From Rebecca billardiae RCC1528 (taxonomy: Eukaryota; Protista; Haptophyta): a stretch of DNA of 64,000 nucleotides. The DNA lies in contig OZ251228.1 of NCBI GenBank assembly GCA_965240325.2, positions 620,001 to 684,000 on the forward strand. The letters run 5' to 3'. The position numbers and the translations under genes are program-made. Positions 1 through 64,000 of this stretch are shown here, in pieces. How positions within the stretch are numbered: position 1 is the first letter of the stretch; every line of letters starts with the position of its first letter. Below the pieces are notes generated by a model. That model worked only from the letters and a program-made list of their open reading frames with translations, was not told the DNA's origin and ran no database searches.

Positions 1-1024
1 AGTCTGCGCCCACGCCGCCGACTGATGAGGGCGGTGCAGGTTGGGGGATCAGCTTGAGAGTTGGCCTCGCGCCGCTGCTGCAGAGCCCAAGTCTCCTGAG
101 ACGCAGCCCTGGCGGCGCTGGCCAGGGGCGCGCACAGCGCGCGCTCGTGCGGCTGTGGATGCGGCCGTGGAGGTCGAAGCCGCATATGCGTAGCCGCGAG
201 AGAGCGCGCGGCGCCCTCTCACGCGGCGCGCCTCGCTCGCGCCACATTCGCCTCGTCTCAGGCTAGCGCGTACGCGCACGCGTGCGCGAGCGCCAGCCGT
301 GGGCACTGCCAACTGTCATCAGCTCGCGCGGGCGCGGGCCGCTGTGCGGTCGGCGTGAGCCAGGCGAGCCGCCGGGCAAGGTTGAGAGCTCATCGGTGCT
401 AAGCAAGTGACCTCGCCTAGCACGAGCTTGCTCAGGGTCCCGTGCGCAAGCTTCGCGCCGCGCTCCTTTCGTATCAGGTGTTCCAAGACTTGTGTGCGCT
501 GGGCCGCCACATTGTAAGTACTGTAGCACAAGCTGCGTACGCATCGTCACATGACAGCACGGGCGCGGGGGCGCGGGGGTGGGGCGAGCGCGACGATGCG
601 AGAAGCAGTATACACGTCAAGGGCATCTCAAACTCATCCGATGGCTTGCCCGGCGGCTCGCCTGGCTCACGCCGACCGCACAGCGGCCCGCGCCCGCGCG
701 AGCTGATGACAGTTGGCTGCGCGCACGGCTGGCGCTCGCGCACGCGTGCGCGTACGCGCTAGCCTGAGACGAGGCGAACGTGGCGCGAGCGAGGCGCGCC
801 GCGTGAGAGGGCGCCGCGCGCTCTCTCGCGGCTACGCATATGCGGCTTCGACCTCCACGGCCGCATCCACAGCCGCACGAGCGCGCGCTGTGCGCGCCCC
901 TGGCCAGCGCCGCCAGGGCTGCGTCTCAGGAGACTTGGGCTCTGCAGCAGCGGCGCGAGGCCAACTCTCAAGCTGATCCCCCAACCTGCACCGCCCTCAT
1001 CAGTCGGCGGCGTGGGCGCAGACT
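1..1024. repeat. Long inverted repeat: arms 1-380 and 645-1024, 264-bp spacer; left arm runs off the window edge
   Basis: Position i pairs with 1025-i: AGTCTGCGCCCACG at 1 vs CGTGGGCGCAGACT ending 1024; inner ends GGGCAAG(380)/CTTGCCC(645). Only a few mismatches seen; mirrored ORFs in the track. Confidence 0.95.
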
Positions 1025-1568
1025 GCTCGGCGCCCCCAAGGATCTGTTCAGCGAGCATGCGCACATCTGCAGGGCAAGGCGCGCACACAGGCTCGAGCCC
1101 TCTGCGTCGGGAGATGGACGGCAGCGCGCGAAGAGCACACGCGACGTGTTGCGCCGCGCTGCTCAGTGCTGCGCACGCGGGTGCTTGTGGCGGCCACGCG
1201 CGAGAGGGCTGCAAGGCGGTGAAAGCAAGCATCGGAATCGTCTCGTCTTGCGAGATGCGAGCCACCACGCTCGTCAGCATCAAGGCAGTGCTCTCGCGTG
1301 CGTGCATGTGCCCTGTCGGGCGGCGGCTCTTGAGCATGCGCGCGCGCGTGCACGCGCGGCACCACAGGCGCGAGCGAGCGAGCCGCTGCCCTACGTAGAG
1401 CGTCCATGGCGCTCAACATGCGAGCTCGTGCACCAGCGCGCTTCAACGCGCGGTGGGCGGGCCGGTATCGCGCTTGGCGGAGAGCGTCGCACGCGAGTAG
1501 CGGAGCCGTCGTCGGAGCCCAGCAGGGCAGCCCGCCGAGACGGTCAGTGGCGCGCTCCGAAAACGTTC

Positions 1569-1657
1569 TCTGTGAAAGAACATCTCTGGCGGCTGCCGGC
1601 CAGAGAACATCTCTGGCGGGGCTTGCCCAGAGATGTTCTCTCACAGAGATGTTCTCT
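1569..1657. repeat. Cluster of four AGAACATCTCTG-type motifs (two forward, two reverse)
   Basis: AGAACATCTCTGGC at 1577 and 1604; CAGAGATGTTCTCT at 1628 and 1644; 21-bp inverted pair 1569-1589/1627-1647 with one mismatch. Confidence 0.85.
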
Positions 1658-1835
1658 GAATACGTAAGGGGCGCCAAGGGTGGTCGCCGACGCGCGCGAG
1701 TTCCAGAGTGCGAGTGCGCCCGCCCCGTCGCGCGGCCGCCGAGCCAGCCGAGCGTGATTTCATCTCCCGCCGCCCGGTCGCCGAGGCGAGACTTGCACAC
1801 GCGACCACGCCGACGTCGACGGGCCGCGCGCTCAG

Positions 1836-3416
1836 ATGCAGGCGGATAGCACGGCGGTCAAGCTCCTTCGGCGCGCATCTGCGCGAGGCGATGCGCGCGC
1901 CACGCTCCGTCTCGCCGAGCGCATGGCAGCCGGAGACGGCGTCGCGCAGGATGTTCGGGAGGCAAATCGCCTGACCCAGCTCGCCGCCGAGCGCGGGCTG
2001 GCAGACGCTCAGGTCGTCCTGGGCGACTTTCACCGACGAAACGGCGCAGGTGCTCGGGCCCAGGACCCCACCATGTCGGCGCACTGGTACCGGCTGGCGG
2101 CAGAGCAGGGCCACGCAGGCGCGCAGCACAATCTAGGCGTGTGTTACAAGGATGGCTTCGGCGTGGCGAAGGATGTGTCTGAGGCGCAGCGCTGGTGCCG
2201 CATGGCGGCCGAGCAGGGCCACGTCGATGCGCAGTTCAGCTTGGGCCTGTCCTACGACAAGGCATCCGACGAGAGCAAGGCGCCGCAGGATTGCGACGAG
2301 TCGGCGCGCTGGTATCAGCTGGCGGCCGAGCAGGGCCACGCAGATGCTCAGTACAATCTGGGCGTGTGCTACAAGCGCGGCCACGGCGTGGCGCAGGATG
2401 CGGGTGAGGCGGTGCGCTGGTGCAAAATGGCGGCGGAGCAGGGCAAGGCGGAGGCGCAGTACACTCTCGGCCGCTGTCACGAGCATGGCGATGGCGTGGG
2501 GCATGATTGGCATGAGGCGGTGAAGTGGTACCGGCTGGCGGCAGAGCAAGGCCACGCTGAAGCGCAATTTGATCTGAGTGTGTGCTGCCGAGAAGGCAAG
2601 GGCGCGTCGCAGGATTGGGATGAGGCGTTCCGCTGGACCCGGCTGGCGGCAGAGCAAGGCCACGCACTTGCCCAGTGCACTGTGGGAAAGCACTACGAGG
2701 GAGGCATGGGCGTGTCTCAGGACTGGCGCAAGGCTGCGCACTGGTTCCGGCTGGCGGCCGAGCAGGGCTACGCCCTGGCGCAATCCCACCTGGGTACCTG
2801 CTATGAAAAGGGCAATGGCGTGCCGCAGGATTTGGCCGAGGCGGTGCGCTGGTACCGACGTGCGGCAGCGCAGGGCCACATCAATGGGCAATGCGGCCTG
2901 GGCTTGTGCTACAGAAACGGCGTGGGCGTGGCGCAGGATTGGCGCGAGGCGGTGCGCTGGTTCCGGCTGTCGGCTGAGCAGGGCTACGCAGATGGGCAGT
3001 TCCACCTGGGCTTGTGTTTCCAGCTCGGCATGGGCGTACCGCCGAGTCAGACCAAGGCGGCTCACTGGTACCGCCTGGCAGTGGCTGGCGGCTCGCCTCC
3101 TGCTATGAGCGCGCTCGGGCTGCTGCTCTTGGCTGGCGAAGGAACGCAGCGCGATGTGACGCAGTGCGCGGGTCTGTTGCGCCGTGCGCACGAGCTCGAC
3201 AGCTCGCTCGACCCGAGCGAGGCGCTCTCGAAGTTGGCTGGGGAGCGCGAGGTGGTGTCCAAGTGCTGCATGGTGTGCGCCAAGACGGGCCGTGGTCTGA
3301 AGGTGTGCGAGCGCTGTCACGTGGCGGTCTTCTGCTCCCACGAGCACTTGCGGCGCGTGTGGAAGTTGCACAAGCCGCACTGCGCCAAGTGGTGCAAGCC
3401 AGCAGGCACGGCGTGA
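1836..3416 (+). CDS. Sel1-like repeat protein (~12 SLRs) with C-terminal MYND zinc finger; intronless, 526 aa
   Basis: Repeated WYRLAAEQGHAxAQxxLGxCYxxGxGV units; C-terminal CMVC...CERC...FCSHEH...WKLHKPHC MYND pattern. Confidence 0.92.
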   Translation: MQADSTAVKLLRRASARGDARATLRLAERMAAGDGVAQDVREANRLTQLAAERGLADAQVVLGDFHRRNGAGARAQDPTMSAHWYRLAAEQGHAGAQHNLGVCYKDGFGVAKDVSEAQRWCRMAAEQGHVDAQFSLGLSYDKASDESKAPQDCDESARWYQLAAEQGHADAQYNLGVCYKRGHGVAQDAGEAVRWCKMAAEQGKAEAQYTLGRCHEHGDGVGHDWHEAVKWYRLAAEQGHAEAQFDLSVCCREGKGASQDWDEAFRWTRLAAEQGHALAQCTVGKHYEGGMGVSQDWRKAAHWFRLAAEQGYALAQSHLGTCYEKGNGVPQDLAEAVRWYRRAAAQGHINGQCGLGLCYRNGVGVAQDWREAVRWFRLSAEQGYADGQFHLGLCFQLGMGVPPSQTKAAHWYRLAVAGGSPPAMSALGLLLLAGEGTQRDVTQCAGLLRRAHELDSSLDPSEALSKLAGEREVVSKCCMVCAKTGRGLKVCERCHVAVFCSHEHLRRVWKLHKPHCAKWCKPAGTA

Positions 3417-3568
3417 TTAATTATACATATATGCACACTCAGCCTCAGGCTGACGACGACTGAAAAGTCGTCGATCGAATTGGCGAATAATATACTAACC
3501 ATTGCTATAGAATATATATATATATATGATAATAATAATAATAATATATATGATAATATATATATATA

Positions 3569-5036
<1,468 letters not shown>

Positions 5037-5330
5037 GCGTACGTACAGCGCGCTGCTGCTGCTGATCATATATCGCGCGTCAGACTCAGAGAGTCGTCGG
5101 ATGAGTACTGAGTCAGAGAGAGCTTGCCGCCGGCCGAGCGGGCGAGCGGCGCGGCATGCGGACAGATCAAGATGACGCCAGTGATGAGTCCCGTCCTGCG
5201 ACTCTGAATCTGATCGAGCAGGCCGCGCCGTCGACGATGGCCTCGCATCTGATTCGCACGCCCTGCCATGCGGGACGACTACGGCCGGAGATGCGACGGC
5301 GCGTCGCTCAGACTGCACCCCGCCGCCGCA

Positions 5331-6071
5331 TCACTCGACCAGCATGCGCTCGGCGGCCGTGCCCAGCTCGGCCGGCAGCCGCTCGACGAGCTCTTCGCGC
5401 GTGAGCCACGCGTAGTCCGTCCACGCCGCCGCGCTGGCCGAGCCGCCGCCGCCGCCCTTCTCCTTCTTACCCTTTGCGCCATGGCCCGAGGGCTTCGCAG
5501 GGGGCAGCACGTTCCCCGCCACGCGGCGCATGCGGAAGAAGAAGTCGACGCCGTCGGCGCCGCGGTCGAGGTGCGCGATCGGCGCGCGAGAGATGTGCAG
5601 CACGCGCAGCTTTTGCCCGAGCTCGGCGCGCAGCAGGTCGACGAGCACGCGGCGCATGGAGGGGCCGCCGTCGGACATGTCCGCAGGCGCGCGTGGGAAG
5701 CCCCACTCGCCGTCCGCGTCTCGCAGCGCGAGGTACAGCCGCTGGTCGTACTTGCGCTTGAGCGAGTGCACGCCCTCGTCGACGACGACGCCGGCGTGCT
5801 CGTCGAGCACGCGGCCGATGGCCTCCATGTACGTGTCGCGCGGCGCGTTGCGCGGGTCGTACTCCTCGTCGATGAAGCGCTGCGGGATCGGCAGCGCGTA
5901 CGCCTCGCGCCACGCCTCCATCCGCGCCTCGTGCTCGACCTTCCACGGCGGGTCTTGCGGGAAGACGACGAGCCCGCGCTCGATGACGGCCGAGAGGTAG
6001 ACGCGCGACGGCGAGGCGGCGGCGGCGGGCGCGGTGCTCAGCGCGCGGCGAAGGAGCTGGTGCGACGCCAT
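5331..6071 (-). CDS. MRPL46: Mitochondrial ribosomal protein mL46-like (Nudix-like fold), 246 aa
   Basis: Presequence-like MASHQLLRRALST; motifs SAVIER, HSLKRKYDQRLYLAL, WGFP, RAPIAH, FFFR, DYAWLTREEL typical of mL46. Confidence 0.85.
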   Translation of the reverse strand: MASHQLLRRALSTAPAAAASPSRVYLSAVIERGLVVFPQDPPWKVEHEARMEAWREAYALPIPQRFIDEEYDPRNAPRDTYMEAIGRVLDEHAGVVVDEGVHSLKRKYDQRLYLALRDADGEWGFPRAPADMSDGGPSMRRVLVDLLRAELGQKLRVLHISRAPIAHLDRGADGVDFFFRMRRVAGNVLPPAKPSGHGAKGKKEKGGGGGSASAAAWTDYAWLTREELVERLPAELGTAAERMLVE

Positions 6072-6343
6072 CGCGCTGCCGCCGCCCAGCCCTCGAGCGT
6101 GCGCGCGCGTCGCGGCCTCGCGGGTCGACTGGCGCGCGCCTCGCGCCAAGGCAGCCCTGCTGCTCCAGCCACTGCACGCGACCGAGCGCCGGACTCATCG
6201 CGGACTGCAGTCCGGGCGTGCAGACCGTTGGTCAGGCAAGGGTTGCCGCATACATACGCAGGCGCACGGCGCTTGCAAGGGGCGAGGTCTCTCTTGCACG
6301 CGACGAGCGGCGCGCCCTCGCGCACCGAGCAGCGCGGCGGGCG
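6072..6343. promoter_or_regulatory. Probable bidirectional promoter mL46/POLE
   Basis: 272 bp between divergent ATGs. Confidence 0.55.
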
Positions 6344-6477
6344 ATGGCGCCGATGCCGAACGGCGCGAAGAACCAGTACGGGCAGTTCATCCAGCGCCCG
6401 GGCTCGACGCGCGCCCACCGCGGCGGCGGGCGCGGCGGCTTTGGCGGGCGTGGGCGCGGTGGCTTTGGCGACCGCTT

Positions 6478-6517
<40 letters not shown>

Positions 6518-9500
6518 TTTGGCCGCGGCGGGGGGTTCGGCCGCGGCGGCGGCGGTGGCAGCTTTGGCCGTGGCGGAGGCGGCGGAGGCGGCTTCGGCGG
6601 GCGCGGCGGCTTCGGCGGGCGCGGCGGCGCGCGCGGCGCGGACGGCGATCGCGCGCCCGAGCAGTGGCAGTCAGCGGCCGAGCGCGCGGCGGAGGCGGCG
6701 CGCGTGGACGCGCTGTACGGGTACGAGGCGTTCGACGTGGAGGGCAAGCCGCGCACCGGCTGGCTCGTCAACGTGCGGCCGACCACGCTCGAGGACGCCG
6801 AGTCCGGCCGGCAGACCTCTGGCGTGCACTATTACTTCCTCGACGACGAGGGCGGCCGCTTCCGCGCGACCGTCCGCTACGACCCGTACATGTACGTGGT
6901 GGCGCGCGCGGGGCACGAGCGCGAGGTGGAGACGGCGCTGAAGCGGCGGTACACGCGCGAGATCAAGAGCATCGAGCTCGTCCAGCTCGAGGACCTCTCG
7001 CTGCCCAACCACCTGGCGGGGCTGAAGCGCTCGGTGCTCAAGGTGAGTACGCACCACACCTCCGATCTCGTGCGCGTGCGCGGGGGCGTGCTGCCCGCGG
7101 CGAAGCGCGCGCAGGCGGCGTCGAGCGCGGCGATGGACGGCGGCGAGAGCTCGGCGGCGGCCGGCGAGTTTGGCGCGCACATCGTGGTGCGCGCCGCGCG
7201 CGTGTGCGCGCGCCGCAGCGAGCGCGCCGCGGGCGCGCGCGCCGCGCCGCGCCGCGCGCGCGCGCCGCGAGCGTCTGCGCCTCACGTTACGCACCGCCGC
7301 CCGCTCCGCCGCCGCCGCCGCCCGCCGCCGCCGCCGCCGCGCAGGACGTGCGCGAGTACGACGTGACGTACGTGCAGCGCGTCGCGATCGACCTGGGGCA
7401 CCGCGTGGGCAAGTGGTACACTGTGACGGCGCAGCCCGCGGCCGACGGCTCGGCGGGCGGGATCGTGATCACGGACGACGGCACGCACGCCGCCATGCCC
7501 GAGCTCAACGTGCTCGCGTACGACATCGGTGCGCCGCGGCGCCGCTGGCGCCTGCGACTGGCTGCTGCGTGCGCCGGCGCCGGGCCTCACAGCCCCCCCT
7601 GCGCGCGCGCGCGCGCGCCGCGACCACGCCCGCCGCCGCCGCCGTGCTCGCGCAGAGTGCTGCAAGCAGCCGCTCAAGTTTCCGGACGCTTCGCACGACG
7701 CCGTGATGATGATCTCTGCGATGGCGGACGGGCGCGGCTTCCTCATCGTCAACCGCGAGGTGGTGTCCGAGGACATCGACGACTTCGAGTACACGCCCAA
7801 GCCCGAGTTCGAAGGCCCGTTCGTCGTCTACAACGAGCCGACTGAGGCGGCGACGCTGCGGCGCTTCTTCGAGCTCGTGCGCGAGGTGAAGCCGCACGTG
7901 CTCGTCACGTACAACGGCGACTCGTTCGACTGGCCGTACGTCGAGAAGCGCGCCTCGCTGCTCGGCATGTCCATGGCGACCGAGATCGGCGTGTGCGCAA
8001 ATGCCGCGGGCGAGTACGCATCAAACCTGCCGATTCACCTCGACTGCATCTGCTGGGTGAAGCGCGACTCGTATCTCCCGCAGGGCTCGCACGGCCTCAA
8101 GGTGCGGCCCGCCGAGCCGTCGTCGCACGCGCGCGCACACACACCCGCGCGCGCGCGCGTGCGCGCCCAGGAGGGCGGAGCTGGGCTGAGCCGGACGAAG
8201 CAGAGCGGCTGCGCACACTGCCGCGAGTGGGGCGGGCGGCGCGCGCGCTCACGTGCGCGCCGCCGCGCGCGTCCTCCCGCCTCGCGCCGCCGCCGCCTCG
8301 CGCGCCGCGCAGGCGGTGTGCCGCGCCAAGCTCGGGTACGACCCGCTCGAGGTGGACCCGGAGGACATGACCACGTTCGCGATGACGCGGCCGCAGACGA
8401 TGGCGGCCTACTCCGTCTCCGACGCGGTCGCCACGTACTACCTGTACAAAAAGTACGTGCACGGATTCATCTTCTCGCTCGCGACCGTCGTGCCCAACCC
8501 GGCGGATGAGGTGCTGCGCAAGGGGTCGGGCACGCTGTGCGAGGCGCTGCTGATGGCGGAGGCGGCGCACAACCGCATCCTCTGCCCGAACAAGCACGAG
8601 TCCGGCGGGCTCAACTACCATGAGAACAAGCTGCTCGAGTCTGAGACATACGTGGGCGGCCACGTCGAGTGCTGCCAGACAGGCGTGTTCCGCTCGGACC
8701 TGCCGACCAAGTTCAAGCTCACGCCCGACGCGGTGCAGGGGCTGATCGACGGGCTCGACGGCGCGCTGCGGTACGCGATCGAGGAGGAGGCGGGGCGCAG
8801 CGTCGACGACGCGACCAACCTCGAAGAAGTGCGCCGCGCGGCGGGAGGCGCGGCCGCGCGCGCGGCCGGCCGCGCGCGCGCGCTCGGCCCGCGCTCACGA
8901 CGCCCGCCCGCGCCGCGCCGCGCCGCGCGCGCGCTCGGCTGCACACCGCGCGCCCGCTCGCAGGTGCGCACGCAGATCGCAGACGCGCTCGCCGGCCTGC
9001 GCGACCAGCCGTCGCGGCTCGAGTGTCCTCTGATCTACCACTTGGACGTGGGCGCCATGTACCCCAACATCATCCTCACCAACCGGCTGCAGCCGCCCGC
9101 GATCGTGGACGAGCAGACGTGCGCCGCGTGCGTGTACAACGCGGACCCGGACGGTGTGCGCGCGCCGCGCGGCGCGGCCTTGCGCCCACGCGTGCCGCGC
9201 GGGGCGGTGGCGCGTGCGTGCGCGCGCGCGCGCGCGGGAGGGCGCAGGCGCCGGCGGCGGGGACGGGCGGTGCCGATGGCGTGTCGGACTGCGCGCCGAG
9301 CCGCGCCCCGCCCTCGCCCCTGCACCTCCCGCTGCCCGCGCACGCGCGCACGCACGCGCGCAGCGGACTGCAAGCGGCCCATGCAGTGGTCGTGGCGCGC
9401 CGAGCGCTACCCGCCGCCCAAGGGCGAGTGCGACGGCGTTCTTGCGCAGATCCAATATGAGACGGCGCAGATGGCGCCGGCGGCGCCGGGCGAGCCGCCC

Positions 9501-12500
9501 GGTCCGCTCGTGGCGTTCCTCGAGCTGCCCGAGGCCGAGCAGCACGCGCGGTACCGCGAGCGGCTGAAGCAGTACTCGCAGAAGGTGCGCGCGCGCCGAG
9601 CGGCGCGGCGCGGCGCGGCGCGGCGCGGCGCGGAGCGGCCGGGCGAGCGCCGAGCGCGCGCGCGACCGCACCCCCGCACGGCTCGCGCCGCGCCCGACCT
9701 CGGCGCGCGCCCGCCCGCGCCCGCACGCGCGCAGGCGTTCGGCCGCGGGCACGAGACGGTGCACGAGACGCGCACCTCGACGGTGTGCCAGCGGGAGCAC
9801 CCGTTCTACGTGGACACCGTGCGCGCGTTCCGCGACCGGCGGTACGTGTACAAGAAGGAGGCGAAGACGTGGGCAGGGAGGCTGGCGGCCGCGCAGGCCG
9901 CCGGGGACGTGTCCGCGTGCGTCGAGGCGTCGGGCATGAGCACGCTGTACGACTCGCTGCAGCTCGCGCACAAGGTGCGCACGCGCGCCGCGGGCTAGCG
10001 TCTGCGCGCGGAGATGCGACGGCCACAGCGCGAGCACGGCGAGCCGCGGCTACTACAGCCGCGCGCTGCGCCGTGCCGCGCCGCTTGGCCGGCGGCTCAG
10101 CTTGCCTGCCTGCGCCGCCGCGCCGCGCCCCGCGCGCCGACGCGCGTGTGCGCACACGGCGCGCACGCCCCGCAGTGCATTCTCAACTCGTTCTACGGGT
10201 ACGTGATGCGCAAGGGCGCGCGCTGGTACTCGATGCCGATGGCGGGCGTCGTCACGCACCTCGGCGCGCAGATCATCAAGCGCGCCAAGGACCTGATCGA
10301 CGACCTCGGGATCGTACTCGAGCTAGATACCGATGGGATCTGGTGCGCGCTTCCGGGATCCTTCCCGCAGAACTTCGAGGTGAAGATGGCCTCGGGCCGG
10401 CCGGTGAAGGTGGAGTACCCGTGTCTGATCCTGAACGTGGGCGTGGCGGAGCACTGCACCAACGCGCAGTACCAGAGCCTCGTCGCGCCGCCGCCCGCGG
10501 AGGGGAGGGCCGGCACGTACGCCAAGCGGCGTGAGATGTCGATCGCGTTCGAGGTCGACGGACCGTACAGAGCGATGGTGCTGCCCGCCTCCACGGAGGA
10601 GGGCAAGCTGCTCAAGAAGCGGTGCGCGCGCGGAGCGCGCCGCGTCCGCGCCCGCGGCGTCCGCGCCCGCGCCACGCCGCGCGCCCGCCCACGACGCGTG
10701 CGCCGCGGCCCGCGCCCGCGCCCCCGCAGCTACGCGGTGTTCAACCTCGACGGCAGCCTCGCTGAGCTCAAAGGCTTCGAGCTCAAGCGACGCGGCGAGC
10801 TGCGGCTGATCAAGTCGTTCCAGGCGGAGGTGTTTGACACGCACCGCGCCGCGTTCCTCGAGGGATCGACGCTCGCCGAAGCGTACGGCGCGGTCGGGCG
10901 CGTGGCGAACCGCTGGCTGGACCTGATCGACTCGAAGGGTGAGCGCGCGCGCCGCGCGCGCACCCGCGCGCCCCGCGCCGTGCCGCGCATCGCCGCGCGC
11001 GGCCGCGGGCACGCGCACCGCTGCGCGCGGCCGCGGGCAGCGCGCGGGTGGGTTGGAGCGGTCGCGCGCGCGCGGCGTGCGCTCACCGCGCACTCTCCCC
11101 CGCCCACTCCCGCGGCGCAGGCGCGGTGCTCGACGAGTCGGAGATCATCGACGAGTTCTCCGAGTCGCGCTCCATGTCCAAGACGCTCGACGAGTATGGC
11201 TCTCAGAAGTCCTCCGCCATCTCGTGCGCGCGCAGGCTCGCGGAGTTCCTTGGGGACGGTGCGCGCGCGCGTCTCCGCGCGGCATCGGCGCGGCATCGGC
11301 GTGTGCGTGTGCGCGTGTGCGTGCGCGTGTGCGTGCGCGTGCGCACGTGTGGATGTGCGTGTGCATGTGCGCGAGTGCGCATGGACCGGGCTGCAGCTAG
11401 CTGCTGCAGCTGCTGCGCGCTGGGGCGTGCGCGCCGCGCGCCGTGCGCCGCGCGCCGACCTCGCGGCCTCGGCCTCGCTCGGACGCTCGCGTTGCGCGCG
11501 CCTCCGGCCGAGCCGTGCGCGCGCACCTCGCCGACGCCCACGGCCCCCCGCCTCCGCCCCGCCCGCGCAGGCATGGTCAAGGAGTCCGGCCTCGCGTGCC
11601 GCTTCATCGTCGCCGACCGGCCGCACGGCGCGCCGGTGACGGAGCGCGCCATCCCGGTCGTCATCTTCAGCACCGATGAACCTGTCAAGCGGTGTGTGGG
11701 CGGCCGCGCGCGCCGTCGCCGCCGCCGCCGCGCTGCGCCACCGCCCCGCTGCGTGGGTGTCGTGGTCGCGTGGCACCGAGCCCGCGTTCCGCGCGGGCAC
11801 GGCCGGAGCCTCGGGCCAAGCCGCGCGCCGCGCCCCGCCATCGGCTGACGCGCCGCCGCTGCCCTGCGCGCGCCCGCCCGCGGCCGCGCCGCGCCCGCCC
11901 CCTCGGCCCCTCCGCGCCGCCCGGCCGCAGCGCGTACCTGCGCAAGTGGCTGCGCGACCCCGGGATGGGCGACTTCGACATCCGCTCGGTGATCGACTGG
12001 GGGTACTACCGCGAGCGGCTCGGCTCGACCATCCAGAAGATTCTGACGATCCCGGCGGGCTGCCAGAAGGTTCCGAACCCGGTGCCGCGCGTGCGCCACC
12101 CGGAGTGGCTCTTCCGGATCGTGCAGGCGCGGACCGAGCGCTCGAAGCAGCAGGACGTGGGCGCGATGTTCGCGAAGGGGCGCAAGGCGCAGGAGGCGCG
12201 CGAGGCGGAGGCGGCGCCGGCGTCGCAGCTCGGCACGCCGCGCGCCGGCCAGATCGCCGATCTCGAGATCGCCGATCTCGAGGACGAGATGGGCGGGCGC
12301 GTCCTCGGCTCGGCGCGCAAGCCGGCGGCGGCGCGCGGCGGCGGCGTCGTGCACGTGCGCCGGCGGCGCGGCGCGGACGAGGGCGGCGGCAGCGGCGGCG
12401 TCGAGGGCATGGACGCGGCGGACGGCGCGGCGGCCGAGCGCGCCGCGGCCGAGCGCGACGCGCCGCCGGATGATGACGACGGCGCGCCGCCGCAGCTGGA

Positions 12501-12643
12501 CACGCCCGCCGGCTCGGCGCAGCCGCCACCTCCGACGCCGCCGCGCGCGCCCGCGCACATCTCGGAGGCCTGGCTCGGCGCGCGCAAGCAGCGGTGGCGC
12601 GCGCTGCGCGAGGCGCGGCGGCGCGCGCGGCAGGGCCGCGCGC

Positions 12644-12684
<41 letters not shown>

Positions 12685-15600
12685 AGCTCAGCCGGCGCCG
12701 CGCCGCCCGCCTCCGGCGTGGCCTCACTCTCACGCTCGGCAGCCGAGCTGGCCGTGCGCGCGCCGTGGCAGGTGATCGAGCTGAGCGCGAGCGGCACCAC
12801 GCCCGGCGAGTTCTGGCTGTGGGTCCTCGTGGACGGGCACGCGCTGCACCGCGTGCCGCTCAGCGTGCCGCGCGAGATCTTTGTCAACAGGCGCGCGCGC
12901 GCGCGCACGCACGCGCGCACGCGCTTGCGAGGCGCCCTCGCGTGCGCACAAGCCGCCTGTCTGCCACTGCCTGCCGAGCCGGCAGCTCCCAGCAGGTGGC
13001 GGCGGGCACACACACACGCCGGCCGCCACTGGGCGCCGCCGCCGCCGCGCGTGTGCCCCCGCTCGCGCGCCCGCGCGCGAGGCGAGGGCTCAGCGCAGCG
13101 TCGCTCACGCGCGCGCACGCGCTCTACCCTCCGTCCGCGCGCGCGCTCGGCCCCGCCGCGCGTGTGCCCCCGCAGCCGCACACCCGACACGGGCGCTCGC
13201 TCCGCGCCCGCCTCGCGGCTGCTGCCGCACGGCGCGGCGGTGCGGCACATGTACCGGCTCGAGCTGAGTGAGGCGGAGTGGCAGCGCTCGGCGGGGCTGA
13301 GCGCGCACCTGAGCCACGCAGACATCCTGGGCGTGTATCACAGGTGCGTGCGCTGTGTGTGTGCTGTGTGTGCGTGTGTGCTGCGTGTGCGTGTACGCTG
13401 CGTGTGCGTGTGTGTGCTATCTGCGCGTGTGTGTGTGCTGTGTGTGCGTGTGTGTGTGTGCGGAGCGGTGCGCGGGCGCCGCGCGAGCGCGCGCGAGCGC
13501 GCCGGCCGCTGCGCGATTGCGCGCGCCGGCCGCTGGCGCGGCTGGGCACTGAGCCTTCAACCGCCGTGCCGCCCGCGCGCTCTTACGCGCCCTCGCGCCC
13601 CGCCCTCCGCGCCGCGCGGCTACCCTCGACCCCCGGACCAACCCACCGCGCAGCCGGCTGCCCGCGGCCGTGCGCGCGCTCATCGAGCTCGGCCACGTGT
13701 GTGCAGTGACGCCTTCCGCGCGCCGGCGCGCGCTGCACCGCGGGTACACTCTCACCGAGCTGCAGGGGCGGTACGGCCGGACTGCCGGCTCGTCCGGGAG
13801 CTACCTGAGCGCGCCGCGGCTGCGCACGGCGGTGGTGCACGTCGCGGCCGCGGGCGGCCGCGCGATCCTCGCGCTGTGGCAGCCCTCGGAGCGCAAGGCC
13901 GGGGTCGTGGTGGTCACGTCGGGCGCGCGAGCCGAGGTGTGGCCGCCGCGCCGTGTGCTGCTGGGCCGAGCGCGCGCCGCGCCGCGCCGCGTGGGCGCTC
14001 ACCGCGCGCCGCGCGCCCCCGCTCTCGTGCCGCGCCGCGCCGCGCAGCCTCCGCCGCCGGCCGAGCGCGTGCGCGCGCGCCTCGCGCAGCTGCCAGTCTG
14101 TGTGGAGGAGGGGCTGGCAGGCGAGGCGCTCGAGGTCTGGGTGGAGGGCGCGGGCTCGCTCGAGGCGGGGATGCGCACGCTCGCGCGCAAGCTCGCCGCC
14201 GCCGCGCAGTCGGCGGGCGGGCCGATGATCTGCCTGGCGCAGGTGTGCGCGCCGCGCGGCGCGGCGCGAGCGGCGGCGCGCCCGTGCCGAGCGCCGCGCG
14301 CCCGCGGCAGGCGGGCGAGCGGCCTTTGCGCACTCACTGACTGACCCACTGACTGACCCACTGACTGACTCACTGACTGACCCGCTCACTGACGCGCTCA
14401 CTGACCCACGCGCGTGCCGCGTCGCCGCCCGCGCGCGCGCGCGCGTAGGCGCCGGCGTCGAGCACCAACGGCTCTCTGCGCTCCGCGCTGCCGCCGCTGC
14501 AAGAGCTGCCGCTTGTGCGCGTGCCTTACAACGACGACGACCTCGCCGCGTGGGCTGGGCTGCTCGGGGCGCAGTGGCAGGCGCGCGCGCTGGAGACGGC
14601 GCTGCAGCGGTGCGCGTCTGCGGCGAGCTGGTGGCGCGAGGCGCTGCCGCTGAGCGAGGCCGCCGGCCTGCCCGTCGGCTGCCTCGCCGACCCTGAGCTC
14701 GGAGGTGTGTGTGCACGCCGCGCGGCGCCGCGCCCGCCGCGCTGCGCCGCGCGCCGTGCGCCGATTCGGCACCCGCCGCCGCGCTCGAGGCTGAGGGCGC
14801 CGCGGCTCCGTCGCGCGCCGAGCGCGCCAGCTGTGCCGCGCGCGCGCGGCGCCAGCACAGCGCAGCGCAGCGCAGCACACCCTCTCACACGCCCGCGCGC
14901 ATGCCGCCGCGCCGCCCCCTCTGCCCGGCCGGCCGGCCCGCGCTCGCCCTGCCCCGCCGCCGCCCCGCCGCCGCGCCGCGCCTCGGCCGCCCAGCTGACC
15001 CGCCGCTGCTGTGCTGCGACGTGATGTACGGTCGCCGGCTGAGCGCCGAGGGCCATGCGCTTTGGGCGTCGACCGGCCCGACGCCCGACCTGGGCGCGCC
15101 GCCGCGCTCGCTCGACGCGCGCGTCGACGAGGCCGCTCTGCACGCGCCGAGCGGCGCGCGGCTCGTGGTAGGCGGATGCCACCGCGCCGTCTGCGTCACG
15201 CTCACGCTCTCGCCGCTCGCCGTGGTCGCGATCATGGAGGCGAAAACGCTCGCGCCGAGCACCGAGATGCCGGGCACCTCGTCGGCCGCCGACGCGGCGG
15301 CGGCGGGCGCGGCCGGGCTGGACGAGGTGCTCGCCACGATGCCCGCGTTCAAGCTGCTGCGCGAGGAAGTCAAGGTGCGCGCCGCGGCCGCGCCGCTCGC
15401 CGGAAGCCGCGCGGCGCGGTCCGTGCGATGAGGAGGTTTGTGTCGAGCCGAGCGAGCGCGCCGCGCCGCGCCGCCGCGCCGTGTGTGGCGGCGCACGCGC
15501 GCCGCGCCGCGCGCGCGGCGCGAGAGAGCGCACGCGCGCGCGTGCGCCCGCCCGCCCGCCCGCCCGCCAAAGCAGCCGCGGCCGCCGCTGAGCGCGCGCT

Positions 15601-16464
15601 GCCCGAGCCTGCCAACTCACGCCCTCCCGCGCGCCCCCCGCCCGCGCTTCGTGCCGACCCCCGCGCCCCGCGCGCGCCGCGCGCCGCAGGAGTGGTGCCG
15701 CCAGATCTCGGATGCGGCCAAGAAGAGCGTGCCGTCCGCGCACGGCCCGCTGCTCGGCCACCTGCACCGCTGGCTGGGCTCGCCCGCCGCGCTGCTGCAC
15801 GACCCCGCGCTCGTGCTGCTGCTCGCGCGGCTGCAGGCCAAGGTGTGGCATGCGCTACTGGCCGAGCTGCGAGGCTGCGGCGCGCACGTGATCGCCGCCG
15901 ATCTCAAGTCCGTCACCATCGACACCGGTGCGCGCGCCGCTGCGCGCGGACGCCGTCGCGTGCGCGCGGGCGTGTGCACCCGGCCGAGCCGCGCCCGCGC
16001 GCCCGCCGCACCCCTCGCCAACCCCCCTGGCCCGCCCCCAGGCAAGTCGGACGTCTCCGCCGCGGCGTCCACCGTCAACTTCATCGTCGAGTCGGTGCGG
16101 CGGCACCAGCTGTTTTACTGGCTCGAGCTCACGCCGACGCGGTGGTACGGTGCGCTGCTGCTGCTGGATGAGCACAACTGGGGCGGGCTGGAGATCGACC
16201 CGCGCACGGTGCCGGGCACGCCGGAGCACGCGCACGCGCAGGACGTGGCGAGCGCGCGCGCCGCGTGGCGCGAGCGCCAGGACCGCCTCGGCGCGCAGGC
16301 GCCGCCGCGCAAGCGCGCGCCGCCGCGCCGCCGCCCGCGCGTGCTGGACGACGACGATGACGCCGGCGACGACGACGGCGGCGAGGAGGAGGAGGGGGAG
16401 GACGGCGACGACCCGATGGCGGACGCCGCGCGCGACGCCGCCGCCGAGCTCGACGCGGGCGCGA

Positions 16465-16519
<55 letters not shown>

Positions 16520-16762
16520 ACCGGCTGAGGACGGCTTTGAGCTGCTGCCTAACGGCTCGTACAGCGTCGGCGACGGCGGCGCGCCATTCCTGCCGTGCGG
16601 CCGGCGGTACGTGTGCGAGTGGAACGTGGCGGCCTTCCTGCCGCACAAGGTGGGCGAGCAGGTGGTCAAGGTCGTCTCGGGCTTCCTGTACCTGCCGATG
16701 CAGCGGCGGCAGAAGGCCGTCGACGCGGCGGCGGGCGTGCGCGCGCTCGGCGGCCGCGCGGA

Positions 16763-16794
<32 letters not shown>

Positions 16795-17795
16795 CGATGC
16801 GCAGCGCCGCGCGCCCGGCTGCCGCCGTCACGGCCGCCGCCGAGCCTCCGAGCATCGAGGAGTGCGCGCTGCACGTCTTCGAGGAGGACCTCAAGCCCGC
16901 GCTGTACAAGCTCACCGCACAGATCGCCGAGCAGATGCCGACGCGCAACACGGCGGATGAGCCCGCACGTGCGCGCGCGCGCCGAGCCGCGCGCCGCGCG
17001 CCGCGCGCCGCGCCGCGCCGCGCGCACCGTCCCCGCCGCCGCGCGCGCGCTCACGCGCATGCCCCGCCTTGCGCGCGCAGCCGACGAGGCGGGCCTCTTC
17101 CCGCGCCCGCCGGGCAGCCACCTCAGCCCGCACTCGCCCGCGCTCGAGTTCGTCAAGACCCTCTGCACGCTGCTTGAGCTCGACCGGCCGCTCGCGCCCA
17201 GGGTGGGCGCGGTGCGGCGCAACCTGCTGGCTCAGGTGCGTGCGTGCGTGCGACAAGGCGCGGCGCGAGCGCCGATGCGCCGATGCGCGCGGGCGGCGGC
17301 CGACGCGCGCCGCCGCGCCCGCTCCCGCCGCGCCCCCGCCGCGCGCAGCTGCGCGTGCGCGACTTTGCGTCCGAGGCGGCGTGGGTGGACCCGTGCCGCA
17401 CCTACGTGCTGCCCGACGTTGGCTGCGGCTCGTGCCAGCGCGTCGCCGACCTCGACCTGTGCCGCCACCCCGCGATGTCCGAGCCGGCGGAGGGCGAGGC
17501 GCGGCGCTGGCTCTGCGCGCACTGCGCGCACCCGTACGACCGCGCCGACGTCGAGGCGCGGCTCGTGCTCGTCGCACAGCGCGCGTCGCTCGGGTACCAG
17601 CTGCAGGACGCGCGCTGCGTCAAGTGCAGGGCGCTGCGCGCGTCGCACCTCGCGCCGCTGTGCGGCACGTGCGGCTCGCAGTTCAGCGTGTCCGCGAGCA
17701 CCGCGACCATCGGCGCGCTGCTCGACACGCTGCGCGAAGTCGCGCGCGCGTTCGCTCTGCCCTACCTGCTCGAGGTCACCACGTGGCTGCGGTGA
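6344..17795 (+). CDS. POLE: DNA polymerase epsilon catalytic subunit; 21 exons, ~2520 aa
   Basis: Motifs [27 protein letters not shown] (ExoI), [61 protein letters not shown]-terminal Cys clusters. Introns: 7187-7344, 7529-7655, 8102-8312, 8829-8963, 9154-9363, 9585-9734, 9975-10175, 10622-10729, 10939-11120, 11259-11570, 11692-11930, 12891-13175 (GC-AG), 13344-13653, 13937-14047 (less certain), 14243-14448, 14705-14994, 15375-15689, 15928-16041, 16969-17080, 17236-17348. Spliced length 7563 nt is in frame. Confidence 0.97.
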
Positions 17796-18022
17796 GGACG
17801 AGGCGGCCACTAGTCACTACTGCTGCTCATCGCGGACCACCTTGTCATTTTGAAATTGTTGCTACGACCCGTGTCTGGCCGTGCGCGGCGTGACCGCACA
17901 CCGCAGGCCAGCCTCTCCGCGCCTGGCAGCTCCCATCCAGACTCTCGAGTCCCCTCGTTTGTACTGGCGGCGCCGGCGGCCGAATCGATCGTATGGCGGC
18001 TCGTCTGCTAGCAGCGCTGCTA

Positions 18023-18045
18023 CTATCTATCTATCTATCTATCTA

Positions 18046-18086
<41 letters not shown>
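18023..18086. repeat. Compound microsatellite (CTAT)n(CT)n(AT)n
   Basis: Direct reading. Confidence 0.95.
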
Positions 18087-18565
18087 GTCTAGCCACTCCG
18101 CCATGCCCGGCTCGTACAAGGCGTCGGGTACGAATGGACTCTGGAGCTGGATGGTCGCGGCGCGCGGCGTCGTGGAGTAGACAGACCACAATGATCAATC
18201 ATGGAACGATCAGGTTAGCTATGTTGGGATTTGAGCAACGAACGACAGCGGGCGCTGGCAGCGGCGTGGCGGTTGAGCTGCTGCCCGAGGTCGAGAGGGC
18301 GCCCGCAACGATGAAGCGTGCGGGTTGACGCGACAGCGGCGAGAGCAAGAGACCATTGCATGAGGGGCGACGCGGCGAAGACAGATGATGACGTCGCGCC
18401 GCCGAACGATCAGGCGGGGAGCCGGGCCACACAGACAGCCAGCGACCTTACCGAGCAGAGGGGCTGCGGCGACTGCGGTGCACCTCCTGCAGCGGAGCGT
18501 GCACCCGGCAGTGCCCGATGCAGGCGATTCCCTTGCCCAGCTCGGCGCCTTCGTCGTGAGCAGCC

Positions 18566-18974
18566 CCATAAAGACTGGCCGATGTGGCGACACTCCCATA
18601 GCTTTTCCTGACGGCCCGAGGTACGAGTGGTCGTTGCCCGCAAAACTACACGAAAATAAACATTTTGCCACGTTTGCGGAAATGGCGGGGCTCCCGGCCG
18701 CTCTGCCGCTGACTTCGCCCGCTGGCAGGCGCGGTGGGAGCCGACCACTCGTACCTTCGGCCGTCAGACAGGAGGTCGTGTACCGCCCGCGCGCCGCGGC
18801 CTCGCACGGCGCGGAGAGGCCGCTCCAGGGGGCGACATCCGCTTGGGCGCGGTCCATCTTGACGCCCTCAAGGGGCCCACAGCGCCTAACGCCCCTGCAC
18901 GCTTCACCTCGCCGCGCGCGAGCGCGTTCAAAACGGCCTCCATCCTGAGCTCCATCCGCGGCCAGTCTTTATGG
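18566..18974. mobile_element. Candidate MITE, 409 bp, perfect 16-bp TIR CCATAAAGACTGGCCG
   Basis: 18566-18581 and 18959-18974 are exact reverse complements; no clean TSD (flanks AGCC / CGCC). Confidence 0.6.
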
Positions 18975-19190
18975 CGCCCCCGAGAGTGAAGCCTGATCGA
19001 TCCGATGTGAGCGGTAACCAACCGAGTCCTGCAGGTGCGCCGCTGTGGGCCAGATTGGCAGCGCACCAGGACTCCTGCGCGCGGCGGTGCGCACAGGACA
19101 ACGCAGGAATGCCGTGCGAGCCGGATTCTTGGCGTCGCTCATAGACACTCAGTTATAGGTTCCCTATAACGCCACATATATATATGTGTG

Positions 19191-21176
19191 TAAACTTTTC
19201 TGAGGATAGCGCACCAGCAATTTCCCTTGACCGCCATCCGGGCCGAAGTGGCGCAAAATGGCGGATGCCCCGTTTGGGCGCCCTTCCGCGCCTTCGAGCG
19301 GCTCGTGCGCGTCGGGAAGTGCGCCAAAGCGTATCCGGAGCATGCTCCATCGCCGAGTCGCACCGCTGGGCCCTCGCATGCGAGCCCTCGCCGACGTCTG
19401 AGTGCGCCTCGCTGCGCGCGGTACAGCTTGACGGTACACGGCACGATTCGGCCCACGAGCAGCCTCGTGCGCGCGACCGAGCCAGAGGTGGTCGTCAAGA
19501 GTAGCACGAGCGGCGGCACACGAGCGGGGCTGGTCGTTGCCGAATATCTGACGCACCAATCGACCTCGCTCAGCGCCATCTGCTCGTTTGTGCACGTGTT
19601 GGAAAGGATGAGCAGCTGCGTGCAAACGCCCAGCGCGCAGATGAAGCGTGGGCGAGCGAAGGGGCGGCGAGGGCCGGCGCGTGCGCGCGCGTAAATTCGA
19701 GCCTCCCCATACGCATCGAAACACACCGCGCTCGCTCGTCGAGCTGCGCACGGGTATCGGTGCGCGCGCGCCAACGCGGCGCGCCGTGCTCGAGCCCGGC
19801 GGATGCACACCTGCTTGCGCGCGCACGCGCGCGTGATGGACCGAGGAGGTCGCGCGAGCATGCGCGATGTGTCTGGATGGAGCGTGTAGGAGGCGTAGGC
19901 TGCGCTCCGCACGCGCTCCGCCACCGTGCACCGCGCTGCCCCTCGCCCACGCGGTCGCCGCCGAGCCCAGATTCAAACGCGTGCGAGCGCTCGAGCGCAC
20001 CTCCGAGCAGCAGTCGCAGCTATCGTGTCGAAGGCGTGGCGAGAGGCAGATGTGCATGGCAAGTCGCGCAATGGGGGTGCCCATCACGCGCACACACTCG
20101 CGCACGCTCGCCGCACCACCTCGTCGCGCCCACGTGCAGCGCGCGGGGCGCGCTTCGCGCCCGGAGCAGCTGCCGAGCGGCTCCCGCGCGCAGTGCGCGC
20201 GTCGAGTAGGGCTCAGCCAATGGTCCGAGGGCGAGCCGCCCGAGCGTCGTGCGTGACGCACATGGACCTAGTACAACGCCGCGTACCACTCGCTGCCACC
20301 ATAGGGCCCGTACCAGCGAGCTGTGGCCGCCGCAGACACCCAAAAGCTGCCCAACGGTCAGCGCGCGACAGCCGACGAGCGCCCGACGCGCGCGTCCACC
20401 ACCGCGATGAGCACGGACGAGCGCGCGCGCCCGTGTCGTAGCTTAGATGGGGTCCCCCGATCGCACGCACCACCGCGCTGCCACGCCTTCGACCATCTTG
20501 TGTCACCATGTGGCCGCTCGCCGCTCGCGCCGAGCGGCTGGCGGCGCAGCTGCACGACCGGCAAACAGTCAGCGCGCGGCAAGGGTGGAGTCCGGCGAGG
20601 GTCGGCCGGACTGTCCGGCGCCACCAAGGTGGACCACGTGGTGGTCACCGACGCGCTCGTCACCACGCTCGAGGCCATGGAGGCCGCCCAGGAGGAGAAC
20701 TACTCACTGCAACTGCCTGTGCGCTGCCTTTGGAGTGGCTCCTTTGCGCGCGCACGCAGCACCAACGAGCGAAAGCGTTTGCCGTGACCTAGTCCGGGGC
20801 TCAAGGGTACCACCATCAAAGAATGGAATGCGCGCAAAGGTCACGGCAAACAAATTTTGTGTCGCCCGTGCCGCGCGCGCGCGAGCACGGTCAATGCGGC
20901 TCCTTGCACATCTGCTGCAGATCGGCTCGTGCGCGACGAGCGCAGCGAGGAGGAAGGTGCGCGCTCGCGAGCTGGCGCACCTGGGAGTCCTCGCGGCCTC
21001 CGAGCAGAAAGAGCGCGTCGAGCGCCGCGGCGCAGGTCGCACGGTCGCGATCTCGCGAGAGCGGTCGTGCGACGACGGGCCACTCCATCGCGCGTTTCGC
21101 CGTCTGAACGCGGCCTCCGTAAAATCCGGATGGCGGTCAAGGGAAATTGCTGGTGCGCTATCCTCAGAAAAGTTTA
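19191..21176. mobile_element. Non-autonomous DNA transposon, ~2.0 kb, perfect 51-bp terminal inverted repeats (outer TA may be the TSD)
   Basis: TAAACTTTTCTGAGGATAGCGCACCAGCAATTTCCCTTGACCGCCATCCGG at 19191-19241 and its exact reverse complement at 21126-21176; TA-rich flanks; no recognisable transposase ORF. Confidence 0.88.
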
Positions 21177-21254
21177 ATCATATATATATACGACTCATTA
21201 TTCAGCATATATCGGTTATTAGTTATTTCATCACTCGTCGTATCAATATATATA

Positions 21255-21535
21255 TTTAACGACGTGGCAGCATCGGACAAGCGTCAGGCTCAGAGTGCAA
21301 CAGACACATAGAATGCGTCCGCGCCTTCCGTCCAGGTCAGACAGTGCGCCACCCGCAGCCCTGCCCCCCTACGGGAGCGGGGCCGGGATGGAGCACCGCC
21401 TCGGCCTGGGGCACGCGGCGGCGACGGCAGATGCCGCCGCGGCCGAGCGCCTTCCGGAGCACTTGGATGAGGGTGAGGTCGTAGTCGATGTCGCCGCCCG
21501 CCGACCTAGCGGCGAGCAGCTCCGGCAAGCGGCAG

Positions 21536-21536
<1 letters not shown>
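21255..21536. mobile_element. Short copy of the TA-embedded element at 3569
   Basis: Near-identical to 3569-3851; same left boundary TATATATTTAACGACGTGG; followed by (TA)n. Confidence 0.8.

Positions 21537-21537
<1 letters not shown>

Positions 21538-21601
<64 letters not shown>
21538..21601. repeat. (TA)n microsatellite
   Basis: Direct reading. Confidence 0.97.
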
Positions 21602-21603
<2 letters not shown>

Positions 21604-23247
21604 GTCATATATTTAACGTATATATAAGCTATATATATATATGTCATCATCGTCATCATCATGGCCCGCGGTGCAGGGCGGAACGCGCAGCGTGGAGCCC
21701 GCTCCGTGGGCCCTAACCACGTTTCAAAAAGATCTAGCTTTATATATATTGATCAATAAAGAAAAAAAGGGACGGGGCGCCGGGCGGTGTTTTCCAGAGT
21801 GGAGGAGACCGAGTTTCGATTTTTTGAGACCTCCTTACACATGGATTAGCGTCGAAAAAGGACGCGTCCGACGTCTTGAAGTTGAATAGTGAACAGAGGA
21901 ATCAACGAAACCCACGCCCAAGTGTGCGAGGCTGGGTAATTGTGGGTAGACTCTCGTTAATGTAGTGTGACCATAGTAAAATAATATGGCCTCGCCGCCG
22001 CAAGATGCCAAGAACGACCGTTGACATAATCGTCCAACCAACTCCAATACCAGTAGTGCGAGACATTGAAAAATACCCGCCGCAGCCATCCGTATAGTCG
22101 GAGCCGGAGGGGGCGCGCGCGGCGTGTTACATCCCCGCGTTTGTACATCCGGGAGACGAGGCGTCGCGAAGGCGCCCTCCCTCGTCGCGCCCCTCGCCGA
22201 GCCGACCCCCGCCGCCCGGGGGCGGGCTGCTGGGCGCACGAGCGCGAGCTGGCCACCGGCGTGAAGCCGAGGTGGAGCCAACTCGTCCTTCAGCTCGCAG
22301 GCGGCCCGGCTCCTGCGGCCGACCGCCCTGCTCGGCCTCGGGCATCCGCCTGCCTGCTTTGGCGCGGAGGCAAAACCGTACGGCCTAGCCCGCCGCCGCC
22401 ACGCGGCGGCCAGTCGGGGTGTCGTGTCGCGATTTGCGGGTGCGCGCCTCGCGGGGCAGGTGGCACTGTCCCGCCCGAGCGGTTCGGCGACCCCCGAAAT
22501 TCCCTCGCAAGCGCCCGCGAACGCGGATCCTCGCCGCGGGCTCGCCGGGGCCCATGTGCGCACCCGGGTGCCCCTGTCGAGCCAGTCTGGTGCGAGCACC
22601 GAAGGATGGTGCGGGCCGGGAGGCGTGGTGCGCGACGCCACCGAGGCCGCGGGCCAGCTAGGCACCGCTTGCGCGCCCACCAGTAGCCTGTGGCCCGACC
22701 ACGCGTTCAACCGTGGCACCCGATGGCAGCCCACGGTGCTCTGCGCCTCGGCTGGAGCGCGCTGTGCGCTCAGACGCGAGCGGCCGCCAAGTTGCCGGGT
22801 AGACGCCGTGCGCACGCTCTGGCAGCTGCGGATCAGCATCCTGCGAAGCTCTGCTGCCCCCACCTGAATGCTCGCACCACCCACCACGCGGCCCAGCCGG
22901 CCGCGCGCGCCGCCGCGGCCACCTCACCCGACGACTGCGAGCCTTGGGATCACTGCGCGTATATTGTGTGCTCAACGTGGGTGACAGCACAGCTGCGCCG
23001 CGGGCCCCCAACTACGTTGGTTCTGACGGAAGAGGACCGCGGAACGCGGTCATATCATCACTACATATCAGTGCTGACGATGCTGTCAATGATGCGCGCT
23101 CAGCGATCGAGCGCGCTGCCATCCGGATCCGCCGCCGGCCAGGCCGTGCCATGCAAGCATCATCAGCAGCATCTTCATGCAGCATATCATGAGATCGCCT
23201 ACGACTGCGGTCTGCGCTCGTCATGACGATCGTCGATATTCGCATCG

Positions 23248-26200
23248 TCATGATGTCGTTAGCCGCCACGCCTCAAGGCTGTGATCGTGGAACCACATGC
23301 GCTCGGGCCTGCCTTCGTCGAGACCGTAGTCGTCGTCTCGCATCAGTCGCACCCAGTGCGCCTTCTGCCCGACCTCGCCCACCGCCGACCCAAGCACCAC
23401 CGCTCGACACGCATGTGCGGGCCTCTCCGCGGCAGTGCCGCGCCCGCTCCAGACGCATGATGGAATCTGCACCTCGGCGCCAGAGATCTCGACTGGCTCT
23501 GCTGCTGGCGCAGCTGCTGGCGCAGCAGCTGGCGCGCGATCAAGCACGGCCGCGCCGGCGCCGATCGACCGAGCCATCGCGCCCGTCGAGAGCATCGCCG
23601 AATCGCTCAGTCCACGCTGCAAGCCGTCTCCTGGGATGCCCTCCGAGGCAGTTGCTCGAGGCCCACTCGTCGCGTCGGCAGTCCGCCTGGCATCTGCTGC
23701 CCAGCCGTCAGCACCCGCCTGCTCGAGCTCGAGCTCGTACGCAGCGGGCAGCGAGGGCTCGGGCTCGGCCTCCACAGCCTCGGCCTCGTCCACTGCCGCC
23801 TGCTCGAGCTCGAGCTCGTACGCAGCGGGCAGCGAGGGCTCTGGCTCGGCCTCCGCAGCCTCGGCCTCGTCCACTGCCGCCTGCTCGAGCTCGAGCTCGT
23901 ACGCAGCGGGCAGCGAGGGCTCGGGCTCGGCCTCCGCAGCCTCGGCCTCGTCCGCTGCCGCCTGCTCGAGCTCGAGCTCGTACGCAGCGGGCAGCGAGGG
24001 CTCGGGCTCGGACTCCGCAGCCTCGGCCTCGTCCGCTGCCGCCTGCTCGAGCTCGAGCTCGTACGCAGCGGGCAGCGAGGGCTCGGGCACAGCAGCCGGT
24101 GTGGGCGCAGCATCCGATGACTCGGCCTCGTCCGGCTGCGCCGCCGAGGTGGCGGCTGCCGGTGCTGCCGGCGCGTTCCACACTCGGCTCGCCTGCAGCC
24201 GGTGTGCCGAGTAGGACGCCCAGCGCGCGGCGATCAGCCCAGGGTCGACGAGGTGCGCTGGCAGCCGCACACGGTCGTCCTCGCCCTCCGACGGGCTCAA
24301 CTCGACGTGCACGTCCTCCGGCAGCTGCGAGTCCCAATCACGCCCGTGCTGCTCGCGGAACATTTGGAACGCCTTCCAGCGCGAGTCGATGAGCGACGGG
24401 TCGGTGAGCTGCCACGCGGAGAGGCTGACGAGGTCTGCAACGGCGCCATCGCTCGTAGCGGACTGTGCTGAGCCAGAGGGCTGCGGCTGCACAGCAACGC
24501 TGTCAGGGCTTGGAGAGTCAGCCGTGAGGACCTCGGCCTCATCCGCTGCAGCAGCGGGGGCTGCTGCTGCCGGTGCTGCCGGCGCGTTCCACACTCGGCT
24601 CGCCTGCAGCCGGTGTGCCGAGTAGGACGCCCAGCGCGCGGCGGCCAGACCCGGGTCACGGAGCTGCGCCGGCAGTGTGTCAATGCCAGCAATCTCCTGG
24701 ACGAGTGGCGCCGGCATCGGCCGCCACACGGCAGAGGCCGAGTCCCACAGGCGGGACGCCTGCACGCCGTGCGCCTCCCGCACCATGGTAGCAGGTTTGG
24801 CACCGGTGATCGAGGTCGAGCGCCAAAGAGCTGGCGGCAGCGTGGAGGGGGTCTCAGCATTGGACCCGGCCTCGTCCGCTGCCACCTGCTCGAGCTCGAG
24901 CTCGTACGCAGCGGGCAGCGAGGGCTCGGGCTCGGACTCCGCAGCCTCGGCCTCGTCCGCTGCCGCCTGCTCGAGCTCGAGCTCGTACGCAGCGGGCAGC
25001 GAGGGCTCCTGCGAGGGCTTGGCGGTCTCCATGGAAGCTGCCTGGTCTGCTGATGCCTGCTCGAGCTCGAGCAAGTATGCAGCGGGCAGCGAGCGCTCAG
25101 CAGCCGGTGTGGGCTTGGGCATGTCTGCAGACGCCTTCTCGAGCTCGAGCAGGTACGCTGTGGGCAACGAGGGCTCGGGTGAGGGCTCGAGCTCAGCAGC
25201 CTCCGAGGACTCGGCCTCGTCGGCTGCCGCTGGCATCGGCCGCCACACGGCCGATGCAGAGTCCCACAGGCGGGACGCCTGCAGGCCGTGCGCCTCCCGC
25301 ACCATGGTAGCAGGTTTGGCACCGGTGAGCTTCGAGGTCGAGCGCCAGGGAGCTGGCGGCAGCGTGGAGGGTGTCTCAGCATTGGGCTCGGGCTCGTCGG
25401 CTGCCGCCAGCTCGAGCTCGAGCTCGTACGCAGCGGGCAGCGAGGGCTCTGGCTCGGACTCCACAGCCTCAGCCTCGTCCGCTGCCGCCTGCTCGAGCTC
25501 GAGCTCGTACGCAGCGGGCAATGAGGGTTCCTGCCAGGGCTCGGCAGTCTCGACCGAAGCTGCCTGGTCTGCTGATGCCCGCTCGAGCTCGAGCAAGTAT
25601 GCAGCGGGCAGCGAGCGCTCAGCAGCCGGTGTGGGCTTGGGCATGTCTGCAGACGCCTTCTCGAGCTCGAGCAGGTACGCTGTGGGCAACGAGGGCTCGG
25701 GTGAGGGCTCGGGCTCAGCAGCCTCCGAGGACTCGGCCTCGTCCGCTGCCGCCTGCTCGAGCTCGAGCTCGTACGCAGCGGGTAGCGAGGGCTCGGGCTC
25801 GGCCTCCGCAGCCTCGGCCTCGTCCGCTGCCGCCAGCTCGAGCTCGAGCTCGTACGCAGCGGGCAGCGAGGGCTCGGGCTCGGCCTCCGCAGCCTCTGCC
25901 TCGTCCGCTGCCGCCTGCTCGAGCTCGAGCTCGTACGCAGCGGGCAATGAGGGTTCCTGCCAGGGCTCGGCAGTCTCGACCGAAGCTGCCTGGTCTGCTG
26001 ATGCCCGCTCGAGCTCGAGCAAGTATGCAGCGGGCAGCGAGCGCTCAGCAGCCGGTGTGGGCTTGGGCATGTCTGCAGACGCCTTCTCGAGCTCGAGCAG
26101 GTACGCTGTGGGCAACGAGGGCTCGGGTGAGGGCTCGGGCTCAGCAGCCTCCGAGGACTCGGCCTCGTCCGCTGCCGCCTGCTCGAGCTCGAGCTCGTAC

Positions 26201-28215
26201 GCAGCGGGCAGCGAGGGCTCGGGCTCGGCCTCCGCAGCCTCGGCCTCGTCCGCTGCCGCCAGCTCGAGCTCGAGCTCGTACGCAGCGGGCAGCGAGGGCT
26301 CGGGCTCGGCCTCCGCAGCCTCGGCCTCGTCCGCTGCCGCCTGCTCGAGCTCGAGCTCGTACGCAGCGGGTAGCGAGGGCTCGGGCTCGGACTCCGCAGC
26401 CTCTGCCTCGTCCGCTGCCGCCTGCTCGAGCTCGAGCTCGTACGCAGCGGGTAGCGAGGGCTCGGGCTCGGACTCCGCAGCCTCTGCCTCGTCCGCTGCC
26501 GCCAGCTCGAGCTCGAGCTCGTACGCAGCGGGTAGCGAGGGCTCGGGCTCGGACTCCGCAGCCTCGGCCTCGTCCGCTGCCGCCTGCTCGAGCTCGAGCT
26601 CGTACGCAGCGGGCAGCGAGGGCTCGGGCTCGGCCTCCGCAGCCTCTGCCTCGTCCGCTGCCGCCTGCTCGAGCTCGAGCTCGTACGCAGTGGGCAGCGA
26701 GGGCTCTGGCTCGGACTCCGCAGCCTCGGCCTCGTCCGCTGCCGCCTGCTCGAGCTCGAGCTCGTACGCAGCGGGCAGCGAGGGCTCGGGCTCGGCCTCC
26801 GCAGCCTCTGCCTCGTCCGCTGCCGCCTGCTCGAGCTCGAGCTCGTACGCAGTGGGCAGCGAGGGCTCGGGCTCGGACTCCGCAGCCTCGGCCTCGTCCG
26901 CTGCCGCCTGCTCGAGCTCGAGCTCGTACGCAGCGGGCAGCGAGGGCTCGGGCTCGGCCTCCGCAGCCTCGGCCTCGTCCGCTGCCGCCTGCTCGAGCTC
27001 GAGCTCGTACGCAGCGGGCAGCGAGGGCTCTGGCTCGGACTCCACAGCCTCGGCCTCGTCCGCTGCCGCCTGCTCGAGCTCGAGCTCGTACGCAGCGGGC
27101 AGCGAGGGCTCGGGCTCGGCCTCCGCAGCCTCGTCCACTGCCGCCTGCTCGAGCTCGAGCTCGTACGCAGCGGGCAGCGAGGGCTCGGGCTCAGACTCCG
27201 CAGCCTCGGCCTCGCCAGCTGCCGCCTGCTCGAGCTCGAGCTCGTACGCAGCGGCCAGGGAGGGCTCGGGCTCAGACTCCGCAGCCTCGGCCTCGTCCGC
27301 TGCCGCCTGCTCGAGCTCGAGCTCGTACGCAGCGGGCAGCGAGGGCTCGGGCTCGGACTCCGCAGCCTCGGCCTCGTCCGCTGCCGCCTGCTCGAGCTCG
27401 AGCTCGTACGCAGCGGCCAGGGAGGGCTCTGGCTCGGCCTCCGCAGCCTCGGCCTCGTCCGCTGCCGCCTGCTCGAGCTCGAGCTCGTACGCAGCGGGCA
27501 GCGAGGGCTCGGGCTCGGACTCCGCAGCCTCGGCCTCGTCCGCTGCCGCCTGCTCGAGCTCGAGCTCGTACGCAGCGGGCAGCGAGGGCTCGGGCTCGGT
27601 AGCAACAGACCCGTCGGTGTTGGGCTTCTCGATGCGCGCGCCAGCCGTTGATGAGGTTGCTGCGCCGCCCTGTGCCACAGCAGTCGCGCTGCGCCACGGC
27701 AGCACGTCTGCAAGCCAGCGCGCCTGGCTGCGCGCACGTGGTGGCGCATTGCCGCCGTCCTCGCTGAGCCACATGCCTGCGCCCAGACCGACGCCAGCAC
27801 CTGCGCCGAGTATCATCTGCTCGCGAGCCGTCGGCCGCTGCGCGGCAAAGTCTGCCGCGCCATCGGTGACGCGCTGTGCCCTACTGGCTGCTTGCGAGAT
27901 GGCCACCCTCGCACTCACTAATTCCTCGGCAGGCGTTCCGACCGTGCGCGGGATTCGCGTGGACACGAACGGCGTGAGAGTGGCGGCATCATCAGCGGCC
28001 GCGTGCGCCGGCTTGTCGCCAAAAATCGCCGCCGCCGCCACGCCGAGCATGAGCTCGCGCCGGCTGATCGGATGCGCCGACGTGGCATCCGCCTGCACGC
28101 GCCGGGAGTGTGCCGGGCGCGGGCCGTAGCGCAGAGCGCTGGCCGGGCACGCAAGCACGACGATAGTGACAACGGCGACGCGAACACGAGCGGCGACGGT
28201 CACGCGAGGCGTCAT
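23248..28215 (-). CDS. Plastid/thylakoid-targeted Glu/Ala/Pro-rich repeat protein, ~1655 aa, function unknown
   Basis: Start chosen at MTPRVTVAARVRVAVVTIVVLACPASA (signal peptide), then a basic transit-like stretch, then SRRELMLGVAAAAIFGDKPAHA (twin-Arg lumenal signal), hydrophobic MILGAGAGVGLGAGMWL, and ~36 SLPAAY(E/L)LELE repeats. The longer track ORF upstream is the antisense shadow of dapL. Confidence 0.8.
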   Translation of the reverse strand: MTPRVTVAARVRVAVVTIVVLACPASALRYGPRPAHSRRVQADATSAHPISRRELMLGVAAAAIFGDKPAHAAADDAATLTPFVSTRIPRTVGTPAEELVSARVAISQAASRAQRVTDGAADFAAQRPTAREQMILGAGAGVGLGAGMWLSEDGGNAPPRARSQARWLADVLPWRSATAVAQGGAATSSTAGARIEKPNTDGSVATEPEPSLPAAYELELEQAAADEAEAAESEPEPSLPAAYELELEQAAADEAEAAEAEPEPSLAAAYELELEQAAADEAEAAESEPEPSLPAAYELELEQAAADEAEAAESEPEPSLAAAYELELEQAAAGEAEAAESEPEPSLPAAYELELEQAAVDEAAEAEPEPSLPAAYELELEQAAADEAEAVESEPEPSLPAAYELELEQAAADEAEAAEAEPEPSLPAAYELELEQAAADEAEAAESEPEPSLPTAYELELEQAAADEAEAAEAEPEPSLPAAYELELEQAAADEAEAAESEPEPSLPTAYELELEQAAADEAEAAEAEPEPSLPAAYELELEQAAADEAEAAESEPEPSLPAAYELELELAAADEAEAAESEPEPSLPAAYELELEQAAADEAEAAESEPEPSLPAAYELELEQAAADEAEAAEAEPEPSLPAAYELELELAAADEAEAAEAEPEPSLPAAYELELEQAAADEAESSEAAEPEPSPEPSLPTAYLLELEKASADMPKPTPAAERSLPAAYLLELERASADQAASVETAEPWQEPSLPAAYELELEQAAADEAEAAEAEPEPSLPAAYELELELAAADEAEAAEAEPEPSLPAAYELELEQAAADEAESSEAAEPEPSPEPSLPTAYLLELEKASADMPKPTPAAERSLPAAYLLELERASADQAASVETAEPWQEPSLPAAYELELEQAAADEAEAVESEPEPSLPAAYELELELAAADEPEPNAETPSTLPPAPWRSTSKLTGAKPATMVREAHGLQASRLWDSASAVWRPMPAAADEAESSEAAELEPSPEPSLPTAYLLELEKASADMPKPTPAAERSLPAAYLLELEQASADQAASMETAKPSQEPSLPAAYELELEQAAADEAEAAESEPEPSLPAAYELELEQVAADEAGSNAETPSTLPPALWRSTSITGAKPATMVREAHGVQASRLWDSASAVWRPMPAPLVQEIAGIDTLPAQLRDPGLAAARWASYSAHRLQASRVWNAPAAPAAAAPAAAADEAEVLTADSPSPDSVAVQPQPSGSAQSATSDGAVADLVSLSAWQLTDPSLIDSRWKAFQMFREQHGRDWDSQLPEDVHVELSPSEGEDDRVRLPAHLVDPGLIAARWASYSAHRLQASRVWNAPAAPAAATSAAQPDEAESSDAAPTPAAVPEPSLPAAYELELEQAAADEAEAAESEPEPSLPAAYELELEQAAADEAEAAEAEPEPSLPAAYELELEQAAVDEAEAAEAEPEPSLPAAYELELEQAAVDEAEAVEAEPEPSLPAAYELELEQAGADGWAADARRTADATSGPRATASEGIPGDGLQRGLSDSAMLSTGAMARSIGAGAAVLDRAPAAAPAAAPAAEPVEISGAEVQIPSCVWSGRGTAAERPAHACRAVVLGSAVGEVGQKAHWVRLMRDDDYGLDEGRPERMWFHDHSLEAWRLTTS
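23720..27598 (-). repeat. Coding tandem repeat, 81-bp (27-aa) unit with a 426-bp higher-order unit
   Basis: GTACGCAGCGGGC at 23737 and 23818 (period 81); ATGAGGGTTCC at 25521 and 25947 (period 426). Confidence 0.95.
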
Positions 28216-28447
28216 CGATGCTCGGAGAGGGTGCGGCGGGGGTGTTGGCGTGTGTTGACCGGGCGATCGCTCTCGATTGTGATGCTGACGCGTCCGCCTG
28301 CCACGCACACGCGCGCGCGGGTTGCGGAGAAGGCGGGCGGAGGGCCATTGTCCGGTGAGCAACTCCAGCGCCCGGATTCGCCGGGCGTGAAACGCGGGCT
28401 CGATCGGCGTCTTCGTGGCCGCATCGCACGCGTCATCAGCGCGACCC

Positions 28448-29850
28448 ATGGCAGGCGGCGGCATGCTTTCCGTCTTCGTGGCCGCGGCGGCTTTGGGCGC
28501 GACGACGGCGTCGGCGGTGACGTCGCGCGTGCAGCGCAACCCCAACATGGCCAAGCTGCAGGCTGGGTGCGCCGCTCGCGCCGACCTCGACGGCCGCGCG
28601 CACGCGCCGCGCGCGCACGTCGAGCGCGGACTGACCGTGCCTTCGCGACCGACCACCGCACGTCCGCCAGGTACCTCTTCCCCGAGATCGCGCGGCGGCG
28701 CAACGCGTTCCTCGAGGCGAACCCTGGGGCGAACATCATCAGCCTCGGCATCGGCGACACCACGCAGCCCATCCCGAAGCACATCCTCGCCGGGCTGCAG
28801 GCGGGCTCGAGCAAGCTCGGCACCAAGGAGGGCTACTCCGGGTACGGCGCAGAGCAGGGCGTGGGCGACTTGCGCGCGAAGATCGCGACGAAGCTGTACA
28901 ACGGGCTGATCAAGCCGGAGGAGGTCTTCGTCTCCGACGGCGCCAAGTGCGACATCGGCCGGCTGCAGCTCATGTTTGGGCAGGAGGTGACGTCGGCCGT
29001 GCAGGACCCGTCGTATCCCGTCTACGTCGACACGTCGGTAATGATGGGGCAGACGGGCGTCGTCGACTCGTCGACGCCGGCTGGGCAGTACCCGGGGATC
29101 GTGTACATGGCGTGCAACCCGTCGAACGACTTCTTCCCCGACCTCGACAGCCTGCAGCGCACCGACGTCATCTACTTCTGCTCGCCCAACAACCCGACCG
29201 GCGCGGCCGCGACCAAGGAGCAGCTCGAGCGGCTTGTCAAGTTCGCAAAGGCGAACGGCTCGATCCTCGTCTTTGACGCCGCGTACGCGCCGTTCATCCG
29301 CGACGCGTCGCTGCCCAAGTCGATCTACGAGATCGAGGGCGCGCGCGAGGTCGCGATCGAGGTCAACTCCTTCTCCAAGTACGCGGGCTTCACCGGCGTG
29401 CGGCTCGGCTGGACCATCGTGCCGGACGAGCTCAAGTACGCGGACGGCACGCCGGTGCGCAACGACTTCAACCGCGTGATGTGCACGGTCTTCAACGGCG
29501 CGTCGAACATCGTGCAGAGCGGCGGGCTCGCGTGCCTCGACGACGAGGGGCTCGCGGAGATCCAGGCGCTGATCGAGTACTACCTCGGCAACGCCAAGAT
29601 CCTGCGCGACGCGATGACGGAGCTCGGCTACTCCGTGCACGGCGGCACTGACTCGCCGTACGTCTTTGTCGACCTCGAGGGCAAGAGCTCGTGGGACATG
29701 TTCTCCGAGATCATGGAGAAGGCGCAGGTGATCACCATCCCCGGCGCCGGCTTCGGCCCCGGCGGCGAGGGCTTCCTCCGCCTCTCGGCGTTCGCACCGC
29801 GCGATTCGTGCATCGAGGCCGCCGCGCGCTTGAAGAAGATGCTCGGCTAA
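28448..29850 (+). CDS. dapL: LL-diaminopimelate aminotransferase, plastid-targeted; 2 exons (intron 28567-28670), ~432 aa
   Basis: RNPNMAKLQAGYLFPEI, IISLGIGDTTQP, GYSGYGAEQG, FVSDGAKCDI, FCSPNNPTG, SFSKYAGFTGVRLGW (PLP lysine); N-terminal signal MLSVFVAAAALGA. Start could be ATG 28463. Confidence 0.96.
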
Positions 29851-30102
29851 ATGTGCCCGCGCGGGGGCAGCTGATCAGCCCGCGGCTGTGCGGCTGCGGG
29901 GCAGCACATTCAGCCGAGCGGATGATTGGACCGAGTGGGATATCAACTCGCGCGGTGCTGGCCGGCGGGCACGCGTGCCCGACCACCGGCCCGGGGCAGA
30001 TAGTCTATGCTGGTGACGATACTACTAGTAGTGCCGACTCCCCGACGAACTTCCTCGTCGAATGAGAAGCGTGCAAGGTTCGCGTGTGCAAGTGCACGGG
30101 TC

Positions 30103-30114
30103 AAAAGAGAAAAA
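30103..30114 (-). terminator. Pol III oligo-T terminator of the tRNA
   Basis: TTTTTCTCTTTT on the minus strand 5 nt after the tRNA 3' end. Confidence 0.75.
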
Positions 30115-30119
30115 CGGGT

Positions 30120-30202
30120 TTCCGACGCTGGGGTTCGAACCCAGGACTCCCGGTTATCCCCAACTTAGGAGACCGATACTCTATCCACTGAGCTACGCCG
30201 GA
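30120..30202 (-). tRNA. tRNA-Arg(CCT) with 10-nt intron at 37/38 (30156-30165)
   Basis: TCCGGCG/CGTCGGA acceptor stem, GCTC-AGTGGATA-GAGT D arm, TCGGT-CTCCTA[AGTTGGGGAT]A-ACCGG anticodon arm, CTGGG-TTCGAAC-CCCAG T arm; 73 nt after splicing. Confidence 0.93.
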
Positions 30203-30692
30203 ATCATCGAATCGAGTAATTTCACTGGTATAACAACATCAGTGTTTGTGATGAAACTCTCTGACTCATTCTATGATTTAACGACACAGGTAGGACGGCG
30301 CAGGTCTCCTGATTCGTCGTCGGCAGTGCCCGATCGTCGACACGAAGTCGGCGCTGGTGGCAGAGCATAGCCTGAACCGCGACTCTCTCATCTCTCTTAC
30401 CTCATATTTTTTTCTAAAAAAATAATGCGCTCGGCCCGCACCGCGCATGGCCGGTCGTCAGCGGAGTCGTGGCTCCAACCAACGGCCGCGATGCAGCCCG
30501 GCGGATGTCAGTGTGTCACATTGCCCTGGCGGCGGCCTGCCTCGCCCCGCAGCTTCACTCGAGTGGACTTACGCGCATGTAGTAGGAAACTTCTTATACT
30601 ACTCACTCAGCGACGGTACCGTCGTAGACACTCGCACACGGCGGCGGTCGCGGTCGTCTGCGCGAGCAGCGCCGGATGCGCCACGACTACAT

Positions 30693-33600
30693 TCACCAGA
30701 ACGGGCACCAGCCAATGTAGCACTGGCACAGGTTCTCCTTGTTCGTCGCCGCCTCGATGAGCCGGTCAATCTGCGTGGGCACGTCGAGCGGCGGCGCGCT
30801 CGTGCCCGTGCGCGCCTCCTCGTCGGCGCCGCCCGCCGCCGCCGCGGCCGCGCCGAGCGGCGCGTGCGGTGGCGGCGCGAAGTCGCGGCCGGTGAGCTTG
30901 GCGTGCACGCGGCGGATCACCGACAGCGCCTTCTCGTTGATCCGCTCGGCCGGCACCTCGGTCGCCGGGTAGTGTCGGCGCGACGCGCTCACGACCGACG
31001 CGGACGCGAGCACGGATCGCGCGTGTGGGTCGTCCATGGCCGAGGCGCGCGCGCGGCCGTGGCACGCGCGGCTCGCGCTCATCGCGTGCGGCGGCGTGGG
31101 CCCGGAGCCGCCCCCCGGCGCGCCGTCCGCGTCCTCCTCGCCCTCCTCCAGCAGCGCCTCCTCCTCGAGCAAAGCCTCCACCTCCGAGCCGAGCGAGCGG
31201 CCGCCGTCGGTCGCCGAGCCGTCGGCGGCGGGCACGCTGCTCGACTCTGCCTGCGCGTTCACAAGGCGCCTGGGCGCGCGGCGGTGCGCGCGCGGCGCGC
31301 GCGGCGGTGCGCGTGAGCGGCCGCGTGCGCGCGATGCCGCCCGCTCGCTTGCCCCCGCGTGCGCGCGCCCCCGCGTGCGTGACCGCGCGCGTGCGCGCGT
31401 GTACGCGCGCGTGTGCGCGCGTGTGCGCGCGCGCACCAGTTGATCAGCGGGTCGTGCACGAACGCCTCGAGCATCGCGAGCACCGAGTCTCGCTGGCGGC
31501 GCAGCACCGCCATCACGGCCTCGCACGTCGCGCGGAAGTTGCCGTCGATCCCGCCCACCTCCATCGCGGCGGTGAGCATCCGCGTCAGCCGGAACGGGAT
31601 CTTCTCCGGAAACTTGTCGCGGTGCATGGCGACCTCGAAGCAGTCGCCAAAGTCGATGTGCACGACCGCGCCCGTCACGCGGTGGAGCATCAGGTTGGAC
31701 GGGTGGCGGTCGCCCAGCCCGAGCACATAGCCCACCACGCTCATCGCCGCGAGCGAGCGCGTGAACGTCGTGCGCCGCGCGAGCCATTCCTCGGAGGAGG
31801 CGGACTTGAGCCAGAGCACGCGCTGCAGGTCGTGGCCGGTCGTCTGCTCGAGCGCGTACGAGAAGGTCTCGACCTTTTGGATCAGCGTGCACTGCTCGTA
31901 GTCCGGCGCCATCTGCAGCATCAGCCGGTGCTCGATGTTGAGCAGCACGCTGCGCTGCTCGCGGTAGTCGCGGATCAGCCGGTGCAGCGTGTCGCAGTGC
32001 AGCGCCCAGCCAATCAGCCCCGAGTTGGGTGAGAGCGGCACCACCGCGTAGCGCTGCACGGACAGGGAGCGGCCGGCGGCGCCCGCGCGCGCGGGCGCGC
32101 CGCCGCCCGCCTCGCCGCCGGGCTGCGCGGTCTGCTGCGCGAGCAGCGTGTTCACCAGCCCGAGCAGCTGCATCACGCGCTCGTCCTGCCGCAGGTCCTG
32201 TGCACGCGCGGCGCGACAAGGCGGACCATGATGATCATTCATATCGCGAATTGAAGCAGGGGCGTGCGCGCACGGAGGCGCGGTGCGGCGGGCGGCGGCG
32301 GCGCGGAGCGGCGGGCGCGGGCGTGGCGACGAGGGTCGGACGCGGGCGCGGGAGCCGGCGCAAGCGCGGCGGTGTGAGCGTGGTTGCGGGCGGGCCCCGG
32401 GGCGCGGCGGCGAGCGCGGCGCGCGTCGCGGGCGCGCGGCGCGCGGCACGGCCCGAGCGCGGCCGCGCGCGTCGGTGGCGCCCTGCCCAAGCCCCCTCCC
32501 CTGGCGGCCGCGCGGCCGCGCGCACGCGCACCTCGTGCCCCTTGAGCAGGAACGAGTAGCACCGGCCGTCGTCGCCCACAATCTCCAGACGCCTCGGCCG
32601 CTGCTTGGACGCGATCACGACGAGCGTCGGCCGAAAGCTTCGGATTCGAACCACCGGCTGGCCCGCGCGATAGGTGCCTGCGCGCGACCGCGCGCGCAGG
32701 GCGCGGGGCCGTGCGTGGGCGCACCGCGCCACCGCCGCCGCCGCGCGCGGGTGGCTCGGGCGAGGGTGCGCGCGCGCGCTGCGCGCTGCGCGTACCGGGC
32801 ACGGCCACCTCCAGGTTGCGCGCCGCGTGCAGGTGGGGCGAGACGTGCGCGAGCTCGAGCGCTGAGAGTCGGCCGAGCTGCCGGTGGATCCGCTGCAGCA
32901 CCTGCTCGGCGCGAGTGCGGTGCGCACGCCCCGAGCGCGCGCGCGCGCGCGGTGCGCACATGTCAGACGGTGTCGGCTGTTGGGATGCAAGAGGGTCGCG
33001 CGCGGCTGCGCTCGTGACAGGTGCACCTTGTAATAGCCGTCCCATGCAATTTCGAGGCACTTGTCCCCGCCGCCGGCCTCCCACTTGGCGCACCAGCCGA
33101 GCGCGTCCTGCAGCTCGGCGCCGTACTGCGCGTGGAACTGCGCCTCGCGCGCCGTCTCCGGCCCGCGCGCCATCAGCGCGTGCACCGGCCGCAGCGCCTG
33201 CAGCATCGCGCGCGAGTTTTTAGCGCGGAAGTAGAGCCGACTCGCCTCTTCGAGAGCCTCGTGCCACAGCTCGGGCAGCAGGATCGAGGCGCGGATCAGC
33301 TCGTTGCTCACCATCGCCGCGTGCTCGACGAGCGTGTCATAGCGCTCGCGCATCGCCTGCGCCGCCCGCGCCGCGCGCGGGGCAGGGCGGCGGCTGAGCG
33401 CGCCGCGCGCGCGCCACGCGCCAAGGCGCGCGCGCAACGCGCGCTCACCCGAAGCACGCTCTCCGCGGCCGCGCGGCGCGCGCCGCTGAGGTGCTCGGAG
33501 GCGGCGACGGTGAGCGGGTAGATGAAGGCCTGCGGGTGCTCGAGCGCCAGCCGCGAGAGCAGCTCCTGCAGCCCGCGCCGCACCGCCTCGTCGGCCGTGC

Positions 33601-33844
33601 CCAGCTTGGCGATCAGCTGCGGGATCACCCCAAGCCACGTCGTGACGGCGAGAGACGCAACGCCCGAGCGCACGGCCGCTTGCACATCAGCATGGCCGCC
33701 GTGCCGGAACCAGAGCGTGAGCAGCCGGAGCAGGTCCTGCAGCCGAGAGTCCCCGCCCAGCGCGATCGAGCGGAAGAAGCCGCACACTGCCGGCACGACG
33801 AACGGCGAGAGAGACCCGCCGGACCACGAAACCTCCTCCGCCTC

Positions 33845-33889
<45 letters not shown>

Positions 33890-36800
33890 GCCGCCGTCGC
33901 CGCTGGGCGTGGCTGGCTCGGCGCGCGACGGCGCCGGGCCGCCGGCCTCGTCGGCGGCGGCGCCGCCCTCGGCGCCGCCGCCTGGCGCGCCGAGCGGCTC
34001 CGTCCGCCGGTTGAACGAGCCGCTCGGCGAGGGCGCGGCGGAGAAGGTGACGGCGACGGCCGACGCGCGGCGCGGACCCGTCGTCGGCAGCGCGAGCGCG
34101 CCGGTGCCGCCGTCTGCGCCGCCGCCGCCGCCGCCGCCGCCTCGGCCGCGGCGCTTTGCGGCGCGGTACTCGTCCTCGGCGGCCCAGAAGTTGAGCGACG
34201 CCCAGCGGTGCCACGCCTTGTACGAGCTCGGGTCGAGCGCCGTCGCGCGCTCGAGCGAGTCGAGCGCGGCGCGTCGCTGCGCGCCCAGCCCGCCGCCGCC
34301 GCCGCCGCCCGGCCCGCCGCCCGGCCCGCCGCCCGCCGCGACGACAAGCGCCTCATCCTCCCAGTCGCCCAGCTTGCGGTGGCAGCGCGAGGCGAGGGCG
34401 GGCGAGCCGCCCGCCGAGTCCAGCGCGGCGGCGAGCGCGCCGAGCGTCGCGCGCGCGCGCTCCGTGTGCCCCGCCGCGTGCAGGTGCTTGCACAGCGCGT
34501 ACTGCACCAAAGGCTCATCCCACGCGCCAGCGCAGACGCCCGAGGCGGCCGCGGCCGGCGCGCGCGCGTCGCCCGCCGCCGCCGCGTATGCAGCCGCCGC
34601 GCCGATGAGCACGTTCTGCGCGGCGGCGTCGTCGGAGGCGTCGCCGCCGACGACGCCGCGCGCGCCGCCCTCGCCGCGCACCAGCTCGCACAGCACGTCC
34701 GCCGAGAGCCGCAGCTGCCCGCTCTTGCGTGCGAGCGCCGCCAGCTTGAGCCACGTGCGCACGTCCTTGCGCGGCGAGAGCACGAGCTGTCGCACGGCGA
34801 TCACCTGGTGCCACACGTCGGCGGAGCGCTCGCACATGGCGAGGCGCGAGGTCCAGAGCGCGCGCAGCCGGCCGAGCTGCTCCGCGCGCCGCGCGCCGCC
34901 CGCCCCCGCCGCGTGCGCCTCGCAGATCTCCTCGAGCTCGGCCAACTGCTGCACACGCACGAGCGAGCGATAGGCGCGCGTGTACGATTCGCCCGAGAGG
35001 GTTGAGAGAGTAGGGTCGAGCTGCGCGCGCGCGACGGCGATGTGCGAGGCGGCCTCGGCGTGCTGCCGCGCGTGCACGGCGAGGATCGCGCGGAAGAACG
35101 GGCCGTCGCCGTGCAGCGCCGCGCCGACCGGCGAGCCGAGCTCCGCGGCCGCGGCGGCGGCGGCGGCGGCGAGCGAGTCCGCGTCCGCCTCGCCCGCGCT
35201 CAGCATCGGAAGCAGCCCGCTGAGCCCGCCGCCGCCGACGCCGCCGCCGCCGAAGCTGCCGCCGCCCGGCGCGGCGGAGGCGCCCCCGGGCGTGCCGCCG
35301 CCGCCGCCGCCGCCGCCGCCGTACGCGCCCGCGCCCGGCGCGGGCGAGGCGGGCGCCACCATCGCGTCGACATAGCCGCGCATAGCGGTCCAGTCGGTGC
35401 GGTGCCACGCGGCCGCTGCGGCGTACGGCGCGATCGCGGCGCGCAGGCCGTCGGCCGCGCCGCCCCACGCGTGCGCGGCGACGGCGGAGAGCTCGCCCCA
35501 CCGGCCGAGCGCGTGCAGGCAGCGGCACCGCCCGACGAGCGCGTGCGCCGCCGCGCCGCGCTCCGACCCCGCGTCCGCGCCGCTGCCGCGCCGCTCGTAA
35601 GATTCGAGCGCCTCGTCCCACCGGTGCAACCGCTCATGCCAGCCCTCGTCGAGCTGGAGGCCGTGCGCGCGCTGCGCGTACGAGATGACGCCGAGCGCGG
35701 CCTCGGGCTGCTGCAGCTGGTTGTTGATCGAGATGAGCGCCTCGACCGTCTCGGCGGACGGCGGCGACTCCGCCTCGAAGAGCGTCTCCTTGTAGTGCAG
35801 CGCCTTTGCATACGCGTGGCAGCGCTGCGCGAGCGCGCCGAGCCGGCGCACGTCGATGGGCAGCTGGCAGTCGTCGTGCTCCATGAACTCGGCGAGGTTG
35901 AGGAGCGGCGTGAGCACGTCGTGCGGCACCGCCTCCGCCGAGATCGCCAGGTCGATCGCGTCGACGAGCGACTGCCGCCCCTCGCCGCGCAGGTCGGACC
36001 AGACCGCGACGAACGACGGGTTGAAGAGCGTGCGTGCTAGCGGCGGGTGCAGCTGCGCGACGGGCCAGCACGCGCGCAGCGCGGGCGAGGGCGACTCGCG
36101 GAGCAGCCCGACGGAGAGGCGGCGGAGCCACTCGGTCCACTCCTCCCGCGTCGAGTGGTTCGTCGCGCGCCACGCCGCGCCGAGTGACGCCTCGTTGATC
36201 GGCAGCCGAGGCATCGGCGCGCCGGGCGCGGCGGACGCGCTCGCTGTCAGCTGCTGCAGCTCGCGCGCGCTCGGTCCAAGCATCCCGCCGCCGACGCCGC
36301 CGGCTGGGCCGGCGGCGGCAGCGGGGCCGCCGCCGGGCCCACCGCCGCCGTCCGCGCCGCCGAGCCCGCCGTCCGCGCCGCCGAGCGCGGGCTCGGCGCC
36401 ACCACCGGCGGCCGCGGCGCCGCCGCCGTCCGCGCCGCCGTCTGCGCCGGATAGCACGCCCGCGGCCGCAAACCACAACTCGTGGAAGGGAGGCAGCGGC
36501 GCGGCGGCGACGAGCGCGCGCACCAGCCGGCCGTAGTTGGCGTGCTCGGCGCCGCTCGCCGCCGCGCGCGCGTGCACGGCCGGCTGCACCGCGAGCGCGA
36601 GCGTCAGGTACGCTTCGCCCATCTGACACGCGAGCAGGCACAACAGGTCGAGCAGCGCCGTGCACAGCTCGGCCGCGGTGCCGGCGGCGCCAAGCAGCCG
36701 CGCCGCCGGGTGGACGATGCGCGCGCCGAACTCGGAGAGGTCGAGCGCGCGCGTGAGGTGCGCGAGCGTGCGCACTGCCGCCACGCGCACGTGCCCCGGC

Positions 36801-38234
36801 TCGTGCCCCGCCTCCGCCAGGCTCATCAGCGCCGGCACGAGCGCGTGCGCGTGGTCGGCGAGCGCGCCGCCGAGCGTTCGCACGGCGAGCAGCACTCGCA
36901 GCGTCGGCGCGCGGCCCTCGGTGCCGTCGGCGCCGAGCACGCCGAGCAGCTTGGGGCCGAGCACGCCGAGCGGCGCGCGCGAGAACGCGCCGAGCGAGAG
37001 CGCCAGCGCCTCCACCAGCGCCACCGCCTGCGCGTGCGACGACTCCCACACCGCGTGCACGAGGCTCACGAGTGATGGGACGAAGGGTCGGATGGCGACG
37101 CCCGCCGCGCACACCACCACGGCGAGGCGCTCGAGGCAGAGCGCGCGCGAGCGCGCGTCGGGCGCGGCGCGCGCCGTGTGCACGAGCAGCGGCAGCGCGC
37201 GCGGCGCGAAGCGCAGCGCGTGCGCGCGCAGCTGCTCGAAGATCGACGCGAGTGCTGAGACGGCCGCGAGGTGATGCGCTGAGAGCGTCCCGTCTTCAAG
37301 CACGGCGACCAGCGCGCCCACCGCCACCGCCGCCTCCTTGTCGGCGGGCGGCAGCGAGGAGTAGAGCGCGGCGGCGGCGGCGGCGGCGGCGCCGTCGCCG
37401 CCGCCGCCTGCGCCGCCCACGGCACCGCCGCCGCCCGCCTCGTCGCCGCCGAGCAGCTCCGCGTCCGCCGGCTCGTCCGGCAGTCCGTGTTGTTCGGTTG
37501 TCAGCCCGTCGGCCTCGCCGAGCCGGCGCGAGTTGCCCGCGGCGGGGCCGCCGCCATCGGCCGCCTCGTCGGCGGCGGCGCCGAGCTTCGCGCCGCCGGC
37601 GGTGGCGCGCGCGCGCGCGTCCGGCGTAAGCGCCAGCAGCCGCGGCGCCTGCGCGCCCACCACGCCGAGCGCGCGCAGCAGCTCGGCGCGCACCGCCGGG
37701 CTTGTCTCGGTGCGCAGCAGTCCGGTTAGCGTCTGCATCAGCCGCGGGCAGCAGGCGGTGACGGTCTCGAGCTGGCGCGTGCGGCGGACGAGCCGGCTGA
37801 GCAGCGCGAGCGCCGCGGCGCGCCGTGCGGCGGACGCCTGCGAGGACCCCTTCTCGCCGACCGTCGCCGAGATCGCGGGGCAGAGCGCTCGCACGGCACC
37901 GTCCGTTGCGCCGTCGCCCGCGTCGACGAGCGCGGCCACCGTACGGAGCAGGCATGCCGCGCCCGGCGCCGTCGGGCTCGCGAGCCTCGGCGTGAGCACG
38001 CCGAGGAGCTGCTCGGAGTACGGCGCGACCAGCTCGCTCGCCGCGCGCACGAGCTCGCCGAGGAGCCGCACCGAGCCCTCCACCGGCCTCAGGCCGGGCG
38101 CTCCAGCGGAGGGGCGGGCGGGCGCGCCGCCGGCCGAGGCGCCGCCGCCGCCGCCGCCGCCGCCCGGCGCGGCCACGAGCGCGCCGCCGCCGCCGCCGCC
38201 GCCCGCGCCCGAGGCGCCGCCGCCGCCGCCACCG

Positions 38235-38269
<35 letters not shown>

Positions 38270-39771
38270 CGCCGCCAGGCCCGCGCCACCGGCCGCCGCG
38301 TCGCGCGCCGCCGCGTCCGCCGCCGAGCCGGCCGCCGGCAGCTGCTGCGGCGCGCCGCCAAAATGGCGAATGTCGATGACGAGCTGCAGCAGCAGCCGGC
38401 GCAGCGTCGGGTGCACCACCGCCGGGTTGAGCACCGCCGCGCGCCCGACGAGCGCCAGCGCCGCCTCGCGCACCACCAGCGTCTCGTCGTGCAGCGACAG
38501 CAGAACAATCCGAAGCGTCTGCGCTCGCGCTAACTCCGGCAGAGAGCAGTCTCCGAGCATTGAGAGCGTGAGCGCGCGCACGCGCGCGTCCGCGTCGGCC
38601 ACGGCGCACGAGACGAGCTTGGAGAGCAGCCCGTGCGCGCGCACGCGCTCGCGCGGCGCCGCGCGCGCGAGCTCGCAGCAGCACGCGCGCACCGCCGCCG
38701 CGCGCAGGCTGCTCCGGCTGTCGTCCAGCAGTTGTGACACGGAGCGCTCGGCGAACGCGAGCGCGACGCGCGCGCGCGCGGCGGGCGCGGCGGCGGCGCC
38801 GTCCGCCTCGACGAGCGGCGAGCCGCCGCCGCCATAGCTGCCACCGCCGCCGCCGCCCTCCGCGGGCGCGCACCAGTCGAACCGCGCCAGCGTGTCGAGC
38901 GCTAGCAGCAGGGTGCGCTCAGCACCCTCCGCGCCCGCGCCGCCGCCGCCCGAGCCGGCGCCGCCGCCGCCGCCGCCCGAGCCGCCGCCCACGCCGAGCT
39001 CGGCGCCCGCCGGCACGCAGCCGCCGGCGCCGCCGGCGCCGAACGCCGCCAGCGCGTCCGCCGCGCACGCCACAGGCACCAGCGCGCCGCTGCCGCTGGC
39101 CGGGAGCGCCGACGGCGGCGCGGCGGACGCGGCGGCGCTGCGACCGCCGACCGCGCCGCCAGCTAACAGATCGGCGCCCCACGCGCCGCCGCCGCCGCCG
39201 CGCCAGTGCGGCGGCGCGGCGGGCACGTCCCACGCGCTCGCGCCCTGCGCGCCCTGCGCGCCCGCCTCGGCGGCGTGCTCGGCGCGCGCGCCGCCAGCCC
39301 ACGCCGCCGCGCCGGCCGGCGCGGCGCGCGTGCCCGCGCGCCCGCCCCATGGCGGCCACAAGTCTGCGACGGCGGCGGGCGCGCGCTCGCACGCCGTGCC
39401 TTGCACGAGCGCGGTCGCCGCGTCCGCGTCGGCCGGGTGCGGCCGGAGCTCCGCCACCCAGCCCGGCTCGGCCGCGCCCGCGCCCGCCGCGCCGCCCGCC
39501 GCCCCGGCCGCGGCGCGCGCGGGCGCGGACGACGTGTCGCCCTCGGCCGCCGCGCCCGGCGCCGCCACCGCCGTGCTGTCGAGATACGATCTCCCGGTGA
39601 GGGCGTGGGAGATGAGGTGGAGCAGCGCGGCGCGCGCGCGCGTGCGCACGCCGCCGCGCGCACACCGGCAGATCGCCGAGAGCGCGCCGACCGCCGCGGG
39701 CCTCAGCCCAGCAAGCAGCAGCAGCGGCAGCAGCGGTGTTCGCGCCCAGACGCCGTCCGCGCCCGCGCCGC

Positions 39772-39802
<31 letters not shown>

Positions 39803-41745
39803 GCCGCCGAACACGCCGCCGGTGGCCGAGGCCATCCGCGTGAGCTCGGGCAGCACCGCGCTCGCGCCGCCGCCGCCCAGCGCAGCCGGCGGCACCGGCG
39901 GCGCCACGCCGCCACGCTCGGCGACGGCGCTCGCCGCGGCCGCGCGCGCCTCGGCCTCGCCTGTGAGCGCCGCTGCCATCAGCCGAGGCTCACACGCCGC
40001 GCACAGCCGGCCGACGCACTCGACCTGCGCGGGGGTTGAGAGCGCGCGGGGGGCGGCGGGGGCGTCAGCGCCACGCCGCACGCCGCGCACCGCCGCGCAC
40101 CGCCGCATGCCGCGCACCGCCGCGCGCGCGCGCGCGCCGCGCGCACCGCGGCTGTCAGGTAGGGTCGCCTGGCGGTGGGGCGGCGCGGCATGGCGTCGGC
40201 GCAGAGCTCGAGCAGCGAGGGGAGGTAGGTGTCGATCGGGTTGTACGGCTGCGCGGCGTACTCGGCGCGCGCGCGCGGCGGCGGGAGCACCGCCGCCATC
40301 GCCGCCGCCGCGCTCATCGTGATCGGCGGCGCCGCGCCCGCGGACGCGGCGGAGGCGGAGGAGGAGGAGGACGAGGAGGCTCGCGTGCGGCAGCCTGGCG
40401 GCGCGGGGCTCACGGCGAGCGCGGTGAGGCCGAGCGCGTCGAACGCGCGCGCGCGCACGTCCGGCGCGGCGGTGCGCTCGCGCAGCACCGCCAGCGCGAA
40501 GGACACGTGGGCGTGCAGCGGCGGAGGGCCGCCGCCGCCGCCGCCGCCGCTCGCGCCGCCGCCGCCGCCGCCGCCGCCGCTCGCGCCGCCGCCGCCGCCG
40601 CCGCCGCCCGCGTCGAGGCCGGCAAAGAGGGCGGGCTCGAACGCGGCGAGGCGCGGCATCAGGTCGAGCAGCGCCACGACTATCGGCCGCGCGCGCGCCG
40701 CGTGCAGCGCCGCCGCCGCCGCGCACATCCCCTCGAACGGCCCGCGGCCGCGCAGCGCCAAAACTGCCGGCGCGCCGCTCAGCGCCGCAGCCGCGCCGTG
40801 CGCAAGCAGCTCAGCGAGCGCGCAGAGCGCGCCGTGGATCGCGTCGGCGGAGCCGCCGAGCCGCTGCCCGCGCACGCCCGCGATCACCTCCTCCGCCACG
40901 CGCGCCTGCAGCTCGCTCGCCAGCACGAGCGAGCGCGAGCTGATCAGCCGGAGCACGTGGCCGAGCGCGTGCACCGCCGCGGCGCGCACCTCAGCGCGCG
41001 CGTGATAGACGGGGCCCCAGATGCGGTGGACGAAGGTGGCGACGTGCTGCGCGAAGGCGGTGGGCGCGTGCGCGGCGAGCTGGCCAAGTGCCAGCGCAGA
41101 CCACAGCCGCCGCGCGTGCTCCGCGTCCGCCGCGCCCGACGCGGCGGCCGCGGCGGCCGCGCCGCCGCCGCCGCCGCTGCCGCTAATGCCCGCCGTCGCC
41201 GCCGACGGCCGCCGGCCCGCGGGCCCGGCGCTGCTCGCGGCGCTGAGGCTGCTCGCGCGGCTACCGCCGCCGCCGCTGGGCAGCGCCACCGTCGCCGCGG
41301 GCGGCGTGCCCAGCCCGTCCAGCGCGTGCCGCAGCTCGAGCTCCACAAAATCGGCCGTGACCGAGCCGCCGGAATAGGCGAGCCGCCCGAGCGCGCGCGC
41401 GCACATGTGCAGCGTGGGCGCGTGGCTCGCGGCCTCGCGCACGCGGCGCACGGCCTGCGAGAGCCGGCCCAGCTTGGCCGCCTCGTCGTCCGTCTCGGCC
41501 GCCAGGCACACCTCCACGAGCAGCATGGCCGCCTGCTGGTCGTGCGGCTCGCTCGACGCCGCGAGCTCCTGCGCGCGCACGGAGAGCGCGCCGACGAGGC
41601 GGCCGAGCTGGTCGGCGGCCATGTCGCGGCCGTCGAGGGCGACCAGCGAGTGCAGCGCGAGCGCCGCGCGCGCGCGCGTCGCCTCCGAGCGCGAGCGCAG
41701 CTCATGCAGGTGGCGGTCCACCTGGGTCGGCGCGAGGGCTGCCAT
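30693..41745 (-). CDS. TOR: Target of rapamycin kinase; 7 exons, ~3364 aa if no hidden in-frame introns
   Basis: HEAT repeats, FAT ([29 protein letters not shown]), FRB ([13 protein letters not shown]), kinase ([41 protein letters not shown]), FATC ([14 protein letters not shown]). Introns 40025-40146, 33357-33448, 32902-33026, 32678-32795, 32198-32531, 31270-31436; spliced 10095 nt in frame. Confidence 0.97.
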
Positions 41746-41992
41746 CCTTGCACGACCCGCTCGCCGCCGGCCGCCGAGGCCGGGCGTCGTCTTTCCGCGC
41801 GACGCTCGCGCGAGAATTCGTGGGACGAAAAATGCCGACGCCAGAGATTAATCCGCGCGCCGATTTTCTGCGCCGGCGCACTTTCTTTTGAGTGCGCAGC
41901 AGATTCCTCGCTTTGAAAAGTCCCCGCGGCGGGCGCACACGTACGGGCGCGCGTGGGACCTAGTCAAAGCGGGTAGCGCGCGCGCGACGACC
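41746..41992. promoter_or_regulatory. Probable bidirectional promoter TOR/transportin
   Basis: 247 bp between divergent ATGs, locally AT-richer. Confidence 0.55.
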
Positions 41993-44900
41993 ATGGCGAG
42001 CGACGAGCACGGGCAGCTCGTGATCCGCGCCGTGCACGTGCTGCTGCACGAGCAGGACGCCGCGGCGAAGCGCGAGGCGGACGAGTGGCTCCTCCACTTC
42101 CAGCAGACGCCCGAGGCGTGGCAGGTGCGCGCACGCCGCCGCGCGCGCGCGGCGCGCGCGCGCGTGCGCCCGGCGCTCCGAGCTGAGCGCGCGCGCGACA
42201 CGCGTACGCGCGCACGCCCGCGCGTCTCGCGCGCGCGCGCAGGTGGCCGACTCGCTCCTCCGCGCACCGCTCGACGGCGCCGCGGCGACCGCGGAGGAGG
42301 TGCACTACCTCGCCGCGCAGACGCTCCGCACGAAGATGCGGTGCGACTTTGCGCAGCTTCCGCCGAGCACGCACGCCGACCTGCGCGACTCGCTGCTCGC
42401 GCACCTCACGGCGCGGGCGGAGGGCCCGCAGACGGTGCTCACGCAGCTCTGCCTCGCGCTGGCCAGCCTCGCCGTGCACATGCGCGAGTGGGCCGAGCCG
42501 ATCCGCGACGTGTACGCGAGGCTGAGCGCCGACCCGCGCTCGGTGCGCGCCCTCCTCGAGTGGCTGACGGTGCTGCCGGAGCAGGCGATGGACCCGAAGC
42601 TGTCGGTCGCGCCGGCGCGGCGGCACGAGGTGTGCGCGCAGCTCGCGCGCGGCGCGAACGAGGTCTTCGGGCTGCTCGTCGCGCTGCTCGCGCAGCCGGC
42701 CGCGGCGGCAGGCGGCGGCGGCGCGGCCGCGGCGGGCGGCGCCGACGCGGCCGCGGCCGGCGCGGCGGCGCCGAGCTCGGCGAGGCGTGAGAAGCTGCTG
42801 CGCTGCTTCCTCTCGTGGCTCCGGCTGTGCACCGTCTCGCTCGCCCGCGCCGCCGACGAGGACACCGCCGCCCACGCGCTGCTCAACGGCGCCGCCGCCG
42901 AGCACGCGGCCGGCGGCGGCGCGCTCACGTCTACCCTGCGCGCGCAGGTGGTGGCGAGCGTGATGCGCGTGGCGGAGCCGCTGGTGCGCGCGGCGACGGA
43001 CGAGCTGTTCCGGCCGGACGACGAGTGCTTCGAGGTCGCGGTCGACGTGACGATCGAGCTCGTCCGCTTCCTCACCGGCGACGGCTCGGGCGGGCGCGCC
43101 GACGACGGCGGTTACGGCGGCGCGGGCGCGGGCGCGGACGGTGGCGGCTCCGTGTTCTCACCGTCGCTTGTCGAGCTGCTTTCGCGGCAGGCGAGCTCGC
43201 TCGCGCAGCTGATGCCGCTGCTGGGGCAGCTCGCGCCGCAGCTCGCGGTGCACATCGCGGCGGAGGACGAGGACGCCGCGCGCGGGCTGTGCCGCCTCCT
43301 CGCCGAGGTGGGCGAGGCGCACGCGCCGCTGATCGTGCGAGCGCTCGCGCGCGTGCTGCCGACGCAGCTCGCGCCCACCGCCGAGGCGGCGGCGGCGGCG
43401 GGCGCGCAGGCGGAGGCGCTGGTGTCGTGGCTGCTGCACGCGACGGCGCACCCGCTCGGCGAGATCGCCGAGATCGGCTTCAACTTCTGGTACGTCGCCA
43501 TGCTCGAGATTGTCGAGAGGCTGCGCGATGACTTGGTCGGATCTGGCCGAGGCGGCGGCGGCGGCGGCGGCGGCGGCGCGGGCGGCGCCGAGGCGGAGGG
43601 CGGCGGCGGCGGCGCGCGCGACTTCGAGGCGCTCTCGTCGTCGGTGCACGGCGCGTGGACGCCCACCTTCCTCGCACTCGCCTCCGCCCTCACGCGCGCC
43701 CTCGCCCTCCCCGCCGACTCGGACTCGTGGTCCGCGGACGCGCTCGATGACTTCAGACGCTTCCGGTACGCGTGCGGCGACGGGCTGAGCGACGCCGCCA
43801 AGGTGTGCGGCGGCGACGTGGTGCTGCGCGCGGTGGCGGAGGCGCTGTACGCGGGGATGGGCAAGCTGCCCGCCTCGTGGCGCGAGGTCGACGGCGCGCT
43901 GTACGCCGCCAAGTCGCTCGCACCCTTCTGCTCCAACGCCGACGACGAACCGGTAGCGTCCGTTCTCGGAATGGTCGCTAGGCTGCCACCCGTGGCGGGC
44001 GCGGCCGCGCAGGGCGGCGCCGAGCCGAGCGCGGCGCCGGGCGCGGCGGCGTGCGCGACGATGCAGCACACGGCGACGCTGTGCGTCTCGGGCTACGCGC
44101 CGTGGCTCAACCGTCACCCGGACCACCTCGGCCCGATGCTCACCCACGTTGCTGCAGGCCTCACCTGCGGCGACGCCCGCGTCGCGCCGGCCGCGTGCGT
44201 TGCGATCAAGTCGATTTGCGACGCGTGTTGTGAGCACCTCGCGGCGGAGCCGTGGGCGTCGCAGCTGCTGCACCTGGCCGTCGCGTCGCGCGAGCTCTCG
44301 CTCAGCCCCGCCGACCGCTCCGAGCTGCTCCAGGGCTGCGGCTACGTGTACGCCCTCCTCCCTGTCGACTCTGTGATTTCATATCTCGAGGCGCTGGCGA
44401 CACCGCTGCTGAACCGGCTGTCGCAGCTGTGCGCGGATGCGGCGCCGTCGCCGCACTCGTCGGAGGTGTGCTCGCTGCTCGACCAGCTGGCGTCGCTCGT
44501 GCGGTACTGCCAGCCCGCCGTGCCCGAGCTCGCACCCTTCCACCCCATCGCCGCCGTGCTCAGCGCCGCATGGCCGGTGCTGCAGAGCGTGCACGCGCGG
44601 CTGCCCGCTGACTCTAGGTGAGCGCTCGCTTGCGGCGCTGCGCGCGCGCCGCGCCGCGCGCCGCGTGACGCCCGACGCGCGCGTGACGCCCGGAAGCACG
44701 CGCGGCCGGCGCCGTGCTCGACCCGCGCGCGCCACCGACATCCGCCGACCATCCCACATCCCATCCCATCCCGCCTGTGCGCGCAGGGCGATGGAGAAGC
44801 TGTGTCGGGTGGTCAAGTTCTCGGTGCGGACGGCGACCACGCACACGGCCGCGCTCATGATCGGTCTGCTCGCCGAGCTGGCGGCGTGGTTCGGGGCGAA

Positions 44901-45790
44901 CGCGCACTCGTGCTTCCTGTACGCGGTGCACGTGTGCGCATCCACGCTCGCGGGGCACGCGCCCGACCTCGACGACGCCATCTTCGGTGCGCGCGCCGCC
45001 GCTCGAGCGCGCGACCGCGCGTCTGCGCGACCGGCCCCTGGCGCGCACACGGCATGGCAGCTGAGCGCGGCCGCGCGCTGCGCCGTGCGCGCCCGCGCGC
45101 CCGCCCTCCTCCGCCGTGGCGCCAGCCGCGTACGCGCACATGGCGGAGCGCGCGCTCGCGCTCGTCGGCCCCGCCGCCGCGGACCCGCGCCCGCCGCCCG
45201 CCGCACCCGCCGCGGGCCGCTCCGCCGCGACGACCGGTCTCGACGCTTACCCAGATGTGCTCGAGGACTTATTGGAATTAACCGTAGTGATGTTGGCGCG
45301 CTTCCCGGACCGGCTGCTGGCGTGGGCGCAGTGGCCGGCGCTGGTGCAGTTGGGCAGCGCGTGCGTGCTGCTGCAGCACAAGGAGGCGTGGCGCGCCGCC
45401 ATGCACTTCAGCGAGCGGCTGCTCGGCGCGCGCGCGACGCGGGTTGAGATGGTGCCTGAAACACGGCGCACGCTCGAGGCGACGATTGAGGCGTGTGGCC
45501 CCGCGCTCGCGCGCCAGCTGCTGCTGGCGCTCGCCGGCGTGCTGCCCGGCGCGCGCTGCGTGCAGCTCGGCTCCGCGCTCCGGCAGATGCTCGAGTGCGC
45601 GCCCGACGGCGCGGGCGCGTGGCTGCAGGCCGCGGCCGCGCAGCTCCCGCCCGCCGCGCACGAGGACGCGCGCGCGCTGCTCGACGCGCTCGGCGCGCAC
45701 AGCCCGCCGTCCGGACCGGCGGTCAGGCGCGCGGTCGACGCGTTCTCCGAGAGCTGCCGGCGGAAGCGCGTGCTCGAGGGCGTCAGCTGA
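41993..45790 (+). CDS. TNPO3: Importin-beta family, transportin-3/Mtr10/MOS14-like; 4 exons, ~1123 aa
   Basis: EADEWLLHFQQTPEAWQVAD, YLAAQTLRTK, LTQLCLALASLAVHM, LTVLPE, EIGFNFWY. Introns 42125-42242, 44618-44786, 44987-45125; spliced 3372 nt in frame. Importin-13 not fully excluded. Confidence 0.85.
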
Positions 45791-46247
45791 CGGCCGCGAT
45801 GCGCAGGGCGAGCTGGGCGAGCTCGCGCGCTTCCACGCCAATTGATGCGCACGCACGCCCATCGCGGATCGTCGGCGCCCGACGATCGCATCGTGATCGT
45901 CATCATCGTGATCGTCGGTACGACGCGCGTTACTACCACTTCCCGCCGCCTGGGCTTAGAATTTGAATAAGCAGCTTTCGTCGTCAGTAGTCGTCATCAT
46001 CTGATGCGCGTTGACGAGCCTACTACTACTAGGCTGGATGTAGTAGCGTAGCCGATATTGTCGTCGCAGCCGAGCTCGGAGCTGCCGCAGGATGAGCGAG
46101 CATCAGCAATAGCATGCTGACCGCGGTGAGTGACCGTGCAATCGGCCCGCGACTACTACATCCATCATGCGCTCATAGTAGCTGCTGCTCCGCGTGCGCT
46201 GCTGCCGCCCGGTGCAGCCCACACGCGAGCCCCCTCGTGCCCCCCGC

Positions 46248-46886
46248 TCAGATCGGCGCCGCCTCGCCCTTGCGCTGCTTGAGCGCGAGGTAGATGCCCG
46301 CGGCCGCGCCCGAGCCGAGCGAGAGCGGCAGGAACACCGCCGTGTACAGGAAGGGCCGCACGTCCGCGGAGAGCATCCACGTGGAGAAGGTGAGCGGGTA
46401 CATGAAGGTGGGGTTGGCGTTGGCGAAGAGCAGGAACGTCTTCCGCTCGCGCGGCGTGAGCGCGCGCGGGAACACCTCCTGCACCATCTCCGGGTGGAAG
46501 ACAGCCAGGTACAACTCGGTGATGGTGGGCGGGTGGTTCACGAGCGCGGCGACGGTGAAGCAGAGCACGATGATCTGCGTGTTGACCTCGTTGGCCACCT
46601 TCCACACTTCGCCCTCGAACGCGCCGTCGAATTTGAGCATGCCCCAGCCCATCTGCCCGTCCGCGCCCGGGAAGATCATCATCGCGATCATGCCGCCCGA
46701 CGCGACCACAAAGATGATCCACACGAGCCAGAACTTGTTGATGGGCTGCGCGAGCCAGGTGCGGAACGGCGGCACCCGTGCATACGCGAGGGCGGCGAGC
46801 AGCAGGATGGACGCCGCGATCACGCCATAGTTGATGACGAACGGTAGCCACATCGCCGGCGGCGCGGCGCTGGGGTCGACGGCCAT
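46248..46886 (-). CDS. DUF2985-like multi-pass membrane protein (start uncertain)
   Basis: Several hydrophobic helices; WLVWI..V, EVNTQIIVLCFTVAALVNHP, RP...AAAGIY resemble the DUF2985 pattern (from memory). Confidence 0.7.
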   Translation of the reverse strand: MAVDPSAAPPAMWLPFVINYGVIAASILLLAALAYARVPPFRTWLAQPINKFWLVWIIFVVASGGMIAMMIFPGADGQMGWGMLKFDGAFEGEVWKVANEVNTQIIVLCFTVAALVNHPPTITELYLAVFHPEMVQEVFPRALTPRERKTFLLFANANPTFMYPLTFSTWMLSADVRPFLYTAVFLPLSLGSGAAAGIYLALKQRKGEAAPI

Positions 46887-47262
46887 CGAATTTGCGGCGT
46901 TCGCGCCTAGGCGCGAAGCCGGCGGCGGCGGCGGGCGCGGCGGGGATTCCGGCCGCTCCACCTGACGCACGATGGCGTCGCGTGTAAGTGAATAGTGATG
47001 CGTGATGATCGCACGCCCTCACTATCGAGACCAACCCCGCGTGGCACGGCCCTGACGAGGGCGTCCAGCCCGTGTCACTCCGAGCAGCTCAGTAGCTCAC
47101 CGTCGTGTCGTCCTCGAGGATGTCATCCTCCAGGCCGATGACACCGGCCGCAGCCGCCCGGCGGGCCTCGGGCACCGGGCCGGCGAGCTTGCGCGAGGAG
47201 GGCAGCGCGTCGTCGAGGCCTTTGTCCGGCGTCGCAGTCGCATCCGTCACGACGCGGGGAGC

Positions 47263-50200
47263 CTAGCTGTGCGCCGGCGCACGGCGCAGCATGCGCGCCA
47301 GGTCGGCGTGGCCGTTGGCGTCGGCAACGTCAGCGGCCGTCCGACCCTCCACGTCGGCCGCGGCCGCGTCCGCTCCGCGCTCGAGCAGCAGCGCGGCGAT
47401 GGCGGCGTCGTTGCGCATGGCGGCGACGTGGAGCGCAGTGCCGCCTCGCCCGGCGTCGGCGTCCTGCCCGGCACGCGCGTCCGCGGGCACGCCGGCGCGC
47501 AGCAGCGCGTTGCACGCGGCCGCAAGGCCACGCGCCGCCGCGAGCGGCAGCAGCGACGGCTCGGCGCACGCGGCGTGTGGCGCGGCGTCGGCGATGGCTG
47601 CAGCAGCTTCGGCGTGCCCGTGCGCGATGGCGAGGCGCAGCGCGCTGTCGGGCGCTCCAGCGATCTCCACTGCTGGTGCGCCCTGCCCTCCGGCAGCAGC
47701 CGTGCCGCTGCCATCCCGGTGCACCTCGCCCGCACCAGCGCTCGCGCGTGCGGCGGCGGCGCTCTCGGGCAGCGGCTGCGCGCCAGCCAGCAGCAGCAGG
47801 CGGCAGACGGCTGCATGGCCGCGCCGCGCGGTGTGCCCGCCCCTGCAGGCTGCCATCAGCGCGGTGGTGCCGTCCCGCTTGGCGCCCGTCAAGTCCGCGC
47901 CCGCCTTGAGCAGCGCGGACACGCATGCGGTGTGCCCGCCCCCGCAGGCGAGCATCAGCGCGGTGGTGCCGTCCCACTTGGCGTGTGCCACGTCTGCGCC
48001 CGCCTTGAGCAGCGCGGACACGCATGCGGTGTGCCCGCCCCCGCAGGCGAGCATCAGCGCGGTGGTGCCGTCCCGCTTGGCGAGTGCCACGTCTGCGCCC
48101 GCCTCGAGCAGCGCAGACACGCATGCGGTGTGCCCGCCCCCGCAGGCGAGCATCAGCGCGGTGGTGCCATCCCGCTTGGCGCCCGCCACGTCTGCGCCCG
48201 CCTTGAGCAGCGCGGACACGCATGCTTTGTGCCCGCCCCCGCAGGCGAGCATCAGCGCGGTGGTGCCGTCCCACTTGGCGCCCGTCAAGTCCGCGCCCGC
48301 CTTGCGCAGCGCGGACACGCATGCTTTGTGCCCGCCCCCGCAGGCGAGCATCAGCGCGGTGGTGCCGTCCCGCTTGGCGTGTGCCACGTCTGCGCCCGCC
48401 TTGAGCAGCGCGGACACGCATGCGGTGTGCCCGCCCCCGCAGGCGAGCATCAGCGCGGTGGTGCCGTCCCGCTTGGCGCCCGCCACGTCTGCGCCCGCCT
48501 CGAGCAGCGCAGACATGCATGCGGTGTGCCCGCCCCCGCAGGCGAGCATCAGCGCGGTGGTGCCGTCCCGCTTGGCGCCCGCCACGTCTGCGCCCGCCTC
48601 GAGCAGCGCAGACATGCATGCGGTGTGCCCGCCCCCGCAGGCGAGCATCAGCGCGGTGGTGCCGTCCCGCTTGGCGTGTGCCACGTCTGCGCCCGCCTCG
48701 AGCAGCGCAGACATGCATGCGGTGTGCCCGCCCCCGCAGGCGAGCATCAGCGCGGTGGTGCCGTCCCGCTTGGCGCCCGCCACGTCTGCGCCCGCCTCGA
48801 GCAGCGCAGACACGCATGCGGTGTGCCCGCCCCCGCAGGCGAGCATCAGCGCGGTGGTGCCGTCCCGCTTGGCGCCCGCCACGTCTGCGCCCGCCTCGAG
48901 CAGCGCAGACATGCATGCTTTGTGCCCGCCCCCGCAGGCGAGCATCAGCGCGGTGGTGCCGTCCCGCTTGGCGCCCGCCACGTCTGCGCCCGCCTCGAGC
49001 AGCGCAGACATGCATGCGGCGTGCCCGCCCCCGCAGGCGAGCATCAGCGCGGTGGTGCCGTCCCGCTTGGCGCCCGCCACGTCCGCGCCCGAGTCGAGCA
49101 GCGCGGACACGCATGTGGCGTGCCCGTGTTGGCAGGCGCGCATCAGCGCGGTGAAGCCGTCCTGATCGGCCAGCGCGACGTCCGCGCCCGCCTCGAGCAG
49201 CGCGGGCACGCATGCTGTGCGCCCGCCACTGCAGGCGAGCATCAGTGCAGTGGAGCCGTCCTGCCTGGCGTACACCGCGTTAGCGCCCGCCTCGAGCAGC
49301 GCGGACACGCATGCTGCGTGCCCGTACATGCAGGCGAGCATCAGCGCAGTGGTGCCATTCTGCTTGGCGTGCGCCACGTCTGCGCCCGCCTCGGACAGCG
49401 CGGACACGCATGCTGCGTGGCCGTACATGCAGGCGAGCATCAGCACGCTGAAGCCGTCCTGCCTGGCGTGCGCCACGTCCGCGCCAGCCTCTAGCAGCGC
49501 GGACACGCATGCGGCGTGCCCGCTCTGGCAGGCGAGCATCAGCGCGGTGAAGCCGTCCTCATCGGCGTGCGCCACGTCCGCGCCAGCCTCAAGCAGCGCG
49601 GACACGCATGCGGCGTGCCCGCTCTGGCAGGCGAGCATCAGCGCGGTGAAGCCGTCCTCATCGGCGTGCGCCACGTCCGCGCCCGCCTCGAGCAGCGTGG
49701 GCACCAGTGCGGTGTGCCCGTAGATGCAGGCCAGCATCAGCGCAGTGCGGCCCTTCTGATCGACGGGCGCCACGTCTGCGCCCTTCTCGAGCAGCGCGGA
49801 CACGCCTGCTGTGTCCCCGTTCAGGCAGGCGAGCATCAGCGCGGTGTGGCCGTGCTGATCGGCGTGCGCCACGTCCGCGTCAGCCTCGAACAGCGCGGAC
49901 ACACATGCGGTGTGCCCGCCGCTGCAGGCGCGCATCAGCGCGGTGGCGCCGTCCTGATCGGCGTGCGCCGCGTCCGCGCCCGCCTCGAGCAGCGCGGACA
50001 CACATGCGGTGTGCCTGCCCCCGTGGGCGAGCATCAGCGCGGTGGTGCCGTTCTGCGTGGCGTGCGCCACGTCCGCGCCCGCCTCGAGCAGCGCGGACAC
50101 GCATGCGGTGTGCCCCTTGTAGCAGGCGAGCATCAGCGCGGTGGCGCCGCGCTGATCGGCGTGCGCCACGTCCGCGCCCGCCTCGAGCAGCGCGGACACG

Positions 50201-53200
50201 CATGCAGCGTGCCCGCCCCTGCAGGCGTGCCTCAGCGCGGTGGTGCCGTCCTGCGTGGCGCCCGCCACGTCCGCGCCCGCCTCGAGCAGCGCGGACATGC
50301 ATGCGGTGTGCCCGCCCCCGCAAGCGAGCATCAGCGCGGTGGTGCCGTCCCGCTTGGCGTGTGCCACGTCTGCGCCCGCCTTGAGCAGCGCGGACACGCA
50401 TGCGGTGTGCCCGCCCCCGCAGGCGAGCATCAGCGCGGTGGTGCCGTCCCGCTTGGCGCCCGTCAAGTCCGCGCCCGCCTTGAGCAGCGCAGACACGCAT
50501 GCGGCGTGCCCGCCCCCGCAGGCGAGCATCAGCGCGGTGGTGCCGTCCCACTTGGCGTGTGCCACGTCTGCGCCCGCCTTGAGCAGCGCGGACACGCATG
50601 CGGTGTGCCCGCCCCCGCAGGCGAGCATCAGCGCGGTGTGGTCGAACCCATTGGCGTGTGACACGTCCGCGCCCGCCTCGAGCAGCGCGGACACGCATGC
50701 GGCGTGCCCCCTCTGGCAGGCGAGCGTCAGCGCGGTGTGGCCGAACCAATTGGCGTGTGACACGTCCGCGCCCGCGTCGAGCAGCGCGGACACGCATGCA
50801 GCGTGCCCGAGCAGGCTTGCACGCGTCAGCACCGGCAATCCTCCCGCGTCCTCGAACCCGACATCCGCGCCATGCCGCGCGAGCAGCGTGGCACACTCGG
50901 CGTGCCCTTGCTTGCATGCGCGCTCCAGCGCTGCAGACGCGTGCGCGCGCGCCTCCGCGCCCCCGCCTGCTCGCGCCCTCACGCCCTCGTGCGCTGCGCA
51001 GATGCCCGCCGCCTCCACCAGCCGCGAAGGAAGCTCGCTCGCGTCAGGCTCGTCTCGCAGCATGCGCAGCAGGTACTGGCACGCCTCGTACAGCTGCCCG
51101 CTCGCCTCACGCGTCTCAGCCTCGCCTGTCTCCCCCGACGCGTCCGCGCCGCTCACCAGACCGCTCCTGAGCTGCGTGATGAACGCCCGCGGCTTGGCCG
51201 CGCAGCTCTCGGGCAGCGGCAGCTCGCCAGCGCCGAGCGCGCGCTCGACCGCGTCGCGCAGCGCGCTGAGCTGCTCGTGCCCGTACCGCGCCGCCAGCTG
51301 GCGCAGCCGCCACACGCCGAGCACGAGCCGCCCGCGCGCGCGCCCCTCCTTGCGCACGTGCAGTCCTGCAAGCTCAGTCTGCGTCGCCTCGGCCGTCAGC
51401 CAGTCCGCGAGCGACTGGTGGTATATGCGCAGCGGCGCGTCGGCGCGCGGGCCGGCGGCGCCCATCGGTGGCGTGCGCGGTGGCGTCGCGCCGTCGCGCT
51501 TGCCGTCGCCCTCGCCCTCGGCCACCTCGACCACGAAGCCAGAAAGCGCGCGCAGCTGCTTGCTCAGCTCGTCCTCGCCCTCGTCGCCCGAGTAGCTCGG
51601 GTACACGCCGCGCAGCGCCTCGAGCAGCTCGGCGCGCGAGAGCGGCGCGTGCGCGACAAGCATCAGCTCGAGCACGGTGCGCACGCCCTTGCGCTCCGCC
51701 TCAGTCGGCAGCGCGCGCTTGAGCGACTCGTTGTACAGCCGCTCGAGGCCGTGCGGCAGCGTTGCGAGGTCGGCCAGCGTGATCCGCCCGCTGCCGAGCT
51801 GCTCGATGGCCTGCGTGGCGTACATGAAGTTGCCGCCGCACGCCTCGCTCAGCTCGTGCGCCGCTCGCTCGAGCTCGTCGGGCGCAGGCGCGGCCACCTC
51901 ACGCGCGCGGCGCGCGTACGCCTCGAGCCGCGCGCGCACGAACGCGGCGGCGTCGGCGCGGTCGTCGTCCGCGTCCACGTCGAGTCGCTCGCGCGGCATC
52001 TCGTTGAGCGGCGCGAGCACTGCGTGCTCGGGGCGCGAGGACGCCAAGATTCGCAGCCAGTTGGGCAGCGTCTTGTGCTGCGAGACCGTTGCGAGGATGT
52101 CGGCGATCGAGTGCGAGCTGCCCTGCACGTGCCGCGCCTCGTCGAGCGAGTCGATCGCGAGCAGCATCGTCTTGCGCGGCGCGGCGGATGGCGGGATGTT
52201 GCGCAGCGGCGCGAGCACAAGTCGCTCGAACGCGCTCGGCCCGTCCTCGCGGTCGTCGAGCGCGAGCTCGCCGCCCTTCTTGCGCAGCTTGGCCTCGCGC
52301 AGCTGCGCGCCGTATGCAGGCAGCGCGTGCCGCAGCTGCAGCGAGATGTTGCGCACAAACGACGAGGGCAGCAGCCAGTCGTGGTACGCCGCCGAGCACA
52401 CGTGCTGGCCGAGCACGCGCTCGTGCGCCGCGATCGAGCCGTCGTCGCACTGCACGAGCTGCGCGAGCAGCGCCGACTTGCCCGTGCCCGGCCCGCCCAC
52501 GACGAGCAGCACCGGCTCCGCGCGAGCATCTGCCGCCCACGCCTCGATGCGCCTGAGCGGCGCGTCGCGCCCCACAAAGTGCTTCCGCTTCGTGCTCATG
52601 AATTTGGCGAAGGCGTCATTCAGCGGCGGCGGCGGGGCCGCGTCCCCGGCAGATGAGCGCCGCTGCTGCCGCTGCGCCACATAGAAGCTGTCAAACTTCT
52701 CGTGAAGGCCGTCGACCTTGCTCGCCACGCCGCCGACCTTGCTCTCCACGCCGTCGAGCTTGCTCTCCAGCCGCGCCGTCACCTCGCCAAGCAGCAGCTC
52801 GAGACGGTTGGCGCGCACGTCCGCGCTCGCGTCGAGCTCGTCGGCAAACGTCTTGAGTGCCGACTCGAGCTCGTCGTCGCTCGCGCCGCGCTCGCGCAGC
52901 TGCTCGATGGCCGCGCGCTGCGCCTCGAGCGCCGCGCCGAGGCGCTCGAGCTGCTCGAACGTGCCCACCGCGAGCCGCTGCGCCGCGCGCTCCGCCGTCG
53001 CGTTCACGCGCGCCATCGCCGCCTCAATCGCCTCCGCGCGCTCGCGCAGCTCGCTGGCGTCGCGCTGCGTGCCTAGCAGCAGCTTGATGAAGCCGCGCTC
53101 GCAGAAGGCGGCCAGGCTCTCCGCCGCGGCTTCCACCGCGGCCGTGAGCTCGTCTGCGTCCTGCTTGAGCGGCTCCACCAGCCTCTGCTTGCTCGGCGGC

Positions 53201-53949
53201 CACTCGCCCATGTACGCGAGAACCTCCGCCATCTCCGCGACTGTCCGGAGCAGCAGGTCACCGAGCTCGCGCGCCGCCTGCCGGTTGGCGTACACGCCAT
53301 GCACGCGCTCGAGGGCGACCGAGCACGCGCCGAAGAGCAGGCTGAGCGCCTCGTCGAGTGGCCACGGCACGACCGGCATGAGCCGCAGCACGGCGTCCGC
53401 AGCTCCGCGCGCCATGTCGAGAAGCTCGGGCGCCTGCGCCTCCGCGTGCGCAACGAGATTGTCGCCCAGCTCGCGCACGCTCGCGTGCAGCCGCGGCGCG
53501 AGTTCCTCGGCCTCGCCAGACTTGGTCTGCACGCCGAGCTGCGCAGCGAGCGCGGTGTCGACGGCGTTGTTGGTCTCGACCACCACCTCGTCAACCGTCG
53601 GTGCGGCATGCTCGGCCGCGGCGGGCGCGGCGGCGGGCGCGGCGGCGGGCGCGGCAGCGGGCGAGGCGGCGGGCGAGGCGGCGGGCGGGGCGGCGGGTGG
53701 CTCGAGCGTGTCACCGCGCGATGACACAGCATCGCGCGAGCCGTCTGGCGAGCGGGCAAGCTCATCCGCCGATTCCTGCCAGGCCTGGCGTGCGGGCGGC
53801 GCCGGCCCGGCCGAACGTGCGCCGGCGAGCTGCGCTGCTGCAGCGGCACTGGTCCCGGGTGTCGTTGGTGCGGCGGGGCTCTGGACGGGCGCCACACCTG
53901 CGGCCGGCTCGGGCTCGACACGTCGCCGGGACGACGCGCCGCAACCCAT
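47263..53949 (-). CDS. NLR-like STAND protein: MGCGAS acylation motif, MLKL/HeLo-like helical bundle, coiled coil, NACHT (NPHP3/TANC-like), ~35 ankyrin repeats; intronless, 2228 aa
   Basis: ATG 53949 MGCGASS; FVGR...VLLVVGGPGTGKSALL (Walker A, 52474-52497); LLAIDSLDE (Walker B); GNFMYA; YHQSLADWL; GxTALMLACxxGHxACVSALLEAGADV repeats. Confidence 0.9.
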   Translation of the reverse strand: MGCGASSRRRVEPEPAAGVAPVQSPAAPTTPGTSAAAAAQLAGARSAGPAPPARQAWQESADELARSPDGSRDAVSSRGDTLEPPAAPPAASPAASPAAAPAAAPAAAPAAAEHAAPTVDEVVVETNNAVDTALAAQLGVQTKSGEAEELAPRLHASVRELGDNLVAHAEAQAPELLDMARGAADAVLRLMPVVPWPLDEALSLLFGACSVALERVHGVYANRQAARELGDLLLRTVAEMAEVLAYMGEWPPSKQRLVEPLKQDADELTAAVEAAAESLAAFCERGFIKLLLGTQRDASELRERAEAIEAAMARVNATAERAAQRLAVGTFEQLERLGAALEAQRAAIEQLRERGASDDELESALKTFADELDASADVRANRLELLLGEVTARLESKLDGVESKVGGVASKVDGLHEKFDSFYVAQRQQRRSSAGDAAPPPPLNDAFAKFMSTKRKHFVGRDAPLRRIEAWAADARAEPVLLVVGGPGTGKSALLAQLVQCDDGSIAAHERVLGQHVCSAAYHDWLLPSSFVRNISLQLRHALPAYGAQLREAKLRKKGGELALDDREDGPSAFERLVLAPLRNIPPSAAPRKTMLLAIDSLDEARHVQGSSHSIADILATVSQHKTLPNWLRILASSRPEHAVLAPLNEMPRERLDVDADDDRADAAAFVRARLEAYARRAREVAAPAPDELERAAHELSEACGGNFMYATQAIEQLGSGRITLADLATLPHGLERLYNESLKRALPTEAERKGVRTVLELMLVAHAPLSRAELLEALRGVYPSYSGDEGEDELSKQLRALSGFVVEVAEGEGDGKRDGATPPRTPPMGAAGPRADAPLRIYHQSLADWLTAEATQTELAGLHVRKEGRARGRLVLGVWRLRQLAARYGHEQLSALRDAVERALGAGELPLPESCAAKPRAFITQLRSGLVSGADASGETGEAETREASGQLYEACQYLLRMLRDEPDASELPSRLVEAAGICAAHEGVRARAGGGAEARAHASAALERACKQGHAECATLLARHGADVGFEDAGGLPVLTRASLLGHAACVSALLDAGADVSHANWFGHTALTLACQRGHAACVSALLEAGADVSHANGFDHTALMLACGGGHTACVSALLKAGADVAHAKWDGTTALMLACGGGHAACVSALLKAGADLTGAKRDGTTALMLACGGGHTACVSALLKAGADVAHAKRDGTTALMLACGGGHTACMSALLEAGADVAGATQDGTTALRHACRGGHAACVSALLEAGADVAHADQRGATALMLACYKGHTACVSALLEAGADVAHATQNGTTALMLAHGGRHTACVSALLEAGADAAHADQDGATALMRACSGGHTACVSALFEADADVAHADQHGHTALMLACLNGDTAGVSALLEKGADVAPVDQKGRTALMLACIYGHTALVPTLLEAGADVAHADEDGFTALMLACQSGHAACVSALLEAGADVAHADEDGFTALMLACQSGHAACVSALLEAGADVAHARQDGFSVLMLACMYGHAACVSALSEAGADVAHAKQNGTTALMLACMYGHAACVSALLEAGANAVYARQDGSTALMLACSGGRTACVPALLEAGADVALADQDGFTALMRACQHGHATCVSALLDSGADVAGAKRDGTTALMLACGGGHAACMSALLEAGADVAGAKRDGTTALMLACGGGHKACMSALLEAGADVAGAKRDGTTALMLACGGGHTACVSALLEAGADVAGAKRDGTTALMLACGGGHTACMSALLEAGADVAHAKRDGTTALMLACGGGHTACMSALLEAGADVAGAKRDGTTALMLACGGGHTACMSALLEAGADVAGAKRDGTTALMLACGGGHTACVSALLKAGADVAHAKRDGTTALMLACGGGHKACVSALRKAGADLTGAKWDGTTALMLACGGGHKACVSALLKAGADVAGAKRDGTTALMLACGGGHTACVSALLEAGADVALAKRDGTTALMLACGGGHTACVSALLKAGADVAHAKWDGTTALMLACGGGHTACVSALLKAGADLTGAKRDGTTALMAACRGGHTARRGHAAVCRLLLLAGAQPLPESAAAARASAGAGEVHRDGSGTAAAGGQGAPAVEIAGAPDSALRLAIAHGHAEAAAAIADAAPHAACAEPSLLPLAAARGLAAACNALLRAGVPADARAGQDADAGRGGTALHVAAMRNDAAIAALLLERGADAAAADVEGRTAADVADANGHADLARMLRRAPAHS
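47830..50820 (-). repeat. ~30 highly similar 99-bp ankyrin-coding repeats
   Basis: GCAGGCGAGCATCAGCGCGGTGGTGCCGTCC recurs with a 99-bp period. Confidence 0.95.
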
Positions 53950-54829
53950 GCCTCGCGGTGTTGCCCTTCTCGTGCACCCTCGTCGGCTGCGATTCGCGGG
54001 GCTGGTGATCAAGACCTCATCAAGCGTTTTCACGCGTGCACCGGACTGGAAGTGAGTAACGACTTCATCAGTCCAAGGATGGCAAGTTGTACGTAGGATT
54101 ATGAATAATGCTCGGATTCCGCTACTGCCTTTGTATCCATACGTACAGTAATCTACAATTAGTACAGCACGTTGAAACATAGTAAACAGTAACTGTACAG
54201 TACGGAGGGACGGTATCTCGATCTCGTTCGTCAACGACCTCTAACACTTCGTCCGGCCGGCTTGGCCCAAAACGACGAAGAACGACGACGACGGTGCCTC
54301 CGTTCGGCCGCCGGGGCGTATGGCACGAGACGGGCGCGCGCGGCGCTGACGTGCTCCCAAAACAGCGCCTACTGTAGGTTGTGGATTCGGCTGCCGCCGC
54401 GCCGCTGCCGAGCCCGCCGGGTGCTCTCGTCTTCTTCAGTCCGATCAGTGGCCGAATGGAAAGCCCGCGCCGCACGAGGTACGCGAGGGGCGCGAGGAAA
54501 TTTTCCTCGGATGTTAAGGTTTAGATCGGATGTCGAGCCTGTCGAGCCCTCACCGATACGTAAGGCTTTTGAAACATCCGCGAAAGCGTCCCCAGCCCCA
54601 GCAGGCAGACAGAGCGCGCGCCGTGACGAAAGTGCGCATTCCAACAGACCCAAGTAATAGTGCCAGCTAAGACCTAAGTGCATCGTTGGCTGGTCGCGCA
54701 GCCCGTTTGCGATCACAGGGTCACTGAACCGTCGCCCGAGGCCGATTCGAGAGCAGTTCTGACGAGATTTTGCTTAAGACGATGGGCCCGTTTGCATGTT
54801 GGGCGCAGGAGGACATGGCTCCCGTAACT

Positions 54830-55236
54830 TACAGTTTACTAAGAATAAGAGACGCACACAGCAGTTCTCTCGATCGACATTCAGTCAATTGACTCGTCAC
54901 TTGATGATGACATATTCAACATTAAGCCCCGCTGAAGCCCACGAGTTTTTAGACAGTCTGTTGTAGCGCCTCGATCGTACTACCGTATGCAACGAGTCGT
55001 CGCGGCCGACCCGGGCAAGGTCGTCGGCTAGCAGCAAGCCAGGGCTATCCAGTATCCGCTGCTGCACTACTGTGGCGCGCTGTATTGAATTCATGGTCAT
55101 GAGTGAGCCCTGTCTGGATAGCCATGGATTAGCTAGGGCCGCGCCCCGCTGACATTCGGACAATCGGAGTTACTGCCGTCGATACTGTAATCATACGCCT
55201 TAACCAAGTGTGCACGTTAAAACATAGTAAACTGTA
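54830..55236. mobile_element. Candidate Tc1/mariner-type MITE: TA|CAGTTTACTA ... TAGTAAACTG|TA, 403 bp internal
   Basis: 54830-54841 and 55225-55236 are exact reverse complements; TA-CAGT ends; second copy of the right end at 54167-54191 (23/25). Confidence 0.65.
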
Positions 55237-55734
55237 GCCGATAGGCGCATGAGCCAAAGCCTATATACCCGACTGATGATCGAGTCCGCGTTATTCTATA
55301 GCTAGCAGTATGCATTATAATGTTAAGCCTGACGGCCGCCGCATCTACTCAAGCTAGGTCCCGCCGTCGGGCTGGCCACTGGCCACTGCAAATTGTAGTC
55401 GGCAATTTCATTTTCAATCTAAGCGAGGCGCACGGAGCGCCGCCGCCTGCAACGGCCGCGCGCGGAGCGCCGCCGCCTGAGTCCGCGGCGGAGGCCGAGG
55501 CGGGCCATCGGCATCCGATCCGCGCGGCCGCAGTCCCGAGCCCGACCGCACCCGGCACTGCGCTGCTCGTCAGTCGCCGAGCGAGCGGATCGGGATCGAC
55601 CACTTGTCCACTACCCCCATACTGCTAGTCTGCTACCCAGCAGGTCAGACCGTCAGTCACTACCTGCCGCAGTTCGCAGCGCATGTCTTGTTTGTACTCG
55701 CTTGTCTCCCAGTCCGGGCGGCGCCCCAAGACGC

Positions 55735-58700
55735 CGACGAGCCATGAGGGCTGCAGTGACGAGCAGGCGTGACCGATTCAGCCACAGTCGACTGATGTCA
55801 CGTCTGTAGCCGAGGCCTGACGTCCCTGGCCGAGCGCCCAGCTGTATCAGACTGACCGCCACTATCACTAACTACGATGATCCTGCTGTTCCTCCCTCTC
55901 TTCTTCCCCCTCTCTTCTCCCTCCTTCCCTCCTCCTCTCTCCTTTTTTCTCCCCTCTCCTTTTTCTGGCGCGAGTTTACAATAACTCCACCAGCATGGAC
56001 AATTTGCCGCGCCGGGCTACTAGGGCATGCTGGTGGACTCTTTTGGCTGTCCGGAAGGGCTTGGGCAGGACTTTTACTTATTGGGCTATCTTTTGGCTCA
56101 CATAGGACTTCAGACTGCCATCTTTTGGCTCAGCCAATGGTTGCACGAGTTGGCGGAGGCCTTGCGGCGACAACGCCCTTGGCCCTCGTTGACTCCCCTC
56201 CTCCGGCCCTCGCACTTGGTCGCTGACGATGGCGCCCGGCGAGGGGTTCAAACACCCTGAGACCGCGCGTGGGGAGCGACCTCAAGGCGCGTTTGGCAAC
56301 GCACGATCGACGCTAAACGCCGTGGCATCGCGTGCATGACTCCCACTGGCACATATACGCGTGTCGGCAGGGGACGCGCCTGACCACCCACGTGGCGTCT
56401 GATTGCTAAGTCGAAGCAGTCCATGCGCAACAAGCTCTTGTCAGCGCCGGCGTTGGCGCTGCTCACGTTGCTGACTTCGGTGCTAGCGCCGCCGACCTTC
56501 GGTGGACGCGGCCGTATCTCGCGATGCCATGCCGGCCGCGGCCGATGCGTGGCGCCGTGGCGTTGCCCTTCGCCGACGACGTGACGCACACGCGCGCGCC
56601 CGTGACACCGACGCCGCCTGTGCGCGCGGCCCTCGGCGGCCGCCGCTGCCGTTAGCGGGCGGCGACGCGGGTGATGGGTAGACGCGCACTACAGTCTCAA
56701 CTGCGAGCGCACGGCCTCTGTGGCGCCGGCAGTGCCGAATGCGCCGCCCGCCGCCGCGCCGCACAGCGCGCCGCCCGCCGTTGCGTGCCTAGCAGCGGCG
56801 GCCGCGCTCGCGCGCGCCGACAGCCACGGCGCTGCGCAGCTTGTCGCGGCGGCGCTGGGCGCATGGCTGAGAGGCGCGATCAGCAGCAGATATGCGAGAG
56901 GAAGCACACCGTGGAGCGAGGGACCATGCGCGTGCGTCCGCGCTCGCGAAGCCGGCCCCTGCTGCACGGTAGGTGAGTGTGAGATCGTGGTCGGCCCAGA
57001 GCTTCAGCAGCGTGGGCTCCGGGCGGTACCGGGGACGAGGCGCTAAAGCTGCTCGGGGGCGGCCCTGCGAGCGCCAACGTCGCGGACGCTCTTGCCGCCG
57101 TGATGCGTGCCACTTGGCGCGTGAGGCGGCTGAGGAAGGCACATGGGTGCACCGCAGCAGCCCTCCAGTGTCTCTGAGTGCCGCAGAGGCTGGACGACAC
57201 CCTCACTGAGTCACTCGCACGCGCGCGCGCATTTGCATCGGGAGTCGCATACAGGCCGCGGCACCGGTCCACCGCACCTGCACTCGCGCGCCCCGTCGTC
57301 AGGCCAGCCCTCCTTGCTCTCGCGGCGCTGAGTCCTTTGTGACAGCGACCCACCCAGTGGCACGTGCTGTTGGCAGCCGTGCGCTGTGCCGTGTGCGTAT
57401 GCAATAGCCATCCGCTGACTGACACACGCTTTCGTGCGCATCGGCCGAGGCGACTGTTCGCCCGCATTCCGCCGCCTCCTCTCGTCTGTCGCGTGACCAC
57501 CTGCACAGCTCCACTTCAGCTCGCACGTGTGCGGAGGCTGCTGATGGGCGGAGTGCCGCCCACTTGCGCGATGGCCGCTGACTGGCCTGAGACGCGCCCC
57601 GCACTCGAGCGCTCCTCTTGCTCAGCAGCAGTGGTCGATGAGTGAATCAGCCAGCTGCCCATTGAATGCATCGGCCTGTGGTTGTGACGGCAGGGCGTGT
57701 GCGCACCGCTACCGCCTCACTGAGCCCAGGTCTGACGGCGTGCGCTTTGCCTGCGGAGGGGTCGCTGTCGTCGCCTGTCGTCCCACGACGACAGTGATTT
57801 GAAGCGCCGAGCGCGCGACGAGCCATGAGGGCTGCAGTGACGAGCAGGCGTGACCGATTCAGCCACAGTCGACTGATGTCACGTCTGTAGCCGAGGCCTG
57901 ACGTCCCTGGCCGAGCGCCCAGCTGTATCAGACTGACCGCCACTATCACCAACTACGATGATCCTGCTGTTCCTCCCTCTCTTCTTCCCCCTCTCTTCTC
58001 CCTCCTTCCCTCCTCCTCTCTCCTTTTTTCTCCCCTCTCCTTTTTCTGGCGCGAGTTTACAATAACTCCACCAGCATGGACAATTTTGCCGCGCCGGGCT
58101 ACTAGGGCATGCTGGTGGACTCTTTTGGCTGTCCGGAAGGGCTTGGGCAGGACTTTTACTTATTGGGCTATCTTTTGGCTCACATAGGACTTCAGACTGC
58201 CATCTTTTGGCTCAGCCAATGGTTGCACGAGTTGGCGGAGGCCTTGCGGCGACAACGCCCTTGGCCCTCGTTGACTCCCCTCCTCCGGCCCTCGCACTTG
58301 GTCGCTGACGATGGCGCCCGGCGAGGGGTTCAAACACCCTGAGACCGCGCGTGGGGAGCGACCTCAAGGCGCGTTTGGCAACGCACGATCGACGCTAAAC
58401 GCCGTGGCATCGCGTGCATGACTCCCACTGGCACATATACGCGTGTCGGCAGGGGACGCGCCTGACCACCCACGTGGCGTCTGATTGCTAAGTCGAAGCA
58501 GTCCATGCGCAACAAGCTCTTGTCAGCGCCGGCGTTGGCGCTGCTCACGTTGCTGACTTCGGTGCTAGCGCCGCCGACCTTCGGTGGACGCGGCCGTATC
58601 TCGCGATGCCATGCCGGCCGCGGCCGATGCGTGGCGCCGTGGCGTTGCCCTTCGCCGACGACGTGACGCACACGCGCGCGCCCGTGACACCGACGCCGCC

Positions 58701-61700
58701 TGTGCGCGCGGCCCTCGGCGGCCGCCGCTGCCGTTAGCGGGCGGCGACGCGGGTGATGGGTAGACGCGCACTACAGTCTCAACTGCGAGCGCACGGCCTC
58801 TGTGGCGCCGGCAGTGCCGAATGCGCCGCCCGCCGCCGCGCCGCACAGCGCGCCGCCCGCCGTTGCGTGCCTAGCAGCGGCGGCCGCGCTCGCGCGCGCC
58901 GACAGCCACGGCGCTGCGCAGCTTGTCGCGGCGGCGCTGGGCGCATGGCTGAGAGGCGCGATCAGCAGCAGATATGCGAGAGGAAGCACACCGTGGAGCG
59001 AGGGACCATGCGCGTGCGTCCGCGCTCGCGAAGCCGGCCCCTGCTGCACGGTAGGTGAGTGTGAGATCGTGGTCGGCCCAGAGCTTCAGCAGCGTGGGCT
59101 CCGGGCGGTACCGGGGACGAGGCGCTAAAGCTGCTCGGGGGCGGCCCTGCGAGCGCCAACGTCGCGGACGCTCTTGCCGCCGTGATGCGTGCCACTTGGC
59201 GCGTGAGGCGGCTGAGGAAGGCACATGGGTGCACCGCAGCAGCCCTCCAGTGTCTCTGAGTGCCGCAGAGGCTGGACGACACCCTCACTGAGTCACTCGC
59301 ACGCGCGCGCGCATTTGCATCGGGAGTCGCATACAGGCCGCGGCACCGGTCCACCGCACCTGCACTCGCGCGCCCCGTCGTCAGGCCAGCCCTCCTTGCT
59401 CTCGCGGCGCTGAGTCCTTTGTGACAGCGACCCACCCAGTGGCACGTGCTGTTGGCAGCCGTGCGCTGTGCCGTGTGCGTATGCAATAGCCATCCGCTGA
59501 CTGACACACGCTTTCGTGCGCATCGGCCGAGGCGACTGTTCGCCCGCATTCCGCCGCCTCCTCTCGTCTGTCGCGTGACCACCTGCACAGCTCCACTTCA
59601 GCTCGCACGTGTGCGGAGGCTGCTGATGGGCGGAGTGCCGCCCACTTGCGCGATGGCCGCTGACTGGCCTGAGACGCGCCCCGCACTCGAGCGCTCCTCT
59701 TGCTCAGCAGCAGTGGTCGATGAGTGAATCAGCCAGCTGCCCATTGAATGCATCGGCCTGTGGTTGTGACGGCAGGGCGTGTGCGCACCGCTACCGCCTC
59801 ACTGAGCCCAGGTCTGACGGCGTGCGCTTTGCCTGCGGAGGGGTCGCTGTCGTCGCCTGTCGTCCCACGACGACAGTGATTTGAAGCGCCGAGCGCGCGA
59901 CGAGCCATGAGGGCTGCAGTGACGAGCAGGCGTGACCGATTCAGCCACAGTCGACTGATGTCACGTCTGTAGCCGAGGCCTGACGTCCCTGGCCGAGCGC
60001 CCAGCTGTATCAGACTGACCGCCACTATCACCAACTACGATGATCCTGCTGTTCCTCCCTCTCTTCTTCCCCCTCTCTTCTCCCTCCTTCCCTCCTCCTC
60101 TCTCCTTTTTTCTCCCCTCTCCTTTTTCTGGCGCGAGTTTACAATAACTCCACCAGCATGGACAATTTGCCCGCGCCGGGCTACTAGGGCATGCTGGTGG
60201 ACTCTTTTGGCTGTCCGGAAGGGCTTGGGCAGGACTTTTACTTATTGGGCTATCTTTTGGCTCACATAGGACTTCAGACTGCCATCTTTTGGCTCAGCCA
60301 ATGGTTGCACGAGTTGGCGGAGGCCTTGCGGCGACAACGCCCTTGGCCCTCGTTGACTCCCCTCCTCCGGCCCTCGCACTTGGTCGCTGACGATGGCGCC
60401 CGGCGAGGGGTTCAAACACCCTGAGACCGCGCGTGGGGAGCGACCTCAAGGCGCGTTTGGCAACGCACGATCGACGCTAAACGCCGTGGCATCGCGTGCA
60501 TGACTCCCACTGGCACATATACGCGTGTCGGCAGGGGACGCGCCTGACCACCCACGTGGCGTCTGATTGCTAAGTCGAAGCAGTCCATGCGCAACAAGCT
60601 CTTGTCAGCGCCGGCGTTGGCGCTGCTCACGTTGCTGACTTCGGTGCTAGCGCCGCCGACCTTCGGTGGACGCGGCCGTATCTCGCGATGCCATGCCGGC
60701 CGCGGCCGATGCGTGGCGCCGTGGCGTTGCCCTTCGCCGACGACGTGACGCACACGCGCGCGCCCGTGACACCGACGCCGCCTGTGCGCGCGGCCCTCGG
60801 CGGCCGCCGCTGCCGTTAGCGGGCGGCGACGCGGGTGATGGGTAGACGCGCACTACAGTCTCAACTGCGAGCGCACGGCCTCTGTGGCGCCGGCAGTGCC
60901 GAATGCGCCGCCCGCCGCCGCGCCGCACAGCGCGCCGCCCGCCGTTGCGTGCCTAGCAGCGGCGGCCGCGCTCGCGCGCGCCGACAGCCACGGCGCTGCG
61001 CAGCTTGTCGCGGCGGCGCTGGGCGCATGGCTGAGAGGCGCGATCAGCAGCAGATATGCGAGAGGAAGCACACCGTGGAGCGAGGGACCATGCGCGTGCG
61101 TCCGCGCTCGCGAAGCCGGCCCCTGCTGCACGGTAGGTGAGTGTGAGATCGTGGTCGGCCCAGAGCTTCAGCAGCGTGGGCTCCGGGCGGTACCGGGGAC
61201 GAGGCGCTAAAGCTGCTCGGGGGCGGCCCTGCGAGCGCCAACGTCGCGGACGCTCTTGCCGCCGTGATGCGTGCCACTTGGCGCGTGAGGCGGCTGAGGA
61301 AGGCACATGGGTGCACCGCAGCAGCCCTCCAGTGTCTCTGAGTGCCGCAGAGGCTGGACGACACCCTCACTGAGTCACTCGCACGCGCGCGCGCATTTGC
61401 ATCGGGAGTCGCATACAGGCCGCGGCACCGGTCCACCGCACCTGCACTCGCGCGCCCCGTCGTCAGGCCAGCCCTCCTTGCTCTCGCGGCGCTGAGTCCT
61501 TTGTGACAGCGACCCACCCAGTGGCACGTGCTGTTGGCAGCCGTGCGCTGTGCCGTGTGCGTATGCAATAGCCATCCGCTGACTGACACACGCTTTCGTG
61601 CGCATCGGCCGAGGCGACTGTTCGCCCGCATTCCGCCGCCTCCTCTCGTCTGTCGCGTGACCACCTGCACAGCTCCACTTCAGCTCGCACGTGTGCGGAG

Positions 61701-62253
61701 GCTGCTGATGGGCGGAGTGCCGCCCACTTGCGCGATGGCCGCTGACTGGCCTGAGACGCGCCCCGCACTCGAGCGCTCCTCTTGCTCAGCAGCAGTGGTC
61801 GATGAGTGAATCAGCCAGCTGCCCATTGAATGCATCGGCCTGTGGTTGTGACGGCAGGGCGTGTGCGCACCGCTACCGCCTCACTGAGCCCAGGTCTGAC
61901 GGCGTGCGCTTTGCCTGCGGAGGGGTCGCTGTCGTCGCCTGTCGTCCCACGACGACAGTGATTTGAAGCGCCGAGCGCGCGACGAGCCATGAGGGCTGCA
62001 GTGACGAGCAGGCGTGACCGATTCAGCCACAGTCGACTGATGTCACGTCTGTAGCCGAGGCCTGACGTCCCTGGCCGAGCGCCCAGCTGTATCAGACTGA
62101 CCGCCACTATCACCAACTACGATGATCCTGCTGTTCCTCCCTCTCTTCTTCCCCCTCTCTTCTCCCTCCTTCCCTCCTCCTCTCTCCTTTTTTCTCCCCT
62201 CTCCTTTTTCTGGCGCGAGTTTACAATAACTCCACCAGCATGGACAATTTGCC
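55735..62253. repeat. Tandem array: three ~2082-bp units plus a 274-bp partial unit; probable non-autonomous mobile element concatemer
   Basis: CGACGAGCCATGAGGG at 55735, 57816, 59898 and 61980; identical ORF sets offset by 2082; array ends at GACAATTTGCC 62253. Confidence 0.96.
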
Positions 62254-63812
62254 AGGCGCCGCGGCAATGCCGACTGGCAAGCGCGGCAAGGCCGGAAACC
62301 GGCCCAGCATGGCACCACATCTGCGCAAGCGGGCGGCGCGTGCGGAGGCACGTGCAGGCGCGCTCGGGCATGCGTGCCTCGCGAGTCCGCGTCTACTGTC
62401 ACCATGGCAGTGTGCGGCGGGGAGGGAGAGGGTGCGCGTGAGGGTGGAGGCCATGCGAGTCCCCGTCTACTGTCATCATGATATGATGCGCACTCGGCGC
62501 GAGCGCCGCTCCGCACGGGCGCGTGTGGCGCGATGGGATACCCGGGCACCGTATAGCCTGAGCCGTCCGAGCCTGGACGGGCACACCACGCGGGCGCACG
62601 CTCCACTCTGCGCGCGCATCAAGCTGCTCTGGCAGCGAGAGCGCGTGCGTGTGAATGGCAGCGGGTGGCGCGGATGTGTCTGCAGGGCTGCCTATGGGCG
62701 TGTACTCTGAAGGTGGTGCCTTACATCACCTGCAGCAGCGTCTGCAGCACCCGCAAGCAGCCTGGCCGCTGCGCCGGCCGAGTGATCCTGGCCAGCTGTC
62801 AGCTGCACTCACCCTGCGGGCACAGGTGACTCTGTGCCATGCCACGCCTCCGATTGCGCTGGGCTGCTGGCACCCGTGCATCGTGAATCGCGCGCTTGGT
62901 GGCCCCGCGAGAATGCACACTATGTCCGCGCTGCGCATGCTCACTCACCGATGAAACTCGCGTCCCAACCCTGGCTGCACGAACCGATCCGCCCGCGTGA
63001 CCATTGGCCGACCGCAGGCTGGCAGCCGATTACCGGCCCGGGATGCCGAACATAGCATTGTCACTCATTCGATCATCTTGACTACGTGCACACCCGCCTC
63101 AGGCAACAATTGGGCAGGTATGGGTCGCCTACCCGTCGACTCGACAATGACTCACTGCGTCTCAGGAAGGAGAGATGACAAGCATCAGCAGGCACGGCGC
63201 GGCCCATCCGTGATTGTCATTGACTCGGCGGCTGACCCCGTGTCGCCGTCGGACCGGCGTGTCGGACACTGATTGAATTTATTTGATTCACTCATCGTCA
63301 CTGATATTGATCCGCGCGGTATCTAGACTCACTGCGCGGCGGTCCTAGCAGCCTCTGCCCTGGGCTCGAAGCCGACGCTGTACTAAGCAGCGGCTGATGA
63401 ATTCGTCATCAATAATAAATAACCCAATATTTATTTATTTATTTATTATTATCCGAGTCACTCGAAGCCGCGAGTTCATATTCATATCGTGCACTAGCTG
63501 GGCACCGGCTGGCGAGCTTTTTGCGCAGTGCACGATATATGATAGGGCGCCTTTGAGGCCGATCGGCATTAAACTGTGAGTACAGAGTAACGGCCTCCGT
63601 AGCTATAAATATGAGAGACCCGCGCACTCCGGGACTCAGGCACTCCGGTCCGAGTCCAGATCCGAGTCAATCGGCAGATGACTGATGAGTCTTGTCAGAC
63701 TGCTGGGCACCAGTCCTCGGTGACACCGTTCCACAGGAGTCGCGGGCAAGTTTCCGCATCTACCCGTACGTACCGGCGGAGGCACGATCCGGCACTATCT
63801 CGGCCAGTCCGG

Positions 63813-63837
63813 AGCCCCAAACCCTAGGTTTGGGGCT
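63813..63837. other. Perfect 11-bp hairpin AGCCCCAAACC-CTA-GGTTTGGGGCT
   Basis: Direct reading. Confidence 0.85.
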
Positions 63838-64000
63838 GCCTGACCGGCATTCATCCGTCATGTGAGCCCGTCCGCCTGCCCCTTTGGGGCGGTCCTTAGC
63901 CCTGCCTGGTCGCTTCCGGATCCGGTGGACCTATCGCCCACACGCGCGGTAGGGAGCACCCATCCACGCTTCTTCTTCAGTCGATCTAACAAGTCTCAGT

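Follow-up and report, generated by a model that had tools for sequence, protein, structure and literature searches.

A long acidic repeat gene on the minus strand

The minus strand of the window, by which we mean the whole 64,000-nucleotide stretch analysed, carries an intact open reading frame that runs from position 28215 down to 23251 and encodes 1,655 residues (Table 1). Its coordinates and strand had been given correctly in an earlier, sequence-only reading of this DNA. The frame is that of a real nuclear gene; the alga carrying it is very GC-rich and of the haptophyte type, with a complex red-type plastid. That the gene is real follows from two relatives that share its Trp motif and its C-terminal domain at the protein level in exactly this frame. 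Three features establish the frame itself: the N-terminal leader, the C-terminal modules conserved across species, and the length differences between repeats, which are all multiples of three nucleotides.

The leader begins with the first ATG that follows a divergent neighbour gene. An upstream start was rejected: the in-frame methionines at 28449-28548 lie antisense within the first exon of the neighbour, and a start there would bury the signal peptide. The third-position GC content of the frame (GC3) is 0.69-0.83, compared to approximately 0.90-0.97 in most other coding stretches of the window, which points to a gene that is young, lowly expressed or only weakly biased in its codon use.

The encoded protein is rich in alanine (25%), glutamate (17.5%), proline (10%) and leucine (10%). 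Over its whole length 364 aspartates and glutamates (22% of the residues) face only 74 lysines and arginines, which gives a calculated pI of 4.05 and a net charge of about -288. For the predicted mature protein we obtained a mass of ~165 kDa and a net charge near -295. In an exact look-up in a public protein collection the window protein was absent.

Table 1. Positions in the window of the coding sequence and of the segments distinguished within the protein, listed from the N-terminus to the C-terminus.
Feature	Positions	Strand	Remarks
Whole coding sequence	23248..28215	-	1,655 codons plus stop at 23248-23250; ATG at 28215; read as one exon
Signal peptide, residues 1-27	28135..28215	-	n-region with 3 Arg, h-region VAVVTIVVLAC, c-region PASA, then Leu
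Short basic transit-like stretch, residues 28-50 (LRYGPRPAHSRRVQADATSAHPI)	28066..28134	-	sequence reading; putative function
Twin-arginine-type lumen-targeting peptide, residues 51-73	27997..28065	-	SRRELM, h-region LGVAAAAIFG, c-region Lys, AHA before predicted cleavage
N-terminal mature segment, residues 74-133	27817..27996	-	near neutral; no relatives
Gly/Ala-rich weakly hydrophobic segment, residues 134-150 (MILGAGAGVGLGAGMWL)	27766..27816	-	marginal membrane span
Acidic array block 1, residues 206-943	25387..27600	-	27 motif copies
Trp block a, residues 944-996 (...REAHGLQASRLWDSASAVWRP)	25228..25386	-	core half of the family's Trp motif
Acidic array block 2, residues 997-1117	24865..25227	-	4 motif copies
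Trp block b, residues 1118-1169	24709..24864	-	duplicate of block a
Three full Trp motifs within residues 1170-1357	24145..24708	-	form L.L.DP.LI.ARW..[FY]..H..QA.R[VI]W[DN]
Acidic array block 3, residues 1375-1500	23716..24093	-	5 motif copies, 98% alike at DNA level
Low-complexity Ala/Pro/Gly linker, residues 1501-1574	23494..23715	-	AF2 pLDDT below 50
Conserved C-terminal domain, residues 1575-1655	23251..23493	-	SH3-like beta-barrel model plus C-terminal helix; four invariant Trp

The acidic repeat array

The protein carries an acidic repeat, for which about 36 copies had been claimed. Matching the pattern SL[PA][AT]AY[EL]LELE returned exactly 36 motifs, 28 of them with the full form PSLP[AT]AYELELE. 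The spacing between motifs is mostly 27 residues and otherwise 25, 26, 30 or 32, such that every length difference corresponds to whole codons. Each repeat unit consists of a short Glu/Ala helix and a PEPEPS spacer. At the DNA level two tandem arrays of an 81-bp unit are present, one with 26.9 copies at 25387-27599, the other with 4.6 copies (98% matches) at 23715-24088. A 24-nt core pattern occurred 33 times against 0 expected occurrences, in all cases inside this gene. Block 1 furthermore contains two 142-residue super-repeats that carry the variant units AYLLELEK and AYLLELER.

For block 3, AF2 predicted isolated helices of 18-24 residues (mostly 18-19) that are separated by spacers of ~8 residues, in agreement with the helix-and-spacer picture proposed from the sequence. 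The underlying model of residues 1260-1655, built from three sequences, was poor overall (pLDDT 54, pTM 0.22), and only its secondary structure was used. Amphipathic membrane-binding helices were also considered and rejected, since both the acidic helix and the Trp motif have low hydrophobic moments (0.12-0.17).

Two relatives define a small protein family

An exhaustive search of 1.84 billion representatives with residues 1110-1655 revealed only two true relatives, P0001 (E 1.4e-14) and P0004 (E 8.4e-4). Both are unannotated fragments without N-termini, each is a singleton in the protein collection, and their organisms differ in GC content. Two further entries returned by this search, P0002 and P0003, were low-complexity chance matches with unrelated repeats. 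Sequence searches of Pfam, NCBIfam and the PDB with all parts of the protein provided only a sub-threshold PsbQ match (see below), and word-index searches with the whole protein and with the N-terminal 205 residues gave no match. A word-index search with the three-member family profile recovered P0004 only, as repeat words flooded the candidates, and in two scans of metagenome contigs with the family alignments none of the pattern matches was confirmed by tblastn. No flanking genes are common to the window and either of the loci L001 and L002. The view that the protein is undescribed is thus borne out by the absence of Pfam, NCBIfam and PDB sequence matches and by the retrieval of just these two unannotated fragments.

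Common to the window protein and both relatives are copies of a Trp motif of ~40 residues, located between acidic spacers, and a C-terminal domain of ~75 residues. The second, Trp-containing repeat family that had been noticed in the window protein is indeed present, with four copies of QASR[LV]W and three of DPxLxxxRW. In the longer form L.L.DP.LI.ARW..[FY]..H.QQA.R[VI]WD.{5}W we counted three full and two half motifs in the window protein, 4-5 copies in P0001 and at least 3 in P0004. The motifs are predicted to be helical by AF2. The region with the three full copies is the best-conserved part of the family, and the match to P0001 is centred there.

In the C-terminal domain the alignment of the three proteins contains 17 invariant columns, which follow the form IP..VW...VGSA..VG.A.WV...EG...W..D.SL..W. 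For the C-terminal 81 residues AF2 returned four strands and a C-terminal helix (pLDDT 75, pTM 0.65). The small globular C-terminus suggested previously is therefore conserved in two other organisms and can be modelled as a small barrel. KOW, Tudor, PWWP and chromo domains as well as PsaE and NdhS matched this fold at Z 4.5-5.9 and a TM score of about 0.5, with Foldseek E-values of at least 0.3. The top structural matches all belong to the SH3-like class, but such scores are common for chance arrangements. The alignments to these small barrels are accompanied by no sequence-family match and point to no particular ligand. Feature searches of the ESM Atlas provided weak scores for the barrel (0.87) and for the N-terminal segment (0.77).

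The 27-residue acidic repeat is absent from both relatives. Since these possess the Trp motif and the C-terminal domain without the 27-mer, the array is a species-specific expansion of an acidic spacer. The acidic repeat highlighted in the sequence-only reading is hence not the part conserved across species; in the alignment with P0001 and P0004 this role falls to the Trp motif and the barrel. Both relatives are nevertheless acidic (pI 4.3-5.0) and Trp-rich, which makes acidity a family trait and not just a by-product of the repeats. Regardless of the cellular location of the protein, the three sequences define a small unannotated family, present in this alga and two other sources and characterized by two modules, copies of the Trp motif and a C-terminal domain with a predicted SH3-like barrel. 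They also provide a clear case of an acidic spacer that was expanded to a 36-copy array in one species.

A leader resembling lumen-targeting presequences

The N-terminus had been read as a tripartite leader, i.e. a signal peptide ending in ASA, a basic stretch and a twin-arginine part from SRRELM to AHA, and we arrived at the same division. The signal peptide is the hydrophobicity maximum of the protein, with a Kyte-Doolittle mean over 19 residues (KD19) of 2.17. Plastid presequences that follow ASAFind-type rules have an AxA-type cleavage site, Phe, Trp, Tyr or Leu at position +1 and a basic, acid-poor transit part. Judged by eye against these rules, the leader looks like a bipartite plastid presequence, with cleavage predicted between ASA and Leu, followed by the basic, acid-poor residues 28-50 (4 Arg, 2 His, 1 Asp). 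The shortness of this transit-like part counts against a lumenal destination. The neighbouring aminotransferase possesses a signal peptide as well, also without Phe at +1. Aminotransferases of this kind are usually plastid-directed; if this holds for the neighbour, Leu at +1 does not speak against plastid targeting in this alga.

SRRELM (residues 51-56), which lies approximately 24 residues past the canonical cleavage site of the signal peptide (Leu at +1), agrees with the pattern (S/T)-R-R-x-hydrophobic-hydrophobic of Tat signals. It is followed by the hydrophobic stretch LMLGVAAAAIFG with 12 uncharged residues, by DKPAHA as c-region with the AxA site and then by AADD. By bacterial rules the h-region is at the short end. 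A strict regular expression for twin-arginine peptides matched a single time in the 101,767 six-frame residues of the window, namely in this leader, and a fraction of 0.0002 of composition-matched shuffles fitted the same pattern, such that the twin-arginine part is far from a chance occurrence.

The leader also aligned to positions 31-115 of the 204 positions of the Pfam PsbQ profile (PF05757), which represent the leader and the N-terminal part of PsbQ precursors, with E 4.3e-4 and 20.9 bits, below the gathering cutoff of 26.9. With this score, and with the four-helix bundle (profile positions 116-204) uncovered, the protein does not qualify as a member of the PsbQ family. PsbQ precursors are classical lumen cargo of the Tat pathway. 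With PsbQ-type, Tat-routed precursors of complex-plastid algae the window protein shares the order and look of the leader parts, including SRR-x-hydrophobic, a moderately hydrophobic h-region, the basic residue in the c-region and AxA. It differs from them in its cargo, which is a repeat polyanion of ~165 kDa instead of a compact folded domain. The leader is thus of a tripartite type that resembles those of proteins sent into the thylakoid lumen, which suggests the corresponding targeting route and location.

Possible function and location of the protein

We tentatively propose, at somewhat less than an even chance, that the protein is directed to the lumen and acts there as a polyanionic scaffold or as a buffer of cations or protons, docked through its Trp motifs and its barrel. 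In such a scenario the precursor would pass the plastid envelope membranes using, in this order, the signal peptide, the transit-like stretch and a cleavable twin-arginine-type peptide. The N-terminus, and probably the whole chain, would be delivered into the thylakoid lumen, where Trp motifs and barrel could serve as docking sites, either for a partner or among themselves. With its hundreds of carboxylates the array may bind Ca2+, Mg2+ or protons at high capacity and low affinity, as far as can be judged from composition, and its charged chain may in addition fill the lumen sterically.

High-capacity, low-affinity binding of cations is found for acidic proteins such as calsequestrin, the acidic N-terminal part of the thylakoid protein CAS and the Glu/Pro/Ala-rich GPA protein of Emiliania. 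The window protein is like these by composition, i.e. in its very high carboxylate density (22% Asp and Glu with no compensating base), its richness in Glu, Ala and Pro and its position behind a signal peptide. Unlike calsequestrin, a folded thioredoxin-like protein, it is a tandem array of helices and spacers; no homology was detected.

If the protein is made and lumenal, a dedicated polyanionic scaffold or buffer would be described for the first time from a thylakoid lumen. Such a protein would moreover test the limits of twin-arginine cargo and would bear on lumenal ion and proton handling for photosynthesis and carbon concentration in red-type plastids. The Tat pathway tolerates unfolded linkers of ~75-110 residues, with an efficiency that drops with the unfolded length (PMC13186574). 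A flexible polyanion of ~1,500 residues would be an unusual Tat cargo. In its strongest form, which we consider improbable, the proposal states that the thylakoid lumen holds a dedicated giant polyanionic scaffold, whose ~360 carboxylates store Ca2+/Mg2+ and carry or buffer protons at lumenal pH. To our knowledge this kind of protein is undescribed for any thylakoid. Such a scaffold could feed the lumenal carbonic-anhydrase step of a carbon-concentrating mechanism or set the lumen width, and it would imply that a Tat-type signal can handle a flexible cargo of ~1,500 residues.

Transport of such a cargo would be avoided if Tat exported only the N-terminal segment of ~60 residues, and residues 134-150 stopped transfer and anchored the chain in the thylakoid membrane. 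The array, the Trp motifs and the barrel would then be stromal and form a polyanionic brush or tether, which could space membranes or offer a docking site to a partner in the stroma or the pyrenoid. The hydrophobic stretch lies 60 residues past the predicted cleavage site, has a Gly-x-Gly pattern and is followed by several Arg on its C-terminal side. The fold matches of the barrel include PsaE and NdhS, subunits on the stromal face of the thylakoid, though only at a generic Z of 4.5-5. The segment itself is weaker than previously stated and a marginal membrane span at best: its summed insertion energy on the Hessa scale is about +2.3 kcal/mol, no KD19 exceeds 1.2, and a stretch near residue 1540 is about equally hydrophobic. 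The charge balance is nearly even on both flanks, and neither relative fragment includes an N-terminus for comparison. We consider such an anchoring doubtful; with the sole candidate membrane segment being marginal, a soluble lumenal protein is favoured.

It is unlikely that the signal peptide alone is used while the twin-arginine look-alike stays idle, which would place the protein at the cell surface, in the vacuole or between the plastid membranes, for instance as a matrix protein that binds cations in the manner of other algal proteins rich in Glu, Pro and Ala. Secreted matrices often contain highly acidic repeat proteins. Within the leader no feature is stronger than the signal peptide, and the transit-like part comprises only ~23 residues and starts with Leu rather than Phe. 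Against this, the twin-arginine pattern with h-region, c-region Lys and AxA, unique in the window, sits at the expected place, the leader has its sub-threshold match to that of PsbQ precursors, and Leu at +1 would be acceptable if the aminotransferase is plastid-directed. A secreted protein, or a silent gene, would reduce the finding to an ordinary lineage-specific repeat protein.

That there is no functional product at all appears rather improbable. The gene would then be young or decaying, with its frame kept open by chance by a stop-free 81-bp satellite in very GC-rich DNA, or the copy number of the array would be an assembly artefact. Open frames are cheap in this DNA, given that three other frames of the array region are open as well (743-1,167 codons each) and that the frame of the gene extends openly over 475 codons 5' of its ATG. 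The low GC3 relative to the neighbouring genes points in the same direction, as do the variable sites among the repeat copies, which are evenly spread over the codon positions (10/12/11). A satellite without product is at odds with the protein-level conservation of the non-repeat modules, in this very frame, in two further organisms, with a complete and statistically unusual leader at the first ATG after the divergent neighbour, with the preservation of the frame by all indels between units and with a C-terminal domain that models as folded.

The sequence-only reading had also offered a Rubisco tether, i.e. a pyrenoid linker or Rubisco-thylakoid tether of the EPYC1, PYCO1 or RBMP kind whose repeats are stickers for red-type Rubisco. 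This fits poorly and is very improbable: known pyrenoid linkers are basic, while the protein with its pI of 4.05 and net charge of about -290 is no basic stromal repeat protein, its lumen-type leader leads to the wrong side of the membrane unless the chain is anchored, and no relative of residues 1110-1655 was found in any organism with a described linker. A recent review names linkers only from Chlamydomonas, Chlorella and Phaeodactylum, next to an RbcS extension in a hornwort and a candidate suggested for a chlorarachniophyte, and it mentions no haptophyte linker (PMC13655443), which leaves room for one. PYCO1 carries two kinds of sticker in one chain, KWSPRGGS and GTGYNP (PMC13655443); neither motif is present in the window protein, and no linker homologues were found for it. 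Unrelated in sequence to EPYC1, CsLinker and PYCO1, strongly acidic and provided with a lumen-type leader, the window protein nonetheless resembles them in its short structured motifs between flexible spacers, with two motif families as in PYCO1, one of which places Trp beside Arg.

A repeat gene with conserved modules on the minus strand

Scanning the window for open reading frames revealed a long minus-strand frame. We took the ATG at 28215 as the start, because the in-frame methionines further upstream (28449–28548) lie antisense to exon 1 of a divergent aminotransferase gene. The open stretch preceding this ATG is an artefact of the high GC content and might prompt gene callers to predict a longer model. 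Since the neighbour's intron shows that introns exist in the genome, the repeat gene may also contain an in-frame intron.

Features of the repeat gene and its neighbour (window positions)
Feature	Position	Strand	Remarks
Open frame	29640 to 23248	-	ORF scan of the window
Repeat gene CDS	28215–23248 (stop 23248–23250)	-	1,655 codons from the first Met giving a sensible protein
Upstream extension	28216–29640	-	475 open codons, antisense through the aminotransferase gene
Other frame over the array	24297–27800	-	1,167 codons, Ser/Arg-rich product
Other frame over the array	24677–28129	+	1,150 codons, Ser-rich product
Other frame over the array	25371–27602	+	743 codons, Arg/Ala/Pro-rich product
81-bp tandem array	25387–27599		DNA-level repeat in the repeat gene
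81-bp tandem array	23715–24088		DNA-level repeat in the repeat gene
426-nt super-repeats	25387–26360		Two canonical units plus AYLLELEK and AYLLELER variant units
Class I/II aminotransferase	28448–29850	+	PF00155, E 4.5e-37
Aminotransferase exon 1	28448–28566	+	
Aminotransferase intron	28567–28670	+	104 nt, GT..AG, splits a Gly codon
Aminotransferase exon 2	runs to 29850	+	

An exhaustive search with residues 1110–1655 against 1.84 billion representatives returned four hits. Two of them, P0001 (409 aa, E 1.4e-14) and P0004 (355 aa, E 8.4e-4), were true relatives, while P0002 and P0003 were discarded as low-complexity chance matches. The JGI contigs encoding the relatives are short, with GC contents of 66% and 60%, such that we assign the relatives to other organisms; both are truncated at the 5' end. 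Downstream of the P0001 gene its contig carries a convergent 112-residue ORF (1647–1985, minus strand); as this ORF has no counterpart beside the window gene, there is no synteny. The exact repeat protein was absent from the public protein collection.

All three proteins contain multiple copies of a Trp motif of about 40 residues (L.L.DP.LI.ARW..[FY]..H.QQA.R[VI]WD.{5}W) set between acidic spacers, as well as a C-terminal domain in which 17 positions are invariant, four of them Trp. The second, Trp-containing repeat family and the small globular C-terminus noted in the sequence-only reading are borne out. For the C-terminal 81 residues alone AF2 predicted four strands and a C-terminal helix (pLDDT 75, pTM 0.65). 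Foldseek, VIA-align and Atlas all returned small SH3-like barrels (KOW, Tudor, PWWP, chromo, YorP, PsaE, NdhS) with Z up to 5.9, E of at least 0.3 and TM of about 0.5, scores typical of a common arrangement, such that the model suggests a fold class only, neither ligand nor function.

Open frames arise easily in this DNA: the three others over the array are a by-product of the stop-free repeat unit in GC-rich sequence and do not point to overlapping genes. GC3 of the repeat ORF is 0.69–0.83 versus 0.96 in the adjoining aminotransferase and about 0.90–0.97 in the majority of the window's remaining coding stretches. Both observations would fit a silent young gene, which the ORF may represent. 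The third-position bias is weak in both relatives too (0.76 and 0.56), and variable sites among the repeat copies are evenly distributed over codon positions. Judged from sequence, the decisive evidence for coding is conservation outside the array, which argues against a silent gene: the relatives share the Trp motif and the C-terminal domain in exactly the frame of the repeat ORF. Because leader, array and conserved modules share one uninterrupted frame, we took the whole ORF as coding.

A species-specific acidic array

The motif SL[PA][AT]AY[EL]LELE occurs exactly 36 times in the protein, confirming the repeats seen earlier. Copies are mostly spaced by 27 residues, otherwise by 25, 26, 30 or 32; being whole residues, all length differences keep the frame. 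A core 24-mer was found 33 times in the window, all within the repeat gene, with none expected. One 27-residue unit carries a charge of −9 and zero basic residues. The protein contains 364 D+E against 74 K+R, giving a calculated pI of 4.05 and a net charge of about −288.

Both relatives are acidic (pI 4.3–5.0) and Trp-rich, yet the PSLPAAYELELE unit was absent from P0001 and P0004. The family signature is therefore Trp motif, acidic spacer and barrel, and the 36-copy array, many units of which are identical at the DNA level, is a recent, homogenised expansion of the acidic spacer in R. billardiae. The repeat gene genuinely belongs to this small unannotated family, and its species-specific array makes it unusual.

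In the mature protein, array block 1 (27 units, including two 142-residue super-repeats) is followed by a Trp half-motif, block 2 (4 units), a second half-motif, three full Trp motifs, block 3 (5 units, 98% alike at the DNA level), an Ala/Pro linker and the C-terminal domain. The half-motif block is duplicated (residues 944–996 and 1118–1169), and the 426-nt super-repeat, present twice in block 1, partly recurs in block 2. AF2 on residues 1260–1655 gave an overall poor model (pLDDT 54), in which the acidic units formed helices of 18–24 residues (mostly 18–19) separated by spacers some 8 residues long; the Trp motifs, too, were helical. The low hydrophobic moments of the helices ruled out a membrane-surface type.

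Leader and hydrophobic segment

Residues 1–27 are a classic signal peptide: they contain three Arg, a hydrophobic core of 11 residues and PASA, and form the top hydrophobicity peak of the protein. The following residue is Leu, which the published rule for complex plastids of the red type allows at +1, among other residues. A basic, acid-poor stretch (residues 28–50) leads to residues 51–73, SRRELMLGVAAAAIFGDKPAHA, in which a twin-arginine motif is followed by a moderately hydrophobic core, a c-region Lys and AxA. These residues were the only match to the strict pattern of this arrangement in 101,767 six-frame residues of the window, and when the N-terminal part was shuffled at matched composition, the pattern occurred at a frequency of 0.0002. 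The tripartite leader proposed before thus holds, and its lumen type is convincing.

Pfam gave a single weak match, to positions 31–115 of the PsbQ precursor profile (E 4.3e-4, 20.9 bits, below the 26.9 cutoff). These positions comprise the leader and the beginning of the mature chain. The leader thus resembles that of PsbQ, a classical Tat lumen protein, while the four-helix bundle remained unmatched, and we rejected the repeat protein as a PsbQ.

A 60-residue neutral segment separates the leader from MILGAGAGVGLGAGMWL. The single hydrophobic segment described earlier is present here but marginal: the mean Kyte-Doolittle value stayed below 1.2 in every 19-residue window there, Hessa-scale values for this Gly/Ala segment summed to about +2.3 kcal/mol, and the chain near residue 1540 was about equally hydrophobic.

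Proposed function

Based on the statistics of the leader, the weakness of the membrane segment and the amino-acid composition, our committed reading is that the repeat protein would be a lumen-directed polyanion. The leader would bring the N-terminus into the thylakoid lumen, probably together with the rest of the chain. There the Trp motifs and the barrel would dock the protein, while the array would fill space and supply very many carboxylates binding Ca2+, Mg2+ or protons.

Transport is the chief difficulty for this reading. Tat systems pass unfolded linkers of 75–110 residues with an efficiency that drops with unfolded length (PMC13186574). This makes a serious rival of an arrangement in which only the N-terminal segment is exported and the Gly/Ala stretch anchors the chain, leaving the array in the stroma as brush or tether, although that stretch is marginal as a membrane span. 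The protein may also have a secretory fate. Known pyrenoid Rubisco linkers are basic; given the strong acidity, the missing PYCO1 stickers and the lumen-type leader, a role as Rubisco linker is unlikely, and the Rubisco tether of the sequence-only reading is not upheld. What that reading observed (ORF, repeats, leader) stands, while its interpretation is partly supported.

Neighbouring gene and genome setting

The aminotransferase gene is arranged head-to-head with the repeat gene, with 232 bp between the two ATGs. From its N-terminal motif the product looks like an LL-diaminopimelate aminotransferase. Its leader begins with a signal peptide (…TTASA|V), and only about 6 residues then remain before the conserved mature start, which makes the transit part unusually short. 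The GC content of the window is in the range of the 73% reported for Diacronema lutheri (PMC8379373).

Follow-up and report, generated by a model that had tools for sequence, protein, structure and literature searches.

The window that we analysed, a stretch of 64,000 nucleotides from the very GC-rich haptophyte alga Rebecca billardiae RCC1528, carries on its minus strand a gene (47263-53949) that joins a helical N-terminus and a NACHT-clade NTPase to about 34 ankyrin repeats, the array of which we read, with a probability of roughly 0.7, as the sensor of an NLR-like STAND protein of the HIC (highly internally conserved) type, whose units are duplicated, lost, and recombined and whose contact residues evolve fast. 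The coding sequence (47263..53949; 2,228 codons plus stop) is apparently a single exon, as judged from an uninterrupted frame with Pfam domains along its length, and belongs to an open frame of 2,323 codons on the same strand; the GC content, 74-78%, drops to 37-51% immediately before the ATG, at 54000-54250. All the features described below lie on that minus strand.

Tandem Repeats Finder reported one 99-bp array (47828-50809; 30.1 copies, 89% matches, 0% indels), and by cutting the frame into 33-residue units we obtained R01-R32, in a numbering that agrees with that of the earlier note on this DNA. R01-R02 (50755..50952) are divergent leading repeats; between R02 and any other unit 25-36 of the 99 bases differ, and its nearest units are R14, R15, and R03, all of the diverse kind. 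The HIC array, R03-R31 (47884..50754), follows with 29 units, each exactly 99 bp long and free of indels, whose identity to their consensus is 84.6% in amino acids and 90.9% in nucleotides, which uniformity bears out the nearly constant scaffold that the earlier note had described. Within that array a first near-clonal block, R04-R07 (50260..50655), characterized by GGG at positions 14-16, and a second, R20-R31 (47884..49071), in which the units differ by 0-12 bases per 99 bp, enclose a diverse core, R08-R19 (49072..50259), whose units differ from one another at 12-28 of 99 bp; this core contains R14 and R15, a recent duplicate pair only a single synonymous base apart. The GGG units have a consensus identity of 92.4% in amino acids and 95.5% in nucleotides, the diverse units 81.1% and 88.4%, and identical DNA is found in R06, R26, and R30, as well as in R24 and R25. 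R32 (47785..47883), the degenerate last unit, starts like a unit of the GGG blocks and then diverges, with an apparent short internal partial duplication, while the C-terminal tail (47266..47784) holds two or three divergent ankyrin repeats, the best Ank_5 stretch being aa 2162-2209. The layout of the GGG blocks is not a matter of chance: the 16 GGG units fall into 4 runs, a number as low being reached in none of 200,000 shuffles, and adjacent units show 11.0 differences versus 14.4 in shuffled order (as low in 0 of 20,000 shuffles), so that the two near-clonal blocks around diverse units, likewise proposed beforehand from the sequence, stand as they were described.

That the repeats are ankyrins is indicated by the Pfam matches to Ank_2 (E = 3.8e-267) and Ank (E = 3.4e-167) and by phmmer, which matched DARPins as well as ankyrin-1/2 at 1e-68; a fold model of R07-R20, with a pLDDT of only 70, resembled a 12-repeat DARPin at a TM of 0.66 and also 24 repeats of AnkB. 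The published definition of HIC repeats calls for an identity of 85% or more across 100 aa or more, or else for a T-REKS Psim of 0.7 or higher. The array qualifies, with a mean consensus identity of 0.846 over 957 aa, and of 0.924 for the 16 GGG units, these figures coming from our own Psim-like measure and not from T-REKS.

The variation among units is concentrated at positions 2, 3, 4, 6, 14, 15, 18, and 33, which have the highest per-position entropy and which, though only eight of 33, account for 60% of the total entropy, that is, of the amino-acid variability. When the array was aligned by phmmer with DARPin D12 (5le2), the array position came out as the DARPin position plus 1, whereby array positions 3, 4, 6, 14, and 15 correspond to DARPin positions 2, 3, 5, 13, and 14. 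The three internal repeats of D12 differ at positions 2, 3, 5, 13, 14, and 33; five of the six DARPin-randomised positions are variable in the array, and the entropy at those six a priori positions exceeded that of the rest (Mann-Whitney p = 0.003). The earlier note had placed the variation almost only at binding-face positions, which claim stands with respect to those five positions; but the "almost only" was slightly overstated, because the array has an unvarying Ala at DARPin position 33 and is variable at DARPin positions 1, 17, and 32.

We then considered whether the amino-acid changes at those codons outnumbered what the synonymous changes would predict, as the earlier note had proposed be checked by a per-codon dN/dS across the units, and obtained values above 1 at the DARPin sites but not in the scaffold, where they were below 1. 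In summary form, these a priori sites had an omega of 1.9-2.0 (p = 0.004-0.007) in the codon model that is most conservative, whereas the other methods gave 2.7-4.9; the scaffold had about 0.5, which value implies a gene under constraint. The Nei-Gojobori procedure gave a dN of 0.60 at the six most variable codons versus a dS of 0.13 over the whole unit. Our codon-likelihood calculations, carried out with custom code validated only against the M0 model of IQ-TREE, whose lnL of -895.82 they reproduced, yielded an omega of 2.0 at the a priori sites versus 0.48 in the scaffold (LRT against omega = 1: 8.5, p = 0.0036); the a priori value became 2.7 with F61 frequencies, 1.9 (p = 0.007) with the nucleotide-tree topology, 3.8 with the scaffold-only topology, and 4.9 by a tree-free pairwise composite likelihood. 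M2a was preferred to M1a (LRT 14.7, p = 6e-4, omega2 = 2.4), with posteriors above 0.99 for the same eight positions, 2, 3, 4, 6, 14, 15, 18, and 33; site-model tests of this kind are known to be prone to inflation by inter-unit recombination. For the six a priori codons parsimony counted 50.5 non-synonymous versus 3.5 synonymous changes, 2.7-fold the synonymous rate of the whole unit (p = 4e-6). A few hypervariable binding-face positions under positive selection, as expected of HIC NLRs, are thus found at an omega of 1.9-4.9, as estimated from a single allele and with recombination among its units. Several points tell against our main reading in this regard, the possible effects of recombination and of the high GC3 on these tests included: the most conservative model puts omega no higher than about 2, and gene conversion of the scaffold together with ordinary purifying selection on the contact residues of each unit would give the same signature.

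Could the array be a recently expanded repeat whose surface positions simply drift under relaxed constraint, at an omega of about 1 and without selection for diversity, the excess arising from a depressed synonymous rate and recombination? The GC3 of the gene, at 0.90, may lower dS, and the overall omega dropped from 1.35 (Nei-Gojobori) to 0.73 with F3x4 codon frequencies, which decrease indicates that composition matters; moreover, the face codons fitted alone with free branch lengths gave a non-identifiable omega (0.58, at a tree length of 28.6). Any ankyrin family, furthermore, varies at its surface positions, and on those variable positions the design of DARPin libraries rests. Nevertheless, with shared branch lengths the a priori omega was significantly above 1 in every converged setting, the tree-free estimate was above 1 as well, the contact codons are two or three bases apart between units that differ at only 13-17% of synonymous sites, and a scaffold at an omega near 0.5 is not that of an unconstrained gene, so that we hold such drift to be quite improbable.

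With respect to the origin of the pattern, four gametes were present in 45 of the 136 informative site pairs, which mosaic structure points to recombination between units. In our main reading whole 99-bp units are gained by duplication, lost, and recombined with each other, and that recombination and turnover keep the scaffold, its synonymous sites included, nearly uniform, while amino-acid change outpaces synonymous change in the tip of the hairpin (DARPin positions 1, 2, 3, and 5), where the inner helix ends (13 and 14), and also at 17 and 32. A derived unit type, whose two contact positions on the inner helix are Gly-Gly, was recently amplified to 16 copies, in two blocks flanking an older diversified core of 12-13 units. 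We consider the Gly-Gly type as derived because R02 is nearer to the diverse units and because the units of a paralogue, C5, have no Gly-Gly at the corresponding positions in any instance; and since clonality in the GGG blocks extends to the hypervariable sites, these blocks look like the product of recent amplification of one unit type and not of diversification. Such uniformity at contact positions is, for its part, the opposite of a diversified paratope and counts against our main reading.

As to an exchange of units between genes, no other locus in the genome carries this repeat, the best outside match having about 71% nucleotide identity, and the C21 and C5 paralogues have ordinary divergent arrays in which we saw no exchange of repeats; therefore, the repeat pool shared among paralogues that the earlier note had envisaged is not borne out. 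Nor did the assembly contain a further copy that would represent a second haplotype, or the protein database and the metagenome contigs a close relative or another strain. That near-identical units had been mis-counted or collapsed, or two haplotypes merged into a chimera, might be suspected since HIC arrays are hard to assemble, according to PMC12222747; but the assembly is highly contiguous (72 Mb in 41 contigs), the array spans only 3 kb, and the frame is intact across all units, with no indels and with many substitutions that distinguish them, so that an artefact appears scarcely credible.

The remainder of the protein was next compared with the tripartite layout of effector, NOD, and repeats, in which the NOD and the repeats are clear, the N-terminal 440 residues being without a significant family match, a result that counts against our main reading. 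The first residues, MGCGAS (53932..53949), read from the sequence, match Met-Gly-x-x-x-Ser, the consensus for N-myristoylation, which acylation they might therefore undergo, with Cys3 as a possible palmitoylation site. The region of aa 110-440 (52630..53622) was all-helical in the AlphaFold model, whose pLDDT of 54 is too low for a fold to be assigned, and the Pfam search there gave nothing better than E = 0.009 (Rx_N, E = 0.82); the ESM Atlas clusters nearest to the N-terminal region carry MLKL_N at a score of 0.89, the tool's line being 0.9, and we take a possible MLKL_N/HeLo-like effector as a lead only. The NACHT-clade STAND P-loop NTPase (aa 468-639; 52033..52548) was recognized through NPHP3_N (E = 5e-10, 40.3 bits, cut-off 24.8), with AAA_16 at 37.3 bits, and through a STAND motif set, the definitions of which reportedly go back to Koonin and Aravind in 2000: Walker A (GGPGTGKS, 52474-52497), a Walker B of the form hhhhDxxDE (LLAIDSLDEA, 52135-52164), and the downstream SRP-type motif (ILASSRPE, 52027-52050), all read directly. 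The Pfam NACHT model, PF05729, had no match in the protein at E <= 0.01, and the locus is absent from the matches of that model in the genome; we propose membership of the wider NACHT clade because of the NPHP3_N match and of ESM Atlas neighbours bearing both annotations, the closest clusters, at 0.95-0.97, being fungal NACHT/NPHP3_N proteins with a het-e-1 cluster among them. Further along, a winged-helix region resembling TANC1 (51514..51711) matched HTH_TANC1 at E = 2.1e-5 and 24.8 bits, below the 27-bit cut-off; AAA_lid_TANC1 reached 12.9 bits versus a cut-off of 29.1, NPHP3_hel was likewise faint, and the Pfam search found no TPR repeats in the protein. We accordingly rejected membership in the TANC/NPHP3 family, both TANC1 models being below their cut-offs and the TPR absent. 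NPHP3 and TANC, the named relatives of the NTPase, are scaffold proteins and not immune receptors, which circumstance counts against our main reading.

The gene might, in fact, encode a structural or scaffolding STAND-ankyrin protein, comparable to TANC1/2, to NPHP3 with inversin, or to ankyrin-R/B/G, in which each repeat would bind a fixed segment of a partner, the scaffold being homogenised by concerted evolution, the unit-specific contacts kept by purifying selection, and the GGG blocks serving as a spacer or spring, with neither an arms race nor non-self recognition. NPHP3_N is indeed the best Pfam model for the NTPase, the TANC1 lid and winged helix are faintly present, and vertebrate NPHP3 is N-myristoylated too; we found only three NPHP3_N genes of this type in the genome, which number is no expanded repertoire like the fungal one; 16 units are uniform at their contact sites; and a homogenised scaffold with retained contacts also yields a high dN and a low dS. 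We nonetheless regard this alternative as unlikely, for the ESM Atlas neighbours of the NTPase are the fungal proteins mentioned above, a TANC/NPHP3-type TPR region is missing, and even within the young GGG blocks the non-synonymous changes cluster at positions 3, 18, and 33, with 3.8 at the eight variable positions versus 0.46 in the rest; in addition, few repeat proteins have HIC arrays, for which NLR-like proteins are enriched (PMC4986451, PMC13449251).

NLR-like proteins with HIC repeats have been described in fungi since 2014 (Dyrka 2014, PMC4986451) and in other lineages in 2026 (PMC13449251), HIC repeats being enriched in ATPase-bearing proteins across life and the NACHT-HIC ankyrin combination being mostly a feature of the Dikarya (PMC13449251). 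The fungal HIC ankyrin NLRs, in which the concave face is under positive selection and the number of repeats is polymorphic (PMC4986451), share with this gene a NACHT-clade NTPase and, behind it, ankyrin units that are about 85% identical to each other, hypervariable hairpin or loop and inner-helix residues on the concave face with a dN/dS above 1, and a HIC gene standing among paralogues with ordinary divergent arrays. Here, in contrast, the host is a haptophyte alga, the homogeneous units number 29-31 versus a fungal maximum of 21 (PMC4986451), large blocks are uniform even at hypervariable sites, and a single locus without a partner pool is known from one genome copy. The Podospora HET-E/HET-D/NWD proteins, with NACHT and HIC WD40 repeats, likewise combine concerted repeat evolution with few hypervariable positions that specify the ligand, and the het-e-1 cluster is among the nearest neighbours of our NTPase, but they bear a WD40 propeller in place of an open ankyrin solenoid; repeat exchange between NWD members, a trait optional for HIC NLRs, is documented there and absent here, which difference also weighs against our main reading, and RIP aids diversification in Podospora whereas it would be unexpected in this alga. 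The DARPins have the same framework and vary at positions 2, 3, 5, 13, and 14, but with TPLH where the array has TALM, with position 33 fixed as Ala and positions 1, 17, and 32 variable in the latter, and with the natural array about ten times longer. TANC1/2 and NPHP3 resemble the gene in the NPHP3_N match, in the succession of NTPase and ankyrin repeats (TANC), and in the Met-Gly start (NPHP3), but not in the TPR or in TANC models above their cut-offs; to our knowledge, the repeats of TANC and NPHP3 in animals lack such internal conservation. The brown-algal NB-ARC-TPR/LRR candidate receptors (Zambounis et al. 2012, via PMC10197012 and PMC13449251) are also algal STAND proteins whose repeats apparently diversify by unit rearrangement; there, though, each repeat is one exon, shuffled via introns and paralogues, whereas the present ankyrin repeats form one uninterrupted exon behind a NACHT-clade NTPase. 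The repeat-shuffling recognition system proposed in the earlier note is thus partly supported, by an NLR-like STAND architecture, a HIC array, a dN/dS above 1 at the DARPin sites, and mosaic units, though the paralogue pool is not, and a recognition role would follow by analogy only.

Under our main reading the concave ankyrin groove would bind a ligand, with the specificity set by the variable residues; ligand binding would free the NTPase, which would oligomerise in a nucleotide-dependent manner and so let the N-terminal domain act, possibly at a membrane. The gain, loss, and reshuffling of units may alter the specificity between individuals, as in the fungal HIC NLRs, by analogy with which an immune or non-self role might be inferred. 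A bolder proposal, which we consider possible but doubtful, is that a unicellular haptophyte has a receptor for innate immunity or non-self built like the fungal HIC NLRs, anchored in the membrane by N-terminal acylation and with an MLKL/HeLo-like death domain, whose paratope would be re-dealt between individuals by unit gain, loss, and recombination, the Gly-Gly "blank" units being a newly amplified reservoir for new specificities.

What is new here is a long HIC ankyrin NLR-like gene in an alga, a type already known from fungi and other lineages; we found no report of such a pattern for this algal lineage. HIC arrays in NLR-like proteins are a fungal route to fast receptor diversification, and a 2026 survey argues for the association across life (PMC13449251); a long example from a marine alga, with an amino-acid excess at the contact residues, supports the view of a repeated origin of this mode of evolution wherever STAND receptors meet open-ended repeats. 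The locus offers algal virologists a concrete target for strain genotyping: if strains exhibited repeat-number polymorphism, it would become a candidate for intracellular recognition in a group whose innate immunity is essentially uncharted, and otherwise would stay a sequence signature. If the immune-receptor reading were true, repeat-shuffling recognition would extend to the Haptista, and the gene would be a candidate host factor in the arms race between viruses and algae.

The minus-strand repeats form a single array at 47828–50809, for which Tandem Repeats Finder gave a period of 99, 30.1 copies, 89% matches, and no indels. We split the frame into units of 33 residues designated R01 to R32, which numbering is the same as that of the earlier note, and found R03–R31 (47884–50754) to be 84.6% identical to their own consensus as protein and 90.9% as DNA. 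The units having Gly at positions 14–16 (GGG units), namely R04–R07 and R20–R31, were 92% (protein) and 96% (DNA) identical to a consensus of their own, with R06, R26, and R30 being indistinguishable in DNA and R24 likewise from R25; whereas R08–R19 differed from one another at 12–28 per 99 bases, with the exception of R14 and R15, which pair was one synonymous base apart. The near-constant array of homogenized and diverse blocks described in the earlier note is therefore borne out. The 16 GGG units fell in 4 runs, as few runs being obtained in 0 of 200,000 shuffles, and adjacent units were more similar than under a shuffled order, so that the arrangement in blocks is clearly non-random. A mis-assembled array is a very improbable source of this pattern, since the array is 3 kb long and in-frame and the assembly is contiguous. 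At the C-terminal side, R32 (47785–47883) started like a GGG-block unit, had an apparent short in-frame partial duplication near the GH motif, and then diverged, while 47266–47784 comprised a Gly/Ala-rich linker followed by two or three old divergent ankyrin repeats at the protein end.

The whole array is contained in a minus-strand open frame at 47263–54234, in which, as judged from composition and translation, the start codon is likely to be the ATG at 53949 (first residues MGCGAS), giving a protein of 2,228 residues: the GC content is 74–78% within the gene vs 37–51% at 54000–54250, immediately upstream of that ATG, and the residues translated from upstream have a non-coding look. That 250-bp trough, against surroundings of 70–80% GC, is probably a promoter or 5′ UTR, and the open frame extends through it because stop codons are absent there by chance. 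At 70–80% GC, spurious open frames of 300–1,500 codons occur in nearly every strand and frame of the window, and ORF length by itself is no proof of a gene in this genome. The Pfam matches, for their part, identified residues 468–639 as a STAND-type P-loop NTPase (NPHP3_N, E = 5e-10, 40.3 bits, cut-off 24.8 bits; AAA_16 also matching this region), followed by a TANC1-like winged helix at 24.8 bits, under the 27-bit cut-off, and by ankyrin models from about residue 1000 to the C-terminal end (Ank_2, E = 3.8e-267). The Pfam NACHT model did not match the protein; NACHT-type motifs were visible in the sequence (Walker A GGPGTGKS, Walker B LLAIDSLDEA, and ILASSRPE), and the nearest protein-language-model neighbors of residues 440–1000 were fungal clusters annotated with both NPHP3_N and NACHT (scores 0.95–0.97), a het-e-1 cluster among them. 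Residues 1–440 comprise a Pro/Ala-rich stretch and then an all-helical region, with no significant family in Pfam searched to E <= 10; the single-sequence AlphaFold model of this region had a pLDDT of 54, too low for a fold search, and MLKL_N-bearing clusters resembled the region at 0.89 among the protein-language-model neighbors, which resemblance is a lead only by the tool's own rating.

Within the array, positions 2, 3, 4, 6, 14, 15, 18, and 33 carried 60% of the amino-acid entropy. We set the register by alignment to DARPin D12, in whose three internal repeats positions 2, 3, 5, 13, 14, and 33 can be seen to vary; an array position equals the DARPin position + 1. The proposal that variation lies at the binding face holds for five of the six randomized DARPin positions, which were hypervariable in the array, but not for the sixth: Ala is invariant here at DARPin position 33, and the array varies instead at DARPin positions 1, 17, and 32. 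A single-sequence AlphaFold model of R07–R20 (48973–50358; pLDDT 70) placed the first helix of each unit at positions 2–15, with the hairpin absorbed, which layout we distrusted, the positions being mapped by the DARPin alignment instead; the layout may reflect a hairpin truly reshaped by Gly-Gly-Gly and by TALM in place of TPLH, or else an error of the model.

By Nei–Gojobori pairwise counts, the six codons of highest variability had a dN of 0.60 vs a dS of 0.13 over the whole unit, and dN/dS was 0.74 in the scaffold, which counts overstate omega as a consequence of a GC3 of 0.90. We implemented the Goldman–Yang likelihood with F3x4 frequencies on the maximum-likelihood tree relating the 26 distinct units, and this code returned the very M0 likelihood of IQ-TREE (−895.82, omega 0.73). 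When all sites had common branch lengths, the set taken a priori from DARPins (array positions 1, 3, 4, 6, 14, and 15) gave an omega of 2.0 vs 0.48 elsewhere, the former differing from 1 in a likelihood-ratio test (LRT) of 8.5 (p = 0.0036). M2a was preferred over M1a (LRT 14.7, p = 6e-4), with a class of omega = 2.4 at 26% of sites and posteriors > 0.99 at the same eight positions that carried most of the entropy. The a priori-site omega was 2.7 with F61 frequencies, 1.9 on the nucleotide-tree topology (p = 0.007), and 3.8 on a topology from scaffold codons only, both alternative topologies being fitted with codon-model branch lengths. When the diverse units were compared in pairs by composite likelihood without a tree, a method immune to distortion by recombination between units, omega was 4.9 at the a priori sites vs 0.49. 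At the six a priori codons parsimony assigned 50.5 changes as non-synonymous and 3.5 as synonymous, a rate 2.7 times that of synonymous change over the whole unit (p = 4e-6). An IQ-TREE fit to the contact codons only with free branch lengths (omega 0.58, tree length 28.6) was discarded as carrying no information, six codons being too few to determine dS, and was replaced by the shared-branch-length models. Omega at the contact sites thus exceeds that of the scaffold four- to ten-fold, a robust difference, and is likely to lie above 1, albeit modestly under the most conservative model. Across units, dN/dS is elevated at those sites throughout the models retained (omega 1.9–4.9), so that the refuting outcome named in the earlier note, a lack of such elevation, did not occur. 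Pure relaxation combined with a compositional artefact would be an improbable cause of the contrast in view of the tree-free and shared-branch results.

As to the evolution of the array, the four gametes were all present in 45 of the 136 informative site pairs, and the GGG blocks held many combinations of the variants at positions 18, 21, 22 (synonymous), 26, 29 (synonymous), and 33, which combinations fit recombination or conversion between units, with a possible contribution from recurrent mutation. The identical distant units R06/R26/R30 and the R14/R15 pair show, on the reading of their bases, recent whole-unit duplication. Since the edge unit R02 had 25–26 differences from the diverse units vs 30–35 from the GGG units, and Gly-Gly at positions 14–15 occurred in none of the units of the paralogue on contig C5, the GGG type appears to be derived and recently amplified, and the diverse core older.

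In the genome, of 72 Mb in 41 contigs, a DNA search found the array at this locus only, with no second haplotype and no other member of the repeat family, the best match outside the locus being 71% identical. Two paralogues have the same NTPase type: C21:500022-504581 (locus L001), a 1,519-residue frame with an NPHP3_N-type NTPase, and C5:220000-224454 (L010), whose NTPase is 47% identical over 154 residues. Their ankyrin arrays are ordinary and divergent, 68–77% identical at best, and one pair of adjacent near-identical units within the C5 array points to whole-unit duplication there too. Pfam NACHT matches in several very long open frames of 1,900–3,000 codons (C10:1184123-1189843, C7:427073-427309, C3:2960480-2963137, and C32:46156-46734), one frame having two such matches, indicate further STAND genes; for those on C10, C7, C3, C32, and C21, a 10-kb stretch covering part of each gene contained no long-period array. 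At C27:1206995-1208626 (L003) several tandem arrays with periods of 117, 141, 81, and 246 bp and up to 95% matches lie beside an ankyrin-like match. The restriction of the repeat to one locus and the divergence of the paralogue arrays therefore speak against a shared repeat pool among paralogues, which part of the earlier proposal is not sustained; that proposal is thus supported in part. A scaffold of the TANC/NPHP3/ankyrin type, in which unit-specific contacts were preserved while conversion homogenized the rest, would predict the same dN/dS pattern and is favored by the uniformity of the GGG blocks and by the few members of the gene family; we consider this alternative unlikely, albeit the most probable of the rival readings.

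Beyond this genome, the N-terminal 1,000 residues had no close orthologue, one protein being found at 25% identity, nor did the ankyrin region, whose matches, in the thousands, were to generic ankyrin proteins at <= 44% identity; in metagenome contigs, a scan by exact pattern for a second strain gave two isolated matches, neither in an array. The nearest known system is that of the fungal NLRs with highly internally conserved (HIC) repeats. [quoted passage not shown] Genes with HIC repeats occur nested within groups of relatives of low internal conservation, ATPase-bearing proteins are enriched for HIC repeats across all domains of life, and the pairing of NACHT with HIC ankyrin is described as "more of a Dikarya feature" (PMC13449251), which work does not mention haptophytes, our literature searches having likewise returned no report of a haptophyte case. 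The present gene shares with the fungal HIC NLRs the internal conservation and the hypervariable sites, but not the exchange between paralogues; and whereas the hallmark of the fungal system is repeat-number polymorphism, the algal array is known from one genome copy. By analogy with the fungal system, the gene may function in recognition. What is clear, with statistical support, is that an NLR-like protein of an alga carries an HIC ankyrin array; its role in recognition is putative.

Follow-up and report, generated by a model that had tools for sequence, protein, structure and literature searches.

Background

Among the annotated N-termini of fungal NLRs, about one in five is of the HeLo-like-NACHT-repeat type (PMC4986451), and plants commonly have CC-NLRs that carry N-myristoyl or S-acyl groups (PMC13043302, PMC11467418). 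In HeLo/CC-type executioners the bundle lies at the free N-terminus and its first helix is membrane-prone (PMC10197012). Intracellular immune receptors are believed to be few in chlorophyte algae (PMC13315243), and the NACHT, TIR and LRR genes of Gephyrocapsa huxleyi have so far been only expression markers of virus resistance (PMC12489294). Little is understood of how single-celled algae detect infection and turn to cell death when viruses end a bloom.

The gene described here lies in a 64-kb window of algal DNA (the whole stretch that was analysed) and has a layout that is familiar from fungal and plant immune receptors and hardly described in algae. The initial annotation presented it as the best candidate for an undescribed system, which is overstated because HeLo-like-NACHT-repeat NLRs are common in fungi and acylated CC-NLRs in plants. 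We read the gene as an algal addition to the HeLo-like-NACHT-ANK/WD40-type NLRs, with a rare and divergent bundle family.

Gene and coding sequence

The reading frame opens at an ATG at position 53949 and encodes 2,228 amino acids up to its first in-frame stop. A single chain carries, in order, the MGCGAS leader, a linker, a helical bundle, a heptad helix, a STAND NTPase and ankyrin repeats (Table 1), and the effector-NACHT-ANK layout first proposed is present as a tripartite effector-NOD-repeat (NLR-like) order. The gene had been ended at 50820, which is only the start of the regular ankyrin array, and it extends 3.5 kb further. It had also been called intronless; a single ORF does cover all domains, but the claim reaches no further than that.

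Table 1 Features of the gene, with positions in the 64-kb window
Feature	Residues	Position	Strand	Basis
Whole coding sequence		47263..53949	-	2,228 codons + stop (47263-47265), frame uninterrupted
Predicted N-myristoylation (Gly2, Ser6) and S-acylation (Cys3) motif, MGCGASSRRR	1-10	53920..53949	-	Sequence/pattern match
Ala/Pro/Ser-rich low-complexity linker	11-143	53521..53919	-	Ala 31%, Pro 14%; no Pfam match
Two pre-bundle helices, ending at PWPL/PPPL turn	144-193	53371..53520	-	AF2 helices H5-33, H35-54, pLDDT 74-92; family alignments
MLKL_N/HeLo/CC-like four-helix bundle	196-335	52945..53364	-	AF2 model, structure search, language-model features, family profile
Long helical connector, a/d heptad at 394-422, brace or coiled-coil-like	336-425	52675..52944	-	Weak long-helix Pfam matches; heptad read from sequence
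STAND NTPase module, NACHT/NPHP3/TANC type (NBD, lid, winged helix, helical extension)	459-1000	50950..52575	-	Pfam, alignment
Walker A, GGPGTGKS	485-492	52474..52497	-	Sequence, alignment
Walker B and acidic pair, MLLAIDSLDE	595-604	52138..52167	-	Sequence, alignment
Winged-helix region	747-812	51514..51711	-	HTH_TANC1 below cut-off; motifs common to P0002
Ankyrin-repeat region	1003-2228	47266..50943	-	Pfam, register analysis, DNA tandem repeat

From codon ~101 on, GC3 is ~0.9 against a GC2 of ~0.46, and this contrast, together with the domain matches, indicates that the ORF is genuinely coding, beyond chance. Codons 1-100 have no codon-position signal (GC1/2/3 of 0.80/0.82/0.72 and 0.82/0.76/0.78), so the start codon, and hence the acylation motif, is a putative one.

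The adjoining DNA, first described as TE-rich, is repeat-rich, with a 2,082-bp unit present three times at ~56.0-62.2 kb. Proximity to this 2.08-kb tandem array and the disruption of the last in-register ankyrin unit would fit a recent, unexpressed chimera that is silent or decaying. Such an origin is very unlikely, because the 6.7-kb frame and the catalytic motifs are intact, the codon bias is strong and host-like, and the ankyrin array is free of indels over 30 copies. A paralogue search within the window found no second copy of the N-domain or of the NTPase.

N-terminal acylation motif

The MGCGAS start (Gly2/Cys3) noticed in the initial annotation is encoded by the in-frame ATG at 53949. 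The consensus applied for NMT was a Met-Gly start, a small or uncharged residue at position 3, Ser, Thr or a small residue at position 6, exclusion of Pro at position 7 and a Cys nearby; MGCGASS matches this generic pattern, with Gly2, Ser6 and no Pro7, and adds Cys3 and then an RRR basic cluster. From this motif the protein is predicted to carry a lipid-anchor signal.

A protein of the same NLR-like kind could instead lack the anchor if its true N-terminus differed, through an upstream exon spliced near codon ~100 or an Ala/Pro/Arg-rich leader serving as a targeting presequence, with MGCGAS a coincidence. The missing GC3-over-GC2 signature in codons 1-100 would be explained in this way, and the bundle homologues begin differently, without the MG motif. 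We nevertheless regard this as less likely, since there is no in-frame ATG from codon 2 to codon 179 although homology and modelled helices begin at ~144-150, the ATG has a purine(-3)/G(+4) context immediately after an AT-rich, promoter-like dip, and the motif fits the full consensus. In addition, residues 12 and 14 are acidic, which is atypical of transit peptides.

Four-helix bundle and connector

The AF2 model has six helices across residues 144-335, and the bundle proper lies close to the helical domain originally placed at ~53000-53430. The two helices that precede it were found by alignment in every family member. The bundle is of the up-down type, ~130-140 residues long, superposes on solved N-domains of MLKL and plant MLKLs, and is net acidic; it stands N-terminal to the NOD, with ~195 residues before it. 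Within the N-terminal 460 residues, hydrophobicity peaks in the first helix of the bundle (198-218), although the Kyte-Doolittle value there is only 1.3.

Four partly independent lines agree with the MLKL/HeLo/CC-type identity that had been suggested. The Atlas structure search with the confident bundle model gave MLKL_N, MCAfunc and DUF7792 as best rows; absence of four-helix-bundle similarity, together with non-toxic truncations, had been named beforehand as evidence against the proposal, and the search of the AF2 model does show such similarity. The best natural whole-domain PDB match was AtMLKL3, and Rx CC, a wheat CNL resistosome and NRG1.1 CC-R were also among the structural matches. Language-model features likewise pointed to MLKL_N, and a significant homologue from the haptophyte Prymnesium polylepis had a near-threshold Pfam MLKL_N match in identical register; the nearest annotated homologue of the bundle is from a haptophyte. 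Among non-repeat PDB matches, the family profile placed the N-terminal domain of human MLKL first, at an E of only ~0.1. Among the homologues, P0008 scored 25.0 bits against the MLKL_N gathering cut-off of 27 and has a pre-computed PF22215.2 annotation, P0009 scored 13 bits with MLKL_N, and P0005 matched Rx_N at E 0.02. The present protein itself gave no hit with Pfam MLKL_N (PF22215), fungal HeLo and HeLo-like Pfam models had no detectable sequence similarity to the bundle, and comparison of the N-terminal 480 residues with Pfam, PDB sequences, PADLOC and NCBIfam assigned no family. Together, the four lines support the N-terminal helical domain as a divergent and rare MLKL/HeLo/CC-type four-helix bundle.

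Several other identities were discarded. DUF4795, apolipoprotein and the ZorA tail were weak long-helix or coiled-coil noise, Foldseek against the PDB gave designed helical repeats only (E >1e-3), Foldseek against viral structures yielded nothing meaningful and hence no viral mimic, and the C-type lectin neck (3jqh) matched by the family profile was dismissed as a repeat artefact.

Only four true relatives of the bundle were found among 1.8 billion representative sequences; word-indexed searches, run both from the family alignment and from P0008, contributed P0009 alone, and two metagenome scans found no relatives. P0004 (a TPR methyltransferase) and P0007 (a repeat peptide), both from the exhaustive sequence search, were repeat artefacts, and P0001 has an N-terminus with no relation to the bundle. 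A family this rare would escape Pfam-based censuses.

The coiled coil proposed between bundle and NTPase stood in part: a clean a/d heptad can be read from the sequence (L398/V401/V405/V408/V412/L415/F419/F422), but residues ~336-425 give only weak long-helix Pfam matches.

The acidic character of the bundle and its distance from the N-terminus would also suit an anchored sensor that signals through the bundle as a homotypic adaptor or nucleator. The bundle would then recruit or activate executioners encoded elsewhere in the genome, for instance MLKL-like proteins that stand alone or are linked to a kinase. Precedent is given by myristoylated SUMM2, which acts through ADR1-type helper NLRs, the helper resistosomes being needed for death (PMC13043302). 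This arrangement is unlikely here, as no partner lies within the window and the HeLo-like NLRs of fungi are believed to act as effectors directly (PMC4986451).

STAND NTPase and ankyrin repeats

Walker A, Walker B (LLAIDSLDE, 596-604) and the sensor Arg639 are invariant in an alignment with two relatives, P0001 and P0002, and the P-loop is apparently competent, as judged from its sequence. The motifs of the "intact Walker A/B NACHT" were thus confirmed, but the classical NACHT model (PF05729) reached only 20.0 bits (cut-off 26.7); Pfam NPHP3_N (42.8 bits, cut-off 24.8, E 8e-11) and AAA_16 (40.1 bits, cut-off 32.6, E 7e-10) both matched. The suggested winged helix has EPL..AEL and H.SL.DWL in common with P0002, which passes the HTH_TANC1 cut-off of 27, but itself scores 23.6 bits (E 4.8e-5); AAA_lid_TANC1 gave E 0.25. 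For the NTPase module, AF2 gave a model too poor (pLDDT 53) to serve as a structure-search query. P0001 and P0002, the only two relatives found within the length range searched, are NACHT-WD40 proteins, ~30% identical and one with a TIR, on gene-dense bacterial-looking contigs, and all three proteins have the motifs FVGR, GxPGxGKS, HFCR, DALDE, SRPE, GNFLY and H.SL.DWL.

The ankyrins recognised at the outset were confirmed by Pfam Ank_2 (E 2e-247). There are 31 units in a strict 33-aa register (1034-2056) and more repeats near the C-terminus, about 34 in total. At the DNA level the array consists of 30.1 copies of 99 bp with 89% matches, and variation is concentrated at binding-face positions.

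With NPHP3_N and HTH_TANC1 as the top Pfam models for the NTPase, the protein might have no immune role and serve as a TANC/NPHP3-like scaffold at the membrane or cytoskeleton, its NTPase and ankyrins organising a cortical or ciliary complex and its N-terminal helices forming merely a structural coiled coil. TANC proteins likewise carry ankyrin repeats C-terminal to the NTPase, and generic helical bundles may match by chance. However, HTH_TANC1 also matches the TIR-NACHT protein and is therefore not scaffold-specific. Scaffolds of this type have an NTPase-ANK-TPR order, conserved orthologues and no death-type N-domain, whereas the Pfam scan of this protein found no TPR region, an MLKL-like N-domain is present, and a search of 5.8 billion proteins, bounded by a length range and by word filters, brought up no close full-length orthologue. 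The conserved single-copy TANC-like scaffold that had been named as the contrary case has no counterpart in that search. The homogenised ankyrin array varies at its binding face, as in fast-evolving receptors, and several independent methods single out MLKL_N. We consider a scaffold improbable.

Proposed mechanism

The reading that we prefer, at about even confidence, is a single-chain NLR-like (STAND) receptor with an ankyrin sensor, a NACHT-type ATPase switch and a bundle output predicted to kill via the membrane. The ankyrin array would be the ligand-sensing and autoinhibitory part, the ATPase a nucleotide-driven oligomerisation switch and the HeLo/MLKL_N/CC-type bundle the output. At rest, the protein would be held at the membrane through N-myristoyl and palmitoyl groups on a flexible linker of ~130 residues. 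The NACHT module would be released by a trigger, for which a protein of viral, other non-self or modified-self nature is the most plausible candidate, and would then oligomerise, and the heptad connector and the oligomer may gather many bundles at the membrane. These would open and insert, with the hydrophobic helix 198-218 as candidate, and the resulting ion leak would lead to death of the infected cell (abortive infection). As the bundle is net acidic, pre-anchoring may replace the basic lipid-binding patch of MLKL.

More tentatively, the alga may possess a "resistosome" that is self-contained and anchored in advance. Once the ankyrin array of this dually acylated NACHT-ankyrin receptor detected a viral or foreign protein, its divergent MLKL/HeLo-type bundle would permeabilise the cell's own membrane and cause abortive-infection death. 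In this more speculative form, the bundle would define an effector family, rare and algal, that is in other proteins joined straight to LRR sensors with no NTPase between, and the NACHT may derive from bacterial TIR-/NACHT-WD40 defence genes. By uniting in one gene a putative ankyrin sensor that varies, a NACHT switch with intact motifs and a bundle of MLKL/HeLo type, the locus is a directly testable candidate. If the proposal is true, the combination of STAND switch and four-helix-bundle executioner that animals, plants and fungi have would extend to another eukaryotic lineage, which would bear on whether this combination is ancient or was repeatedly assembled.

Comparison with known systems

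The fungal HELL/HeLo-NACHT-ANK/WD40/TPR NLRs have the same order of MLKL-related bundle, NACHT and repeat array, repeats that are highly alike internally, and the same proposed direct pore-forming output (PMC4986451, PMC10197012). The present protein differs in the ~195 residues before its bundle (acylation motif, long linker and two extra helices), in its NPHP3/TANC-like NACHT and in its algal lineage.

Plant acylated CC-NLRs (SUMM2, PML5/PML group) and CC/CC-R resistosomes (ZAR1-type, NRG1/ADR1) likewise place a four-helix-bundle N-domain on a STAND switch, and the predicted N-myristoylation/S-acylation parallels the membrane tethering required for cell death in plant CC-NLRs (PMC13043302, PMC11467418). 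Here, in contrast, the switch is NACHT and not NB-ARC, the repeats are ankyrin and not LRR, a long linker intervenes between acyl site and bundle, and a MADA-like N-terminal helix is absent; SUMM2 also differs in acting through helper NLRs.

In animal MLKL and plant MLKLs (AtMLKL3, PDB 6ka4) the regulator is a pseudokinase, whereas here it is an NTPase with repeats, and the present bundle is acidic and has no Pfam MLKL_N match. The NTPase and, below the cut-off, the winged helix resemble the P-loop modules of TANC1/2 and NPHP3 through the Pfam NPHP3_N and HTH_TANC1 models, and the NTPase is similar in sequence to that of the bacterial NACHT-WD40 (TIR-NACHT-WD40) proteins, but the N- and C-terminal modules differ from those of both groups.

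Gene model and domain organization

The gene under study lies on the minus strand, where the frame is open without interruption from 54234 to 47263. The first ATG after a sharp AT-rich dip at 54,100-54,240 (GC3 0.3-0.47 in the gene's frame, against surroundings of 70-80 % GC) is at 53949, has a purine at -3 and a G at +4, and encodes MGCGAS; translation from this codon to the stop at 47263-47265 gives a product of 2,228 residues (Table). The dip, ~150-290 bp upstream of the ATG, has a promoter-like or 5'-UTR-like character. The initial annotation had placed a membrane-tethered NLR-like receptor at 50820-53949, an interval inside the gene that covers only the first 1,043 of the 2,228 residues, the remainder being the ankyrin array. 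By codon-position composition, the coding signal is strong from roughly codon 101 on (GC3 ~0.9, GC2 ~0.46), and the Ala/Pro-rich codons 1-100 have no frame signal (GC1/2/3 0.80/0.82/0.72 and 0.82/0.76/0.78). A look-up of public sequencing runs, RNA or DNA, listed none for this stretch. That the gene is silent is very improbable.

Because codons 2-179 contain no in-frame ATG, and homology and modelled helices start near residue 144-150, M1 is the most economical predicted start, with a spliced upstream exon as the alternative. The MGCGAS start (Gly2/Cys3) noted initially is present and matches the generic N-myristoylation pattern; an MG start was found in none of the bundle homologues. The same protein with a different true 5' end and no lipid anchor, a reading compatible with the others discussed here, is possible though rather doubtful.

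Many long antisense and off-frame ORFs overlapping the gene (47269-53921, both strands, up to 741 aa) were rejected as by-products of very high GC. Upstream of the gene, at 56003-62250, a 2,082-bp unit is present in three head-to-tail copies with 99-100 % identity.

Table. Features of the NLR-like product, by residue
Feature	Residues	Strand	Remarks
MGCGASSRRR	1-10	minus	Predicted; fits generic N-myristoylation pattern; Cys3 for S-acylation; basic cluster
Low-complexity linker	11-143	minus	Ala 31 %, Pro 14 %
Six-helix domain	144-335	minus	AlphaFold2 model
Long helical connector	336-425	minus	Weak Pfam long-helix matches
STAND NTPase	459-~1000	minus	Pfam NPHP3_N and AAA_16 above cut-off
Walker A GGPGTGKS	485-492	minus	Intact
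Walker B LLAIDSLDE	596-604	minus	Intact
Sensor Arg639	639	minus	Intact
Ankyrin repeats	1003-2228	minus	Pfam Ank_2, E 2e-247

N-terminal helical bundle and its relatives

Pfam, PDB-sequence, PADLOC and NCBIfam searches assigned no family to the N-terminal domain, and Pfam MLKL_N gave zero matches to the gene product's own sequence. The AlphaFold2 model, built on a five-sequence alignment (pLDDT 81.6, pTM 0.81; four of five models concordant), has two family-specific helices at residues 144-193 ahead of a four-helix bundle. Foldseek against the PDB returned designed helical repeats only. An ESM-Atlas shape search was more specific: eight of its ten rows carried MLKL_N, MCAfunc or DUF7792 (best row TM 0.60 over 134 residues, 2.4 A), and the matches all spanned model residues ~57-196, which correspond to protein residues 196-335. 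By language-model features of residues 190-340, the top cluster scored 0.95 with 202 shared features and an MLKL_N cluster 0.94 with 195; the ten best named matches all belonged to one family, and a longer query performed more weakly.

An exhaustive phmmer search with residues 140-335 against 1.84 billion representatives gave six matches, four of them real. In P0003 (E 5e-10; L001:621-1961) and P0005 (E 2e-8; L002:96-1775) the bundle domain is fused to ribonuclease-inhibitor (RI)-type LRRs without an NTPase, with a coiled coil between the two in P0005; both are on short contigs from a single JGI sample (3300038657; GC ~60 %, GC3 ~0.77). This may be a "sensor-executioner without switch" architecture. 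P0006 (E 1e-6) is a fragment, and P0008 (E 4e-5) is from the haptophyte Prymnesium polylepis. P0009, 84 % identical to P0008, matched the gene's product by BLASTP at E 3e-13. P0008, pre-annotated as PF22215, scored 25.0 bits (E 1.4e-5) against Pfam MLKL_N, just two bits short of the cut-off, in a register corresponding to residues ~215-304 of the gene's product. The best non-repeat matches of the family profile in the PDB were human MLKL N-terminal domain constructs and full-length MLKL, at E values of only 0.1-0.4, the same level as apolipophorin III; alpha2-alpha4 were again in register, and Phe and Asp, both invariant in the motif F..[KR].F.K....RD, aligned with MLKL F..RSNICRFL.ASQD. The MLKL/HeLo-type helical domain proposed initially is upheld by the agreement of the shape search, the language-model features and the near-cut-off match of P0008, and residues 196-335 probably belong to the MLKL_N/HeLo/CC bundle superfamily as a divergent member. 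The bundle has a net excess of acidic residues (K+R 15 vs D+E 23), and its first helix (198-218) is the hydrophobicity peak of the N-terminal 460 residues, yet a moderate one (Kyte-Doolittle 1.3).

Connector, NTPase module and ankyrin array

The coiled coil noted initially would correspond to a short, clean and nearly perfect a/d heptad at residues 394-422, read from the sequence (LDGVESK / VGGVASK / VDGLHEK / FDSF at residues 395-422, 52683-52766); Pfam matches in the connector are weak. The run lies directly before the NTPase module and may act as a zipper through which the protein pre-associates or oligomerizes.

The Walker A and B motifs of the annotated NACHT are intact; the classical NACHT model scored below its cut-off (20.0 bits, cut-off 26.7), and NPHP3_N (42.8, cut-off 24.8) and AAA_16 (40.1, cut-off 32.6) above theirs. 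The annotated winged helix drew an HTH_TANC1 match at 23.6 bits, below the cut-off of 27. The NPHP3_N and HTH_TANC1 matches speak for a non-immune, TANC/NPHP3-like scaffold, a reading that is improbable overall. A search confined by a length window and word filters detected only two NTPase relatives at ~30 % identity, P0001 (unknown N-domain-NACHT-WD40; L003:4242-8969) and P0002 (TIR-NACHT-WD40), with which Walker A, Walker B, Arg639, FVGR, HFCR, GNFLY and H.SL.DWL are invariant in alignment. Since P0002 has a TIR where the bundle sits, an effector role for the N-terminal slot is supported. Both relatives are on gene-dense, bacterial-looking contigs. The NACHT module may have originated in bacteria (cf. 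Kibby et al., bioRxiv 10.1101/2022.07.19.500537). P0001 neighbours SNF2/NOV_C and UvrD helicase genes and P0002 is near a Peptidase_C14 (caspase-like) gene, contexts which resemble a defence island.

The ankyrins noted initially after the NTPase are present as 31 units in strict 33-residue register, encoded at 47828-50809 by a 99-bp array (30.1 copies, 89 % matches, zero indels). Units at residues 1628-2023 are near-identical (KRDGTTALMLACGGGH...), more diverged units flank them, and the last unit in register (2024-2056) is disrupted. Entropy is maximal at repeat positions 1, 2, 3, 5, 13, 14 and 32 of an otherwise almost invariant scaffold; these are the target-binding positions that designed ankyrin binders have randomized.

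Proposed function and comparison with known systems

We infer that the ankyrin array would sense a ligand and hold the NACHT switch off, that activation would lead the protein to oligomerize, and that the bundles, already tethered by the acylated linker, would then cluster at the membrane, insert and kill the cell. This whole reading has about an even chance of being correct. Of the scheme, the domain architecture, the intact motifs, the fold and the way the ankyrins vary are shown, and anchoring, trigger, oligomerization and membrane permeabilization are proposed. Signalling by an anchored sensor to separate executioners is unlikely, and has a precedent in myristoylated SUMM2, which acts via ADR1 helpers (PMC13043302). 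The gene itself is real, and makes a testable candidate for a part in the cell-death immunity of algae.

HeLo/HELL activity needs an N-terminal membrane-prone helix (PMC10197012), whereas the bundle of this gene is away from the free N-terminus. In fungal NLRs, HeLo-like domains belong to the most frequent N-termini, and their partners are nearly always NACHT and WD40, ANK or TPR repeats (PMC4986451). In plant CC-NLRs, N-myristoylation is described as common and is required in SUMM2 death signalling (PMC13043302), and "PML" CNLs, which are acylated, cause death from endomembranes (PMC11467418). There are thus precedents for the layout and for the lipid anchor alike, and the term "undescribed system" in the initial annotation is overstated. 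Searches of open-access text turned up no account of an algal NLR of the MLKL/HeLo type. What is new is the lineage; the rare divergent bundle family, missed by Pfam; a long linker and a pair of extra helices that separate the predicted anchor motif from the bundle; and the joining of an NPHP3/TANC-like NACHT to a very long homogenized ankyrin array.
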